DNA of 64,000 bases from the NCBI GenBank assembly GCA_965217775.1, contig CBDCJH010000001.1, forward strand, positions 80,269-144,268, written 5' to 3'. Shown in pieces: positions 1-64,000 of this stretch; within the stretch, counting starts at the first letter, position 1; every line of letters begins with the position of its first letter. The DNA is from Acidobacteriota bacterium. Its GTDB lineage: Bacteria > Acidobacteriota > UBA6911 > RPQK01 > JAJDTT01. The position numbers and the translations under genes were made by a program. The notes beneath the pieces are model-generated. The model was not told where the DNA came from, did no database searches, and saw nothing but the letters and a program-made list of their open reading frames with translations.

Positions 1-592
1 GCAGATAGAGCAGGTTGCCGGCGCCCGGACGGCGGCTTCTTCGAGGCTCCGACGGGACGGCAGCCCCGCTGAGAGTGACTTCCGCATCCCGGGCAATCAC
101 CCCGGCAATCGTGAGCGCGCCCCTGGCCAAGCCACCCCCATGGCGCCCGTGGCGGAAATCCGGCATCACCGCCTGGTCCAGAATGCGTCCCACCAACGCG
201 TCCGGAAGGAGTCCTTCCAAACCGTAACCGACTTCAATCCAGATCTTGCGATCCTCCAGCGAGGTGAGGATCAGAACACCGTTGTCCTTGCCTTTCCGTC
301 CCACTCCCCAGCGCTCGAAGAGCCGATTGGCGAAGTCCCGGATCTCTCCTCCCTTCAGCGACCGGAGAGTGACCACCGCAATCTGAGCCGACGTCTTCTG
401 CTCCAGTTCCCTGAGCCGAACCTCCAGTGACCGCCTCAGATTGGCGTCCATCACGCCCGCGTAGTCGCTGACGTAACCCTGGGGCTTCAGACTCTCCAGC
501 AGGGTGTCCGGCTCGACCTGGGCCTGGGATTGACTGCCCAGCAGGAGGAGCAGGGGCACCAGCAACCAACGGCTCGTTCTCACGGGCTCCAT
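1..592 (-). CDS. TPM domain (YgcG-like) protein, 3' end outside the window
   Basis: Manual translation from ATG at 592: signal peptide, then GYVSDYAGVM..LEQKTSAQIAVVT..FERWGVGRKGKDNGVLIL..RKIWIEVGYGLEGLLPD, the typical TPM signature. Not in the ORF track because it runs off the edge. Confidence 0.85.
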   Translation of the reverse strand, partial: MEPVRTSRWLLVPLLLLLGSQSQAQVEPDTLLESLKPQGYVSDYAGVMDANLRRSLEVRLRELEQKTSAQIAVVTLRSLKGGEIRDFANRLFERWGVGRKGKDNGVLILTSLEDRKIWIEVGYGLEGLLPDALVGRILDQAVMPDFRHGRHGGGLARGALTIAGVIARDAEVTLSGAAVPSEPRRSRRPGAGNLLYL

Positions 593-644
593 TGTACTCG
601 ACTCGCCGGTAACCCGATCGGAGGATCGCGAAGCGGCCCGGGGA

Positions 645-669
645 GGGCGACTACAAGGGTCGCCCCTAC
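645..669 (-). repeat. GTAG-type REP-like palindrome
   Basis: Minus strand reads GTAG-GGGCGAC-CCTTGTA-GTCGCCC: GTAG head plus a 7-bp GC stem, intergenic. Confidence 0.65.
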
Positions 670-675
670 TGCCGA

Positions 676-2993
676 TCAGAGCCGGATCCGCCGCAATCTC
701 AAGGCGTTGGCGATCACCGAGAGAGAGCTGAGAGCCATGGCCGCGGCGGCCAGCATGGGGTTCAGCGTGACTCCCCAGAGAGGATACAGGACCCCGGCCG
801 CTACCGGAACACCCAACATGTTGTAAAGAAAAGCTAAAAACAGATTTTGGCGAATGTTTCGCAGCGTCGCCCGGCTCAATCGGAGAGCTCGAAGAATGCC
901 TTTCAGATCCCCCCGAACCAGGGTCACCCCGGCACTCTTGAGGGCGATGTCGGATCCCGTGCCCATGGCGATGCCCACCTGGGCCAAGGCCAGGGCCGGG
1001 GCGTCGTTGACGCCATCCCCCGCCATGGCCACGATCCGGCCCTCCTCCTGGTACCTATGAATCAGACTCGCCTTCTCGTCGGGCAACATCTCCGACCGGA
1101 CCCGTTCGATCCCCAGCTCACTCGCCACCGCGTCGGCCGTGGTCCGGCCGTCGCCGGTGAGCATGACGATCCTGAGGTCTTGGATCCTCAACTGCGCCAG
1201 AGTCTCCCGGGCGGACGCCTTGACCGGGTCACCCAGACCCAAAACGCCGGAGCTACGCCCGTCGACGGCCACGAAGAAGGCCGTCAGCCCGCGGTGGCGC
1301 AACTCTTCCGCCTGCTGATCCAGATCCCCCACCCGGACGGACAGACCCGCCAGGAAACGCCGGTTGCCCACCGCCACATCCCGGCCCTCCACCTTTCCCC
1401 GGACCCCCTGTCCGGCCACGGAATCGAAGCGTTTCACGGAAGGTAACTCCAGACCCTCCCGACGCGCTCCATCAACCACGGCCCCGGCCAGGGGATGCTC
1501 ACTCCCCTGTTCGACGCCGGCGGCGAGTCTCAGGATCTCCTCACGCTTCCATCCGGCGGCCGGAAGCACGGCCTGAAGCCGGGGTCTCCCTTCGGTGAGA
1601 GTGCCCGTCTTGTCGACCATCAGGGTATCCACGCGCTCCAGGACTTCCAGCGATTCGGCGTCGCGAATCAGGACCCCCGATCGGGCCCCCTCCCCCACCC
1701 CCACCATGATGGACATGGGAGTGGCCAGACCGAGGGCGCAGGGACACGCGATCAGCAATACCGCTGCCGCCGTGACGAGCGCGTTGGCCCACCTGGGTTC
1801 CGGTCCCAGCAGTCCCCACGTCACTGCCGCCGCCACCGCCACCAGAATGACCCCGGGTACGAACCACGCCGCCACCCGGTCCACCAAGCGGTGGACGGGC
1901 GCCCGGGAGCGTTGGGCTTCGGTGACCATCCGGACGATACGGGCCAAAAGGGTCTCGGTCCCGACCCGGCGAGCCTCCATGACGAGCGTACCGGAACCGT
2001 TCGCCGTCCCGCCCGTCACCGAGTCTCCCGGTTGTTTCATGACCGGGATGGACTCGCCGCTGATCATGGACTCGTCGACGCTGCTCTCTCCCTCCAGCAC
2101 CCGGCCGTCCACCGGGACCTTGTCCCCCGGGCGCACTCGCAGCCGATCGCCCGGCTGCACGTCCCCCAAAGGCACCACTTCTTCGCCTCCGGCGACGATC
2201 TTCCGGGCGGTGGGCGGAGACAGTTCCAGCAGGGACCGGATGGCGCTGCCGGTACGCGCCCTGGCTCTGAGCTCCAGGACCTGCCCCAGAAGGACCAGGG
2301 TCGTGATGACGGCGGCCGCCTCGAAATAGACGCCCACCTGACCGAGGCTGTCCCGATAGACATCCGGAAAAGATTTTGGAAACCCGACGGCCGCCAAGCT
2401 GTAGACGTAGGCTGCGCCCGTGCCCAGGGCAATCAGCGTGAACATGTTCAGGCTGCGATTCAGAATGGAGGCCCAGGCTCTCTGCCAGAAGGGGAGCCCT
2501 CCCCAGATCACCACGGGCGTGGCCAGCAGCAGCTCGATCCACTGGCGGAGCGTCGGAGTCAAGGTCCCGGAGATCGGACGTCCCGGCGCCATATCCAACA
2601 TGGACAGCAGAAAAAGGGGAACGGTGAAACCGAGACTCCAGCGGAAACGCCGGGTCATTTCCCGCAATTCTCCGTCGTCGTCTCCTGCCGCCGGGTCGTA
2701 CGGCTGCAAAGCCATGCCACATGAGGGACACGACCCTGGTGTCGGCGACTCGACGCCGGGACACATGGGGCAGACGTAAGCGAAGGCGTCCCCATGGTCC
2801 CGGACCTGGTCCTCGGAAGGGTCCCCTCCCTGGTGCGCAAGGGCGAGTTCCGGATCGGACCGGAACAAATCGGCGCAGTGTGAGCAGCAAAAGTAGTACC
2901 TGGTTCCCCGGTGGGCGACGGTGACGGTGTCGGGTCCGGGAGTCACCGTCATCCCGCAAACCGGATCGATTTCACGCTGCTCGGACGAGGGGC

Positions 2994-2997
<4 letters not shown>
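676..2997 (-). CDS. copA: Heavy-metal (Cu+/Ag+) translocating P1B-type ATPase with YHS and metal-binding N-terminal domains
   Basis: DPVCGM..YYFCC (YHS), [34 protein letters not shown] and MALSS motifs. Confidence 0.92.
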
Positions 2998-4078
<1,081 letters not shown>

Positions 4079-4082
<4 letters not shown>

Positions 4083-5467
4083 GACGGAGGTTGTCCCTCA
4101 CCCTTGATTCGCCTGAGTCCGAACTTCCGCATCCGGTAGATCAGAGTGTTTCTGGTGATCCCCAGGTACCGCGCCGTACGAACCTGATTCCAGCGGTTCC
4201 GCTCCAGCGCCGCCAGCAGGATGTCACGCTCCAGCTCTTGCAGAGAAAAGCCTTTCTCCGGGAGCCGGAACATCCGGCCGTACGAATCCGCGGGAGGGCG
4301 GCGGATCTCGATGGGCAGGTCCTCGCGCTCGACGCTTCCGGTCCGGTTGAAGAGCACCAGCCTCTCGACGACGTTTTCCAGCTCCCGGACATTGCCGGGC
4401 CAACGGTACGACTGCAGCAGCGAAACCCCCTCTTCCCCGAACCGCACCTCCTTTCCCAGTTTCCGGGACGACTCACTCTGGAAATGGTGGATCAGAAGCG
4501 GGACGTCTTCCCGGCGCTCCCGCAAGGGGGGGATCCTCAAGGGCGCGACCGAGAGCCGATAGAACAGATCTTGCCGGAATCGGCCCTCGGCCATGTTCCG
4601 GACCAGGTCCTGATTCGTGGCCGCCAGGATCCGGACGTCCACGGGAGAGGGTACGGGGTCTCCGATCACATCCATCTCCTTGTGCTGCAATACCCGGAGC
4701 AGCTTCACCTGCATATCCAGCGGAAGCTCCGCCACCTCATCCAGGAACAGAGTCCCGGTGTCCGCCACGGCGAACTTTCCATGCCTGTCGGCGACGGCTC
4801 CGGTGAATGCGCCCTTCCGGTGACCGAAGAGTTCGGACTCCATCAGGTCCCGCGGAATGGCGCCGCAGTTGACCACCACGAAGGGACGATCCCGGCGCGG
4901 ACCGTTGAAATGGATGGCCCGCGCCAGGAGTTCCTTCCCGGTCCCCGTCTCTCCCTGAATCAGAACCGTCGTCCCCACCGCCGCCAGTTGGCGCGCCATG
5001 TCCAGGACCTCCCGGAACTCCTTGGACGATCCCACGATCCCCTCGAACTCGAACCTGCGCTGCACCTCCCGGGAGAGTCTCCGGTTCTCCCGAATCAACT
5101 GCGTCATCTGCAGGGCTTTCCGGATGGAGTGGTGGATCTCCTCCCGCTCGAAGGGCTTGGTCAGAAAATCGGAGGCCCCGCCCTTGACGGCGTCGACGGC
5201 CCCCTCGATGGAGCCGTGGGCGGTCAGGACGATCACGGGCAGGTCCGGGTCCAGCCGGCGGATCCGTTCCAGCAACTGGAGGCCGTCCATCCCCGGCATG
5301 CGAAGGTCGGTGACCACCAGGTCCACGTCGGACTCGCGAACCCGGTCCAAGGCGCGGTCACCGGAAGAGACGCAGCAAGTGTCGTACCCGAACTGCTCGA
5401 CCTGATAACCCAGGACCCGCAGGAAATTCCGGTCGTCGTCGACCAACAGGATCCGTTCGGATTTCAT
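4079..5467 (-). CDS. Sigma54-dependent NtrC/ZraR-family response regulator
   Basis: Receiver domain (DD, DLRMP, K), GETGTGKE, ESELFGHRKGAFTGA, WPGNVREL, C-terminal Fis-type HTH. Confidence 0.95.
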
Positions 5468-5491
5468 CTTCTATCCATTGTAACCAACATG

Positions 5492-5551
5492 TGTATCATA
5501 TGAGACATCTGTTTTATTTCCCACATTCTATGATTCATATGAACCATAGAA
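5492..5551. promoter_or_regulatory. Two palindromic enhancer-like (UAS) sites with TCATATGA core
   Basis: TGTATCATATGAGACA (5492-5507) and TTCTATGATTCATATGAACCATAGAA (5526-5551), ~100-155 bp upstream of a -24/-12 element. Confidence 0.65.
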
Positions 5552-5646
5552 CAGGCTCGTCGATCCCCGGACCGTCTCCGGCCGGTAAGCATCAAATATC
5601 CAATTTGGAAGGACTTAGCACCCGCATCCGGGGGCAGGAGCTCCAG

Positions 5647-5663
5647 TTGGATCGGAAATTGCG
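5647..5663 (+). promoter_or_regulatory. Sigma54 (-24/-12) promoter for the tolC-cusB-cusA operon
   Basis: TTGG-ATCGGAAATT-GCG: GG-N10-GC spacing with TTGC, ~30 bp before the ATG at 5694, divergent from a sigma54 activator gene. Confidence 0.7.
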
Positions 5664-5693
5664 TGCGAAAACAGGCGAGCCGGACAAGTGACG

Positions 5694-7193
5694 ATGAAGA
5701 GATCGACACCCTTAACAGCCCGTGGTGAAAGTCGCCACGGCATTCGACCGTCCCTGCATCCCGGCGAACTGCGTTGCGATCGGCTCACATACTCCCGGTA
5801 TGCTCCCTCATCGCGCCTTGTCCGGCGGGCGCAGGAACGGTCTCGGTGCTCGCGGGACTCTCACCACGGACTGTTAATCCTGACGGCCGTATTGCTGGGA
5901 GTCGGGCTCCTCCTGCCGGGGGTCCCCGGAGTCTACGGAGCGCAGCCGGATGCGGAGCAAGCCTTCCACATCCCGGACCCGCTGCTGGGTGAGTACATTC
6001 GCACCGCCCTCGACTCCAACCCCTCCATCCTGACCGAGCTGGCCCGTTACCGTGCGGCTCTCCAGAAGGTGCCCCAGCAGACCGCTCTTCCCGATCCCAT
6101 GGTGAGCTTCGGCCGCTACCTTCGCAGCGTAGAAACCCGGGAAGGTCCTCAACTGAGCACGCTCACACTCAGCCAGCGGTTCCCCTGGTTCGGCAAGCTG
6201 GACCTGAAGGGCAAGATCGCCTTCAAACGGGCGGCGGCCCGATACCGTCTCTACCGCGCCCGGGAAAGGGAAGTCGCCGCCGACGTGAAGCGAAACTTCT
6301 ACGACGTGGCCTTTCTGGACCGGGCCCTGGAAGTCGTACAGGAGGAGAAATCTCTGCTGGCTCACTACGAGAATCTGGCTCAGGCTCGTTACGCTTCGGG
6401 CAAGGGACACCAGCAGGAGGTGATCCGGATCCAGGCCGAGATCAGCCGGACCATGAGCCGGCTGGAACTGCTGGGACAACAACGCCAATCGGCGGCGGCA
6501 CGACTGAACAGCCTGCTGGACCAGCCTCCGGAAAAGCCCGTGCCTCGACTCCTGCTTCCCGCTGCGGCGAAGGTCAGTATCAACTTGGATGAATTGTACG
6601 AGCTGGGGAAGCTTCACCGGCAGGAACTCAAGGGGACCATGGCGCGGATCGAAGCTTCGGAGCAGGGCGTGGAGCTGGCCAAGAAGAGTTTCTGGCCGGA
6701 TTTCACACTGACTGCGGGGACCGTCAACGTGGGCGGTCTTCCGCCGCAGGACCTGTTGCCGGCGACGCGTCCCGGCGGCGGAAAGAATGCCTACAACCTC
6801 TCGGTGGGCATCAACATTCCCCTCCAAAGGCACAAATACCGCGCGGAGGTGATGGAGGCCGCGGAAAACCTGATCGCCGAACGCAGCACGTATCGAGATC
6901 TGCGAAACCGGATTCAACTCTCCATCCGGGACCTGGCGGTTCGCATCCAGACCCTGTGGAGACAGATGGACCTGTTTGAACGGGTCCTGATTCCCCAGAC
7001 CCGGGAGGCGCTCCGTTCCGCCGAGTCCGGATACCGGAACGGGCAGTTGGGGGCCCTGGAGCTCTTGGACAGCGAACGGTCCCTGTTGGAAACGCGCGTG
7101 CTCCAGGCTCGCCACCGGGCCGACTATTTGCAGGCCCTGGCGGAAATGGAGCGGGCCGTCGGAGCACGTTACCCCGGATCGGGAGAAGACTGA
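5694..7193 (+). CDS. TolC-family outer-membrane efflux protein (CusC-like), with an in-frame MITE in its signal peptide
   Basis: LPDP..SQRFPWFGKL and ..Y.NGQLGALELLDSER..ALAEMERAVG OEP motifs; first gene of an RND operon. Confidence 0.88.
   Translation: MKRSTPLTARGESRHGIRPSLHPGELRCDRLTYSRYAPSSRLVRRAQERSRCSRDSHHGLLILTAVLLGVGLLLPGVPGVYGAQPDAEQAFHIPDPLLGEYIRTALDSNPSILTELARYRAALQKVPQQTALPDPMVSFGRYLRSVETREGPQLSTLTLSQRFPWFGKLDLKGKIAFKRAAARYRLYRAREREVAADVKRNFYDVAFLDRALEVVQEEKSLLAHYENLAQARYASGKGHQQEVIRIQAEISRTMSRLELLGQQRQSAAARLNSLLDQPPEKPVPRLLLPAAAKVSINLDELYELGKLHRQELKGTMARIEASEQGVELAKKSFWPDFTLTAGTVNVGGLPPQDLLPATRPGGGKNAYNLSVGINIPLQRHKYRAEVMEAAENLIAERSTYRDLRNRIQLSIRDLAVRIQTLWRQMDLFERVLIPQTREALRSAESGYRNGQLGALELLDSERSLLETRVLQARHRADYLQALAEMERAVGARYPGSGED
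5715..5874 (+). mobile_element. MITE-like element, copy 1 (~160 bp)
   Basis: TA|ACAGCCCGTGGTGA...TCACCACGGACTGT|TA: terminal inverted repeats and duplicated TA; highly similar inverted copy at 38755-38915. Confidence 0.85.
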
Positions 7194-8695
7194 TGAAAAG
7201 ATGGGTTCTACCGGTCTTGCTGATTTTTCTGGCGGCGGCCGCCCTGATCCTGGTGGATCCTTTCGATTGGCGCCTGATCCATCGGTTCCGGAAGGGAATC
7301 CCCTCCTGGTTCGGCATTCTGTCTCCCCAACGAGATTCCCAGGAGGGACAGCTCTGGACCTGCGGCATGCATCCCCAGGTCATCCGCCAAGGGCCGGGAA
7401 GCTGTCCGCTCTGCGGGATGCGCCTGAGTCCGTTGAAAGGATCGACCGCCGGCCGGGAAGGCTCCGGGACAGATCGGGAAGGTGCCGGGACCGACCACGT
7501 CATGTCCCGTTCCCGACTCTCGCACGGCTCCACGGGCGACACCGGTGTTTCCGGCGAAACGGAGACACGCACCGCAGACAACCAACAGCCGGACGTTCCG
7601 GAAACGGAAATCGAGACCCGTCATCAGGACGTCGTTCGAATCGACCCGTCCTTCGTCCAGAACTTCGGCGTGCAGTGGGTCGCAGTCCGGCGGGTCGATC
7701 TCTCCTTCACCATCCGAACCGTGGGAAACCTGGTCCACGACGAAGGGAAGATGTCCTGGATCAACACCAAGTACGACGGTTGGATCGAGAAGGCTCACGT
7801 CAACTACGTGGGTGAGCCGGTCGAGAGAGGCCAGAAGCTGCTGGAGATCTACAGCCCCGAACTGGTGACCACCCAGCAGGAGTATCTGCAGGCCATGGAC
7901 TACGCCGAGCGGCTCGGCGGAAACCAGTACCCCGAGGTCGCCGAGCGGGCCCGATCCCTGGTGGAGTCCAGCCGGCGCCGGCTGGATCACTGGGACGTCG
8001 ACTCGGACCAGATCCGCCGTCTGGAAGAGTCCCGAGAGCCCCGGCACACCGTCACCTTGGTATCACCGGTCAGCGGAGTGGTGGTGGAGAAAATGGACAA
8101 GGCGTTGGAGGGGATGCGAGTCCGTCCCGGAATGAACCTCTACAAGATCGCCGATCCTTCCAGCCTCTGGGTGGAGGCGGAGGTCTTCGAGCATCAGATT
8201 CCCTGGCTGCAGATCGGACAGGCCGCCTCCATCGAGATTCCTGCCCAACCGGGACAAAAATTTCAAGGCGCCGTCCGGTTCCTGTCCCCCGCCATCAGCG
8301 GCCGGACCCGGACTCTCAAGGTGTCGGTGGAGTTGATGGATCCCGATCCGAGCCTTCGCGCCGACATGTACGCCAACGTCACCTTCGACGTGTCATCGGT
8401 CCGCGGAGCACTGGCGGTTCCCGAGGACTCGGTGATCCACAGCGGCCGCCGGAACCTGGTGGTCCTGGATCGGGGAAATGGAGCCTTCCAGGTCCGGGTG
8501 GTGGTGTTGGGCAGAAACGGCAATGGATTCTGGGAAGTGAGGAAGGGTCTGGCCGTTGGCGATCGGGTCGTGATCTCTTCCCAATTCCTCATCGATTCGG
8601 AGAGCCGTCTGAAGGAGGCCATTCGGAAAATCGTCTCTCCGAACTCCACGGACGCCACGGGGAACACAGGATCCTCCATGCATCATCAGCACTGA
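7193..8695 (+). CDS. cusB: Efflux RND periplasmic adaptor subunit (CusB-like) with heavy-metal-binding domain
   Basis: WTCGMHPQV..PGSCPLCGM, GWIEK..V..GQ.L..IYSPEL..Q.EY MFP motifs; C-terminal MHHQH. Confidence 0.9.
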   Translation: MKRWVLPVLLIFLAAAALILVDPFDWRLIHRFRKGIPSWFGILSPQRDSQEGQLWTCGMHPQVIRQGPGSCPLCGMRLSPLKGSTAGREGSGTDREGAGTDHVMSRSRLSHGSTGDTGVSGETETRTADNQQPDVPETEIETRHQDVVRIDPSFVQNFGVQWVAVRRVDLSFTIRTVGNLVHDEGKMSWINTKYDGWIEKAHVNYVGEPVERGQKLLEIYSPELVTTQQEYLQAMDYAERLGGNQYPEVAERARSLVESSRRRLDHWDVDSDQIRRLEESREPRHTVTLVSPVSGVVVEKMDKALEGMRVRPGMNLYKIADPSSLWVEAEVFEHQIPWLQIGQAASIEIPAQPGQKFQGAVRFLSPAISGRTRTLKVSVELMDPDPSLRADMYANVTFDVSSVRGALAVPEDSVIHSGRRNLVVLDRGNGAFQVRVVVLGRNGNGFWEVRKGLAVGDRVVISSQFLIDSESRLKEAIRKIVSPNSTDATGNTGSSMHHQH

Positions 8696-8721
8696 AGGTC
8701 CAACCCACGGTGATCTGAGAA

Positions 8722-11700
8722 ATGCTTGGGAAAATCATCGACTGGTCCCTGGAAAACCGCCTCCTGGTCATCCTGGCCACCGGTTTCATCATCATCGCCG
8801 GACTGTATTCCTTCCGGCAGACCCCCCTGGACGCCATTCCGGACCTCTCTGACGTCCAGGTCATCATTTACGCCGAATACCCGGGCCAGGCCCCGCAGGT
8901 GGTGGAAGACCAGTTGACCTACCCCATCACCACCCAGATGCTCTCCGTGCCCTATTCGAAAGCCGTGCGGGGGTACTCTTTCTTCGGTTATTCCTTCGTC
9001 TACGTCATCTTCGAAGACGGGACCGACATGTACTGGGCCCGGAGCCGGGTGCTGGAGTCCCTGAACTACGTCAGCACCCGTCTGCCCGAAGGAGTGAGTC
9101 CCACCCTGGGACCGGACGCCAGCGGCGTCGGGTGGGCCTTCATGTACGTCCTCAAATCGGAACGGAGAAACCTGGCCGAGCTTCGCAGCCTCCAGGACTG
9201 GTTCCTCAAGTACGAGCTCACCTCGGTCGACGGCGTGTCGGAAGTCGCGAGCGTCGGCGGCTTCGTCAAGCAGTACCAGATCACCGTGGATCCCAACAGG
9301 CTCCGAGCCTACGACATTCCCATCTCCCAGATTCGCCAGGCCGTCCAGCGGAGCAACAGCGAAGTGGGGGGACGGGTCCTGGAGATGTCGGAAACCGAGT
9401 TCATGATCCGCGGCCGGGGATATATCCGGAACGTGGCGGACCTCCGGGAGATTGCGTTGGCGGTGTCTCCGGCCGGAACGCCGATTCTCCTGAGAGACGT
9501 GGCCACGGTCCAGATGGGACCCGAAATGCGGCGGGGGATCGCTGAATTCAACGGCGAGGGAGAGGTGGTGGGCGGAATCGTCGTGGTGCGGTCCGGGGCC
9601 AATACCCACCAGGTCATTCAAGGAGTCAAGGAGAAGTTGGAGGAGCTGCGCCAGGGTCTGCCCGGGGACGTCGAGATCCTGACCGTCTACGACCGGTCGG
9701 CTCTGATCGAACGGGCGGTGAAGACACTGGGGGAGAAACTCCTGGAAGAGGGGCTGGCGGTCGCCCTGGTGTGCATCCTGTTCCTGCTCCATTTGCGCTC
9801 CTCGCTGGTGGCCATCATCACCTTGCCGGTGGCGGTCCTGATCTCCTTCATCGTCATGGAGCAGCAGGGGATCGACGCCAACATCATGTCTCTGGGGGGC
9901 ATCGCCATCGCCATCGGGGCCATGGTCGACGGCGCCGTCATCATGATCGAGAACGCCCACAAGCACCTGGAGGCGGATCGCGGCCGCAAGGACCACTGGC
10001 AGATCATCGCCGAGGCCTCCAAGGAGGTCGGCCCCACCCTCTTCTTCGCCATGCTGGTCATCACCGTCTCCTTCATTCCCGTCTTCACTCTGGAGGCCCA
10101 GGAAGGGAGGCTCTTCAAGCCCTTGGCCTTCACCAAGACCTGGTCCATGGCGGCGGCTTCGATTCTGGCGATCACTCTGGTGCCGGTCCTCATGGGTTAC
10201 TGGATTCGGGGCCGGATCCGGTCCGAGAAGAGGAATCCCCTCAGCCGTATCCTGATCCGGCTCTACGACCCGGTGCTCCGTCTCCTGCTGAGGTGGAAGT
10301 GGACGGTCCTGCTCCTCACCGCCGGGACCTTGGGGTTGACCTGGTTTCCCTACTCCCGCCTGGGATCCGAGTTCATGCCGCCCCTCTATGAAGGCGACCT
10401 GCTCTACATGCCCACCACCCTGCCCGGAATCTCCACCACCAAGGCCCGAGAGATCCTGCAGCAGACAGACAGGATCATCGCCAGCTTTCCCGAGGTCGAC
10501 CGCGTCTTCGGAAAGATCGGGCGAGCCGACACGGCCACCGACCCCGCCCCCCTGAACATGATCGAAACCACCATCATGCTCAAACCCGAGTCGGAGTGGC
10601 GCCCCGGCATGACCCCGGACACCCTCATCGCTGAGTTGAACCAGGCCATTCAGTTCCCTGGACTCACCAACACCTGGACCATGCCCATCAAGACCCGGAT
10701 CGCCATGCTCTCCACCGGAATCAAGACCCCGGTCGGGATCAAGTTGTCGGGACCGGACCTTACCGTGCTCCAGAACCTGGGGCAGGAGATCGAGGCGGTG
10801 GTCCGCCGCCTGCCCGGCACCCTCTCCGTCTACTCGGAGCGGGTCATGGAGGGCAACTACCTGGACTTCGACATCCGGCGGGACGCCATTGCCCGCTACG
10901 GGCTCACCGTGGGCGACGTCCAGGATGTGATCCAGTCGGCCATCGGCGGAATGAACATCACCACCACCGTCGAGGGTCTGGAGCGCTATCCGGTGAATCT
11001 ACGCTACAGCCGGGAATTGCGGGACAACCTTCCTGCCCTGCGGGAAATCCTGGTTCCCACACCACGGGGGTCGCAGATCCCCCTGGGACAGTTGGCCTCC
11101 ATCCGAATCCGGAAGGGGCCGGCTTCCATCAAGACCGAGAATTCCCGCCCCAACGCCTGGATCTACGTCGACCTGGCAGACATCGACGTGGGGAACTACG
11201 TGACCATGGCGCGGCAGGCGGTCGCGGGCCAAGTCGACGTTCCCGACGGATACAACGTCGTCTGGAGCGGTCAGTACGAGCACATGGTGCGGACCCGCCA
11301 ACACCTGATGGCCGTGATCCCCATGACCCTGTTGATCGTCTTCGTCATCATCTACCTGAACACGCGCTCCGTTTTCGAGACGGCCATCGTGTTTCTGGCG
11401 GTCCCCTTCTCCCTGGTGGGAGCGTTCTGGCTGCTCTATCTGCTCGACTACAACATGAGCGTTGCGGTCTGGGTCGGGATCATCGCCCTGATGGGACTGG
11501 ATGCGGAAACCGGCGTGGTGATGCTACTCTACCTGAACGTGGCCTACGGGAAGGCAGTCCGGGAGGGTCGCATGCAGCGGCTTTCGGATCTGACCGGTTG
11601 CATCCGCGAGGGCGCGGTCCACCGTGTGCGCCCCAAGGTGATGACGGCCTGCATCATCCTGGCGGGTCTCATTCCCATCATGTGGAGCCGTGGAGCCGGC

Positions 11701-11820
11701 GCGGACGTCATGAAGAGAATCGCCGCACCCATGGTCGGCGGAGTGACGACTTCCGTCCTCCTGGAACTCTGTGTCTACCCCGTCATCTACTACATCTGGA
11801 AGGGTTGGAGGCTGAAATGA
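8722..11820 (+). CDS. cusA: CusA/CzcA-family heavy-metal efflux RND permease
   Basis: LDAIPDLSDVQVI, YWARSRVLE, GPDASGVGW, EFMPPLYEGDLLYMP, MIETTIMLKP, RPKVMT, MKRIAAPMVGG; 1032 aa. Confidence 0.95.
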   Translation: MLGKIIDWSLENRLLVILATGFIIIAGLYSFRQTPLDAIPDLSDVQVIIYAEYPGQAPQVVEDQLTYPITTQMLSVPYSKAVRGYSFFGYSFVYVIFEDGTDMYWARSRVLESLNYVSTRLPEGVSPTLGPDASGVGWAFMYVLKSERRNLAELRSLQDWFLKYELTSVDGVSEVASVGGFVKQYQITVDPNRLRAYDIPISQIRQAVQRSNSEVGGRVLEMSETEFMIRGRGYIRNVADLREIALAVSPAGTPILLRDVATVQMGPEMRRGIAEFNGEGEVVGGIVVVRSGANTHQVIQGVKEKLEELRQGLPGDVEILTVYDRSALIERAVKTLGEKLLEEGLAVALVCILFLLHLRSSLVAIITLPVAVLISFIVMEQQGIDANIMSLGGIAIAIGAMVDGAVIMIENAHKHLEADRGRKDHWQIIAEASKEVGPTLFFAMLVITVSFIPVFTLEAQEGRLFKPLAFTKTWSMAAASILAITLVPVLMGYWIRGRIRSEKRNPLSRILIRLYDPVLRLLLRWKWTVLLLTAGTLGLTWFPYSRLGSEFMPPLYEGDLLYMPTTLPGISTTKAREILQQTDRIIASFPEVDRVFGKIGRADTATDPAPLNMIETTIMLKPESEWRPGMTPDTLIAELNQAIQFPGLTNTWTMPIKTRIAMLSTGIKTPVGIKLSGPDLTVLQNLGQEIEAVVRRLPGTLSVYSERVMEGNYLDFDIRRDAIARYGLTVGDVQDVIQSAIGGMNITTTVEGLERYPVNLRYSRELRDNLPALREILVPTPRGSQIPLGQLASIRIRKGPASIKTENSRPNAWIYVDLADIDVGNYVTMARQAVAGQVDVPDGYNVVWSGQYEHMVRTRQHLMAVIPMTLLIVFVIIYLNTRSVFETAIVFLAVPFSLVGAFWLLYLLDYNMSVAVWVGIIALMGLDAETGVVMLLYLNVAYGKAVREGRMQRLSDLTGCIREGAVHRVRPKVMTACIILAGLIPIMWSRGAGADVMKRIAAPMVGGVTTSVLLELCVYPVIYYIWKGWRLK

Positions 11821-12497
11821 AACCAAGTCTGTTCGCTCTCCTGACACTGCTCTGTTTCGCCACCGGCGCCTGGGGAGATTCGATGCGGGTCCGGCACGAC
11901 CACGATCCCTGGGGCAAGTGCGAAGGCGAATTGATCATCGACCAGGAGGGGATCGAATACCGGTCGCCGAAAAAGATGGACCACAACCGGAAGTGGGTCT
12001 GGCAAGACATTCAGAGCGTCGACCGCAAGTCCCCCTCTCGCCTGAGCGTGCTCACCTACGAAGACCAGAAGCTCCGTCTGGGCCAGGACAAGGTCTTCGA
12101 CTTCGAGCTGCTGTCTCCTGATCAGACTTTTTCCGACCAGACGCTGTCGCTCATCTCCGGCAAGCTGAAGAAACCGGTGACCGATCGCGTCACCGACCCC
12201 ATTGATGCCGAGTACCAGGTCCCGGCCAAACACAAGCACACTCTCGGAGGCTGCGAAGGCACGCTCTATTTCGGACCGGAGACCATCGTCTACGACAGCG
12301 AGGACTCGTCGGATTCGAGGAAATGGAGAAAGGATCGGGACGTGGCCAACGTCTGGTCCTCGCAACGGTACGAGCTGGAGATCCGGACTTTCGAAGAGAA
12401 CCGCCGCAACTTCGACAAGATGCGGGTCTTTCGCTTTCAGCTCAAGGAGCCTCTGAATCAGGCATACTATGAGAAACTTCGTCGCGAACTGCCGTAG
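11817..12497 (+). CDS. Exported hypothetical protein with two internal repeats (HxH..GxCEG)
   Basis: ATGA overlap with the cusA stop; signal peptide MKPSLFALLTLLCFATGAWG; two homologous halves. Confidence 0.75.
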   Translation: MKPSLFALLTLLCFATGAWGDSMRVRHDHDPWGKCEGELIIDQEGIEYRSPKKMDHNRKWVWQDIQSVDRKSPSRLSVLTYEDQKLRLGQDKVFDFELLSPDQTFSDQTLSLISGKLKKPVTDRVTDPIDAEYQVPAKHKHTLGGCEGTLYFGPETIVYDSEDSSDSRKWRKDRDVANVWSSQRYELEIRTFEENRRNFDKMRVFRFQLKEPLNQAYYEKLRRELP

Positions 12498-12536
12498 TCT
12501 TGGCGAGTGGCGACCGGCCCCCAGGGTAACTGTGTC

Positions 12537-13076
12537 ATGAAGGAAAATGGGCCGCCGCCCGACGCTCCGGCCAAGCGTGCCGGTAGGGGCTCCCAGGTGT
12601 TTCGAGGAACTGCGCTCATACTGTTGATATTGCTGCTGGGCGGCAGCGGCTATTTCCTGTACACGCTGGAGACGGGAACCTGCGCCGTCTGCCAGAGACC
12701 TCTGCATGGAGACTCGACCTACCGAATCGTACTTTCCGGAGGAGAGGACATCGACGTCTGCTGTCCTCGTTGCGGGCTCCATTACCAGGAGCTGAACGGC
12801 CACCGGGTGAAAGAGGCGTGGATTGGAGACGTCGCCACCGGAGAGCTCCTCCCCGCCGAGCAGGCCGTCTACGTCGAAGACAGCTCGATTCGCCAATGCT
12901 GCTCGCTGGAACGGCCCCGGGAAGATGGATCCGGCCACCAGTACACTCTGGCCTGGGACCGGTGCCTGCCCGGCCTGGTCGCCTTCAAGGACCGCCGGAG
13001 CGCTCTGGAATTCCAAGCAGGCCGCGGCGGCGTTATCCGAAGTTACCAGGAGCTGTTGGCGGCGGGTCACCGGTAA
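12537..13076 (+). CDS. Membrane-anchored Cys-rich NosL-like metal-binding protein
   Basis: TM helix, CAVC, CCPRC, D..TGE...AEQAVYV..S, AF.....A..F....GG pattern resembling NosL; start uncertain (12537 ATG or a later GTG). Confidence 0.65.
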   Translation: MKENGPPPDAPAKRAGRGSQVFRGTALILLILLLGGSGYFLYTLETGTCAVCQRPLHGDSTYRIVLSGGEDIDVCCPRCGLHYQELNGHRVKEAWIGDVATGELLPAEQAVYVEDSSIRQCCSLERPREDGSGHQYTLAWDRCLPGLVAFKDRRSALEFQAGRGGVIRSYQELLAAGHR

Positions 13077-13114
13077 CGGCGAGTCCGCAGGGCAGCGCAA
13101 TCAGGGAGAGAACC

Positions 13115-13993
13115 ATGAAGAGAAGACGATTTCTGGGGGCTGCGACGGCATCGGTGTCGGCCGGACTCTGGACCGGAGAAACTTCCGCCTTGCCCGTTTC
13201 GACCCGGCAAACCACCCGGACACCTCCCCTGCGCCTGGGAACGGTCACCTACAACCTGGGCCGGAATTGGGACCTGGAGACGCTCATCCGCAACTGCACC
13301 GAAACCGGGTTCGAGGGGGTCGAGCTGCGCAGCACCCACGCCCACGGCGTCGAGATCGACATTTCTCCCGAGAAGCGCCGGGAGGTGATGATGCGATTTC
13401 AGGATTCACCGGTCCGCCTGGTGGGCCTGGGCAGCGCCTGCGAGTATCACTCACCCGATCCGGAAGTCCTGCGCCGCAACATCGAAGAGACCAAGGATTT
13501 TGTCCGGCTGGCCCACGACGTCGGCGCCCCCGGCGTCAAGGTGCGCCCCAACGGTCTTCCCGAAGGGGTCCCGGAGGAGAAGACCCTGGAACAGATCGGA
13601 CTGGCCCTGCGGGAATGCGGAGCCTACGGCAACGGCTGGGGCGTCCAGATCCGGATGGAGGTTCACGGACGCGAAACCGGCCGCATCCCCCGCATCCGCA
13701 AGATGCTGGACTATGCGGATCACGACAACGTCCGGATCTGTTGGAACTCCAACAAGACGGATCTTCTGGACGGGGGGGTGGAGACCAACTTCAACCGGAT
13801 CAAGGACCGGATCTCGCTGGTCCACATGCGGGACCTCTTCGTCGAAGAGTACCCGTGGCGGCTCCTCTTCCGCCTGCTCCGGGAGATGGAATACCCGGGC
13901 TACTGCCTGGCCGAGATCCCCGAGAGCACCGATCCGATCCGGGTCATGCGTTACTACCGGACCCTGTTCCGAGCCTTCCAGGGGCTGGTCTGA
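13115..13993 (+). CDS. Sugar phosphate isomerase/epimerase (TIM-barrel) family protein with Tat signal
   Basis: MKRRRFLG Tat motif; GFEGVELR, MEVHG, HMRD, YPGYCLAE. Confidence 0.8.
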   Translation: MKRRRFLGAATASVSAGLWTGETSALPVSTRQTTRTPPLRLGTVTYNLGRNWDLETLIRNCTETGFEGVELRSTHAHGVEIDISPEKRREVMMRFQDSPVRLVGLGSACEYHSPDPEVLRRNIEETKDFVRLAHDVGAPGVKVRPNGLPEGVPEEKTLEQIGLALRECGAYGNGWGVQIRMEVHGRETGRIPRIRKMLDYADHDNVRICWNSNKTDLLDGGVETNFNRIKDRISLVHMRDLFVEEYPWRLLFRLLREMEYPGYCLAEIPESTDPIRVMRYYRTLFRAFQGLV

Positions 13994-14032
13994 GGCCGCG
14001 GCCGTGTCCCCAGCGACCACCGTCCCGGTAAC

Positions 14033-15457
14033 CTATCCCGATTCCGTCCAACGAGTATGGAAGAACTCGCCGCGGGGCCGGTCCACACGCTCGTAGGTGT
14101 GGGCGCCGAAGTAGTCCCGCTGGGACTGCAGGAGGTTGGCGGGAAGCCAGGCCTGCCGATAGCCGTCGTAGAAGGCCAGGGCGCTGGAGGTCGCCGGGAC
14201 CGGGATTCCCCAGCGGACCGCCCGGGAGACGACGCGGCGCCACGACTCCTGCGCACCCTCTACCTGCTCCTTGAAATAGGGATCCAGCAGAAGGTTCTTC
14301 AGCTCCGGCTCCCGGTCGAAGGCCTCCTTGATCTTCCCCAGGAAGACGGAACGGATGATGCAACCCCCTCTCCACATCAAGGCGATGCCCCCGAAATCCA
14401 GGTTCCAACCGTATTCGGCCGCCGCCGCCCGCATCAACTGGTACCCCTGTGCGTAGGAGACGATCTTGGACGCGTAGAGGGCTTGCTCCAGGTCGTCGAC
14501 CAGGTCCGCTTGAGCCGCAGCGCCGCCCGGGCCGGGCCCGGTCAATAGCTGGGAGGCTTCGACCCGATCCTCCTTGATGGCCGACAGGGCCCGCGCCAGG
14601 ACGGCTTCGCCGATGAGGGTGAGGGGCACTCCCATGTTCAGCGCGGAGATGACGGTCCACCGTCCGGTTCCCTTCTGACCCGCGGTATCCAGGACTTTTT
14701 CCACCAGCGGACCGCCGTCGTCATCCTTAACCGCCAATATGTCCCGGGTGATCCGGATCAGATAGGAATCCAGCCTCCCCCGGTTCCAGCGGGCGAAGAC
14801 GCGGCTGATCTCGTCCGCGGGCATTCCCAATCCCGCCTTCATCAGATGGTAAGCCTCGCAGATGAGCTGCATGTCTCCGTATTCGATGCCGTTGTGGACC
14901 ATCTTGACGAAGTGCCCGGCACCGTCGTCGCCTACCCATTCGCAGCAGGGTTCGCCTCCGTCCACCTTGGCCGCCACAGCCTGGAAGAGGGGCCGGACCT
15001 GAGGCCAGGCCTCGGCGGATCCGCCGGGCATGATGGAGGGCCCCAGCCGGGCTCCCTCCTCGCCGCCGGAGACGCCGGTTCCGATATACAGAAGGCCCTT
15101 GGACTCCACCAGGGAGACCCGCCGCCGGGTGTCTTCGTAGTTGGAGTTCCCGCCGTCGATGATGATGTCTCCCGGCTCCAGATGGTCCAGGAGCTGCCGG
15201 ATGAATTCGTCGACGGGCCAGCCAGCCTTGACCATGAGCATGACCCGCCGAGGCCGTTTGAGCATCCGGACGAGTTCGTCAAGGGAATGAGCGCCCAGGA
15301 CACTCGTTCCCCGCGCGGCCCCCGAGAGGAAGTCGTCCACTTTGGAGACCGTCCGGTTGAAGACCGCCACCGTATAGCCATGATCGTTCATATTCAGGAC
15401 CAGGTTCTGGCCCATGACCGCCAATCCGATGAGCCCAATATCCGCCTTGGTTTCCAT
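14033..15457 (-). CDS. gnd: 6-phosphogluconate dehydrogenase, decarboxylating (NADP)
   Basis: IGLAVMGQNL, IIDGGN, GVSGGEEGA, VKMVHNGIEY, QRDYFGAHTY. Confidence 0.97.
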   Translation of the reverse strand: METKADIGLIGLAVMGQNLVLNMNDHGYTVAVFNRTVSKVDDFLSGAARGTSVLGAHSLDELVRMLKRPRRVMLMVKAGWPVDEFIRQLLDHLEPGDIIIDGGNSNYEDTRRRVSLVESKGLLYIGTGVSGGEEGARLGPSIMPGGSAEAWPQVRPLFQAVAAKVDGGEPCCEWVGDDGAGHFVKMVHNGIEYGDMQLICEAYHLMKAGLGMPADEISRVFARWNRGRLDSYLIRITRDILAVKDDDGGPLVEKVLDTAGQKGTGRWTVISALNMGVPLTLIGEAVLARALSAIKEDRVEASQLLTGPGPGGAAAQADLVDDLEQALYASKIVSYAQGYQLMRAAAAEYGWNLDFGGIALMWRGGCIIRSVFLGKIKEAFDREPELKNLLLDPYFKEQVEGAQESWRRVVSRAVRWGIPVPATSSALAFYDGYRQAWLPANLLQSQRDYFGAHTYERVDRPRGEFFHTRWTESG

Positions 15458-15490
15458 CTTCGTTTTCTCCTGTCCTGTTCGACGAGTTCC

Positions 15491-16990
15491 CTATTCTAGC
15501 GCGAAGCCGTCGAGGCGCCGGTAAAGCTCCAGATGCCGCTCCATCGCCTCGCGGTGACGGCGGCTGCGCTCGGGGTCGGGATCGTAACTCCTGCCCATCT
15601 TTGGCGGGACCGCCGCCAGGTCCGGAACCAGACCCAGGGACGCGAGCGCCAACAGGGCGGTTCCCCGGCCCGTCACTTCGGGCTCGGCGCAGGCGATGAC
15701 CCGGCGGCCGAGGACGTCCGCCAGGATCTGGAGCCAGGCGGGAGAAGAGAGCAACCCCGCACCTCCACCGATGATCTCGTGTTGCCGGGACAAGTGGGGC
15801 TCCATGAGCCGGTAGATCAGACAGAGCCGGTAGGCGATCGATTCCAGAGCCGCCCGGACGATTTCCACCGGCCGTGTCGACAGCGTCAATCCCACCAGGC
15901 TTCCGCGAGCTTCGTCACGCCAGCCGGGGCTCCTTTCTCCCGCCAGGAACGGCAGGAAGACCAGACCGTGGGCCGCCGGCTCCATGGTCTGCAACTCGGC
16001 TTCCAGACGGTCCGGTTCGAAATTGACCTGCAGCCGGCTGGTCAACCACGAGAAGACGCTGCCCCCCTCGGTGGTGGCTCCCCCCAAGAGGGGGCGTCCG
16101 GCATCGACCAGGTAGCTCCAGAGACCCGCCGGAAGGGGGGAAGCAGGACGATCCAGGACCGCCCGGATCGCCCCGGTGGAGCCGATGGTGAGGGCTACCC
16201 GGTCCGATCGTATGCAGCCGCTCCCCACGTTGGCGGCGGCTCCGTCTCCCACCGCCGGGAACCAGGGGACTCGAGCCAGGACCGGCCAGCGCCGGGCCCA
16301 GGGATCACGCAGTCCCGTGAACGGTTCCGTGCAGTCGCGAAGCGGCGAGAGTTGAGACCGCCGGATCGGGAGCATCGAAATCCAGGACTCGTCCCAGTCC
16401 AAGAGGTGGCGGTTCAGGAGTCCGCTCCAGGAGGCGGCGGAATAGCTCACACCGCAGGTCCGAAAGAATCGCGAATAGAGGAACTCTCCCAGAGTCATCC
16501 AGCGGGCGACTCGGGAGAAGAGCCGGGGCCGGCTCCGTTCCAGCCAGAGGAGGCGGGAGGGCAGATAGCTGCTGTGGATGGGACAGCCCGTGCGCTCGTG
16601 GACCTCCGCTGGATCCAGCCTTTGCCTGAGGTCGGCGGCGGCCTGCCGGCTCCGAGTGTCGGCATAGGTGTAGATCGGCGTCAGCGGGCGGCCCTGCTCG
16701 TCCACTCCGAGGAGTGTGGGAGAGAGCGTGTCCAGGGCGCCGGCGGCGATCCGGGCGTCCCGGGACTCGGCTCGGGCCACCGTCTCGTCGAGCGCTTCGG
16801 ACACGGCCGAAAGGACCTCCTCCGGCTCCAGCCAAGCCCCGCCCTCCGGGTCGGTCCAAAGACGATAGTGGGCCCGGGCGCCGATTTCAGGCAGAGGACG
16901 GCCGTCCATTCCCCACACCTGAGCCCGCAAGGAAGAAGTCCCTGCATCCAGTGTCAGGACATGGGGCCGACCCGGCCGGACGTTGTTCAA
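15491..16990 (-). CDS. gntK: FGGY-family carbohydrate kinase, probably gluconokinase
   Basis: LDAGTSS, TGCPIHSSY, GDGAAANVGSG, PFLAGERSPGW; upstream of gnd. Start uncertain (TTG 16990 chosen; ORF is open to 17068). Confidence 0.8.
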   Translation of the reverse strand: MNNVRPGRPHVLTLDAGTSSLRAQVWGMDGRPLPEIGARAHYRLWTDPEGGAWLEPEEVLSAVSEALDETVARAESRDARIAAGALDTLSPTLLGVDEQGRPLTPIYTYADTRSRQAAADLRQRLDPAEVHERTGCPIHSSYLPSRLLWLERSRPRLFSRVARWMTLGEFLYSRFFRTCGVSYSAASWSGLLNRHLLDWDESWISMLPIRRSQLSPLRDCTEPFTGLRDPWARRWPVLARVPWFPAVGDGAAANVGSGCIRSDRVALTIGSTGAIRAVLDRPASPLPAGLWSYLVDAGRPLLGGATTEGGSVFSWLTSRLQVNFEPDRLEAELQTMEPAAHGLVFLPFLAGERSPGWRDEARGSLVGLTLSTRPVEIVRAALESIAYRLCLIYRLMEPHLSRQHEIIGGGAGLLSSPAWLQILADVLGRRVIACAEPEVTGRGTALLALASLGLVPDLAAVPPKMGRSYDPDPERSRRHREAMERHLELYRRLDGFALE

Positions 16991-17104
16991 GATCCGTGCT
17001 CCATGGCGGTCGCGGGGGCCGGCACGCTGCACTCGGGGGCAACTGGGCGATACAATACATCCCACCATGGGACGGGGGAGACAGCCGAGAGGCGGGCGGC
17101 AGGC

Positions 17105-17551
17105 ATGAGTTGGACGTCTTTGCTGCTGGTCGTCCTGTCACTGGCAGGCTTCATCATCTCATCCTATTTCACGGCCGTGGCCTACCGCTGGGTACGGCCG
17201 GACGCCGCCTGGATTCCCAGCTTCTGCAGGATGGGAGAAAAGACCTGCGCCACTATCGTCTTCACACCCCGGGCCCGAGTTTTCGGCGTTCCCAACTCGG
17301 TTCTGGCGCAACTCTTCTACCCGTTCATCGCCGCCGGGACCGTGGAGGGCTTCCTCTTCACCTTTCCCATCTTCCACTTGTCACTGCTGGCAAGTCTAGT
17401 CACGGTGCTGCTGGGATTGTTTCTCACCTACTCCCTGCTGTTCCTGACCCGTGTTCCCTGCGTCCTCTGCTTCACATCGCACGCTATCAATGTCGTCATT
17501 TTCGTGCTGCTGCTTCTGGAAGGGGATTCCGTTTCCGGAGCACTCTGGTGA
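17105..17551 (+). CDS. Vitamin K epoxide reductase (VKOR) family membrane protein
   Basis: TM helices, loop Cys pair C-RMGEKT-C, GVPNS, CVLC active site. Confidence 0.85.
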   Translation: MSWTSLLLVVLSLAGFIISSYFTAVAYRWVRPDAAWIPSFCRMGEKTCATIVFTPRARVFGVPNSVLAQLFYPFIAAGTVEGFLFTFPIFHLSLLASLVTVLLGLFLTYSLLFLTRVPCVLCFTSHAINVVIFVLLLLEGDSVSGALW

Positions 17552-17609
17552 GAGAACCGGTCCGGGATGACAATCGCGGATTCGAATCCCCTCCCCGGGA
17601 TACGGGCTG

Positions 17610-18770
17610 ATGGACCACTCCATCAACCGCTACTTCCCACAACTGAGGCAGATCCCTTCGACCGGCAGTCTGGAGTCCTCTCCCCTCTATCGCCGGCTCC
17701 GGCCGGAAATAGACCGGGTCCTGAATACCGTCGAGACCGGTGAAGACCCGGCACCGCATTCGGGACCGGACAGGAGCTCGGTCCGCGCGGTCGCCTGGAA
17801 TATCGAACGCGGCCTGGAGTTACCCGGCCTGACCCGCGCTCTCCGGGAACATCCGCACTTGCGGGAAGCCGACATTCTCTTGCTGACGGAACTGGATTAC
17901 GGAATGGCCCGAACCGGAAATCTCCACGTGACCCGCGAGCTGGCCCGGAAACTCGGGATGACCTACGTCTTCGCCCCCAGCTATCTCAATCTGGACAAGG
18001 GAACCGGTCTGGAAAACGAGGCGCCGGGGGAGAATGCCCAGGCTCTGCACGGGAACGCGCTGCTCTCGAGGCATCCGGTTTCGGAGCCTCATGCGCTACC
18101 CCTTCCCAACGGCAAGGACAAGATGAGGGGGAAGGAGAAACGCCTGGGGTGCCAGCGGGCGATCCTGGGTCTGGTCGAGCATCCTCGGGGACGATTCCGT
18201 GCCGTCAGCCTCCACTTGGACGCCCACTCCAGCCAGGCGCATCGGCACCTGCAGATGTGCCTGTTGCTGGACCATCTCCATGGCTGGCACCCTTCGCTGC
18301 CGGTGCTCATCGGAGGAGACTGGAACACCTCCACCCACCATGCCCGGCGCGCCGTATATTCGATACTCGGATACGCCCGGCGGGTCCTCATGGGGATCGA
18401 CAACGTTCTGGACAATCACTATCCCTATCCGGAACGCTGGTTTGAACGGCGCCTCTTCCGGGAACTGGAGAAGCGAGGCTACCGCTATCGGGACCTGAAC
18501 CAGATGGGTGTCTGCACCCTCCACTACGACGCCGCGAATCTGGCCACCAACCGGAACATGGCCGAGTGGATCCCCAATTGGTGCTTCTGGTTCATCGACT
18601 GGGCCCTGAAGGACCATCAAGGCCGATGTTCCATGAAGCTGGACTGGTTCGGCGGCAAGGGGATCCGTCCCGATCCCCAGTCCCCTCCACGCGTCATCGG
18701 CGGACTCGAGGAGAGATTCGGCAAGCTGTCGGATCACGACCCGATCCTCTTGGACTTCAGGCTCGGGTAG
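17610..18770 (+). CDS. Endonuclease/exonuclease/phosphatase family protein
   Basis: WNIERG, LTELDYG, HGNALLSR, HLD, IGGDWN, LSDHDP. Confidence 0.85.
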   Translation: MDHSINRYFPQLRQIPSTGSLESSPLYRRLRPEIDRVLNTVETGEDPAPHSGPDRSSVRAVAWNIERGLELPGLTRALREHPHLREADILLLTELDYGMARTGNLHVTRELARKLGMTYVFAPSYLNLDKGTGLENEAPGENAQALHGNALLSRHPVSEPHALPLPNGKDKMRGKEKRLGCQRAILGLVEHPRGRFRAVSLHLDAHSSQAHRHLQMCLLLDHLHGWHPSLPVLIGGDWNTSTHHARRAVYSILGYARRVLMGIDNVLDNHYPYPERWFERRLFRELEKRGYRYRDLNQMGVCTLHYDAANLATNRNMAEWIPNWCFWFIDWALKDHQGRCSMKLDWFGGKGIRPDPQSPPRVIGGLEERFGKLSDHDPILLDFRLG

Positions 18771-18871
18771 GAGCGGGGGTTTTCAACCCCCGATTCCGGG
18801 TCCGCGATGAAGAGTGGACGAGAGTGAAGAGGGGGAGAGGGATTAAGAGGGGGACAACATGTCCCCCCTCC
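18770..18871. repeat. REPIN-like inverted doublet of GGAG-headed palindromes
   Basis: GGAG-CGGGGGTT-TTC-AACCCCCG (+, 18770-18792) and GGAG-GGGGGACATGTTGTCCCC (-, 18850-18871). Confidence 0.55.
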
Positions 18872-18915
18872 CAGGAATCCGGGCTATACTCCCTATCCAA
18901 TCAAGGAGGATTTTC

Positions 18916-19401
18916 ATGACAAGTACCGGACTGGCTTGGCTCGGCTTCGCGATGATGACGGTGTTTTGCTGGGGCATGTACGGCACCCTTCTCCATGCCG
19001 GGCAGGTGGCCATGGGGGACCCGGTGAACGGCCGTTACAAGGCCTTCCTCTTCGTCGGTCTGGCCTATTTCCTGATCGCCGTCCTGGCTCCGCTGCTGGT
19101 TCTGAAGAGCCAGGGGGCGGACTGGAGCTATCCGGCGCCGGGAATGGGCTTGTCACTCGTGGCTGGAATCCTGGGAGCTGTCGGAGCCTTCGGAGTCCTC
19201 CTGGCCTTCGGAGCCAAGGGCTCTCCCAGTGTGGTCATGGCCATCGTCTTCGCCGGAGCGCCCATCGTCAACGCCTTCGCTTCCATGGTTAGACATCCGC
19301 CGCCGGGCGGGATCTCCAGTATCCAGTGGCCGTTTGTCCTGGGCATCTTGCTGGCCGCCCTGGGAGGTTGCCTGGTGACGCTCTACCGTCCGCAGGGGTG
19401 A
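18916..19401 (+). CDS. Small multi-pass membrane protein (DMT/EamA-like)
   Basis: AAGGAGG RBS; 4-5 TM helices; CWGMYG..GAPIVNA pattern. Confidence 0.7.
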   Translation: MTSTGLAWLGFAMMTVFCWGMYGTLLHAGQVAMGDPVNGRYKAFLFVGLAYFLIAVLAPLLVLKSQGADWSYPAPGMGLSLVAGILGAVGAFGVLLAFGAKGSPSVVMAIVFAGAPIVNAFASMVRHPPPGGISSIQWPFVLGILLAALGGCLVTLYRPQG

Positions 19402-19425
19402 CCCCCGTCCGTGAGACGAGACACG

Positions 19426-20325
19426 ATGAAATCAGGACCGGAGATCAGCGTCGCCGTCGTTCCCGTGGCCGGATTGGGCACTCGCCTCTTGCCGGCCACC
19501 AAGTCTCAGCCCAAGGAAATGTTGCCGGTGGCCAAGAAGCCGGTGGTCCAATACGTGGTCGAAGAACTGGGCAGGAACGGCATCCAGGAGATCCTCTTCG
19601 TCACCGGAAGGACCAAGACCTCGATCGAGAACCACTTCGATCCGGATCAGCAGTTGATCCGGAATCTGAGGGAGTCGGGAAAGGAAGACCTGCTGCTGGA
19701 GCTCGACTACGAGCAGACCGAGGTCCAGTTCTTCTACACTCGCCAGCGGCTTCAGCGGGGATTGGGGGATGCGGTGCGGTGTGCCCGCCAATTCACCCAG
19801 AACCGACCCTTCGTGGTCGCACTGGGAGACAGCATCATCGGTCTCGATTCGCCGTCGCACGTCGTGAGCGCCATGACCCGGATCCATCGCGAGTCGGGGG
19901 CGGCGTGCGTGGTCGCCGTCGAGACGGTTTCTCCTCAGGACATCTTCCGGTATGGGATCGTGGAACCGGGAGGCGACGGTCCCGAATTTCCCATTCTGGG
20001 TCTGATCGAGAAACCGCCTGTCGGGTCCACTTCCAGCCGTCTGGCCTTGGTCGGCCGGTATGTCTTCTCACCTTCCATCTATCGGAAGCTGGACCAGGTC
20101 CAACCGGGAGTCGGCGGCGAGATCCAGTTGACCGACGCCATCCAACTGCTGCTGGAAGCAGGAGAGACGGTCATCGGGGTCCGTCTTCCGAAGAACGAGA
20201 GGCGCTACGACATCGGCAACTTCGAGAGCTATTTCGAGACCTTCGTCGAGTTCGCCCTGCGCGACCCGGATCTGGGCTCCGGGCTCCGCAAGCGTCTGCT
20301 GGAGCGTTTGGTTGAAGATCACTAG
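19426..20325 (+). CDS. galU: UTP--sugar-1-phosphate uridylyltransferase (GalU-like)
   Basis: PVAGLGTRLLPATKSQPKEMLPV, GLGDAV, LGD, EKP, GEIQLTDAI, RYDIG. Confidence 0.88.
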   Translation: MKSGPEISVAVVPVAGLGTRLLPATKSQPKEMLPVAKKPVVQYVVEELGRNGIQEILFVTGRTKTSIENHFDPDQQLIRNLRESGKEDLLLELDYEQTEVQFFYTRQRLQRGLGDAVRCARQFTQNRPFVVALGDSIIGLDSPSHVVSAMTRIHRESGAACVVAVETVSPQDIFRYGIVEPGGDGPEFPILGLIEKPPVGSTSSRLALVGRYVFSPSIYRKLDQVQPGVGGEIQLTDAIQLLLEAGETVIGVRLPKNERRYDIGNFESYFETFVEFALRDPDLGSGLRKRLLERLVEDH

Positions 20326-21334
20326 GGCCGCGGCCAACGCTCGCATCGGCCTCCTGGGCAACCCTTCCGACGGCTTCTATGGCAAGACCATCTCCTGCAT
20401 CCTGAGAAACTACTCCGCCAAGGTCGTCGTCTACGAGTGGCCCGAATTGGAGATCATTCTGAGCCGCCAGGACCGCTGCGAGTTCCGGCAACTGGAGGAT
20501 CTGGTGGACGACGTCCGGCTCAACGGGCTCTACGGCGGTCTCCGCCTGGTCAAGGCCACGATCAAGGTCTTCGCCGAATACTGCTGGCGAGAGCAGATTC
20601 GACTCCCTGAGCAGAACTTTTCCCTCAGGTACGAGACCGACATTCCGCGCCAGGTGGGCCTGGGAGGATCCAGCGCGATCATCACCGCGGCCATGCGGGG
20701 TCTGGCCGAGTTCTACCAGGTGTCCATCCCCCGGGAGATACTGCCCGGACTCGTCCTCTCGGTGGAAACGGAGGAGATCGGCATCGACGCGGGCCTCCAG
20801 GACCGCGTCTGCCAAGTCTACGAAGGCCTCGTCTACATGGATTTCAACCGGGAGACCATGAGCCGCCTCGGGCACGGACTCTACGAGTCCCTCGATCCCG
20901 GCCTGCTGCCCCCGCTCTACTTGGCATTCCGCAACGACCTGAGCCGGATCTCGGGGATCTATCACAGCGATTTGAGGGGCCGCTGGAACCGGGGAGAGAG
21001 CGCGGTTCACAGGGCCATGGAACAGTTCGCCGATCTTGCGCGGCAGGGGAGAGAATGCCTGTTGCAAGGGGACGCGGTGGAGTTGGCGCGCCTGGTGGAC
21101 CGGAACTTCGATATCCGATCCGGCCTGTCCCGGTTGGACCCCAAGAACGTCGAGATGATCGAGATGGCGCGGTCCCACGGAGTCTGCGCAAAATACGCCG
21201 GATCGGGGGGATCCATCGTCGGAATCTGCGGGTCCGCTGAGACCTTCCGTGACCTGCAGGAAGACTTTCGCACCATTGGGTGCACCGCCATCAGGCCCAG
21301 AGTGAGTTCACTCATCGATTCCCAGGGAGCATGA
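20312..21334 (+). CDS. GHMP-family sugar kinase, glucuronokinase-like
   Basis: ARIGLLGNPSDGFYGKTIS, IPRQVGLGGSSA, AGLQDRV.QVYEGLVYMDF, KYAGSGG. Confidence 0.8.
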   Translation: MKITRAAANARIGLLGNPSDGFYGKTISCILRNYSAKVVVYEWPELEIILSRQDRCEFRQLEDLVDDVRLNGLYGGLRLVKATIKVFAEYCWREQIRLPEQNFSLRYETDIPRQVGLGGSSAIITAAMRGLAEFYQVSIPREILPGLVLSVETEEIGIDAGLQDRVCQVYEGLVYMDFNRETMSRLGHGLYESLDPGLLPPLYLAFRNDLSRISGIYHSDLRGRWNRGESAVHRAMEQFADLARQGRECLLQGDAVELARLVDRNFDIRSGLSRLDPKNVEMIEMARSHGVCAKYAGSGGSIVGICGSAETFRDLQEDFRTIGCTAIRPRVSSLIDSQGA

Positions 21335-21335
21335 A

Positions 21336-22382
21336 ATGACAACGGAACACCAAGACCGAAACCCGAAGCGAATCTTCAAGCTCGTGATTTATCCCGCCGT
21401 GGATGCTCGCCGCCTTGCCGCGATCGTGGAAGCTGCCGGTGACGGCGGCACCGTGGTGAACGCGCCCGACGAGGACGCCGCCGCCGCGGTCCTGGTGGAC
21501 GCCGACGCCTTCTTCGGCAAGATGACGCCCAAGCTGCTGGCAGCCGCCACCCGATTGCGCTGGATTCAGGCGGGCAGCGCCAGCATGGAACATTACCTGT
21601 TCCCCGCCCTGGTGGATCACCCCGCGATCGTGACCAACATGCGAGGGATCTTCTCGGACGTCATTGCCGAACACGTTTTCGGGTTCATCCTATGCTTCGC
21701 CCGGAATCTGCACCACTACATCCGCAACCAGGCGAAAAGAACTTGGGAGGTGGTTGGAGACCCCAGCTGGAAAGTCCCCGACTTCGTGCGAAGCCTGCGA
21801 GACGTCGCTCCCTCGGACTGGGCTCACATCCACCTTTCGGACACGACCTTGGGAGTGGTCGGTCTGGGCGGCATCGGCTCAGAGGTCGCTCGCAGAGGTC
21901 TGGCATTCGGGATGCGGGTGGTGGCGGTCGACCCCAGGCGAGAGGAACGTCCTCCGGGCGTGGAGGCGCTCTGGAAACCGGACCGGCTGGAGAATCTCCT
22001 GGCGGAGAGCGATTTCGTGGTGATTTCCGCTCCCCACACGCCGGAAACGGTCAAAATGTTCCGGCGGCCCCAATTCCGGCAGATGAAGCGGACCGCCTTT
22101 CTGATCAACATCGGACGCGGCGTCATCGTCGACCTGAACGATCTGGTCGCGGCGCTGGAGGCGGGAGAGATCGCCGGTGCCGGCCTCGACGTGTTCGAAA
22201 TCGAGCCGCTTCCCCCGGAGCATCCTCTCTGGCGGATGGAGAACGTCATCCTGACGCCGCACTGCGCTGCCCGGTCCCCCAGGATCCCTGATCGATTCGC
22301 TCAGGTGGTGGTGGACAACGTCAGGCGATACGCCGCCGGCAGGCCGGTCAAGAACGTAGTCGACAAGAACGCGTGGTTTTGA
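21336..22382 (+). CDS. D-2-hydroxyacid dehydrogenase (NAD-binding)
   Basis: GLGGIG, PHTPET, INIGRG, AGLDVFEIEPLP, LTPH. Confidence 0.92.
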   Translation: MTTEHQDRNPKRIFKLVIYPAVDARRLAAIVEAAGDGGTVVNAPDEDAAAAVLVDADAFFGKMTPKLLAAATRLRWIQAGSASMEHYLFPALVDHPAIVTNMRGIFSDVIAEHVFGFILCFARNLHHYIRNQAKRTWEVVGDPSWKVPDFVRSLRDVAPSDWAHIHLSDTTLGVVGLGGIGSEVARRGLAFGMRVVAVDPRREERPPGVEALWKPDRLENLLAESDFVVISAPHTPETVKMFRRPQFRQMKRTAFLINIGRGVIVDLNDLVAALEAGEIAGAGLDVFEIEPLPPEHPLWRMENVILTPHCAARSPRIPDRFAQVVVDNVRRYAAGRPVKNVVDKNAWF

Positions 22383-22384
22383 AA

Positions 22385-22563
22385 GGAGCGGCGACTTTCT
22401 TGTCGCCGACCAGGGGGGCAGGGGGGACGGAGTCCCCACTCTACACATTCCGGCCACGGAATTGCATGGCAGTACAGAAGAGCAGGCGGCAAGAAAGCCG
22501 CCTGTCCCAGTGGGCGACAAGAAAGTCTCCCCTCCCAATGGGCGACAAGAAAGTCTCCCCTCC
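22385..22563. repeat. Cluster of REP-like palindromes between convergent genes
   Basis: GGAGCGGCGACTTTCTTGTCGCCG (+), a GTAG-headed palindrome (-, 22423-22444), CAGGCGGCAAGAAAGCCGCCTG, and two tandem TGGGCGACAAGAAAGTCTCCCCTCC (22511-22535, 22539-22563); related copy at 49446-49464. Confidence 0.75.
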
Positions 22564-23696
22564 TAAATGGAGACCACCTTGCCGGTGGCGGCCGACTCGT
22601 AGCCGGCCATAAGCACCTTCAGCACCTCGGCAGCTTCCGCGATGCTCATGTCGCTCTCGCGATTCTGCTCGATGCAGTCGATGAAGAAGGACTCGTCCGA
22701 TTGGTTCGCCTCGGGGACCGTACGCCAAGTGAACTTGTGGACCCCGCCCGCTTCCCGGGTGCTGCTTCTCCAGAATCCCATGGGATCTTCGGGATGCGGC
22801 GGCCCGGGCCGCCAGGCAGGCGCGTCGCAGGCGACTTCGAACCGGGGCCGCGCGCCGTCCACGAATCGGCAACCCCGGGTCCCGGCCAGGAAGATCCCCG
22901 AAACTCCACCGGCCAGATGACTCAGCCAGCCGATTCTCGCTCCGCTCAGGGTCCCCACCAACCCGCCTTCGAACTCCATGGTCAGGGCCGCGAAATCTTC
23001 CACGTCGTTCTTCTGGTGCTCCTGGAAGAAATAGTTGGCGGTTCGAGCATAGACGCGTTTCACCGATCGGCCTGAGAGCCAACGCATGATCCCGATGGAA
23101 TAGACCCCCATGGTGAAGAGTTCCCGTTTCGAGTCGATATAGGTGAACCTTCGGGGAGGGAAATGCTCCTGGCGGGGACGGTCCAGATCAGCGGTCCCGG
23201 TGTGGCCCTTGGAGAACAGAAGGTCGCTGTGCATGCTCACCAGTTCCCCCAGGGCGCCGCTGTCGGCGAGCCTCCGGGCCCGTTGGGCCCAAGGGGTTCG
23301 GAACATGCTGAACATCTGGCTTCGAACTCCGGCCCTTCGGATCTCGGAGACCAGAGAGGACGCCTCCTGGTTGGAGACGGTCAGAGGCTTGTCCACGTAG
23401 ACGTGCTTGCCCGCCCGGGCACAGAGCGCGGCCACCCGGGCGCGGCGTTCGAATTCGACGCAGACGCTGACGACCTGGACGTCACTGCGCTTCAGCGCAT
23501 CCGACAGATCGGGGATGAAAGGGATCCCAAAGCGGCGGGCCAGCGATCGATTCAAACGATCCCGCCGTTCCGGGACTCCAGGCTCGTCGGTGACCGCGAC
23601 CAGGCGGCAACGCGGGTCTCGACCGAACGCCGCTCCGTAATTCTCCTGGTGGGTCAAGTCTCCGGCCACCAGGAGGACCCCGTAGGTTTTGCCCAT
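22563..23696 (-). CDS. Gfo/Idh/MocA family oxidoreductase
   Basis: Rossmann N-terminus, AGKHVYVDKP, GALGEL, ED.A, ..GYESAATGKVV. Confidence 0.88.
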   Translation of the reverse strand: MGKTYGVLLVAGDLTHQENYGAAFGRDPRCRLVAVTDEPGVPERRDRLNRSLARRFGIPFIPDLSDALKRSDVQVVSVCVEFERRARVAALCARAGKHVYVDKPLTVSNQEASSLVSEIRRAGVRSQMFSMFRTPWAQRARRLADSGALGELVSMHSDLLFSKGHTGTADLDRPRQEHFPPRRFTYIDSKRELFTMGVYSIGIMRWLSGRSVKRVYARTANYFFQEHQKNDVEDFAALTMEFEGGLVGTLSGARIGWLSHLAGGVSGIFLAGTRGCRFVDGARPRFEVACDAPAWRPGPPHPEDPMGFWRSSTREAGGVHKFTWRTVPEANQSDESFFIDCIEQNRESDMSIAEAAEVLKVLMAGYESAATGKVVSI

Positions 23697-23707
23697 GGAT
23701 CGCTCCC

Positions 23708-24175
23708 CTATCCGACCCGCACCGGAAGTCTCTTTCGCAACGACTCTTCGACCGCCTCGACCAACTCCCCTCGAACCGCGCTGGAGTCCGTGCTCCAGAG
23801 TCGTTCCTCGGTCTCACCGGCGAGACCGGCTTCCGCCAGATCATGCCGCAGGGTGCCATGGTTCCCGACCAGGAGCAGATCCGCTCCCGGCGCACCCTCC
23901 CGCTTGAGGATCACGACGACCTGACCGGTGCGCCCACCCTCCAGATGCAGTTGCAGAGACAGGTTCCCGGACTCGACGCTGCCGGCGACGAAGATCTCGT
24001 CAATCGCCGGGCCAAGAAGCTCCTGGATCAACTGAATGCCCGCCACGGAGACGGGGACCAGGTGCCCGTGGTCTGAAGACGCCACGATCACCAGACGCAC
24101 GTAAACTGGAGTTCCCAGGCGACCCTGCTCCAGTTCCTGCTTTATGGCCGCGGTCAAACGGGTCAGGTAGGTCAT
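23708..24175 (-). CDS. Hypothetical protein resembling a stand-alone Gfo/Idh/MocA C-terminal domain
   Basis: IKQELEQGRLGTPVYVR..LLVGNHGTL..AVEESLRKRLPV; immediately upstream of the Gfo gene. Confidence 0.6.
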   Translation of the reverse strand: MTYLTRLTAAIKQELEQGRLGTPVYVRLVIVASSDHGHLVPVSVAGIQLIQELLGPAIDEIFVAGSVESGNLSLQLHLEGGRTGQVVVILKREGAPGADLLLVGNHGTLRHDLAEAGLAGETEERLWSTDSSAVRGELVEAVEESLRKRLPVRVG

Positions 24176-24243
24176 GATTCCGGTGTTGGGGATTGCCTGT
24201 TTCCGGCGTTCCCGGGAGCGTTCATAGCATGATTCAACACCGG

Positions 24244-26559
24244 TCAGAAATCCAGCAGATAGGTGAACTTGGCCAGGATCGTCCGGTCCAGGGTCCGCTG
24301 TGTCCGATATGCACCGGGCACCATCGGTCCTTCGTGAGGGTCGAGACCCGTGGGATCGAAATGGCTGTTGTAGACGATGAAGAATCCGGTGCTGCCGGTG
24401 CGAAGCAGGGCGAATCGGATGTTGGTGCCGATCTCCCGTTCGGTGCTGTTGTACTGGATCAGAGACTGGATGTAGCTCTTGGGCGTGAAGGAATAATTCA
24501 CCTGGACCATGGCCAGATTCGTGCGAAAAGGCCCCTCCGGGAGGTCCACCGAATTGTGCACGTAGCGGGCGGCCAGCAGAAACTCGGCTCCCACGCGGAA
24601 TCCGGCCCGAAGGCTGAGGGTGTCGATATGACCCGAGTAGAATTCTCCCCACGAATAGTTGGCGCCGCCGAAAAGATTGGCGCTTTCGTCCGATTCGACA
24701 GTCAACAGCCAGTTGTTGAAACGGTAGATTCCCTTCGGCAGAACGATGTCGTCGAAGATCTCGAAGGGTTCGAAGAGCTGTTCGAAGTTCTGGTTGAACG
24801 CGAACCCCACCGACCCGCCGTTCTGGAAGAAGACACGCATGTCGTTGTGACGCCAACCCGACTCCTGAGATCCGTCGAAGCGATAGTGTCCGCGCCAGGA
24901 ATGATGCGGCCAGAAACGGCGGAAAAAAGGATGATTCTTGGGACGGGGATTGAAGAAGATTCCGTAGGAGGGCCTCCGGTAGCCTGACCTGGGCACGAAT
25001 CCCACCTCCGGATTGAAATCCTCTCCCACCTCCAGATAACCCAGGTCCCAGTTGAAGAAATCGGTGTTGTAGCTCACCGACGAGCTGGCGGCATGATCGC
25101 GCCCGTCAAGACCCGGCGTCTCGGTGCGGGCGGCGTAGTTGAAGAAGGTCCAGCGTTCCCCCAGTCCGATGTTGGCGTCCACGCCGTAGGTCCGGTTGAA
25201 CTCGTTCGGCCCCGCCGCAGAGCCGGTGGCCACCTTGTTGATGAAGATGGCCCCGAATCCGCTGCGGGAACCCACCTCCCGGGCCACGCGCAGAACGGTG
25301 AAGTTGTGCGCCGGAGTCACGTCCTCCACTTCATTGGTCTGCATGTTGAGGACACCCAGGTTGAAACGATTCAACTTCCCGGTGAGGCGGGCGCCTCCCA
25401 GAATGGGAACCTCGACTCCGCTGGGGTCGATGCCGATGCGGCGGCTGAAGAAGAGTTCCGCCTGACGGGGACTGCCGACCTGGAAGTAACCGGCATTTTC
25501 CAGGAAGAAGGGTCTCTTCTCGGGGAAGAACAGATCGAAGCGGGTCAGATTGACCTGCTCTTCGTCCACCTCCACCTGGGAGAAGTCGGTGTTCAGGGTC
25601 GCGTCCAAGGTCAAGGTCGGCGTGAGTGTGGTCTTCATGTCCACGCCCGCGTCCAGAATCCCGTCCTTCAATGGAGCGGATCCCCGGTAATCGTGGAGGA
25701 ATCCGCCCTTGACGTAGGGAATGACCTGGCGGCTCGGCCGAAACTCCAGGTCCAGGCCGGTCAGTTCCCCGGCCAGGGAGACGCGGTGGATCTCGAACCC
25801 GCGGGTGACCGGGGCCCAGTAAGACTGTTCGTTTTTTCGCCGGAGGTTGCGTTTGAAGTTGATTCCCCAGGTGCGATCGGTTCCGGGTTCGTAACGCAGG
25901 CTCCGGAGGGGAATCGCGAACTCGGCTTCCCAGCCTCGCTGTGTGATCCTGGCCTGGACCGTCCAGACCGCATCCCAATTCAGGTTGAAAGCGGACGCCC
26001 CGCCCCTTTGGGCCCCTCCGAAGCCGCTGCCGCCTACGGACCCCGCTCGGGCAGGTCCACCTCCGGCGCGGCTCCGGCCGCCGTGGATGATCTGGGCGTC
26101 GAACTCGATGCCGCCGGGAGTCGTGGCAAAGATGTATCCGCTCTGGTCATCGTCGTACGTATCCAGGAGAACCTCGAATGAATCGGTCTCGTCCAGGACG
26201 CCGTCCCGCCGGGCCTGGGTGGAGACGACGGCTTCCGGCCGGGAATCGAAGCAGATGACACCGACGAAGAGGGTGTCGCGGTTGTATCCGATCCGTACTT
26301 CCACCCGTTCGGTCGCCGGGGCCCCCGTTTCGGGGAGCTGTTGGATGAAACCGGTGGCGGGCGCCATGGACATCCAGGAGGAATCCACCACGCCGTCCAG
26401 CACCGGCGGCTCCGACACGGGAAACGCCCTCATACTCGGCTTGCCGGGGGCCGCGCCCAGAAACTGTGCCCCCCCCTGCAGAAGCGCCAGAAGAAGGAGC
26501 AGGGAGGGAATGGCCCACGCCACGAAAAAACGCTTTGTACGGTTCACGTTAGCCCGCAT
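24244..26559 (-). CDS. CBM9-like plus DUF5916 outer-membrane beta-barrel protein
   Basis: Signal peptide, PVLDG, WDAVW..GWEAEFAIP, NTDFSQVEVD..VNLTRFDLFFPEKRPFFLE, C-terminal TYLLDF. Confidence 0.85.
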   Translation of the reverse strand: MRANVNRTKRFFVAWAIPSLLLLLALLQGGAQFLGAAPGKPSMRAFPVSEPPVLDGVVDSSWMSMAPATGFIQQLPETGAPATERVEVRIGYNRDTLFVGVICFDSRPEAVVSTQARRDGVLDETDSFEVLLDTYDDDQSGYIFATTPGGIEFDAQIIHGGRSRAGGGPARAGSVGGSGFGGAQRGGASAFNLNWDAVWTVQARITQRGWEAEFAIPLRSLRYEPGTDRTWGINFKRNLRRKNEQSYWAPVTRGFEIHRVSLAGELTGLDLEFRPSRQVIPYVKGGFLHDYRGSAPLKDGILDAGVDMKTTLTPTLTLDATLNTDFSQVEVDEEQVNLTRFDLFFPEKRPFFLENAGYFQVGSPRQAELFFSRRIGIDPSGVEVPILGGARLTGKLNRFNLGVLNMQTNEVEDVTPAHNFTVLRVAREVGSRSGFGAIFINKVATGSAAGPNEFNRTYGVDANIGLGERWTFFNYAARTETPGLDGRDHAASSSVSYNTDFFNWDLGYLEVGEDFNPEVGFVPRSGYRRPSYGIFFNPRPKNHPFFRRFWPHHSWRGHYRFDGSQESGWRHNDMRVFFQNGGSVGFAFNQNFEQLFEPFEIFDDIVLPKGIYRFNNWLLTVESDESANLFGGANYSWGEFYSGHIDTLSLRAGFRVGAEFLLAARYVHNSVDLPEGPFRTNLAMVQVNYSFTPKSYIQSLIQYNSTEREIGTNIRFALLRTGSTGFFIVYNSHFDPTGLDPHEGPMVPGAYRTQRTLDRTILAKFTYLLDF

Positions 26560-26624
26560 TACCCATCGGGGGATTTCCGAAACTTCTACGGATCGATCGT
26601 TTCAAGAGGTCGGCTGGATTCCGG

Positions 26625-27179
26625 CTATCCCCTCCGGACGTCACCGGGCCAGCGTCCGATTCCACCGGCCAAATTGTAGAGATTGACGTATCCCTGGACA
26701 CCCAGTTGGGCGCAGGCCTGGGCCGAGCGGCCTCCGGCGGCGCAATGCATGATGATGCGGTCGGCGTCTCGCGGGATCTCGGAAGTACGGCCGCCAACTT
26801 CTCCGAGGGGGATGAGCTTGGCGCCGGGGATCCGGACCGCGGCGTGCTCATGGGGCTCCCGGACGTCGATGATCAAGGTATCCGGATGCCGGCGAAGCAT
26901 TTCCATGGCTTCTTCACCGTCGATTTCGTCGAAAAGGCCGCCGGAAAGGACGGCCTCCGTCACGTGTTTCCCCTGGGCCACCCTCCGGAGCAGTTGCCCC
27001 TGATTCTCGAGCTGCTCCTGCTGTTGGGAGCCCGCCCTGGAAACGTCCTCTTCCAGGGTCTCGAGCTTCCGCTCCAGCGTTCGGATCCGGCCCTTCGCCG
27101 CGGAAGCCGACCGGAGGGCCAGCAGGCCCGCCGCCAGAGCCAGAAACGAAACCACGGCCACGATCGTTTGAGTCTCCAT
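26625..27179 (-). CDS. Rhodanese-like domain protein with N-terminal TM and coiled coil
   Basis: IIDVREPHE..IPGA, HCAAGGRS, NLAGGIGRW. Confidence 0.85.
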   Translation of the reverse strand: METQTIVAVVSFLALAAGLLALRSASAAKGRIRTLERKLETLEEDVSRAGSQQQEQLENQGQLLRRVAQGKHVTEAVLSGGLFDEIDGEEAMEMLRRHPDTLIIDVREPHEHAAVRIPGAKLIPLGEVGGRTSEIPRDADRIIMHCAAGGRSAQACAQLGVQGYVNLYNLAGGIGRWPGDVRRG

Positions 27180-27189
27180 GTTCAACACC

Positions 27190-28080
27190 TCATTCCCTGG
27201 CAAGAATCTGATCGAAAAAAATGCGACTGTTGGGGAGCCCCTTCGCCCGGAGGACTTTGGTCACCATCTTCACCATTATGGGCGGACCGGCCAAATAGGC
27301 CTCCGCCTCGGACGGGGCCTCCACATGCTTGTCGACCGAGAGTTGAATATAACCGGTCTCACCTTGCCAGTCGTCCCCTTCGCGGGGAGCGGAGAGTGCC
27401 GGCGTGTAGGTGAAGTTCTCTTTCTCGGCGGCCCACCGAGAGAACAGGTCGTGCAGCAGCAGGTCCCTCCGACTCCGGACACCAAAGAAAAAGTGGATCG
27501 TCCGGGTCCGGTCCATTCCCTGTTCGAACCAGTATTCCAACAAACCGACGAAAGGGGCGGCCCCGCTGCCGCCGGCCACCACCAGGATGGGATGGTCGCT
27601 GTCCTGACCCAGGTAGAGCGTGCCGGTGGGATCGCTGAGGTGGAGAACGTCTTGGGGCCGGAGACGGGTGTGGACGTAGGTCGAAGCGACGCCTGGCGGC
27701 ACGTCCTTGCCGGGCGGCGCCCGGAAGTGCTTGATGATGAAGTCGAATTCCGGAAGCCGGCCGGGCGGGGAGGCGAAGGAGTAGGGTCGAAAGACCGAAC
27801 CATGCGTCGTCCGGTATCGAGCGTTCCACTCCTGGACGAATTCTTCCGGGACCTTGAGAAAGACGAATTGTCCCGGCTTGAACACGAACCCGCCTGGATT
27901 CAGCAGGACCAGGCGCACCCGCTTCACGTCGTGGGTCAGGTCCGTGATCTCGACGACTCTGGCTTGGTGCGGAAAATCGAGGGCCAGAATCTGGGAGCCC
28001 AGTCCCAGGCACAGCAGCCAACTCAGACGCATCATCCAGCTCATCGGACTCTTGCAGCCCCCTCCCGGTTCAGAGTTCAT
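27190..28080 (-). CDS. FAD/NAD-binding ferredoxin-reductase-type oxidoreductase (NqrF flavin-domain-like)
   Basis: [41 protein letters not shown]; no 2Fe-2S domain; start may be one of the Mets near 28040. Confidence 0.85.
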
Positions 28081-29387
28081 TGAGCCAGTCTTCTCCTGAG
28101 AAAATCAAGGGCACGCGTAATGAGCCGCTCGCGTCCCGATCTGCCGGGCCGGAAGCCGACCGACTCGGCTCGGAATCCTTGGGCCCGGGACCCGGCGCAG
28201 AGGGTGACCCGGTTGGCGTCAACATCCTTCGGTCCGGAAACCAGAAGCACCCATCGATCCTCCTGGGCGCCGGCCACGATTCGAGCCAGTGCGAGAACCA
28301 ACTCATCTCCCTCGCGAGCCTGTCCCAAAGTCTCCGACCCTTCAGACGCCAGCAGCGCCTTCAGTCCCGCGTCGCTGGCGGCCACATAGCTGCCGAACAG
28401 AACCGACGCCGCGGAGGGAGTCCCGGTCAATCGAGACGAGAGGCCACCTCCCGTCGCCACCTCGGCCACGGCCAGCGTCGTCTTGCGATCGGCCAGAAGC
28501 CGCAGGATGGTTTCTTCGAGCGTCGACCCGTCAACGGAATAGACATGTCTCCCGAGACGCTGCAGCATCTGCTCCCGCAACGTCAGCAGGCGTCCTCGAA
28601 TCCCCGGCAAGCTGGAGCGGCCGTAGAAGGTGAGGTCGACCCGTCCCGCTTCGAACGTGGACGCGATCCTCACCTCGGACGGCAGGCTGATGTGCTCGTC
28701 GATAACGCGCTGGATACTCGACTCGCCGATCCCGACGAAACGCAGGGTCACCGATTCGACCGACGACTGGATTCCGAAACGGCGGGCCAGAAAGGGAATC
28801 AGTTCATCCCGAACCATGGGCCGGAGCTCCCGGGGCGGGCCGGGCAGCGCCACGATGACGCGTTCACCGTCATCGAAGACCAGCCCGACGGCACTTCCGA
28901 CACGATTCTTCAGATAGGTGCCACGGGACGGAACCTGCGCCTGTCGCCGGAGGCTCGGACGGGATACCCGGTCTCCGTAGCGGCGCCGAAACTCATCCAT
29001 CACCTGAAGCGATTCCTGCAAAGGGATGCCCGTGTACTTGGCCAGGGTCTGGCGGGTGATGTCGTCGCCGGTGGGGCCGAGCCCTCCGGTGACGACGACG
29101 ATCCGGCTTCGCCGCGAGGCGTAGTCGAGGGCTCGCCCTATTTCCCGCTCGTCGTCCGTGACGGTGACCGACCCGACGCAGCGTCCTCCGAGGGGCCGGA
29201 GCGTCCGCGCCAGAAACTGAGTGTGCGCATCGGCGTACGCGCCTTCCAGCAACTCTCTTCCGGTGACGATGACGACGAACTCGGTCTCCGAATCGGAAGC
29301 CGGCGGAACCTGTGCGCAGATTTCGGCCAGCAGAAGAATGACTACAAACCCGAGCGTAACCAGCCACCGGCTTTCAGGAAAATGCAT
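28077..29387 (-). CDS. cinA: CinA-family protein (MocF-like domain plus degenerate PncC domain)
   Basis: [52 protein letters not shown]. Confidence 0.8.
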
Positions 29388-29543
29388 GCCTCGCTCCCGA
29401 TCGACTCCCGATCGACTCCCCCTTCAGTCTACTACGATGACACCTCCCAAGCCGATGGGATCGCTTGCCGTATCCGGCCCGGACTGGTATCTTTCCTGCC
29501 GAGCGGGCGCCCCGCTCACCCAAGAACATCGAAAGGAGATCTC

Positions 29544-30152
29544 ATGCCATTCGAATTGCCGTCCCTTCCCTACGCCAATGACGCCTTGGAGCCTCATATC
29601 GACGCCAGGACCATGGGGATTCATCACGACAAGCACCACGCCGCCTACGTGGGCAACCTGAACAATGCTCTTTCCTCGCATCCGGAGTTGGCCGGCCTGA
29701 GCCTGGATCAATTGTTGGCCGACAACTGCGCCGCGGTTCCCGAGAGCATTCGGACTGCGGTCAGGAACAACGGCGGCGGCCACGCCAATCACTCCCTGTT
29801 CTGGACCCTGATGGGACCCGGAGGCGGAGGCGAACCGGGCGGCGCCCTGGCCGACGCCATCAACTCCACTTTCGGCAGCCTTGCCCAGTTTCAGCAGGCC
29901 GTCGCCGCCGCCGGCGTGGGCCGGTTCGGATCGGGCTGGGCCTGGCTGGTGAAGAACGCGTCGGGATCGCTGGAGGTCCTCTCCACCGCCAATCAGGACT
30001 CGCCCGTCATGGCCGGACAGGTTCCTCTTCTGGGTGTGGACGTCTGGGAGCACGCCTACTATCTCCGCTATCAGAACCGGAGGCCCGACTACATCAAGGC
30101 CTGGTGGAACGTCGTGAACTGGGATGCCGTGGCGGCGCGCTTCGGTTCCTGA
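29544..30152 (+). CDS. sodA: Mn/Fe superoxide dismutase
   Basis: [57 protein letters not shown]. Confidence 0.96.
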
Positions 30153-30520
30153 GTCTTTGACTGGCTCTTGACTATTCGCGCGATCCGAAGTTTCCCTGTC
30201 TGAACACGGCGAGACGTTTGGAACCGCCTTTCCGCAGGCTGTCCGGGAGTAACCACAGGATCAAGCACAAATAACGGGAAAGAAACAGCCGCTTGTGGGC
30301 CCCGAATACGGGTGGGCCCGACAAGATGGCCACTTCCACGTCCGCCTTCATCCTGACCAGCCGCAGAACGATTCCAAGATTTCCGCAGCTTTTCCACAGC
30401 GGCGTGCACAAGCTGCGGATGTTCCGTCCGGAGCATGAGACAGCGGGAGACGGGCCGGGAGGAACCGGCACCCGTTCCCAATCGCCGAGGACGCAGACTC
30501 AGGGGACGATCAGCCATAGT

Positions 30521-31639
30521 TCAGACCAGAGGACAGTCCTTCAAAGTTTCGAGCAATCTCTCCACGTCGTCAGCGGTGTTGTAGAGATGAGTGGACACCC
30601 GAATCCGGCGCGAATCTCCCCAGATCAGGATTCCTCGATCCTCAAACCAACGCATCACAGCCTTCTCTTGGGGAGCGACGAAGCAGACGTTGCCGGCGCG
30701 TTCCTGGGGCCGGGACGGAGTCATGATCTCCAAGCCGAGTTCGGTGAGTCCACGCAACACCCTTTTGCTCAGATCCAGCACATAGCTTTCGATCTCGGGA
30801 ACGCCCACGCCGGAGATGTAGTCCAGCGCGTTGTCCAGGATGTAAACCGAGATATAGGAGGGATTCCCGGCCTCGAAGCGGGCGGCGCCGGGCCGCAACT
30901 CGTAACGGGTCGGATGGCGCCAACCGGTGAGACTGGCCGGAGAGTGCCAACCCAGGAACGGAGGCTTCAGGCCGGGCAGGCGACTTCGATTCCAGTAGAA
31001 GATGGAGACCCCGTGGGTTCCCAGCAGCCACTTGTAGCAACTGCTCATGAGGATGTCGGCGAGGCCGGCTTCCACCGGGACGACGCCCGCCGCGTGGGTC
31101 GCGTCCACGCTGAGAAGCGCCCCGGCGGACCGGACCCGTTGCGAGAGCTCACTTAGCAACTGCCGCTGCCCGGTCAGAAAGCTCACCAGGCTGACCGCGA
31201 CCACACGGGTCCTGGAGTCGATATGCGATTCCAGATCGGACACGGAAACCCGCCAATTGCGATGCCGCACCAGGCGCAGTTCCACTCCCAGACGCTCCAG
31301 GCGAGTCCAGGGAAGGACGTCGGAAGGGAATTCCAGGTCGGCCACCACCACGTTGTCGCCCGACTCCCAATCCAGAGCGTGAGCCAACAGGTTGACCCCT
31401 TCCGAGGTGGAGGAGAGAAAAGCGATCTCCTCCGGCGAGACGTTCAGGAGTCTCCCCGCCTTCTCCTTGCACTCCAGATAGGTCTCTTCGAACCGCTGCC
31501 GGCCATTGTCTCCCCCGGCCTTGTCGTGGAAGAAGCGGCTCACGGCGTCCTGATGACTCTTGAGAATGGGAGTTTCACCCCCGGCGCAGAGATGGATTAT
31601 GCCGTCGAGACCGATAAAGTCGTCCTTGGAAACTAACAT
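30521..31639 (-). CDS. Aminotransferase class V-fold PLP enzyme
   Basis: STSEG, EFPS, VDATHAAG, SSCYKWLLG, RFEAG, RVSTHLYN. Confidence 0.88.
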   Translation of the reverse strand: MLVSKDDFIGLDGIIHLCAGGETPILKSHQDAVSRFFHDKAGGDNGRQRFEETYLECKEKAGRLLNVSPEEIAFLSSTSEGVNLLAHALDWESGDNVVVADLEFPSDVLPWTRLERLGVELRLVRHRNWRVSVSDLESHIDSRTRVVAVSLVSFLTGQRQLLSELSQRVRSAGALLSVDATHAAGVVPVEAGLADILMSSCYKWLLGTHGVSIFYWNRSRLPGLKPPFLGWHSPASLTGWRHPTRYELRPGAARFEAGNPSYISVYILDNALDYISGVGVPEIESYVLDLSKRVLRGLTELGLEIMTPSRPQERAGNVCFVAPQEKAVMRWFEDRGILIWGDSRRIRVSTHLYNTADDVERLLETLKDCPLV

Positions 31640-31775
31640 CTCACCCGCTCCTTCCGGCCGGCGCCACGAGCAATCCACGATTATGAAGGGAACCGGAATC
31701 GCCGACCATACAGTCAAATTATAATGTTCCGGGGCCGGGGCTGGGGTCCCTGGCTCGTGGAGGTAAAAGAGATCC

Positions 31776-32978
31776 ATGTTTTTTACCCATTTGGAGTGCG
31801 CACGCTGCGAGGCCACCCACGATTGCGAGAAACCGGCCCATCTCTGCGGCTGCGGCGGACCGCTTCTGGTTCGCTACGACCTGAATCGCGTCCGGGAGAC
31901 GGTGCACCCGGCGGAATTCGGAGGACGTGAGCCGAGCCTCTGGCGGTATCGGGAACTGCTTCCCCTCCGCGAACCCGACGCGCGGGTTTCCCTGGGAGAG
32001 CCGATGACACCGCTGTTGAGGTTGCACCGCGTCGGCGCCCGGGTCGGGGTTTCCAGGCTCTACATGAAGGATGAAGGCCTGTTGCCGACCGGGACCTTCA
32101 AGGCCCGGGGCGCCGCCGTCGGCGTCTCTCGAGCCCGGGAGCTTGGGATCGAAGCCCTGGCCCTGCCCACCAATGGCAACGCCGGGGCCGCGTGGGCAGC
32201 CTACAGCGCTGCCGCCGGCATCGAATGCGTCATCGTCATGCCCACGGACGCTCCCTTGATCCACCGCAAGGAGTGCGCCGTGACGGACGCCACTTTCTAC
32301 CTGGTGGACGGCCTGATCAGCGACGCGGGGAAGCAGGTGGCCGACGGGGTGAAGCGGCACGGTTGGTATGACGCCTCAACCCTGAAGGAGCCCTACCGGA
32401 TCGAGGGCAAGAAGACCATGGGACTGGAGTTGGCAGAGCAGTTCCAGTGGCAGCTCCCGGACGTGATCATCTACCCCACCGGGGGCGGCGTCGGGCTCAT
32501 CGGCATCCACAAAGTCTTCCGGGAACTCCAAGAGCTGGGATGGCTGGATCGGCCTTTTCCGCGAATGGTGTCGGTCCAATCCAGCGGATGTGCTCCCATC
32601 GTCCGCGCCTGGGAGTCGGGCCACCGGGAATCGGAGTTCTGGACGGACGCCCGGACCGTGGCTTTCGGAATCACGGTCCCGAAGGCGTTGGGAGACTTCC
32701 TGGTTCTGGACGCTCTGTACGAGACCAACGGCTGCGCCGTCGAGACCTCGGACGAGGAGATCCTTCAGGCACAACGGCTGCTGGCCCGAAACGAGGGAAC
32801 CTTCGTCTGTCCGGAGGGGGCGGCGACTCTGGCTGCGGCGCGGAAACTGAGTCAATCGGGATGGATCCGGTCCGGCGAGAGGGTGCTTCTGCTCAACACC
32901 GGATCCGGACTCAAATATCCGGAGTCCGTATCCTGCTCCCCTCCCATTCTCGCACCCGGAGACTCACTGCCGGTCTGA
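31776..32978 (+). CDS. thrC: Threonine synthase family PLP enzyme
   Basis: LWRYRELLP, SLGEPMTPL, PTGTFKARG, EGKKTMG, PTGGG, NTGSGLKY. Confidence 0.85.
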   Translation: MFFTHLECARCEATHDCEKPAHLCGCGGPLLVRYDLNRVRETVHPAEFGGREPSLWRYRELLPLREPDARVSLGEPMTPLLRLHRVGARVGVSRLYMKDEGLLPTGTFKARGAAVGVSRARELGIEALALPTNGNAGAAWAAYSAAAGIECVIVMPTDAPLIHRKECAVTDATFYLVDGLISDAGKQVADGVKRHGWYDASTLKEPYRIEGKKTMGLELAEQFQWQLPDVIIYPTGGGVGLIGIHKVFRELQELGWLDRPFPRMVSVQSSGCAPIVRAWESGHRESEFWTDARTVAFGITVPKALGDFLVLDALYETNGCAVETSDEEILQAQRLLARNEGTFVCPEGAATLAAARKLSQSGWIRSGERVLLLNTGSGLKYPESVSCSPPILAPGDSLPV

Positions 32979-33350
32979 ACCGGTCCCTTCCGGCGGAGAA
33001 GACGGGCTTTCACCGCGAAACCGGTCCAGGGCCTCCTGCTCGGTCTCGTAGATCTCCAGCAGGGGCAGGAGCTGGCTGAGAGAGAGGACGTGCTTGACCC
33101 GGTCGCCCGCTCTCAGGAGCTTCACCGAGCAGTTGAAACGTTTGGCCAGCCTGATTCCGGCAACCAGTTCGCCGATGCCGGAACTGTCGATCCAGGAGAC
33201 GCCGGAGAGATTCAACAGGATCTTCTGCCACCCCTCGGCGATCAACTCATCCATGACCTCCCGGAGCATCTGATCCCCAACGCCTGCCACCAGACGGCCT
33301 TCCAGATCGACGAGGATGACATCCTCCAGGTTTCGGACTTCTACGTGCAT
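32964..33350 (-). CDS. STAS domain anti-sigma factor antagonist
   Basis: ILLNLSGVSWIDSSGIGEL motif. Confidence 0.9.
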   Translation of the reverse strand: MHVEVRNLEDVILVDLEGRLVAGVGDQMLREVMDELIAEGWQKILLNLSGVSWIDSSGIGELVAGIRLAKRFNCSVKLLRAGDRVKHVLSLSQLLPLLEIYETEQEALDRFRGESPSSPPEGTGSDRQ

Positions 33351-33396
33351 TGTTTTCCCGCCAGTTTCGAAAGCCGAAGGAACTAAAGGTCGGACC

Positions 33397-33663
33397 TCAC
33401 TTCCAGCGAACGCTCTTGGGTGGCGTCTCGTTGCACCGCATGCTCTCCGTACGGCCCGAGGCCAACACGGCGCAGGCGAGCTCTACAGCCGTTCTCTGGG
33501 CTTCTTCCCGAGTCGCCCCGGCCGCCGTGCGGCAAACGGTCTGGCCGCGGAACTCGACACAGACCTCGCAACTGAACTTGCGGAGACTCAGACTGGAATA
33601 CAGGAGGTAGCCCACAAAAAGAGCTACACCAAGCAGAACCAGGAGCTTGGCAGGGGCAGACAT
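33397..33663 (-). CDS. Small membrane-anchored Cys-rich hypothetical protein
   Basis: N-terminal TM, CEVC..C..AC..C; 88 aa. Confidence 0.65.
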   Translation of the reverse strand: MSAPAKLLVLLGVALFVGYLLYSSLSLRKFSCEVCVEFRGQTVCRTAAGATREEAQRTAVELACAVLASGRTESMRCNETPPKSVRWK

Positions 33664-33844
33664 GGGAGACGAGCCTTCGGCTACGGCTCATTCGGGCGGC
33701 CGGTACCAGCCGCCCGGTTTCTGCGTCGCTTGAAGGAAACGGAACGAGACTCAAGAGCCCGCACGATCCACGCCAGTCCGACTCCAACAAAGTGTCGGAC
33801 TGACGTGAGAATGCGAGATTGCGAGCCGTGGAGGGTGAACCCCT

Positions 33845-34171
33845 CTATTCGACCACCTTGATCGAGGAGGCGGTCAGCATCATCTTTCCGCCCTCTTTGG
33901 CCACGGTGCCCTTGGCCTTGATGCTCTTGCTGCCCTGGCAGACGTTGCCATGAAACTTCTTGGCAACGTCGTTGTGGACCATGTAATAGGTGACGGTCTT
34001 CCCATCCTTCTTCACCTGGATGGCATTCTGACAGGAAGCCGTTTCGCCCAAGCCGCACTTGGCGCAGGTGCCTTCACCCTTGAGGGTCTTGACATGGTGG
34101 GCACCCATGACGAGACCCGCGGCTGCCAGCAGAACGACGACGTAGGCGATTGCGAAGACGGGTTTTCTCAT
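33845..34171 (-). CDS. Exported DUF6370-like protein
   Basis: AAAGGA RBS; signal peptide; GEGTCAKC..CQNA..H..VC..GTV. Confidence 0.7.
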   Translation of the reverse strand: MRKPVFAIAYVVVLLAAAGLVMGAHHVKTLKGEGTCAKCGLGETASCQNAIQVKKDGKTVTYYMVHNDVAKKFHGNVCQGSKSIKAKGTVAKEGGKMMLTASSIKVVE

Positions 34172-34356
34172 GATTCATCCTTTCTGAACTTTGGCGCCCG
34201 GTGGCACCTTGATCTCTGAATTGCGTCTCTCGACGGCCGATTCATCAGATCCGGCCACCGCCAACAAAGGTTAATATCAATTGGGAGAAACTTCAACGTA
34301 TTTATCTATGATCTTATTTCGTTGCAATAAATAGACAAATATGACAATTTGTTGCT

Positions 34357-34986
34357 ATGAAATTCGGAGACTTGCTCGCAGTAGCACCTCCCAATGGGGT
34401 ATTCAGAACGGGCCAGATTCTGGCTGGGCAAACCTCGCCTGCCCATGTCAGGCGGCAACTGGACCGCTGGGTCAAGAGCGAACGAGTCATCCGGTTGAGG
34501 CGCGGCGTGTACCTGCTGTCGGATCTCTACTCCAAGACGTCGGCTCATCCCTTCGCGGTGGCGAACGCGCTCAAGAAAGCCTCCTACGTAAGTCTGCAAT
34601 CCGCGTTGGCCCACTACGGCATGATCCCGGAATACGTTCCGGTCACTACCAGCGTCACGACCGGCCGTCCGGAAGAGCTTTCGACGCCCATAGGACGATT
34701 CCAATTCCGACATGTCAGGATCCCTCTTCTCTTCGGGTTTGGGGAAATGGAAATCGCAAGAGACCAGATGGCATTGCTTGCGGGTCCGGAAAAGGCGCTG
34801 GTCGACCTACTCTACCTGACTCCACACAGCGACCGCGTCGAATACCTGCGGGAACTTCGGCTTGAAAGGCCCCGTGGACTCGACCTGGAAGGACTTCACG
34901 CCGTCGTTGAGAGGTGTCGATCCGCCAAGATCGAACGCGCCGTCGAGCGGCTTCTGGAACTCTGGGAGAATCGAGATCCGAGATGA
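34357..34986 (+). CDS. Type IV TA antitoxin, AbiEi family
   Basis: RLRRGVY, SYVSLQSALAHYGMIPE, A.PEKALVDLLY; paired with AbiEii. Confidence 0.85.
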   Translation: MKFGDLLAVAPPNGVFRTGQILAGQTSPAHVRRQLDRWVKSERVIRLRRGVYLLSDLYSKTSAHPFAVANALKKASYVSLQSALAHYGMIPEYVPVTTSVTTGRPEELSTPIGRFQFRHVRIPLLFGFGEMEIARDQMALLAGPEKALVDLLYLTPHSDRVEYLRELRLERPRGLDLEGLHAVVERCRSAKIERAVERLLELWENRDPR

Positions 34987-35792
34987 AACCTCTTCTGCTG
35001 GAGATCCTCCGGGATCAGCCTGATGATTTCCGGCGGCGCAACACCGCCCGGGAATACCTGCAGGCGCGAATTCTTCTGGCCCTTCAGGACGCGGGGGCCT
35101 TCAGCGACTGGGCCTTTGTCGAGGGTACGGCCCTGCGGTTCCTGTTTCAGCTTCCCCGCTATTCCGAGGATCTCGATTTCTCTCTCACGACGCCGGGAGA
35201 GAATGCTCGATTCGAAAAGCTCATCCAGTCCGTCAGCAGAGATCTTCTGCTGGAAGGATACGACGTGGAGATACGGTCCCGTCCGCGCCCGCCGGTGGCA
35301 GTTGCCGCGATCGAAATACGTGGTCTCCTATACGAGCTCGGGCTGTCTCCCCATTCCGACGAGGCGATCATGGTGAAGATCGAGATCGACACCCGCCCTC
35401 CCCGCGGTGCGCGCACAACGACGCGCTTGGTCCGTCGCTTCGTCTGGTTGAATCTTCTTCACTACGACCGGTCTTCGTTACTGGCCAGCAAGCTGCACGC
35501 AGTGCTGACTCGCAAGTATACGAAGGGTCGTGACCTGTATGACTTGGGTTGGTACCTTGCTGATCCCACTTGGCCGGCTCCGAACCTGGTTCAGTTGAAC
35601 AACGCCCTCCGGCAGTCGGGTTGGGACGTACCCGTCGTCACACCGGCGAACTGGCGCGAGCTGATCAGGGACAAACTGAACACGATTGACTGGGAACAGG
35701 CTCTTCGGGACGTTTCGCCATTTCTGGAACGGAGACAGGACATGGCTCTGATTTCCAGGGACGTTCTCCTGCGGCTGCTGGCCGAACCGTAG
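34983..35792 (+). CDS. Type IV TA toxin, AbiEii nucleotidyltransferase
   Basis: REYLQ, FVEGTAL, RYSEDLDF, KIEID, KLHA, KGRDLYD; ATGA overlap. Confidence 0.87.
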   Translation: MKPLLLEILRDQPDDFRRRNTAREYLQARILLALQDAGAFSDWAFVEGTALRFLFQLPRYSEDLDFSLTTPGENARFEKLIQSVSRDLLLEGYDVEIRSRPRPPVAVAAIEIRGLLYELGLSPHSDEAIMVKIEIDTRPPRGARTTTRLVRRFVWLNLLHYDRSSLLASKLHAVLTRKYTKGRDLYDLGWYLADPTWPAPNLVQLNNALRQSGWDVPVVTPANWRELIRDKLNTIDWEQALRDVSPFLERRQDMALISRDVLLRLLAEP

Positions 35793-35941
35793 CTGATCTC
35801 CAACTTCAAGGAGATGCTCCGAGAAGATCCAGGCGAAGTCGCCTCTGACTTTCAGAGCAACGTGGGAAATACGGAACGCCCGCCGGTTGACAGGGGTAGG
35901 TGCGGGTGTTCCAATTCCACTCCAATCAGGGAGAAGACCAG

Positions 35942-36793
35942 ATGCGGGTGGGACAGGGTGACTATCAGTACGAACCGGTGGGCGATTGGGCCAAGCTCCC
36001 GTCGGGTTGGACCTTCGGCTGGATTCCGGCCATTGCCGTCGACAGCCGGGACCGGGTCTACGTCTACAGCCGAAGCGAGCACCCCATGGTCGTCTTCGAC
36101 CGGGACGGGAACTTCCTCACCTCTTGGGGAGAGGACCTGCTGCACAACGCTCACGGCCTCCGGATCGATGCCGAAGACAACCTGTACTGCACCGAGTGGA
36201 AAGGCCACTGCGTCCACAAGCTCACGTCGGACGGAGAGCTCCAGTGGACCCTGGGCACGCCTGGCGTCCCCCGTCCTCCGGGTCTGCCTTTCAATCTGCC
36301 CACGGATCTCGCCATCGCCCCCGACGGCTGCCTCTTCGTCAGCGACGGCTACGGCAACGCCAAAGTGCACAAGTTCTCCCCGGACGGCGTGCTCCTGAAG
36401 AGTTGGGGCGAGCCGGGCACGGGACCCGGGCAATTCGATCTGGTTCACGACGTCTGGGTCGATTCCGATTATCTGGTCTATGTCTGCGACCGCTCCAACA
36501 ACCGGATTCAGATCTTCGACGGCGACGGAAACTACTTGAGGGAGTGGACCGATCTGCTCCAACCCGATTTCGTCTGGTTCGATCCGGACGAGACCGTGTT
36601 CGTTTCGGAAATCGAACACCGAGTCAGCGTTCTGAGCCGGGACGGCCGGCTGCTTTCCCGCTGGGGCGAAAAGGGGGACGGTCCCGGGCAGTTCCCAGGC
36701 TTTCCCCACGCCATCTGGGGGGACAGCCGGGGCGACCTCTACATCGGCGAGGTGGGCGTCAACGGCAGCCTGACCAAATTCGTCCGGGTGTGA
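35942..36793 (+). CDS. NHL-repeat (PAL-like) beta-propeller protein
   Basis: Repeated AVDS.D.VYV, FNLPTD.A, SDGYGN, WG..G.GPGQF, DRSNNRIQIF. Confidence 0.87.
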   Translation: MRVGQGDYQYEPVGDWAKLPSGWTFGWIPAIAVDSRDRVYVYSRSEHPMVVFDRDGNFLTSWGEDLLHNAHGLRIDAEDNLYCTEWKGHCVHKLTSDGELQWTLGTPGVPRPPGLPFNLPTDLAIAPDGCLFVSDGYGNAKVHKFSPDGVLLKSWGEPGTGPGQFDLVHDVWVDSDYLVYVCDRSNNRIQIFDGDGNYLREWTDLLQPDFVWFDPDETVFVSEIEHRVSVLSRDGRLLSRWGEKGDGPGQFPGFPHAIWGDSRGDLYIGEVGVNGSLTKFVRV

Positions 36794-36828
36794 GGCTCCT
36801 CTCTTCCCGGACCTTGATGGAGACCATC

Positions 36829-37563
36829 ATGACAAGAACGAAAACCCTGCTTTCGGGAATATTGGTTTGCTTCGCCTCCTGCGCCGCACCCGACTCCGAG
36901 CCGACGATGGAGGAGGAGGCGGCCCCGATGTTGAACACCCTGACCGAGGAGGAGCGGGCCGAAGGTTGGACGTTGCTCTTCGACGGCAAGAGCCTGGATC
37001 AGTGGCGAGGTTTCAGGAGCCAGGAGGTTCCGAAAGGGTGGGAAGTCAACGACGACTCCATCCACTACGCCGGAAAGGTCCGGGCCGGGGACATCATCAC
37101 GCGGGAAGAGTACGGCAACTTCGATTTGCGGCTGGAATGGAAGGTCCTGGAGGCCGGCAACAGCGGCATTTTCTTTCGGGCCAGTGAGGACTTCGAAAGC
37201 CTCTGGTTCACGGGACCGGAGATGCAGGTTCTGGACGATGCCGGCCACCGCGACGGCGCCAAGCGGGAGACCAGCGCCGGCGCCAACTACGCTCTTCATC
37301 CCCCCGCAAAGGACGTGGTTCGAAAGGCCGGCGAGTGGAACCAGGTCGGAATCGTCGCCCACGGCAACCACGTGGAGCACTGGATGAACGGCGAGAAGAT
37401 CGTGGAGTACGAGCTGCGCAGCGAGGACTGGAAACAGAGGGTGGCCGCCAGCAAGTTCAAGGATCTCTCCCACTACGGGCTCATGGACATGGGTCACATC
37501 GTCCTTCAGGACCACAGCGATCCGGTCTGGTTCCGGAACCTCAAGATCAGAAAGTTGAACTGA
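36829..37563 (+). CDS. DUF1080 (3-keto-disaccharide hydrolase family) lipoprotein
   Basis: Lipobox FASC; GWTLLFDGKSL, NSGIF, EMQVLD, GEWN, LQDH..VWFRNLKI. Confidence 0.9.
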   Translation: MTRTKTLLSGILVCFASCAAPDSEPTMEEEAAPMLNTLTEEERAEGWTLLFDGKSLDQWRGFRSQEVPKGWEVNDDSIHYAGKVRAGDIITREEYGNFDLRLEWKVLEAGNSGIFFRASEDFESLWFTGPEMQVLDDAGHRDGAKRETSAGANYALHPPAKDVVRKAGEWNQVGIVAHGNHVEHWMNGEKIVEYELRSEDWKQRVAASKFKDLSHYGLMDMGHIVLQDHSDPVWFRNLKIRKLN

Positions 37564-37611
37564 ACCGTCCCTTGGAGCCCAAAGAGGAACGGCCACGCCC
37601 GAGGTGCCGGA

Positions 37612-38679
37612 TCAGGCGTTGACGACCAGCAGGATCTCGCCGGCGAAGATGCGGGGATTGGTTCGGAACATCACCAGCACCCCATCCTGAGGGCTCCGGA
37701 CTTCCTCCAAGGGCGTGCCGTCCAGATCCCGGATCATTCCCAGCGCATCCCCTTGCCGAACCCGCATGCCCAGGCGGGCGTCCGAGAAGAAGAGTCCGCT
37801 GCATCCGGACCGCATGGAGACATCCACGTCACCGTCCCCGCAAAGCCGTAGCGGTTCGTAATCCGCTTCCAGACCGGCGGAGGAGAGTTTCGCCATGTCG
37901 AGAAACTCCAGCAGATTGGCCAGGCCCCGAGTGTAGCAATCCACGTCGTCGGGATGGGCTCGCCCCCCGCCGCGAGCCTCGGTGTACAGGGACGGAATCT
38001 CCAACTTCAGGGTCTCGGTCAAGGTCCGGCCCGGAGAGACCTTGGGATGCTCCCAGATCATGGGGGCTCCAAAGCATTCCGCTGCCGCCCGGGCCGTATC
38101 GGCCTGACGGCCCAGAGCCGCGTAGCCGACCAGAGTCATCATGGCGTAGTTTCGGCCCGAGCTGTGCAGGTCGATGTACAGGTCGGCATGCCGGAAGACC
38201 TTCTCCAGCATCAGAGCAGCCAGACGCTCGCTCATGCTCCCCGAAGAGGACCCGGGAAAAATACGGGCCATGTTGAGGCCGTCCACGGGGTTCGCCCGCG
38301 TCGCCTGCCAAAACGCCGGAAGCGTCACCACCGGTACGGCGACGAAGGTTCCGGACAAGTTGGAAGGGTCCAAGGCTTCGAAGGTCCGAAAGATGGCTTC
38401 CATGCCCTCATACTCGTCCCCATGCACGCCGGCCGTCGCCACCAGAGTCTTTCCTTGGCCCGAATCGCCCTTGGCCGCCAGGACGGGGATCGACAGCGAA
38501 CCGGCATCAAGCCGCGCCGAAATGGCGTCAGAAATCGCGTCCGGGGAAACCATGTCGCCGCAGGTCATCCGAACGCCGTCGGCCAGTCGGGTCAGGTCCG
38601 GCGCCTTCAACCGCAACTCGTAGACGTCCTTGCTGCCCTGAGGCAAGCTGTCGAAATCGAATTCTTTATGCCGAGTCAT
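37612..38679 (-). CDS. Succinylglutamate desuccinylase/aspartoacylase (M14) family protein
   Basis: GVHGDEYEG, NMARIFPG, IDLHS, TE; GAGGAGG RBS. Confidence 0.88.
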   Translation of the reverse strand: MTRHKEFDFDSLPQGSKDVYELRLKAPDLTRLADGVRMTCGDMVSPDAISDAISARLDAGSLSIPVLAAKGDSGQGKTLVATAGVHGDEYEGMEAIFRTFEALDPSNLSGTFVAVPVVTLPAFWQATRANPVDGLNMARIFPGSSSGSMSERLAALMLEKVFRHADLYIDLHSSGRNYAMMTLVGYAALGRQADTARAAAECFGAPMIWEHPKVSPGRTLTETLKLEIPSLYTEARGGGRAHPDDVDCYTRGLANLLEFLDMAKLSSAGLEADYEPLRLCGDGDVDVSMRSGCSGLFFSDARLGMRVRQGDALGMIRDLDGTPLEEVRSPQDGVLVMFRTNPRIFAGEILLVVNA

Positions 38680-38754
38680 TTGCGACCCCTCCTCTTGGCA
38701 GCCCTTGGCGAGAATCGTTTGGAAACGTATCCTCACTCGATTGCGTTTTCAACA

Positions 38755-38915
38755 TCAGCCCGTGGTGAATGTCCCGCGAGCACCGAAACCGTTCCTGCGC
38801 CCGCCGGACCAAGCGCGATGAGGGAGCATACCGGGAGTATGTGACCGAGTCGCAACGCAGTCCGCGCACGATGCAGGGACGGTCGAATGCCGTGACGACT
38901 TTTGCCACGGGCTGA
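38755..38915 (-). mobile_element. MITE-like element, copy 2 (inverted, intergenic)
   Basis: TCAGCCCGTGG...CCACGGGCTGA|TA TIRs; interior is the reverse complement of 5715-5874 with scattered substitutions. Confidence 0.85.
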
Positions 38916-38995
38916 TAAGGAAACGGTCGGAATTCATCGCACCCACGTGACAACCTGCGAGACACCGGTTCTAATTTGGGACGGAGGAACGAATC

Positions 38996-40510
38996 ATGCG
39001 CGTATCCTGGTTTCGAGTCTTGACGCTGCTGGCCGGTTTCACGGCCTGGACCGGTCCCTTTCTTTCGGCGGGGGAGGCCACTTCCATGGAAGCCGTTGAC
39101 ATCGGTTCCCGGCTGGAACTGTTCGCTGACGACCATTTGATCGCAAAGATGGAGGGTGTGGAGATCCGCCTTCACCCACCCCGGTCCGGCGGCACGGTCC
39201 TGGAATTCGATCGGCCCTGGGAGGGGAACACCAGTTGGCAGCTGAGCGTCTTCAAGGACGGCAACCTCTTCCGAATGTATTACATGGGGCGCACCGCGCC
39301 GGACTATGCGCGGAAAGCCGGACTGACTCCGGACGAGAAGCTCACGCCTCCGCATCCCAACTTCCTCTGCTATGCCGAGAGCCGGGACGGAATCCATTGG
39401 ACGCGGCCCAATTTGGGCCTCTACGAGTTCAATGGATCCACCGAAAACAACATCGTCACCGACCACGCTGGGGGAGCGCCCCTGCTGGACACCCGGCCGG
39501 GAGTCGACCCGGCGGTCCGCTTCAAGTCGCCGGGCGGAGTGGGCATCAATCCCCGATTCGGCCAGGCCAACGAACGCTCCATCGGCCTGGTGCTCTGGGT
39601 CTCGCCGGATGGGCTCCGCTGGAAGAAGTGGCGGGAGGACCCCCTCTTCGTCACCTCGTTGCCCAATGCCTTCGACTCCGTCAACGTCCTCTTCTGGTCC
39701 GAATGGGAGAAACAGTACGTCTTCTACTTCCGGTACATGCTCCAGGACGTGCGCACCTTCGCCCGGACCACTTCCAAGGACCTCCTCAACTGGACGGAGC
39801 AGGTTCCCTGCACCTTCAACGGAAAGGCCCGGCCGGTAGATCACCTCTACACCAATGCGGCCACGCCCTATTTCCGGGCCCCTCATATCTATCTCGGGTT
39901 TCCCAAGCGCTTCCAGCCCTTGCGGCAGATCCACGACGATGCTCCCCGGCCCGGCATTTCGGAGACCGTCTTCATGACCAGCCGTGACGGGATCGACTGG
40001 AACCCCTTTCCGGAGGCGTTTATCCGGCCGGGACGGCAGGAACGAAACTGGATCCACCGAACCAACAGCACGGCCGTGGGCGTGGTTCCCACTGCCCCGG
40101 ATGAGATCTCGATCTACACGTCCCGCAACTACACCTACCCGTCCACCTACCTGGAGCGATTCGTCCTGCGCACCGACGGCTTTACTTCCATCAAGGCTCC
40201 CTACTCCGGCGGGGAATTCGTGACCAAGCCATTCCGGTTCGAGGGCCGGGATCTGGTCCTCAACTTCTCGACCTCGGCCGTGGGGAGCATTCGCATCGAG
40301 GTCCAGGACCAGGACGGGCAGCCGATTCCGGGTTTCACACTGGAGGAATCGCCGGTCATCTTCGGAGATCACATTCAGAGAAGAATCCGGTGGAGCCGGC
40401 CGGGGTTCCTTCCCACCGACCCCATGAGATTCGACCGGCTGGCGGAAAGGCCGATCCGGCTCCGCTTCGTCATGAAGGACGCGGATATCTATTCGTTTCG
40501 GTTCCGGTGA
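38996..40510 (+). CDS. Exported glycoside-hydrolase-like beta-propeller protein
   Basis: Signal peptide; RLELFADD, PWEG, YAESRDGIHWTRPNLG, SPDGLRW, SRDGIDW Asp-box-like motifs, LRTDGF. Confidence 0.7.
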   Translation: MRVSWFRVLTLLAGFTAWTGPFLSAGEATSMEAVDIGSRLELFADDHLIAKMEGVEIRLHPPRSGGTVLEFDRPWEGNTSWQLSVFKDGNLFRMYYMGRTAPDYARKAGLTPDEKLTPPHPNFLCYAESRDGIHWTRPNLGLYEFNGSTENNIVTDHAGGAPLLDTRPGVDPAVRFKSPGGVGINPRFGQANERSIGLVLWVSPDGLRWKKWREDPLFVTSLPNAFDSVNVLFWSEWEKQYVFYFRYMLQDVRTFARTTSKDLLNWTEQVPCTFNGKARPVDHLYTNAATPYFRAPHIYLGFPKRFQPLRQIHDDAPRPGISETVFMTSRDGIDWNPFPEAFIRPGRQERNWIHRTNSTAVGVVPTAPDEISIYTSRNYTYPSTYLERFVLRTDGFTSIKAPYSGGEFVTKPFRFEGRDLVLNFSTSAVGSIRIEVQDQDGQPIPGFTLEESPVIFGDHIQRRIRWSRPGFLPTDPMRFDRLAERPIRLRFVMKDADIYSFRFR

Positions 40511-40528
40511 GACGCCCGATCCGCTAGA

Positions 40529-40669
40529 AGCGGCAACCGCTTCGAAGCCCTCAAAGGTGACCGCGAAGGCCAGTACAGCATCCGCATCAACAACCAGTAG
40601 CGGATTTGCTTCGAATGGCCCAAAGGATCCCTCGGACCCGAGAATGTAGAGATTGTCGATTACCACCAG
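40529..40669 (+). pseudogene. higB: HigB (RelE/ParE) toxin remnant
   Basis: [45 protein letters not shown]: 5'-truncated, conserved Trp codon is TAG at 40598-40600. Confidence 0.85.
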
Positions 40670-40679
40670 GCGAACCGCT

Positions 40680-40979
40680 ATGGCTGTGCCCGCAATCCAT
40701 CCCGGCAAACATGTCGCCGAAGAACTGAAAGAACTCAATATGAGTGCCGCCGCGCTTGCGCGAAAGCTCAAGGTTCCTACGAACCGCATCACTGAGATTC
40801 TGAACGGACGAAGGGCCATTACCGCCGATACGGCCCTGCGCCTGGCGCACTACTTCGGCACCAGTCCCGAATTTTGGCTAAATCTTCAAAAGATCTATGA
40901 ATTGCGCGTTGCCGAGAAGAAAGCCAGCAGGGAGCTCAAGACCCTGCCAATGCTTGCGAACGAACACGCTCACGCCTGA
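40680..40979 (+). CDS. higA: HigA-family antitoxin
   Basis: IHPG..L, RITEILNGRRAITADTALRL..FGTSPEFWLNLQ..YEL. Confidence 0.93.
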   Translation: MAVPAIHPGKHVAEELKELNMSAAALARKLKVPTNRITEILNGRRAITADTALRLAHYFGTSPEFWLNLQKIYELRVAEKKASRELKTLPMLANEHAHA

Positions 40980-40999
40980 AATCCAAATGCGGATTGCCG

Positions 41000-42181
41000 T
41001 CATCCACCGGGACTGGTTCTTCGAAGGGGCTCGTCGTCCGTCAGGATGCGAAGGTATTCGTCGTAGGAGTAGGCGCGCCCGCGCCGCTTTCCCGTGATCT
41101 CGCGCAGCACGCCAAGACTCTCCAGCAACCCCACGGCCTTGCGGGTCGGCGGCGCCGTGAGGCCGAGCAGGTCTGACGCCGCGGCGACGGTAACGACCGG
41201 ACGGGACGGCAGGCGCTCGATCAGCCGGATGGCGGTCACGGTCGAACGCTCGTGGGCCAGAACGCGGCCACGGTCGCGCCCGACAAGCGTATGCAGCTTC
41301 CGAGCGACCCGAACGCCGTCATCGGCAGCCTCGCGCACGCATTCGAGGAAGAACTGGGTCCAACCCTCCCAATCGCCAGCGCTACGCACGGCCGCGAGCC
41401 GGGCGTAGTACTCCGGCTGGTTCCGCCTGAATGCCAGGCTGATGTAGAGAAGAGGCAGATCGAGCAGCCCCCAGTGATCCAACAGGAGCGCGATCAGCAA
41501 CCGGCCGATGCGTCCGTTGCCGTCGAGGAAGGGATGGATCGTCTCGAACTGGACGTGCGCGAGACCCGCCCGGACCAGCGGCGGGAAATCGCTGTCCTGG
41601 TGCAGCCACCGTTCCAGCGCACCGAGCGCGCCCGGCACCTCCTCCGGCGGAGGGGGCACGAAGCGGGCGTTGCCGGGCCGCCTGCCACCGATCCAGTTCT
41701 GTGAGCGGCGGATTTCGCCGGGCTGCACGTACTCGCCTCGTACACCCGCCATCAGGATACGGTGCGCCTCGCACAGGAGGCGGATGCTGAGCGGCAGCCC
41801 CTTGGGATCTGCGATTCGCGCGCGGGCGTGGGCGAGCGCGTCCACATAGTTGCAGACCTCGCGGACGTCGTCCGGACGGTCGCTACGGTGCGTGGCTTCG
41901 AAGGTGAGCACGTCGCGGAGCGTTGCCTGCGTGCCTTCGATCTGCGAGGTGACGACCGCCTCCTTGCGGACGAATCCGTAAAGGAACCAGTCGGTGCTCG
42001 GCACCATCGACCCCGCTACGGCAAGTCGGGCCAACGCGGTCATGGCGGCGGCATGAATCTCGGCGGCCACGCCGGCCAGGACCAGAGGCGGATCGACCGG
42101 AGGAAGCGGGTAGGGGACGAACGCGCGCACCTCTTCTCCGAGGGTGCTGGTGATGCGGTATTGACCGGTCTGGCGAGCCAC
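41000..42181 (-). CDS. Fic family protein
   Basis: EAV.TSQIEGT, SQNWIGG, HPFLDGNGRIGR, C-terminal HTH. Confidence 0.93.
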   Translation of the reverse strand: MARQTGQYRITSTLGEEVRAFVPYPLPPVDPPLVLAGVAAEIHAAAMTALARLAVAGSMVPSTDWFLYGFVRKEAVVTSQIEGTQATLRDVLTFEATHRSDRPDDVREVCNYVDALAHARARIADPKGLPLSIRLLCEAHRILMAGVRGEYVQPGEIRRSQNWIGGRRPGNARFVPPPPEEVPGALGALERWLHQDSDFPPLVRAGLAHVQFETIHPFLDGNGRIGRLLIALLLDHWGLLDLPLLYISLAFRRNQPEYYARLAAVRSAGDWEGWTQFFLECVREAADDGVRVARKLHTLVGRDRGRVLAHERSTVTAIRLIERLPSRPVVTVAAASDLLGLTAPPTRKAVGLLESLGVLREITGKRRGRAYSYDEYLRILTDDEPLRRTSPGG

Positions 42182-42268
42182 GATTGCGAAGCGCCCCTTT
42201 CCTGCGCTTCAATTTAAGAAAACGACCGTTTCTTCGTCAACCTGATAATGAATCGATCGGTTCCTTGT

Positions 42269-42460
42269 CTGCCCCGGCACGAGATCGAGGAACGCGGCGA
42301 TTGCGTGACGATACGCTTCCGACGTGCAGACTATGTTCCGCTCAGAGGTAAATGGGATGCCGTGATCGAGCGGCAAGAGCCGATTCTGGCGCTGCTCGAC
42401 GGCACGGAGGATGGCGTGGCGTGGCGCGAGATTGTCGCCGGTTTCGAGCTAGCGCCCCCG
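42269..42460 (+). pseudogene. Fragment resembling the C-terminus of ATP-binding/RecG-C-type (AlbA-HATPase) proteins
   Basis: LP..EIEERGDCVTIRF...ERQ..ILALL....G...REI; ends at a GGGGACAGTCAC repeat. Boundaries approximate. Confidence 0.4.
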
Positions 42461-42504
42461 CGAGAAGGGGACAGTCACTTGCTTTCCCGTCCGACGCCTT
42501 GTCG

Positions 42505-42650
42505 CACGCCTTGCACGTCCTCCCGATTGCGAGCGGCCATCAATATTCCCCGCTCCTCCACCCATTCGAACCGCCGCAACCCGAAGCGAGAACGGATCCT
42601 GTGCACGTGCGACGCCACTGTAGAGGGGTCCCCAGGATCGTTGTTCAAGG
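42505..42650 (-). pseudogene. IS1634-like transposase fragment
   Basis: NDPGDPSTVASHVHRIRSRFGLRRFEWVEERGILMAARNRED resembles the GNT.DP.T...V..L..RFG....VGDRGM...RI segment. Boundaries approximate. Confidence 0.5.
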
Positions 42651-42858
42651 CTGAACTGTAAAGGATGTCCTGACACCAAACAGCCAACGCATCACCCCCG
42701 AGTCGGCACGCCAACCCAAAGCCGGCGCCAATGGCGACGATGCCATCGGGGAGGCCCCGGCCCAGGCTGTCGCGCTCGTTCGTTACAACGTTCAGCGGAA
42801 GTGCCTTGATCACATCACGGGAGAAGATATATTTCGTAGATCCAAAAGGAGACTGTCC

Positions 42859-43098
42859 ATGGGTGCGACATCGCAGATCTGCAAGTGGGGGTCCAGCCTG
42901 GCCGTCCGTATCCCCAAGCCCATCGCCGAGCAGTGGGGGGTGCGTGAGGGCTCCGCCGTCGAGATGGTCTTGCGCGGCAACGAAGTCTTGCTGCGCAAGA
43001 AAACCGACAGCTTGGCCGACATGCTGGCGACTGTGACGGACGAGAATCTGCATCCCGAGGTGGACTCTGGGCCCGCCCAAGGCAATGAGGCATGGTAA
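42859..43098 (+). CDS. mazE: MazE/AbrB-family antitoxin
   Basis: KWGSSLAVRIPK..L.DML..VT.ENLHPEVD.GP..GNE.W; AAAGGAG RBS. Confidence 0.92.
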   Translation: MGATSQICKWGSSLAVRIPKPIAEQWGVREGSAVEMVLRGNEVLLRKKTDSLADMLATVTDENLHPEVDSGPAQGNEAW

Positions 43099-43445
43099 AA
43101 AGGTCCTACGTCCCCGGAAACGGGGAAATCGTGTGGCGGACCTTCAATCCTCAATCCGGCCATGAACAAGCCGGACGCCGCCCGGCCCTGGCGCTGAGCC
43201 CGAGAAGCTACAATCGGAAAACCAGCCTCGCCCTGTTCTGTCCCATCACCTCCCGAGCCAAGGGCTATCCCTTCGAGGTCTCCCTTCCTGCCGCCGACGC
43301 CGTCACCGGGGTCGTTCTGGCCGACCAGATCAAGAACCTGGATTGGCGGGCCAGACGGGTCCGTTTCGAATCGAAGGCGCCGCCCCGGGTGGTGAGCAAA
43401 GTTTTTGAGAAGTTGGCTGTTCTATTGGATCAAAAGGAATCCTGA
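43092..43445 (+). CDS. mazF: MazF endoribonuclease toxin
   Basis: YVP..GEIVW..FNPQSGHEQAGRRPAL.LSP..YN, CPITS..KGYPFEV, DQIKNLDWRAR. Confidence 0.95.
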   Translation: MVKRSYVPGNGEIVWRTFNPQSGHEQAGRRPALALSPRSYNRKTSLALFCPITSRAKGYPFEVSLPAADAVTGVVLADQIKNLDWRARRVRFESKAPPRVVSKVFEKLAVLLDQKES

Positions 43446-43560
43446 GCCGCACCGTGAACGGAAGCTAATCGAATTGACAGAGCGGAACCGAGAAGGGGAC
43501 AGTCACTTACTTTCACGATGGCCGTCTCCCCGAAACGCCCTGGAACCGAGAGGGGGACAG

Positions 43561-43632
43561 TTACTTTCTTTCCCTCCCGATGAAAAGCCTCGCCAACTCG
43601 CCGGGCAGGTTTTCATCGAGTCTTAGTCGCAT
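43561..43632 (-). pseudogene. DUF5615 PIN-like toxin, N-terminal stub
   Basis: MRLRLDENLPGELARLF, then cut off at repeat copy 3; directly downstream of the DUF433 gene. Confidence 0.7.
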
Positions 43633-43644
43633 GGGGAGTCTCTA

Positions 43645-46288
<2,644 letters not shown>

Positions 46289-46466
46289 GGCTTGGCCGTG
46301 ACAGATATTCGGATCGACGGATATGTACTCATCCCAGTCCATAGTCAATTCATCTCCGCGACACGGGTTCATGCTCCCCTTTCGCCTTATCCGCCGTCAA
46401 CCGCGACCCGTGCGCCATTATGTCGCGGCTAAGGCCATCGCTCTACGCCTCGCGAGAAGGGGACAG

Positions 46467-47510
46467 TCACTTTCTTTCTCGGTTCGGATTTGTGCCGCGG
46501 TTGGCTCGCTCTTGAATGTCGGCACATCTCTCCATCAGGGATTCGAACCGCTCTTCGTCATCAAGCAACATCCCATCGCCGAGCATTCTGCCGTAGTCGT
46601 CAGCCAGGGCTCTATAAAAGGGGCCGTGCGGCACCAGTTGCAACTCACCGGACACGGCGGCTTCGTAGTCGATCCAACTCCCTCCGGCGTCCTTTTCCCG
46701 GAAGAACGCCGACTTGTGCCGTGCTACCGAAAGCGCCAAGTTGCGGTCGGTTATTGACTTTGCGGCGACGCCCGCATCGTCCAAGCGGACCAGATCATAC
46801 CAGTGCCGAGAGAGCCGTTCTCCCCGGCTTCGCTGCTGGCGGCAGAAGACGTGCACGGCCGTCGCCTTTTCCCAGAAAGTGCGCTCCGCCAGCATGACGA
46901 AGGTGCGAGTTGAAGGAAAAGCCACCTCCGATATGTAGGGGGCCGCATCGCACGCTATCGAATGCTCTTTCCGGGGCTCCCCAGTCGAGCGCGCCCCGAA
47001 CTCCACCATCACTTCGGGTCTCACGAAGCCATAGTAGTCTGAGGCCAGCGGCTCATAACCGATGAAGACTCGGTCTCCCTCAGCGTGAACTCGGGCGGAG
47101 GGGTCCAAACCCGACAGGTTCGCCTCAATGGCAGGCAGCGCATGGTCTTCTACCCACACCGCCAGCCGCTTCCTGATTTTCCGCGTCCATCTCTGCTCTT
47201 GGCTGCGAGTAGGTGGAAGCGCATCCTCGCCACGGCCTGTTACCAGGTCGGGAGCAATGGCCCGGATGTCATAGGTGATGTCAAGGTCTTCCGAGAAACG
47301 ACGAATGGCATGATACACCTTGGCCAGAGAAATGCCTCCCTTGAAGGTTAGATCCCTGCCGAAGGGGCTCTCCGTGAGAGCCCCTAACGTATGCACGACC
47401 CATATGTCCTTCTCCAGGAGATGAGCACTCCTTCCACTCAGGCTGGCCGCCACCCCCAAGACATCCCGCCGGTCCTCGGAAGAAAGCGACTGAAAAGACG
47501 TATCAGCCAT
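46467..47510 (-). CDS. Type IV TA toxin, AbiEii nucleotidyltransferase
   Basis: LLEKDIWV, FKGGISL.K, RFSEDLD, EFGARS, RTFWEK, SRHWYD; stop codon lies inside repeat copy 4. Confidence 0.9.
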   Translation of the reverse strand: MADTSFQSLSSEDRRDVLGVAASLSGRSAHLLEKDIWVVHTLGALTESPFGRDLTFKGGISLAKVYHAIRRFSEDLDITYDIRAIAPDLVTGRGEDALPPTRSQEQRWTRKIRKRLAVWVEDHALPAIEANLSGLDPSARVHAEGDRVFIGYEPLASDYYGFVRPEVMVEFGARSTGEPRKEHSIACDAAPYISEVAFPSTRTFVMLAERTFWEKATAVHVFCRQQRSRGERLSRHWYDLVRLDDAGVAAKSITDRNLALSVARHKSAFFREKDAGGSWIDYEAAVSGELQLVPHGPFYRALADDYGRMLGDGMLLDDEERFESLMERCADIQERANRGTNPNRERK

Positions 47511-48099
47511 CGGCAACCAGTCCGCTCACGGGTTCTGCCATCCAGGCGGGCATTACGGCACGCGATGCCGCCAACTCCTGCAGGTCTTCGGCGGAGAGTT
47601 TGCGCCTGATCACGTCCAGACTCGCCTCCACTTCGTCTGGCCCCAGCCAGGACAGTGCGCGAACTGCCGCGCCGGCCGGCCGGTGTGGCGCTGCCAGTTG
47701 CCAACGGGGGGCATGGCGCAACTCCACCATCAATTCACCGAGCTTCAGCCTGCGATTGGGTCCGGAGGTCAGGTACACGGACCGCACCGGGACCTGTGTG
47801 GTGAGTCCAAGGGAGTTTGCTGCCGCGCCGCCACAAGGGACAATCACCTGGCTCCAGAGTGCGGACAGTGATTCGATCACCTTCTCGACCGCTGGTGGTC
47901 GAGGACCGAAGCGGGTCTGGATGGGCCGCACGTATACTCCCGGGCAGACTCGGATCAGTCGTCCACTACGGGCAAGGCGCGACAACGCTTGGTCGATTGC
48001 CGCTCTGTTCCCCAAGTGTAGAAGAGCGCTTGGGCACAGCAGAGTACCCTCCGGTGACTCGGCGGCCTGGGTCATTATCCGGCGAGGAAGGCTGGGCAC
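47503..48099 (-). CDS. DUF6088/AbiEi-family antitoxin
   Basis: GNRAAIDQALSRL..G.L.R...GVY, GAAANSLGLTTQVP..YLTSG, P.WM. Confidence 0.88.
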   Translation of the reverse strand: MPSLPRRIMTQAAESPEGTLLCPSALLHLGNRAAIDQALSRLARSGRLIRVCPGVYVRPIQTRFGPRPPAVEKVIESLSALWSQVIVPCGGAAANSLGLTTQVPVRSVYLTSGPNRRLKLGELMVELRHAPRWQLAAPHRPAGAAVRALSWLGPDEVEASLDVIRRKLSAEDLQELAASRAVMPAWMAEPVSGLVADG

Positions 48100-48121
48100 T
48101 GAGGTCGTCTCCGCGATAGAA

Positions 48122-48149
48122 TGTCAGAAATACAGCATATAGTCTGACA
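48122..48149. promoter_or_regulatory. Inverted-repeat operator upstream of the abiE pair
   Basis: TGTCAGA-N14-TCTGACA just upstream of the antitoxin start; AbiEi proteins autoregulate through such inverted repeats. Confidence 0.6.
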
Positions 48150-48350
48150 ATTTGCAAGGTGGAAACCGCGCAATGTCCTCGCGAGAAGGGGACAGTCACT
48201 GTCTTTTCCGAGAAGGGGACAGTCACTGTCTTTTCGATGTCCACGCCTTACCCACCGGCAACCGCGACCGTTGGGCCAGTGCGTTGCGGCTAAAGCCATC
48301 GCGCTACGCCCCGCGGGAAGGGGGACAGTCACCTATTTTCACGATGGCCG

Positions 48351-48737
48351 TCAGAGTACCTGGATCGGTCCCGGGTAGCGCCCAACGACTTCATCCACCG
48401 TCACCAGCGTCACCCCTTCAATCAGAGCCTGTGCGACCAGGAGGCGGTCGAATGGATCCTTGTGGATCGGCGGCAGCCCATGCACAGCCACTGCATGGGC
48501 GCCGGTCACGGCCAATTCCGTGTAACCATTCTCCAGCAACCCCCGGCGCAGCAGGCTTGGATCGACGCTGAAATCCGCGCGTCCCAACCCGTTCTTGATG
48601 GCTACCTCCCAGAGCGATGCCACACTATAGATCAACTCCGTCGCAGGGTTTTCGATCAGCGTGCGCGCATCGGCCGGCAACCGATCCGGCACGCCCGCGG
48701 CCCAGAGCAGGACATGAGTGTCAAGGAGGAAACTCAC
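48351..48737 (-). CDS. vapC: VapC PIN-domain toxin
   Basis: LLDTHVLLW, S.ASLWEVAIK, LPPIHKDPFDRLLVAQA. Confidence 0.93.
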   Translation of the reverse strand: MSFLLDTHVLLWAAGVPDRLPADARTLIENPATELIYSVASLWEVAIKNGLGRADFSVDPSLLRRGLLENGYTELAVTGAHAVAVHGLPPIHKDPFDRLLVAQALIEGVTLVTVDEVVGRYPGPIQVL

Positions 48738-48979
48738 TCTCCACCTTCGAACAATGTCTCGATCTCGTCAGCGCCCATACGGTCGAAGTCGGACGGCACC
48801 GAGATTCTGCCGGCCAGAAACCCGATTCGGCACACTGCCCCGGGATCCGGCGCCTCTACCGCGACGACTTTGACCATCGGCTTGCCGGCCCGAGCGATGA
48901 TGAACGGCTCGCCATGGGCGGCGGCCTGTACGAGACGCGAAAGGTGCGTCTTGGCTTCGTGCATATTGACGGTGCGCAT
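48734..48979 (-). CDS. Phd/YefM-family antitoxin
   Basis: VNMHEAKTHLSRLV..A..GE..IIARAGKP; AGGAGG RBS. Confidence 0.93.
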   Translation of the reverse strand: MRTVNMHEAKTHLSRLVQAAAHGEPFIIARAGKPMVKVVAVEAPDPGAVCRIGFLAGRISVPSDFDRMGADEIETLFEGGE

Positions 48980-49229
48980 GCAATCCTCCTGAGACTTAGT
49001 CCAATAAACTTAGTTTATTGGAGATCATGCTGCAAGGGGCGACTGGCCGGGATGGAATTTATTTTCTACTGAGCCGGCTCGACGCCTCTTCCGTGAGCAG
49101 CAGGCGTTCATCCCACCTTCACAGCGAGATGCGATCCGCGACGTTGCGGGTTGGCGGGGGCGCTGGAAACCGAATGCTGCGTCTGCGGCCAGAAGAGGAA
49201 GGGGGGGAGAAGGCGACTTCGTGGAGGGG

Positions 49230-49302
49230 TGCCGGGGGACGGAATCGAACCGCCGACACGGGGATTTTCAGTCCCCTGCTCTACCGACTGAGCTACCCCG
49301 GC
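49230..49302 (-). tRNA. tRNA-Phe (GAA)
   Basis: GCCGGGGTAGCTCAGTCGGTAGAGCAGGGGACTGAAAATCCCCGTGTCGGCGGTTCGATTCCGTCCCCCGGCA; followed by CCC rather than CCA. Confidence 0.97.
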
Positions 49303-49501
49303 TCTCGAAAAGGGTTGTATTCTACCAGAACCCGTGAGGCCTGCAAGATAGGCCCGACCAACTGTGGAGCCGCGCAAGCCGCGCAGAAAAAAGGGGCGTG
49401 GGAACGCAGGCTTTGCAGCCGGCGGTTTCGGGTCGGCGATTAAGAGGGCGACAAGAAAGTCGCCTGCCAGGTTGCTCCCTATGTTTTTCAACGAAGTGGG
49501 C

Positions 49502-49533
49502 AGGGCCCCGGAGGGGGGAGGTTCCGGGGCCCT
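49502..49533 (-). terminator. GC-rich hairpin downstream of hsp20
   Basis: AGGGCCCCGGA...TCCGGGGCCCT, 11-bp stem just after the stop; U-tract weak. Confidence 0.5.
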
Positions 49534-49546
49534 CGGGCAGGGAGCT

Positions 49547-49990
49547 TCAGCTGACTCGAACCGCGATCTGCTTGGGTTTCGCCGCTTGCAGCTTGGGGAC
49601 CGAGATGCTGAGAACTCCGTTCCTCAGTTCGGCCGAGACCTTCTCCCGATCCAGTCCGCGGGGAAGCCGGAAGGACCGTTGGAAACGCCCGTGCCATCTC
49701 TGGACCTGGCGGTACGTGCGATCCTCCTTCTCCTGGGCCTTGTGCTCGCCCTTGACTTCCAGACAGCCGTTGTTGACGTTGACCTCGATCTCGCTCTTGT
49801 CGAATCCGGGCAGCTCCATGGTGAAGACCAGGCTTTCTCCGGTCTCGTACACGTCCGAGATGGGCCGGCGCACCGGCTGGATCTCCTCACTGTCGGTGGG
49901 AGCCAGGAAACGGCTATCCCGCCAGAAATGATCCATCAATCGGTGCAATCCGTTGATGCCTGCGAATGGCGTTACTCTGATGAGACTCAT
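49547..49990 (-). CDS. Hsp20/alpha-crystallin small heat-shock protein
   Basis: DVYET..ELPG..LEVKGE..GRFQRSFRLP..A.LRNGVL.I..PK; GAGGAGG RBS. Confidence 0.93.
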   Translation of the reverse strand: MSLIRVTPFAGINGLHRLMDHFWRDSRFLAPTDSEEIQPVRRPISDVYETGESLVFTMELPGFDKSEIEVNVNNGCLEVKGEHKAQEKEDRTYRQVQRWHGRFQRSFRLPRGLDREKVSAELRNGVLSISVPKLQAAKPKQIAVRVS

Positions 49991-50153
49991 TGTTGACCTC
50001 CTCGTCATATCGTTCGTTCCGTTTGTTCCTTCTTGGCGCGCCACTGTTCTAGTAAGATCGGCTCCGGGGGCTGTCAAGGTCGGTGTCCGGGAGCGGCGTG
50101 AACACCTGCGAATCTTGGGAATTGAGTAGAGCGGAGCGAGAGAAGAGGCGACA

Positions 50154-51356
50154 GTGAGGCGAGTCTACCTGGACAACAACGCCACGACGCGAGTGGATCC
50201 CCTTGTGCTGGAGGCCATGTCGCCTCACTTTCTCCAGGACTTCGGCAACGCCTCGTCGATTCACGAATTCGGACAGCAGGCCCGCGAGGCGGTGGAGACC
50301 GCCCGGCAGGGGGTCGCCGATCTCATCGGCAGCCTGCCCAAGGAGATCATCTTCACCAGCGGGGGGACCGAGTCCGACAACACCGCCATCCGGGGTATCG
50401 CCGCCAGCCACTCCGAGGAAGGGCGGCACCTCATCACCACCACCATCGAGCATCCCGCGGTTCTGCGGACCATGGAGCAACTGGAGGAGGAAGGATTCCA
50501 GGTGACCTACCTGCCGGTGGACCGTCAGGGGTTGATCCGCCTTGACGACCTGCACGCGGCGGTTCGTGAGGACACGATCCTCATCTCCATCATGCATGCC
50601 AACAACGAGACCGGTGCGATTCAAGACTTGCCCGCGGTGGGATGGTTGGCCCGGGAAAAGGGAATCCTCTTCCACACCGACGCGGTCCAGTCGACCGGAA
50701 AGATACCCCTGGACGTGAACGACCTGGGAGTAGACCTGCTTTCACTATCGGGTCACAAGATCCATGGACCCAAGGGGGTCGGGGCCCTCTACATTCGCCA
50801 AGGGGTGGAGATGAAGTCGCTGCTCCTGGGCGGCTCTCACGAACGGGGACGCCGGGGAGGCACCGAGAACGTGCCGGGCATCGTCGGCCTGGGCAAGGCG
50901 GCCGCCCTGGCGAGGGACGGCCTGGCGGATTTCGATCTCCGGGTCCGATCCCTACGCGACCGGATCGAGACGGGACTCCTGGAGCGTATTCCCCAGGCCA
51001 GAATCAATGGATCGACGCTCCGAAGGATGCCTCACACCACCAACTTGAGTTTTCGAGGCGTCGAGGGAGAAGCCCTCCTCATTTCATTGGACCTTCAGGG
51101 GATCGCGGTCTCTACCGGCGCGGCTTGCTCTTCGGGATCGTTGGAGCCTTCCCACGTCTTGAAGGCCATGGGGTTCAGGAACCGCCGGGTCGAGAGTGCG
51201 CTTCGGCTCAGCCTCAGCCGGATGACCACCGACGAAGAGATCACTACAGCTCTGGACGTGCTCCCGCGAACCATCCGGAGGATGCGGGAGCTCTCCCCTC
51301 TCTACCGGGAAAGTCGAGACCGTGTACAGCGAAAAGGCCAGAGAGCTCATTCGTGA
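50154..51356 (+). CDS. iscS: Cysteine desulfurase (IscS/NifS)
   Basis: YLDNNATT, FTSGGTESDN, HTDAVQ, SGHKIHGPKG, STGAACSSG. Confidence 0.93.
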   Translation: MRRVYLDNNATTRVDPLVLEAMSPHFLQDFGNASSIHEFGQQAREAVETARQGVADLIGSLPKEIIFTSGGTESDNTAIRGIAASHSEEGRHLITTTIEHPAVLRTMEQLEEEGFQVTYLPVDRQGLIRLDDLHAAVREDTILISIMHANNETGAIQDLPAVGWLAREKGILFHTDAVQSTGKIPLDVNDLGVDLLSLSGHKIHGPKGVGALYIRQGVEMKSLLLGGSHERGRRGGTENVPGIVGLGKAAALARDGLADFDLRVRSLRDRIETGLLERIPQARINGSTLRRMPHTTNLSFRGVEGEALLISLDLQGIAVSTGAACSSGSLEPSHVLKAMGFRNRRVESALRLSLSRMTTDEEITTALDVLPRTIRRMRELSPLYRESRDRVQRKGQRAHS

Positions 51357-51681
51357 GCTTCCCAACCGGGGAAGCCTCACCGGCGCCACTCATACGGCCC
51401 GAGCCGAAAACCCGATCTGCGGCGACATCACCCATCTCTACCTGAAGCTGCAGCAGGACGTCGTGGTGGACAGCCGCTTCGAGACCTATGGCTGCCCGGC
51501 CGCCATCGCCGCCTCCGCCGCTGTAACCCAAATGTGCCGGCATCGCCGGAGCTGGGAGTGCCGGGAAATCACGGCCGAATCGATCCTGGACTACCTGGGA
51601 GGACTGCCTTCCCACAAGCTGCATGCTGCGGATCTGGCCGTGGACGTCCTTCGCAAAGCTTTGCGGGCTAACGAACCGTGA
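51322..51681 (+). CDS. IscU/NifU-like Fe-S scaffold protein
   Basis: ENPICGD, FETYGCPAAIA, LGGLP..KLH; GTG start overlapping iscS. Confidence 0.85.
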   Translation: MYSEKARELIRELPNRGSLTGATHTARAENPICGDITHLYLKLQQDVVVDSRFETYGCPAAIAASAAVTQMCRHRRSWECREITAESILDYLGGLPSHKLHAADLAVDVLRKALRANEP

Positions 51682-52471
51682 CCTGGACCGGGTCTCCCAC
51701 CGTCAGGCCTAGAATCTCGGCTGCCGACCGCTCGGAGCCGGCGATCTCGTAGTACCCGCTGCTCCCCTTCAGATAGACGAGCTCTTCCGGCGGCGCCTCG
51801 GCGTAGGTGCGGCAATGGCGGCCGATTCTTCGGCCCCCGGCCGAAAACTCCACCAATTGTGGCTGATAACCCAGGAGATCCCGAAGCTCCCGGTCGTGGA
51901 CGCTGGTGATGACGTTGCCGAAGCGATCGACCTGAAGCACGACTCCGCGGATTCGGCCCGACTCCTCCCGTTGCAGAAGGGTCAGCGGTAGTTGGTGCCA
52001 ATCCGTCACCTCCGGCCCCAGTTGATCCGGTTCCAAACCGCAGGCCAGCCAGGCTGCGGCGGGTCCGAAGACGTCCCGGCCGTGAAAGGTGGCCGACACC
52101 GTCTCTCGGCAATGCCTCGCCGACTCGATGGAGATGACCTGCCTCACCTTCTCCCGCCGGTAGATCAGCGTGAAGAGGCCGTTGTCCGGTCCGACGAAGC
52201 GATACCGGTCCGTGGAGACGACGATGCCTCGCCGCTCCGACCCCACCCCCGGATCCACGACCGCCAAGTGAACGGTCCCGGCGGGGAAGTAGGAATAGCT
52301 GCAAGCCAGATTGAATGCGCCCTCGAGAATGTTGTGAGAGGCGATCTCGTGGGTGATGTCTACGATCCGGGCCCGGGGACAGATTTGGAGAATGGCTCCC
52401 TTGACCGCGCCGACGTACGGACCGCTGCTCCCGAAATCGCTGCTGAAGGTGATGATGGGTGGGGAGGCCAT
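51668..52471 (-). CDS. DUF62 SAM hydroxide adenosyltransferase/halogenase family protein
   Basis: ITFSSDFG, VDITH, VVDPGVGS, GPDNG, TFHGRDVF, DRFGN. Confidence 0.9.
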   Translation of the reverse strand: MASPPIITFSSDFGSSGPYVGAVKGAILQICPRARIVDITHEIASHNILEGAFNLACSYSYFPAGTVHLAVVDPGVGSERRGIVVSTDRYRFVGPDNGLFTLIYRREKVRQVISIESARHCRETVSATFHGRDVFGPAAAWLACGLEPDQLGPEVTDWHQLPLTLLQREESGRIRGVVLQVDRFGNVITSVHDRELRDLLGYQPQLVEFSAGGRRIGRHCRTYAEAPPEELVYLKGSSGYYEIAGSERSAAEILGLTVGDPVQVTVR

Positions 52472-52484
52472 AAGATCACCCGCA

Positions 52485-53624
52485 CTATTTCCGATTCGGA
52501 ATAAGCCTCGTGATGCCCGCCTCGAACCGCCTGAGCCCACGTTCCAGCGATTCGGGCAGGCAGGCAAACGAAAGCCTCAGGAAGCCTTCTCCCTCGGAGC
52601 CGAAGGCGGCGCCGGGAATGGTGGCCACCTTGTCCTGGAGCAGTTCCAGGCTCGCCGAGAGGCTGTCGAGACCCGTTTTCTCGATGGAGACCATGACGTA
52701 GAAGGCTCCGTCGGGAGGAACGAAGGTCTGTCCCATCCGCTGGTCGAGCCAATGGCACGTGAATCGGCAGTTCCGCACCATTCGCCGCCGCATCCGGTCG
52801 ATCTCGTTCCTGCCTTCCGGCGTGAACAGCGCCAGAGCCGCCCTCTGGGTCAACGTGGAGGCACAGATGGAGGTGTTTTGGTGAAGCACCGTCACCTTGT
52901 CGATGATGGCCTGGGGCCCGCAGGCCCACCCCAGTCGCCACCCGGTCATGGCGGCCGCCTTGGAGAGCCCGCAGATGACGATGGCGGCGTCCGTTGCGTC
53001 CATGGCCGACGGAGGTGACGACCCGAAATAGGTCTCCCGGTAGATCTCGTCGCTGACGAGCACCAGGTCTCTCTCGTCGGCCAGACGCGCCGCAGCCCGC
53101 AACTGTTCCAAAGTGAGGCTCCGGCCCGTCGGATTGGAAGGCGTATTGAGGATCAACGCCCGGGTTCGAGGTGAGACCAGGGCCTCGAGCTCCTCCAGAT
53201 CCAACCGGAAGCCGTGGCTGGCCCTCATGGAGTAAGGGACCGGCTCTGCACCAGCCAGACGCGCCGCAGTAGCGTAAGAGACATAACCCGGATTGGGAAC
53301 CAGGACTTCGTCTCCCGGTCCCACCAGTGCGAACACCACGTCAAACAGAGCCTCCTGGCTTCCGTTGGTCACACAGACCGAATGACCCTCGCGGGCGCCG
53401 TGGTATTCGTGGATTCGACGGCAGAGCTCGGGGACCCCGGCGTTTGGGGAGTATCCGATCCGTCCGCCCTCCAATACCCGGCGCGCCTGTTCCCGGACCA
53501 ACGGGGGATCGGCGAACTCCGGCTCGCCCAGTCCCAGATTCACGCAGCCCGCGGCCCGGGACATGATCTGGCGGATCATCGAGATCTCGATACCGTCCAG
53601 GCGTCGGGCGAATCTGGGACTCAT
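52485..53624 (-). CDS. Class I/II PLP aminotransferase (candidate DAP-pathway aminotransferase)
   Basis: NLGLGEP, NTPSNPTG, SDEIY, SKAAAMTGWRLG; follows dapD. Confidence 0.85.
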   Translation of the reverse strand: MSPRFARRLDGIEISMIRQIMSRAAGCVNLGLGEPEFADPPLVREQARRVLEGGRIGYSPNAGVPELCRRIHEYHGAREGHSVCVTNGSQEALFDVVFALVGPGDEVLVPNPGYVSYATAARLAGAEPVPYSMRASHGFRLDLEELEALVSPRTRALILNTPSNPTGRSLTLEQLRAAARLADERDLVLVSDEIYRETYFGSSPPSAMDATDAAIVICGLSKAAAMTGWRLGWACGPQAIIDKVTVLHQNTSICASTLTQRAALALFTPEGRNEIDRMRRRMVRNCRFTCHWLDQRMGQTFVPPDGAFYVMVSIEKTGLDSLSASLELLQDKVATIPGAAFGSEGEGFLRLSFACLPESLERGLRRFEAGITRLIPNRK

Positions 53625-53680
53625 GGGGAACCGGCGGGAAAGGGGCGAACCAGGCGAACCTCGCCGACTGTCGCCACGGG

Positions 53681-54499
53681 CTATCGGAGCAGGTCTTCGA
53701 GTTGGACCGACCCCTCGGTTTTCGGATCCCGGTATTTGACGATCACCGGAGCATAGAGGGACAGGCCGTGTTGTTTCCCGAAGCCTTTTTGTACGGGCCG
53801 GGATCCGGGCACCACCACGGCGCCGGGAGGAATCTTGAGAGGAGCACCGGGCGCGGACCGGTATACGGTCTCATGGACCAGATCGTAGACCGGCGTCGAG
53901 CCCGTCAGAATGACTCCGGCGGCCAGAACCGCTTCCTGCCCGACGATGGTCCCCTCGTAGACACCGGTATTGCCGCCCACCAGGGCGTCGTCCTCCACGA
54001 TCACCGGCAGAGCCCCCACCGGCTCCAGCACGCCGCCGATCTGGCATCCGGCGCTGAGGTGCACCCGCTTCCCGATCTGGGCACAGGATCCGACCAGGGC
54101 ATGGGAATCGACCATGGTCCCCTCGTCCACATAGGCGCCGGCGTTGATGTACATGGGAGGCATGCAGGTCACGCCCGCGGCCACATGGCAACCGCGGCGG
54201 ATCGACGAGCCCCCCGGCACGATCCGGACACCCGAGGAGAGCGAGAACCGCTTCAGGGGAAACGTGTCCTTGTCGAAGTATCGGAACCCGTCATTGATGG
54301 AGACGTCGCTGAGAACCCCCATCCGGAAGCCCGCGAGAATGCCCTTCTTGACCCAGCCGTTGACTCTCCATTCACCGTCCACCTTCTCGGCCGCCCGAAC
54401 CCGTCCCGAATCCAGGTCGTCCAGGAAGGCGTCCAGGGTGACTCGATCCTGCGGAGTGAATTCCTCGGCTTCGAAAAGGCGCTCAATGGCTTGGGACAT
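53681..54499 (-). CDS. dapD: Tetrahydrodipicolinate N-succinyltransferase
   Basis: [41 protein letters not shown]. Confidence 0.95.
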
Positions 54500-55379
54500 G
54501 GCACAACTCGAGGCGGTCCAGCTCCCGGTCCATCTTCTCCTTGTTTCCCGCGGCCAGGGGGCAGAGGGGCAATCGATAGGACTCGGTCAGGCGGCCCATT
54601 CGGGACAAGGCGTATTTGACCGGTATGGGGTTGGACTCCACAAAATTGAGGTTCATGAGGTGGAGATAACGATGGTGCAAGGCGCGCGCCTCGGCCAGCT
54701 CTCCCTCCCGGACCAGCGCCATCAATCGGGACATCTCCGCCGGGATCACGTTGCTGGCCACGGAGATGACTCCTTCCGCGCCCAGGCAGGCCATGGGAAA
54801 GGCCAGGCTGTCATCGCCCGAGAAGACCATGAACCCTTCGGGCCGCCGCCTCAGCAGATCCATGATCTGATCCAGATTCCCGCTGGCTTCCTTGACTCCC
54901 ACGATGTTGTCCACTCCGGCCAGGCGAAGCTGCGTATCCACCGGAATGTTGGTGCCGGTCCTTCCCGGGACGTTGTAGAACACCAGGGGGATGTCCAGGT
55001 AACGGACGACTTCGGAAAAATGCCGGAAAATTCCCTCGGGGGTCGGCTTGTTGTAATAGGGAGTCACCGAGAGGATGGCGTCCGCGCCTTCATGCTCAGC
55101 GCCCTGCGCCAGTTGGCGAGCGTAAAGGGTGTCGTTGGACCCCGCTCCGGCCACCACCGGAACCGCTCCCGAGGCCGTCTCCACACAGATCTGAATGACG
55201 TATGCATACTCCTCCTCAGTCAGGGTGACGCTCTCGCCGGTGGTCCCGCAGGGCACCAGAAAGTCGATTCCCGATTCGATCTGCCACTCCACCAACTTGC
55301 GGTAGGCGTCCACATCCACGTCACGGTGAGACGTGAAGGGGGTGACCAGGGCGGTTCCACAGCCTTTCAGTTCAATCAT
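54483..55379 (-). CDS. dapA: 4-hydroxy-tetrahydrodipicolinate synthase
   Basis: [42 protein letters not shown]. Confidence 0.96.
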
Positions 55380-56070
55380 TTTGCTCTCCGAAAACGGCAT
55401 CCTCGAATGCGTGGAAGCCCTGCTTGCCCTGGATCCACCGGCCGGCAAAGAGAGCGCCACGGGCGAACCCGCCGCGGCTGCGAGCCTGGTGCTCCAGCGT
55501 GATGGTATCCACCGCCGAGTCGAAACCGGCGACGTGAATTCCGGGGAAATGTCCCGCCCGGACGCTGACGGCGTTGACGGCGCGACCGTAACACTCACCC
55601 AGGATCTTCTCCATGGTGAAGGCGGTGCCCGACGGCGCGTCCAGCTTCCGGACGTGGTGGGTCTCCACCAGGTAGGGGTGGTATTCCTCGAACCTGGAGA
55701 ACATCTCACCCGCGCGGCGGGTCAACCGAAAGAAGATCTGCACGCCCAGGCTGAAGTTGCCCGCGTAGACGCACGCGCCGCCGCCCCGGATCACCGAGTC
55801 CCGGACCTTGTCGATCTGGTCGTACCACCCGGTCGTCCCGACGACGATGGGAATCCCGCAACGGACGGCATTCACCACGTTCATTGGAACGATGTGCGCC
55901 GTCGAGAAATCCATGATGACGTCCGTCCGGGCGACCCAATCGCCCGAGAAACCCGCCTCCAACGGGTTCTCGTCGATATCCATCCAGGAGACGATCTCGT
56001 CTCCCGCCTCTTGTGCGGCCGCCTCGATGGCCCTCCCCATCTTTCCGTAGCCGATCAACGTGATGTTCAT
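55372..56070 (-). CDS. dapB: 4-hydroxy-tetrahydrodipicolinate reductase
   Basis: IGYGKMG, VGTTGW, NFSLGV, ETHHVRKLDAPSGTA, FARGA. Confidence 0.95.
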   Translation of the reverse strand: MNITLIGYGKMGRAIEAAAQEAGDEIVSWMDIDENPLEAGFSGDWVARTDVIMDFSTAHIVPMNVVNAVRCGIPIVVGTTGWYDQIDKVRDSVIRGGGACVYAGNFSLGVQIFFRLTRRAGEMFSRFEEYHPYLVETHHVRKLDAPSGTAFTMEKILGECYGRAVNAVSVRAGHFPGIHVAGFDSAVDTITLEHQARSRGGFARGALFAGRWIQGKQGFHAFEDAVFGEQND

Positions 56071-56123
56071 GTCCACCCCGGACTTTCTCGAAAGTCAATG
56101 GACGCCGGAACCGCGACCCGCCC

Positions 56124-57506
56124 TTAGTTGACGGACTCGAACAACTCCGGGTCCGGCTGCCGGAAAAACTCATTGTGGAGTAGCCGGACGGCCTCCTCCA
56201 TTGTGTCTTCCGCAACCAGAAATGTCATGTTGATCCGCGACGCCCCTTGGGAGATCATTTGAACGTTGATCCCCTCCAGAGCCCCGAAGATCCGCGACGC
56301 GATCCCGGGGGTTTCCTTCACGTCCTCGCCCACGGTGCAGATGATGGCCATGTCGGGCGCCACCCGGATCTCGCCGAACTCCGCCAGATCGCTGCCGATC
56401 GCCTCCAGCTCCTGCGAGGAATCGACCGTCAGGGAGACGTTGACCTCGGAAGTGGCCACCACGTCCACCACCGTTTCGTGAGTCTCGAACACCTCGAAGA
56501 TCCGGCGCAGGAAGCCGTAAGAGAGCAGCATCTGGGTGGACAGGATGTTGACGATGGTGATGCCCCGCTTGCAGGCAATGGACTTGATGGGACTGGAGGA
56601 GGAGACGGGGGCCGCGGAAATGAAGGTCCCCGGCTGGTCGATCTGCCTGGAGTTGCAGACGTGCACGGGGATGTCCCGGTTGATGGCCGGCGTCAGCGTG
56701 CTGGGATGGAGCACCTTGGCCCCGAAGTAGGCCAACTCGGCTGCTTCCGCGAAGGAGATGGCGCGAATCTTGTAGACGTCCGGAACGATCCGGGGGTCCG
56801 CGGTGAGAACACCCGGAACATCGGTCCAGATCTGGATGTCCTCGGCATCCAGCGCGGCTCCGATCAGGGAGGCCGTGTAATCGGACCCTCCGCGCCCGAT
56901 GGTGGTCGTGACCCCGTCTACCGTGGAGCCGATGAAGCCCGGCGCGACGACCACTTTTCCCGCCCGCAGCCGAGGCAGGAGCTGTTCCCGGACGCAACTC
57001 CGGGTGAGTTCCTGCAAGACGGCGGCCTTGGTGAAGTGGTCGTCGGTTCGGATCAGATCTCGTGAGTCGACCAACTCGGCAGGGATTCCGTTTTCCCTGA
57101 GGACTTCAGAGAAAATCAGCGTACTCAAGCGTTCGCCGAAGGACCCGACACGGTCCATGCTCCGGGGACTGGTCTCGCCCAGAAGATAGAGTCCCTGCAC
57201 GATATCGGTCATCTCCTGGAAGAGGGCCGCCAGCGACGTTTCCACACTCTTCCAGCGGGGGCCCGAGAGGAGCTCCCGCGCCACCGTCTCATGCAACGCG
57301 CTCAGGTCGTCCCTTGTCGCCCACGCGGAATCGATATCCCCGGACGAGGCGGTTCGAGCCATCTCCAGCAGGCCATTGGTGGTCTTGCCCATGGCGGACA
57401 AGACCACGACCTCGCCCCGGGACAATTGGCGCCGGATCACCTGGACGGCCCGCGTCACCGCGTCCGTGCCTTGAACTGACGTCCCGCCGAACTTGAGAAC
57501 GATCAC
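56124..57506 (-). CDS. lysC: Aspartate kinase
   Basis: VLKFGGTSV, GERLS, TTIGRGGSD, WTDVPG..ADPR, GAKVLHP, ACT domains. Confidence 0.96.
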   Translation of the reverse strand: MIVLKFGGTSVQGTDAVTRAVQVIRRQLSRGEVVVLSAMGKTTNGLLEMARTASSGDIDSAWATRDDLSALHETVARELLSGPRWKSVETSLAALFQEMTDIVQGLYLLGETSPRSMDRVGSFGERLSTLIFSEVLRENGIPAELVDSRDLIRTDDHFTKAAVLQELTRSCVREQLLPRLRAGKVVVAPGFIGSTVDGVTTTIGRGGSDYTASLIGAALDAEDIQIWTDVPGVLTADPRIVPDVYKIRAISFAEAAELAYFGAKVLHPSTLTPAINRDIPVHVCNSRQIDQPGTFISAAPVSSSSPIKSIACKRGITIVNILSTQMLLSYGFLRRIFEVFETHETVVDVVATSEVNVSLTVDSSQELEAIGSDLAEFGEIRVAPDMAIICTVGEDVKETPGIASRIFGALEGINVQMISQGASRINMTFLVAEDTMEEAVRLLHNEFFRQPDPELFESVN

Positions 57507-57676
57507 AGCTTCATCTCACGCGATTTCGAGAAACCGTAATATACCCCGAATCCGTCACGGGAGATCCAACGATTACTCTAACGGCGACGACGGAAAAAGA
57601 ACGGAATGGCCCGCAGCAAGTCAACACTCACTGCACGGGAAGGAACCCATGGTGCCTGGGAATAAGCACCGGGAAG

Positions 57677-57694
57677 AAAAAAAAGTGTCCCAAG
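57677..57694 (-). terminator. 3' end of the candidate ncRNA: closing stem strand plus U8 tract
   Basis: Minus strand CTTGGGACAC-TTTTTTTT. Confidence 0.6.
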
Positions 57695-58154
57695 TGATAT
57701 TCGCTCGTTGCACTGCCTCGGAAGGCACTGTCTCCCGACCCGAATGGGGCCAGTTTCCGTGCCCCCAAGTGGAGCATCTGCCGCCGTGTTCGACCAAGTC
57801 CCGAAGGAACCTGCCCTTGCCCCTGACGACTTCCGCTCCTCTCCAGGGGGGCCGTCCTTCATTGAGGTTCCCCGGTAACAACCGGTTCACGCCAATCCGA
57901 AGCAACCCGCCGCCCTGGAGCCGCACCCCCGAAAGCAGCCTCTGAACACCCGCCTTCGCTACCCTCGCCCGAAGGCTCCGGCAGATCCGGCGCGCCTCTT
58001 CGGCGCTTGCCCCTCAATCGATCAAAACCGGCTGAGGAACTCGCCCGCCCGCCACTGGCCGCCTCCCCACCTTCAAGGCCGAAACCCTGGAGCCGGATCG
58101 ACCGCTTGCGACCGGCGCCGCCTCGGGGCCAACTTGCGTTTACCCCTTGGGACA
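57686..58154 (-). ncRNA. Candidate large (~470 nt) structured non-coding RNA, family unrecognised
   Basis: 5' UGUCCCAAG pairs with 3' CUUGGGACA; promoter directly upstream; U8 directly downstream; many UUCG/GNRA hairpins; no credible ORF. Confidence 0.7.
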
Positions 58155-58160
58155 AGGGAG

Positions 58161-58188
58161 ATTCTATGCCTTTCTCCGAACTGCGCAA
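58161..58188 (-). promoter_or_regulatory. Sigma70-like promoter of the candidate ncRNA
   Basis: TTGCGC-N16-TAGAAT; predicted start ~58154 coincides with the first base of the terminal stem. Confidence 0.65.
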
Positions 58189-58222
58189 CCAGAAATTTCA
58201 CCAAGAAATTGAGCCTTTTCCT

Positions 58223-58308
58223 TGTGGATTTCGGCTGCAAGACCCTATCCGCAATAGCAACTTCACTTATGGTTCATACAGTCACAATTTATCCACACCT
58301 TGTCCACA
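58223..58308. promoter_or_regulatory. DnaA-box cluster in an AT-rich intergenic patch
   Basis: TTATCCACA (58289-58297), TTGTCCACA (58300-58308), degenerate TGTGGATTT (58223) and CTATCCGCA (58245). Confidence 0.5.
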
Positions 58309-58656
58309 TGCCTTTGAAATCGCCCCCCAAACCCATCCTCGCAGTTTTTTTCAGGGACATCTTCCCAAGACAACATTATACCGATATGGTTGTTTTAAAT
58401 TCCGACTTTTTCTTCCTGGACCCCTGACAAAAAATTGACGATGCCATTTTCAGACACGCCTCATGTATGAAATGGAGTCCGCGAAACATCGCGGATTCGA
58501 TATCGGCGGGCTGGCGGACGCTCGTGGGTATACTCGACATCTTCTGGTGGTATCCGGGGAACCCCGGGGCGGATGGCGGGTTGATGCGTCGCGGATAGTA
58601 TCGTCGATCCATTCGAACCGGGTGCGTGACCCGCTGTACGAGAGCGCAGGCGCAAC

Positions 58657-59121
58657 GTGGAAGACCGACCGAATCGCATCGTCTCGGGAGGACAAACGGG
58701 AGTCGACCGGGCGGCTCTGGACGTGGCTCTGGAGCTTTCGCTCGATTGCGGCGGCTGGTGCCCGAGGGGCCGCCGCGCCGAGGACGGTCCTCTCGATCCC
58801 CGCTATCCGCTCCGGGAGACGCCTCTCCGTCGATACCACCAGAGAACCGACTGGAACGTTCGAGATTCGAACGGGACTCTCATCCTGTTCCGGACCCGAG
58901 TGGACGGCGGCACCCGGCTCACCTGGGTCCGAGCCCGGCGCCGAGGGCGGCCCTGCCGGCGGGTGGACCTGGACCAGGATCCCGGAACCGAACCGGTCAT
59001 GGAATGGATCCGGCGGCACCGGATCCGGGTTTTGAACGTGGCGGGTCCCCGGGAGAGCTCCAGTCCTGGCGTCTACGACCGGGCCAGGGCGTTTCTACTC
59101 AGACTGCTGGGGAACCTTTGA
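58657..59121 (+). CDS. SLOG-family (YpsA-like, putative molybdenum carrier) protein
   Basis: IVSGGQTGVDRAALD, GGWCPRGRRAEDG, RT.WNVRDS.GT, LNVAGPRES. Confidence 0.88.
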   Translation: MEDRPNRIVSGGQTGVDRAALDVALELSLDCGGWCPRGRRAEDGPLDPRYPLRETPLRRYHQRTDWNVRDSNGTLILFRTRVDGGTRLTWVRARRRGRPCRRVDLDQDPGTEPVMEWIRRHRIRVLNVAGPRESSSPGVYDRARAFLLRLLGNL

Positions 59122-60013
59122 CGGGGAAGAGCCGCTCGAAGTTGGCGGACTGAATCTTGCGGCGGCCGTCCCGGTCCAAGCCAACTTGCTTCAAGATCCG
59201 GGACTGCGCTTCCCAGAGCGGGCTTTGCCAGCCCCGCGGAAAGAATGAAGAGTCGGTTCCAAACAGAATCCGGTCCGGACCCAGGATCTCGAGGGAGCGG
59301 GCGAAGACCTGCTCCAGGGTCAACCCGGAGTATCGAATCCAGGAATTGGAGCTGGACGTGTCCAGATGGACGTTGGGACAGAGATCTCCCAGCATGAGGG
59401 CCTCGCGGAACATCCCGGCCCCAAAGTGAGGGAGAATGAACGGCAGATTGGGCCAAGCCAGCGCCAACGGATGAACGTTCAAGGGATTCGAATATCTGAG
59501 GTCGAATCGGGCCGGCAATCCCAGCTTCTTCCGGGCCCCCACCGTCAGTACGCCACAATGAATGAAGAGCGCGGTGCCGGGCACGGACGCCACCCGCTCG
59601 ACCAGGCGAAGCACCCGCGGGTCCGAGAGTTCATACCCGTGCATTCCGGGGAACAGACAGGCACAACGGAGCCCCAGCTCGGTGACCGCCCGGGTCACCC
59701 GTTCCGCGGCCGCCTGCCGCGTCGGGTCCACCATGAAGAAGCCGACAAAGCGTCCCGGATGCCGGTCCACGGCTGCCGCCACCGACTCTTCGTCTTCCGG
59801 GACGCTGGCGATGATCGCCGCCCGGCCGACCTGGTGGCGATCCAACTCCGCAACCCAACGGTCCGCCAACTCCCCGCTGGAGCCGGGCGGATCCCATGCC
59901 AGGATTCGGCAGGCGTCGCCCACGGGGTCGTCCCCCCGGATTCCTCTTTCACCAGCCAGCGTCCGGATAAAGTTCCGGGAGAAGAAATGGCAATGCGCGT
60001 CATTCGGTTTCAT
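59099..60013 (-). CDS. Amidohydrolase family 2 protein
   Basis: DAHCH, FIHCG, PHFGAG, NVHLDTS, RILFGTDS. Confidence 0.88.
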   Translation of the reverse strand: MKPNDAHCHFFSRNFIRTLAGERGIRGDDPVGDACRILAWDPPGSSGELADRWVAELDRHQVGRAAIIASVPEDEESVAAAVDRHPGRFVGFFMVDPTRQAAAERVTRAVTELGLRCACLFPGMHGYELSDPRVLRLVERVASVPGTALFIHCGVLTVGARKKLGLPARFDLRYSNPLNVHPLALAWPNLPFILPHFGAGMFREALMLGDLCPNVHLDTSSSNSWIRYSGLTLEQVFARSLEILGPDRILFGTDSSFFPRGWQSPLWEAQSRILKQVGLDRDGRRKIQSANFERLFPVKGSPAV

Positions 60014-60206
60014 GGCACTTCCCTTCTGAGAAACAGAGGAAATAGGAAAGAGAAAAGAGGAAAGAATGAAGACAGGAGGGTCGTTTCCGCCCAGCGGGCC
60101 CGGCAGGGGAGATGGCCTCGTCGAGGACGCGGGAGCCGGATAAACGCGATACGTGTTTCTCCTACACGTCCGCCGGACCGGGCCGGTGGGGGAGCATTCC
60201 TATCCA

Positions 60207-60935
60207 TTACAGGATCTGAATCAGGACCACGGAGACATTGTCCAATCCACCTTTGAAGTTGGCGGCTTGCACCAGGTGACGGGCCCTGGCACGCACGGAT
60301 CCGGATCGGCAAACGTCTTCGATCTCACCATCTCCGACCTGATCGCTCAAGCCGTCGGTGCAGAGCAGAAAGAGATCTCCGGGTCGGACGTCCACGGCAA
60401 AAATATCCGCCTCGACGGGAGGGCTCAGCCCCAGCGCCTGTTCCACGATATGTTTGTGCGGGTGCCGGCGAGCCTGCTCCTTGGAGAGTAGACCCTTCCG
60501 GTAGAGCCGGAATACCGGCGAGTGATCCGTCGTCAGTTGGTCCAGTCTCTGATTTCGGCACCGGTATACACGACTATCGCCCACGTGTCCGATCCAGGCC
60601 TCTTCCGGCGCCGGACCGGATAGCAGGAGCGCGCTGAGAGTCGTTCCCATTCCTTTGCGCGCCGGGTGGGCCACCTGGTCCCGGTAAACCCCCTCGTCCG
60701 CTTGGCGGATGGCCTCGCTCAACGCCGCTGCCGGGGGCAGGACACCTCTTGCCATCACGCGCCGGAAGACCGTAGCCGCCAGCGCACTGGCCACTTCTCC
60801 GGCGGCATGCCCTCCCATCCCGTCGCACACTCCGAACAAATGATGTTCCGGAGACTCGATCAGGGTGTCTTCGTTCACGGGGCGCACCCAGCCCACGTGG
60901 GTCGCGCAGTGGTGCCGGTAGCCGGGAGTCTTCAT
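60207..60935 (-). CDS. PP2C-family Ser/Thr phosphatase
   Basis: VR.VNED, CDGMGGHAAGEVAS, GMGTT, HVGDSR, LCTDGL, GGLDN. Confidence 0.93.
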   Translation of the reverse strand: MKTPGYRHHCATHVGWVRPVNEDTLIESPEHHLFGVCDGMGGHAAGEVASALAATVFRRVMARGVLPPAAALSEAIRQADEGVYRDQVAHPARKGMGTTLSALLLSGPAPEEAWIGHVGDSRVYRCRNQRLDQLTTDHSPVFRLYRKGLLSKEQARRHPHKHIVEQALGLSPPVEADIFAVDVRPGDLFLLCTDGLSDQVGDGEIEDVCRSGSVRARARHLVQAANFKGGLDNVSVVLIQIL

Positions 60936-60945
60936 CTCAGGAAAG

Positions 60946-61185
60946 TCACGGCAACGAATTCAAACCCTCGGGGCCATCCAACAGACGCAGATGGCACTGG
61001 ACCAGCCCGTAGACGATCAACACCAGCAGAATCCAGGCCCCCACCTTCTTCCAGGGTGGGTGGGTGAGTTGAACCCCGCAGTAGGGACACCACGTGCTGC
61101 GCCGGCTCAAGGTATACCGGCACTCCGGACAGGCCTCCAGGGATTCAGGTGCCGACTTGCGACCAGGTTTCACAACAAATCCCAT
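60946..61185 (-). CDS. Small zinc-ribbon plus TM protein
   Basis: CPEC..CPYCG followed by a hydrophobic helix; lies between ligA and the PP2C gene. Confidence 0.6.
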   Translation of the reverse strand: MGFVVKPGRKSAPESLEACPECRYTLSRRSTWCPYCGVQLTHPPWKKVGAWILLVLIVYGLVQCHLRLLDGPEGLNSLP

Positions 61186-61255
61186 CCGATTCAACGCAGT
61201 CCGGACGCTCCCGGCGGCTGCCGCCGGGGTGTTGGACCGGCGAGGCTGCTCGCGG

Positions 61256-63612
<2,357 letters not shown>

Positions 63613-63629
63613 GAGATCGTCCGCGAAGC

Positions 63630-63739
63630 GGAGCGGCGGTTTCCTAACCGCCGAACTCCCGAGTATCAACACACCAAGAGAGCTTGGGGAACCGGCGTAC
63701 GGGCGAAAAGAGGAATGGGCGATTGGAAATCGCCCCTCC
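63630..63739. repeat. REPIN-like inverted doublet of GGAG-headed palindromes
   Basis: GGAGCGGCGGTTTCCTAACCGCCG (+, 63630-63653) and GGAGGGGCGATTTCCAATCGCCC (-, 63717-63739). Confidence 0.6.
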
Positions 63740-63921
63740 GATCGGGAGTGGAACCAGGGTTGGCGTGTCCTGTCGGGACTTGTAAGGAGGGGAGAATACC
63801 CCTGATCCCACTCCCTGCATAGTTTGATGCCGTTACACCGGAAAAGGTTTTAAGAACTTTTCATGGCACGCCCGGCGACCCGCTCTTGCGGCGCGGAAGA
63901 TCGTGTAGGATGAGGCCCTCC

Positions 63922-64000
63922 ATGCCGTTGGAACAGGAACGTCAGTCCGGTCGCAACTGGGCGCAGCCCGTCGTCCTGATCTCGCTCATCGGGCAGATCG
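63922..64000 (+). CDS. Probable membrane protein, 5' fragment
   Basis: ATG then MPLEQERQSGRNWAQPVVLISLIGQI, running off the edge. Confidence 0.35.
   Translation, partial: MPLEQERQSGRNWAQPVVLISLIGQI

Follow-up and report, generated by a model that had tools for sequence, protein, structure and literature searches.

The window analyzed here is a 64,000-nt stretch of the genome of an Acidobacteriota bacterium, and positions 58154 to 57677 on its minus strand form a gene that is transcribed independently and yields a large structured non-coding RNA. The gene comprises 478 nt including a terminal U8 tract, and nt i of the RNA corresponds to window position 58155 - i. Downstream on the same strand, after a gap of 170 nt, lie a lysC-like aspartate kinase gene (56124-57506; Pfam AA_kinase and ACT), dapB (56076-55372; DapB_N/C), and a DHDPS-family gene (DHDPS). 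An initial annotation had described the locus as a stand-alone, highly structured, and undescribed RNA; this description is supported here, and all sequence elements that it listed are present at the minus-strand coordinates assigned to them.

A sigma-70-type promoter sets the start of transcription at the first bases of UGUCCCAAG. The proposed TTGCGC-N16-TAGAAT arrangement is in place, with a -35-like hexamer recognized by sequence at 58183-58188, a 16-nt spacer, and a -10 hexamer at 58161-58166 that is also conserved among the members of the family. A TANNNT motif ends 4 to 9 nt before nt 1 in 76/80 members, exactly 6 nt before it in 62 of those, and TTG is found 16 to 18 nt 5' of the -10 element in 67/80. 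A run of T occupies -43 to -39. A simple promoter scan called no promoter, as the candidate scores 8/12 against a threshold of 9.

The two ends of the gene are linked by complementarity. The 5' end UGUCCCAAG (58154-58146) pairs with CUUGGGACA (57694-57686), which is followed by C and the U8 tract (57684-57677), and closing stem and tract together resemble the end of an intrinsic terminator. Both features had been anticipated, and both are borne out by comparison: the stem is kept with compensatory changes in relatives, and a run of at least four T begins 0 to 1 nt after the closing helix (P1) in 70/81 members. The 3' end of the RNA is not called by a simple scan for short-hairpin terminators because its loop exceeds 8 nt. 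The sole call of that scan is a weak terminator-like site in the spacer (57614-57601).

The sequence of the locus is non-coding, in agreement with the earlier view that no open reading frame looks real. Indel events in multiples of three amount to only 3/38 and 3/31, and variable columns within the genus are spread over the three codon phases as 46/48/45. BLAST of frame translations across groups was also tried as a coding test and returned hits between groups, yet it was uninformative because the nucleotide sequences are themselves related and the database was tiny. The minimum free energy of the RNA is -237.2 kcal/mol, compared with -212.2 +/- 6.5 for 100 shuffled sequences (z = -3.85; 0/100 as good).

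A conserved closing stack and a variable interior

The conserved part of the fold is a stack that joins both ends of the RNA, in the order P1 (8 to 9 bp), a G.A mismatch, the 4-bp helix P1b, a 2x2 purine loop, and the covarying helix P2. The 5' strand of P1, GUCCCAAG (nt 2-9; 58146-58153), is invariant in 81/81 members, and its 3' strand, CUUGGGAC (nt 461-468; 57687-57694), runs into the U tract. The only variable site in P1 is the partner of U3, which is A in 72 and G in 9 members (80-81 sequences). P1b, formed by GGUA (nt 11-14; 58141-58144) and UAUC (nt 456-459; 57696-57699, inside the conserved stretch GAAUAUCAC), continues P1 and takes the form GGUR/YAUC across the family, with A-U in 62, G-C in 18, and another combination in 1 member at pair 14:456. 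G12.U458 is found in 80/81 members and fits the minus strand only, which upholds the choice of strand that had been made from G-U pairs. Beyond the purine loop (R15-A16 opposite A454-A455), P2 pairs CGCAAG (nt 17-22; 58133-58138) with nt 448-453 (57702-57707), and its pairs at nt 17 to 19 covary: C-G 65, A-U 5, U-A 2, and G-C 1 at nt 17; G-C 56, A-U 14, and G.U 6 at nt 18; and C-G 58, A-U 7, and G-C 6 at nt 19. Across 80 sequences, 96.4% of the cells of the terminal stem are paired, compared with 31 to 45% for slid controls, and 62 cells are changed on both sides, compared with 17.1 +/- 3.2 in shuffles (0/500 as high).

Part of this stack has a second partner. GCCCC at nt 26-30 (58125-58129) can form an alternative hairpin, P1', with nt 9-13 (58146-58142), and P1' is incompatible with the G9-C461 pair and with P1b. 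The complement required for P1' is present in 76/81 members, compared with 19/81 for a control window, and position 10 is paired as G-C in 70, A-U in 7, and G.U in 1, with no pairing in 3. Covariation thus backs both partners of nt 9-13, which exclude each other, so that the core may be a switch or a pseudoknot. The hairpin AAC-GCAA-GUU within GGGG..CCCC that had been drawn here is therefore correct in part: GGGG..CCCC is real as an alternative helix, but the local hairpin is not the sole pairing, since the same region contributes to the long-range helix P2 (ACGC.../...GCG).

The interior ranges from about 200 to 680 nt among members, a threefold range, and is variable in sequence. As family-wide MAFFT alignments of the interior are unreliable, covariation was assessed there within two clades only, grouped by eye from their 5' sequences. 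In the window's own family (19 sequences), 94.2% of the cells of 101 pairs are paired and 42 pairs are changed on both sides, against 29.9 +/- 2.7 in shuffles (0/500). In group D (16 sequences), 94.4% are paired over 130 pairs and 51 are changed on both sides, against 29.9 +/- 3.2 (0/500; slid controls 38 to 53%), with the caveat for both clades that related sequences may beat shuffles without any structure.

Individual helices can be placed within this framework. In the consensus of the window's own family, P3 pairs CCCCGAGGCGGC (nt 27-38; 58117-58128) with GCUGCUUUCGGG (nt 216-227; 57928-57939) in 10 pairs, 2 of them changed on both sides (helix 2). The predicted hairpin CCUCAG..UUGAGG (58037-58012) is confirmed, as the element at nt 117-144 (58011-58038) has 10 pairs, 5 of them changed on both sides in the same family (helix 6). 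Toward the 3' end, a module at 57723-57764 consists of the helix GGGCAC/GUGCCU, an internal loop (GGAAA../..GAGACA), and the hairpin CUGGCCC-CAUUC-GGGUCGG (57753-57735; helices 16 and 17), and its GAAAC-hairpin-GRAG arrangement recurs in most groups. The sequence UGCCU..AGGCA, which had been proposed as a pairing, is there, but the comparative data instead pair GUGCC (57728-57724) with GGCAC (57763-57759) around this conserved hairpin. Further proposed elements, namely GCGCC-GAAGA-GGCGC, GCC-UUCG-GGC (57976-57967), CUCCAGGG/CCCUGGAG (57920-57913 with 57848-57841), and GUUCC-UUCG-GGAC (57810-57798), are present as sequence, and several of the local hairpins once drawn give way to long-range helices in the comparative data. 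UUCGG occurs 125 times in 35 representatives, where 39.8 occurrences are expected. AAACC, considered as a repeated motif for binding a protein, is enriched as well (51 versus 12.5 expected), but is missing from 11/35 representatives.

A previously undescribed family in one order of Acidobacteriota

The family comprises 81 non-redundant members of 245 to 721 nt (median, 457 nt), from marine, sediment, and sponge-associated source assemblies. Duplicates (20 + 1 + 16) were removed, and we left out truncated copies in which the 3' part stands alone (L011, L029, L062, L071, and L096), loci cut by contig ends (L031, L038, L065, L073, L074, and L115), and a doubtful mini-version of about 100 nt (L142); the second copy of the window's own genome, L019, was left out of A1, A2, and A4.

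Among the genomes searched, the family does not extend beyond a single order of Acidobacteriota. A 3'-domain model, built from the 3' 125 nt only, matches 67/76 genomes of the window's order at E <= 0.01, including 45/52 high-quality genomes and 15/16 families, and in a sample of the phylum it matches 8/151 genomes, all of them of this order. The 5' motif is present in 25/28 sampled genomes of the order, in 0/10 from other orders of the class, and in 2 of about 363 remaining genomes, with a reversed control pattern giving 8 matches in all. The two motifs occur together in 56/59 loci examined. A search of 185,579 species genomes for the exact 3' motif gave 34 loci, all under the title Acidobacteria or Acidobacteriota save one under Candidatus Aminicenantes; metagenome contigs gave 13 loci and viral contigs 0. 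Genomes of the order carry one or two copies each, and the window's own assembly carries two. A full-length RNA with 87 to 94% identity is carried by 8/8 other genomes of the same genus, and a sister genus has two copies, the second of which lies elsewhere in the genome with a 28-nt 3' end that is 100% identical.

This RNA family is previously undescribed. At gathering score, the 4227 models of Rfam 15 gave one match in the 64-kb window, a tRNA at 49230-49302, and at E <= 10 no model matched the RNA itself in 57300-58600. A chance 12.8-bit match to Guanidine-III lies at 57325-57363, on the other strand and outside the RNA. The same models were run on 18 diverse member loci and found nothing at the RNA; their one match there, to a group II intron in L124, lay apart from it. 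We take Rfam 15 to include OLE, ROOL, GOLLD, raiA, HEARO, Acido-1, Acido-Lenti-1, T-box, and the ribozymes. A literature search whose scope stopped short of papers' supplementary motif lists found no description of the family. A divergent housekeeping RNA, already doubted in the initial annotation, is ruled out, as the RNase P (291 bits), 6S (54), tmRNA (190), and SRP (66) RNAs of the genome score above cut-offs elsewhere on contig C2. Likewise as had been supposed, the locus is not a lysine riboswitch: RF00168 has no match in the window or in the whole genome, while control searches matched in E. coli, B. subtilis, T. maritima, and L. lactis.

When the RNA is placed beside known classes, its resemblances are partial. 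With OLE, ROOL, GOLLD, and the raiA motif it shares a length of hundreds of nucleotides, many covarying helices, stable tetraloops, an own promoter, restriction to one lineage, apparent abundance, and an orphan function. It differs from them in its Acidobacteriota host, in matching no covariance model, in having no known associated protein genes, and in being conserved mainly in an end-to-end stem around an interior of threefold length range. The earlier assignment to the size class of OLE, ROOL, and GOLLD thus holds for size and ornateness and goes no further, because conservation is concentrated in the terminal stem and the interior is anywhere between about 200 and 680 nt long. Like 6S RNA, it is an apparently abundant stand-alone RNA whose ends meet in a long closing stem, but it is multi-branched rather than a rod with a central bubble, and the canonical 6S RNA lies elsewhere in the genome. 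As in an intrinsic terminator, a G+C-rich helix (GUCCCAAG/CUUGGGAC) leads directly into a run of U; the helix is closed, however, by the 5' end of the transcript 240 to 710 nt upstream instead of within a short hairpin. The lysine riboswitch (L-box) is likewise found directly upstream of lysC, asd, or dap genes, as many members are, and also has an end resembling a terminator, whereas the new RNA is 2 to 4 times larger, has no conserved junction core, and loses none of its features in places where a convergent or unrelated gene follows.

Genomic context, expression, and candidate functions

The initial annotation had placed the RNA in core-genome context, which holds but is too general: the site directly upstream of the asd-lysC-dapB-dapA operon is likely the ancestral position, so that a cis-regulatory role has to be considered as a rival. 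Of 73 members with enough downstream sequence, 32, from at least 8 families, have asd or lysC co-oriented within 2.6 kb downstream, among them the window, one of the two sister-genus copies, group D, and several single-genome families. The other 41/73 do not adjoin asd or lysC. The next gene is convergent in L020, L021, L041, L143, L072, L082, L132, L145, L141, and L018, among others, so the RNA is not an obligate leader, and 3' of other members lie unrelated genes for an amidase, ThuA, M16 peptidases, LytB, and LptD. Members in such settings keep the invariant ends, the promoter, and the U tract. The only conserved neighbors are the asd-lysC-dap genes and a fumarase/aspartase-like gene, with no candidate partner protein among them, and no reverse transcriptase is found among the named conserved neighbor clusters.

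Contigs of four RNA libraries from three studies, with sponge metagenome labels, cover the locus at 57689-58137. In runs X1 and X2, word depth is 1931 and 1232 over the RNA and 2 to 7 over the aspartate kinase gene, with the caveats that contig depth reflects expression poorly, that the runs were chosen for holding the RNA, that several strains are summed, and that RNA libraries can contain DNA. One contig shows 0 differences over 237 nt of the RNA, and one shows 0 over 159 nt of the kinase gene. A low-depth X1 contig (6.8) spans 57386-57718, from the RNA interior into the kinase gene. Expression, one of the points on which the initial annotation was to be checked, is thus seen as coverage of the locus, but not as strand or exact ends, because the data are contigs and not raw reads. 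In all four runs, 58192-59131 is without a contig, and an uncovered stretch of this kind is not evidence. Contigs in the four runs do not reach nt 1 but stop at nt 18-20 (58135-58137), and two of them run straight into Illumina adapter there. The mature RNA may thus begin at a position other than the predicted start.

From these observations we propose, with a probability of about 0.5, that the RNA is a new stand-alone, trans-acting structured RNA that terminates its own transcription through the closing stack and carries its function in the terminal core. As the 3' strand leaves the polymerase, the stack would zip up, first P2, then P1b, and finally P1, and act as the RNA's own intrinsic terminator, releasing a discrete, stable, and abundant RNA for action in trans. 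The functional site would probably be the invariant terminal core (nt 2-16 and 454-468), which could serve as a sequence-specific docking platform for a protein or as a tertiary core, and the variable, UUCG-rich interior would be a scaffold. Pairing of nt 9-13 with CCCC at nt 26-30 to form P1' may give the core two states or a pseudoknot, and this could gate folding, termination, or binding of a partner. The asd-lysC-dap linkage would then be an ancestral location retained by many lineages rather than the purpose of the RNA. Several findings count against this proposal: a linkage in 32/73 members and at least 8 families outlasts the usual order of unrelated genes, the window's own genome has no lysine riboswitch, competing pairings of the kind seen at nt 9-13 are known from regulatory switches, and it is unusual for a terminator-type stem to close a loop as large as about 450 nt.

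The same findings could be explained by a cis-acting leader of the lysine/diaminopimelate operon asd-lysC-dapB-dapA, either giant and riboswitch-like or a protein- or tRNA-sensing attenuator, in which the closing stem and U tract would terminate transcription and P1' or an effector would permit read-through. The X1 contig that joins the RNA and the kinase gene is also in line with such a leader. We regard it as possible though unlikely, as 41/73 members lie away from asd and lysC and the sister genus keeps a second copy elsewhere. Conserved nucleotides are those of the terminal stem rather than of a multi-helix junction, around an interior of threefold length range, and word depth over the RNA is hundreds-fold that over lysC, subject to the caveats given for contig depth. 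Other aspartate kinase genes in four genomes (G183, G211, G025, and G028) have no match to the 3'-domain model nearby (best E, 0.12), and together with the convergent or unrelated neighbors of other members they weaken an obligate lysC leader in particular.

It could further be speculated, at rather long odds, that both roles are combined in a new class of large RNA. Its invariant terminal core, either pseudoknotted or bistable, would act as a sensor or active site, and by binding an effector or cleaving itself near nt 17-19 it would decide both the release of a stable, particle-forming RNA and read-through into asd-lysC-dap. If true, trans action and transcriptional switching would be united in one RNA for which no counterpart has been described.

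Somewhat more doubtful is an RNA that processes itself, its terminal core removing or nicking off the first 17 to 19 nt, or one that forms an RNA-only architectural particle as in ROOL, GOLLD, and OLE. The coincident contig stops at 58135-58137, which border the purine loop, are a weak hint of processing, and the extreme invariance of P1 and P1b on both strands while P2 covaries freely is compatible with it; contigs cannot show RNA ends, however, assembler tip-clipping at the strain-variable nt 15 (A or G) could shorten them, and no self-cleaving ribozyme family in Rfam matches. A particle would suit a large, ornate RNA rich in UUCG loops, and PMC12286853 reports homo-oligomers of large ornate bacterial RNAs.

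Two further readings are very improbable. In Y RNAs, Ro binds a conserved stem in which the 5' end meets the 3' end and which carries a U-rich tail. The terminal stem of the present RNA presumably resembles that of Y RNAs, and the layout shared with Y RNA and YrlA (paired ends with internal mismatches, a U tail, and a variable remainder) might suggest an RNA bound by Rsr/Ro60; this is effectively refuted for Rsr, as TROVE (PF05731) is found in 0/76 genomes of the order and 0/1 own genome, with control searches positive in Deinococcus radiodurans and Bacteroides thetaiotaomicron, no Y RNA-type family in Rfam matches, and bacterial Y RNAs are several times shorter. That there is no RNA gene at all, and instead a mobile element (MITE or IS remnant), a small coding gene, or chance structure in GC-rich DNA, might be suggested by the imperfect inverted repeat of about 14 bp at the ends and by long open frames on both strands, as GC-rich DNA predicts, but is hardly tenable given one or two copies at syntenic sites rather than many dispersed ones, 0 matches in viral contigs, both-sided pair changes throughout, G.U pairs that fit one strand, a conserved promoter and U tract, and the indel pattern and lack of codon periodicity described above.

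New classes of large structured bacterial RNAs are rare, and RNase P, tmRNA, 6S, OLE, ROOL, GOLLD, and raiA each brought unexpected biochemistry. The RNA presented here is nearly universal in an order of mostly uncultured Acidobacteriota, and it is a compact subject for experiments, in that the roughly 30 invariant nucleotides of its paired ends, with two competing pairings, may constitute a switch, a platform for a protein, or a catalytic core. It also provides a marker for annotation in these genomes, as the "intergenic" gap of about 0.5 kb upstream of lysC or asd deserves to be annotated as a gene.

Sequence elements and comparison with known RNAs

The minus strand at 58154-57677 encodes a 478-nt RNA, numbered here from nt 1 at 58154, and the promoter, paired ends, U8 and internal hairpins proposed for it in the initial annotation were all found in place on that strand. 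A -35-like TTGCGC (58188-58183), a 16-nt spacer, and the -10 hexamer TAGAAT (58166-58161) precede the 5' end UGUCCCAAG (58154-58146), which starts six bases past the hexamer. The 3' end CUUGGGACA (57694-57686) is exactly complementary to UGUCCCAAG, and C and U8 (57684-57677) come directly after it. This promoter scores 8/12 against the consensus, which is why a simple promoter scan misses it. The folding energy of the strand is -237.2 kcal/mol versus -212.2 ± 6.5 in 100 dinucleotide shuffles, none of which was as good (z = -3.85). Upstream, at 58450-59035, lie two overlapping ORFs of ~190 aa on opposite strands, neither with a Pfam match.

The proposal that the RNA is undescribed agrees with the search of the 64-kb window against the 4227 covariance models of Rfam 15, where the sole match at gathering score was a tRNA (49230-49302, minus strand, 71.5 bits), with none at the RNA. 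Relaxing the threshold to E≤10 over 1.3 kb around the locus gave one chance match of 12.8 bits, on the opposite strand and outside the RNA, and 18 diverse relatives gave no Rfam match at the RNA. Its initial separation from RNase P RNA, 6S RNA, tmRNA, and SRP RNA is borne out by the presence of each on the genome's other contig, above cut-offs; the same separation from the lysine riboswitch is in keeping with the absence of that riboswitch from the whole genome. Full-text literature searching, exclusive of supplements, retrieved no published description of such an RNA, and the main text of PMC11109978 mentions none of Acidobacteria, lysC, asd, or aspartate kinase. In one relative (L124 of genome G029, 1692-3500, minus strand), a group II intron (RF01999, 112 bits; RF00029, 60 bits) lies ~2-4 kb upstream of the RNA.

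A family centred on one order of Acidobacteriota

With the 478-nt RNA as BLAST query against 41 related genomes, full-length copies were identified in all 8 other genomes of the genus (87-94% identity), and matches in the sister genus and three other families were confined to the two ends. Loci matching at the ends only encode RNAs of similar size that share UGUCCCAAGGGGUAGAC at the 5' end and, ahead of a U run, GCGAAUAUCACUUGGGAC at the 3' end, with a promoter just upstream. Extending the search with the ends across Acidobacteriota, a check raised in the initial annotation, recovered homologues centred on the window's own order. An exact 23-nt 3'-end pattern occurs at 34 loci in 185,579 species genomes, 33 with titles of Acidobacteria or Acidobacteriota and one of Candidatus Aminicenantes; GTCCCAAGGGGT stands 240-700 nt upstream in 31 of these, the other three being one truncated copy and two loci cut by contig ends. 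Metagenome contigs hold 13 loci with this pattern, 8 of them also with the 5' motif, and viral contigs hold none. Built from 40 sequences, a covariance model for the 3'-terminal 125 nt matched 8 of 151 genomes in an even sample of the phylum, all 8 in the window's order, and within that order, at E≤0.01, it matched 67/76 genomes, 45/52 high-quality genomes, and 15/16 families, with two copies in two lineages. For the 5' end, an independent 17-nt pattern was run over 401 genomes of the phylum with its reverse as control (8 matches in all); hits to the pattern itself fell in 25 of the order's 28 sampled genomes, in 0 of 10 from other orders of the class, and in 2 of the ~363 remaining genomes. 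Both end motifs were present in 56 of 59 loci examined.

The genomes of the order are mostly metagenome assembled, and one of 2.4 Mb (G027) carries the 5' motif (C60:4784-4800) with no match to the 3' model, so that true prevalence in the order may exceed 67/76. Extra exact 5'-motif matches away from known copies (G002:C1:3610856, ~20 kb from the RNA; G205:C31:8977; G025:C89:4190) could represent additional diverged copies overlooked by the 3' model.

The non-redundant set comprises 81 members, whose lengths run from 245 to 721 nt (median 457), with 66 at 380-500 nt; one of 254 nt (L017), from a genome flagged unpublished, is identical to a public record (L035). An own promoter, as first claimed, is conserved: in the 80 members for which 50 nt upstream could be read, TANNNT ends 4-9 nt before nt 1 in 76 (exactly 6 nt in 62), TTG lies 16-18 nt upstream of it in 67, and a T-run stands at -43 to -39. 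The U tail is also a family property, with four or more consecutive T beginning 0-1 nt past the stem in 70/81 members. Indel events divisible by three number 3/38 and 3/31 distinct events in two clade alignments, eight single-base indels occur within the genus, and variable columns are flat across codon phase (46/48/45); these patterns mark the RNA as non-coding, in line with the original view that no ORF is real.

One lineage (L011, L029, L062, L071, L096) retains a truncated copy, consisting only of the ~130-nt 3' part before the U tract; its 3' end and U tract are perfect, the upstream sequence is unrelated, and the 5' motif is absent. A locus of ~100 nt (L142:270-372, plus strand; G016, flagged unpublished), in which GUCCCGAGUGGU pairs with GGUCACUUGGGAC before U8 and which matches the model weakly (E 0.003), may be a mini-version, either a derived paralogue or unrelated. 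The window's own assembly holds a second copy (L019, G000:C2:5157169-5157645) 99% identical by BLAST to 57677-58154, beside an aspartate kinase with ~96% protein identity to that in the window. Given this near-identical copy and an estimated contamination of 7.5%, the 144-kb-plus contig that carries the window may belong to a closely related strain that entered the same bin, rather than reflect true duplication.

The terminal stem and an alternative pairing

Terminal pairing was counted inward from both ends, alignment-free, in the 81 members. Helix P1 (nt 2-9 with 468-461) is invariant GUCCCAAG/CUUGGGAC, the sole variation being the partner of U3 (A 72, G 9), and outside it nt 1 pairs with nt 469 in 52/81 members through five pair types. 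Further in, nt 10 faces A460 (G.A 66, A.A 10, G.U 4, G.G 1), followed by helix P1b, in which nt 11-13 pair with 459-457 as G-C, G.U, and U-A in 80-81 members and nt 14 pairs with 456 (A-U 62, G-C 18, other 1). Beyond purine mismatches with A/G at nt 15-16, a helix opens that covaries freely at nt 17 (C-G 65, A-U 5, U-A 2, G-C 1, others), nt 18 (G-C 56, A-U 14, G.U 6, others), and nt 19 (C-G 58, A-U 7, G-C 6, others).

The covariation that the initial annotation had called for was found in three sets, in each of which pairs changed on both sides exceeded all 500 shuffles. In the terminal stem (80 sequences, 16 pairs), 96.4% of cells are paired versus 31-45% in slid controls, and 62 cells changed on both sides versus 17.1 ± 3.2. 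For one clade, group D (16 sequences, 18 helices, 130 pairs), the values are 94.4% versus 38-53% and 51 versus 29.9 ± 3.2, and for the window's own family (19 sequences, 101 pairs), 94.2% versus 35-50% and 42 versus 29.9 ± 2.7. The structures scored are RNAalifold output from the same alignments, and kinship alone can let related sequences exceed shuffles without structure; a stronger case for the fold comes from the slid controls and from how many pairs changed on both sides. Groups were delimited by eye and interiors aligned only within them. Sequence conservation outside the ends is little, with recurrent cUUCGg loops (UUCGG 125 versus 39.8 expected in 35 representatives), a recurring 5' element CCCYGAGGCRGCGAC, and a 3' module GAAAC-hairpin-GRAG.

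A 5-nt complement to nt 9-13 lies at ~nt 26-31 in 76/81 members versus 19/81 in a control window, and nt 10 covaries with it (G-C 70, A-U 7, G.U 1, none 3), the A-U cases falling in at least four separate lineages. Both observations support the local GGGG..CCCC hairpin noted at the outset, here P1' (nt 9-13 with 26-30). As P1' uses G9 and G11-U13, it excludes the G9-C461 pair and P1b; P1b itself covaries at pair 14:456. A switch and a pseudoknot both fit. In a switch, P1' would form first and be displaced as the 3' strand zips up the helix of nt 17-22 with 448-453, then P1b and P1. In a pseudoknot, P1 (nt 2-8) would stack on P1', with the nt 17-22 helix formed from the hairpin loop and the A-rich linker AAUAUCA in a groove. 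For the window's own family, the predicted partner of the freed CCCC is GGG at nt 225-227, which would make a three-way strand exchange possible.

Genomic context, transcription, and proposed mode of action

An aspartate kinase gene (57506-56124) lies 170 nt downstream of the RNA on the same strand, in a row of three genes (54486-57506, minus strand) with dapB and a DHDPS-family gene. The longest ORF of the latter (408 aa) runs into dapB and reaches its domain only at residue 114, which makes a later true start probable. Neighbour clustering of all members recovers this arrangement repeatedly, with a divergent fumarase/aspartase-like gene upstream (fumarase-like in 10/61) and asd, lysC, dapB, dapA, and sometimes dapD downstream on the same strand; in 32 of 73 members with enough downstream sequence, from at least eight families, that strand carries asd or lysC no more than 2.6 kb away. 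This synteny and the two-state core would suit the main rival reading, an attenuator acting in cis on the asd-lysC-dap operon. Elsewhere, however, the next gene is convergent (L020, L021, L041, L143, L072, L082, L132, L145, L141, L018) or unrelated (amidase, ThuA, M16 peptidases, LytB, LptD); such placements, in many members, contradict attenuation, and we regard it as unlikely. Four genomes with the RNA elsewhere have no model match near their aspartate kinase genes (best E 0.12). Of two copies in the sister genus, one sits at the dap operon; the other is placed elsewhere, and its 28-nt 3' end is 100% identical. The stand-alone RNA of the initial annotation accords with the own promoter, the U tract, and these convergent or unrelated contexts.

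Of 16 RNA entries, drawn from several studies, in an index of sequencing runs, four runs spanning three studies were compared with 56500-59300. Contigs cover 57689-58137; being contigs, they are uninformative on strand, ends, and level. Run X1 has a 237-nt contig without differences over the RNA (word depth 1931) and run X2 a 234-nt contig (1232), versus depths of 2-7 for aspartate kinase contigs in both; a 159-nt aspartate kinase contig without differences indicates a near-identical organism in the run. The depths are consistent with an RNA far more abundant than its neighbour's transcript, in runs picked for holding this RNA, with strains summed and DNA possibly present. Contigs of all four runs end at 58135-58137 (nt 18-20) rather than nt 1, and two (studies P2 and P3) continue there into Illumina adapter. 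This is a weak hint of a mature 5' end beside the conserved purine loop, or alternatively assembler tip-clipping at strain-variable nt 15. A self-processing or self-assembling RNA would draw on that hint and on the invariant core, and seems more doubtful still than attenuation. A Y-RNA-like role with Rsr is rejected, there being no TROVE domain in any of the 76 genomes of the order. Copy number, G.U pairs, covariation, and indel pattern contradict a mobile element, a coding sequence, or chance structure.

The locus is thus a conserved, independently promoted, non-coding, and strongly structured gene, whose family is restricted to one order and has no entry in Rfam, and it is very probably a real and novel structured RNA gene. 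In the reading that we favour, at a probability of about 0.5 for the whole, the closing stack and U tract would terminate the RNA's own transcription, the invariant terminal core would be its functional site, and the RNA would act in trans.
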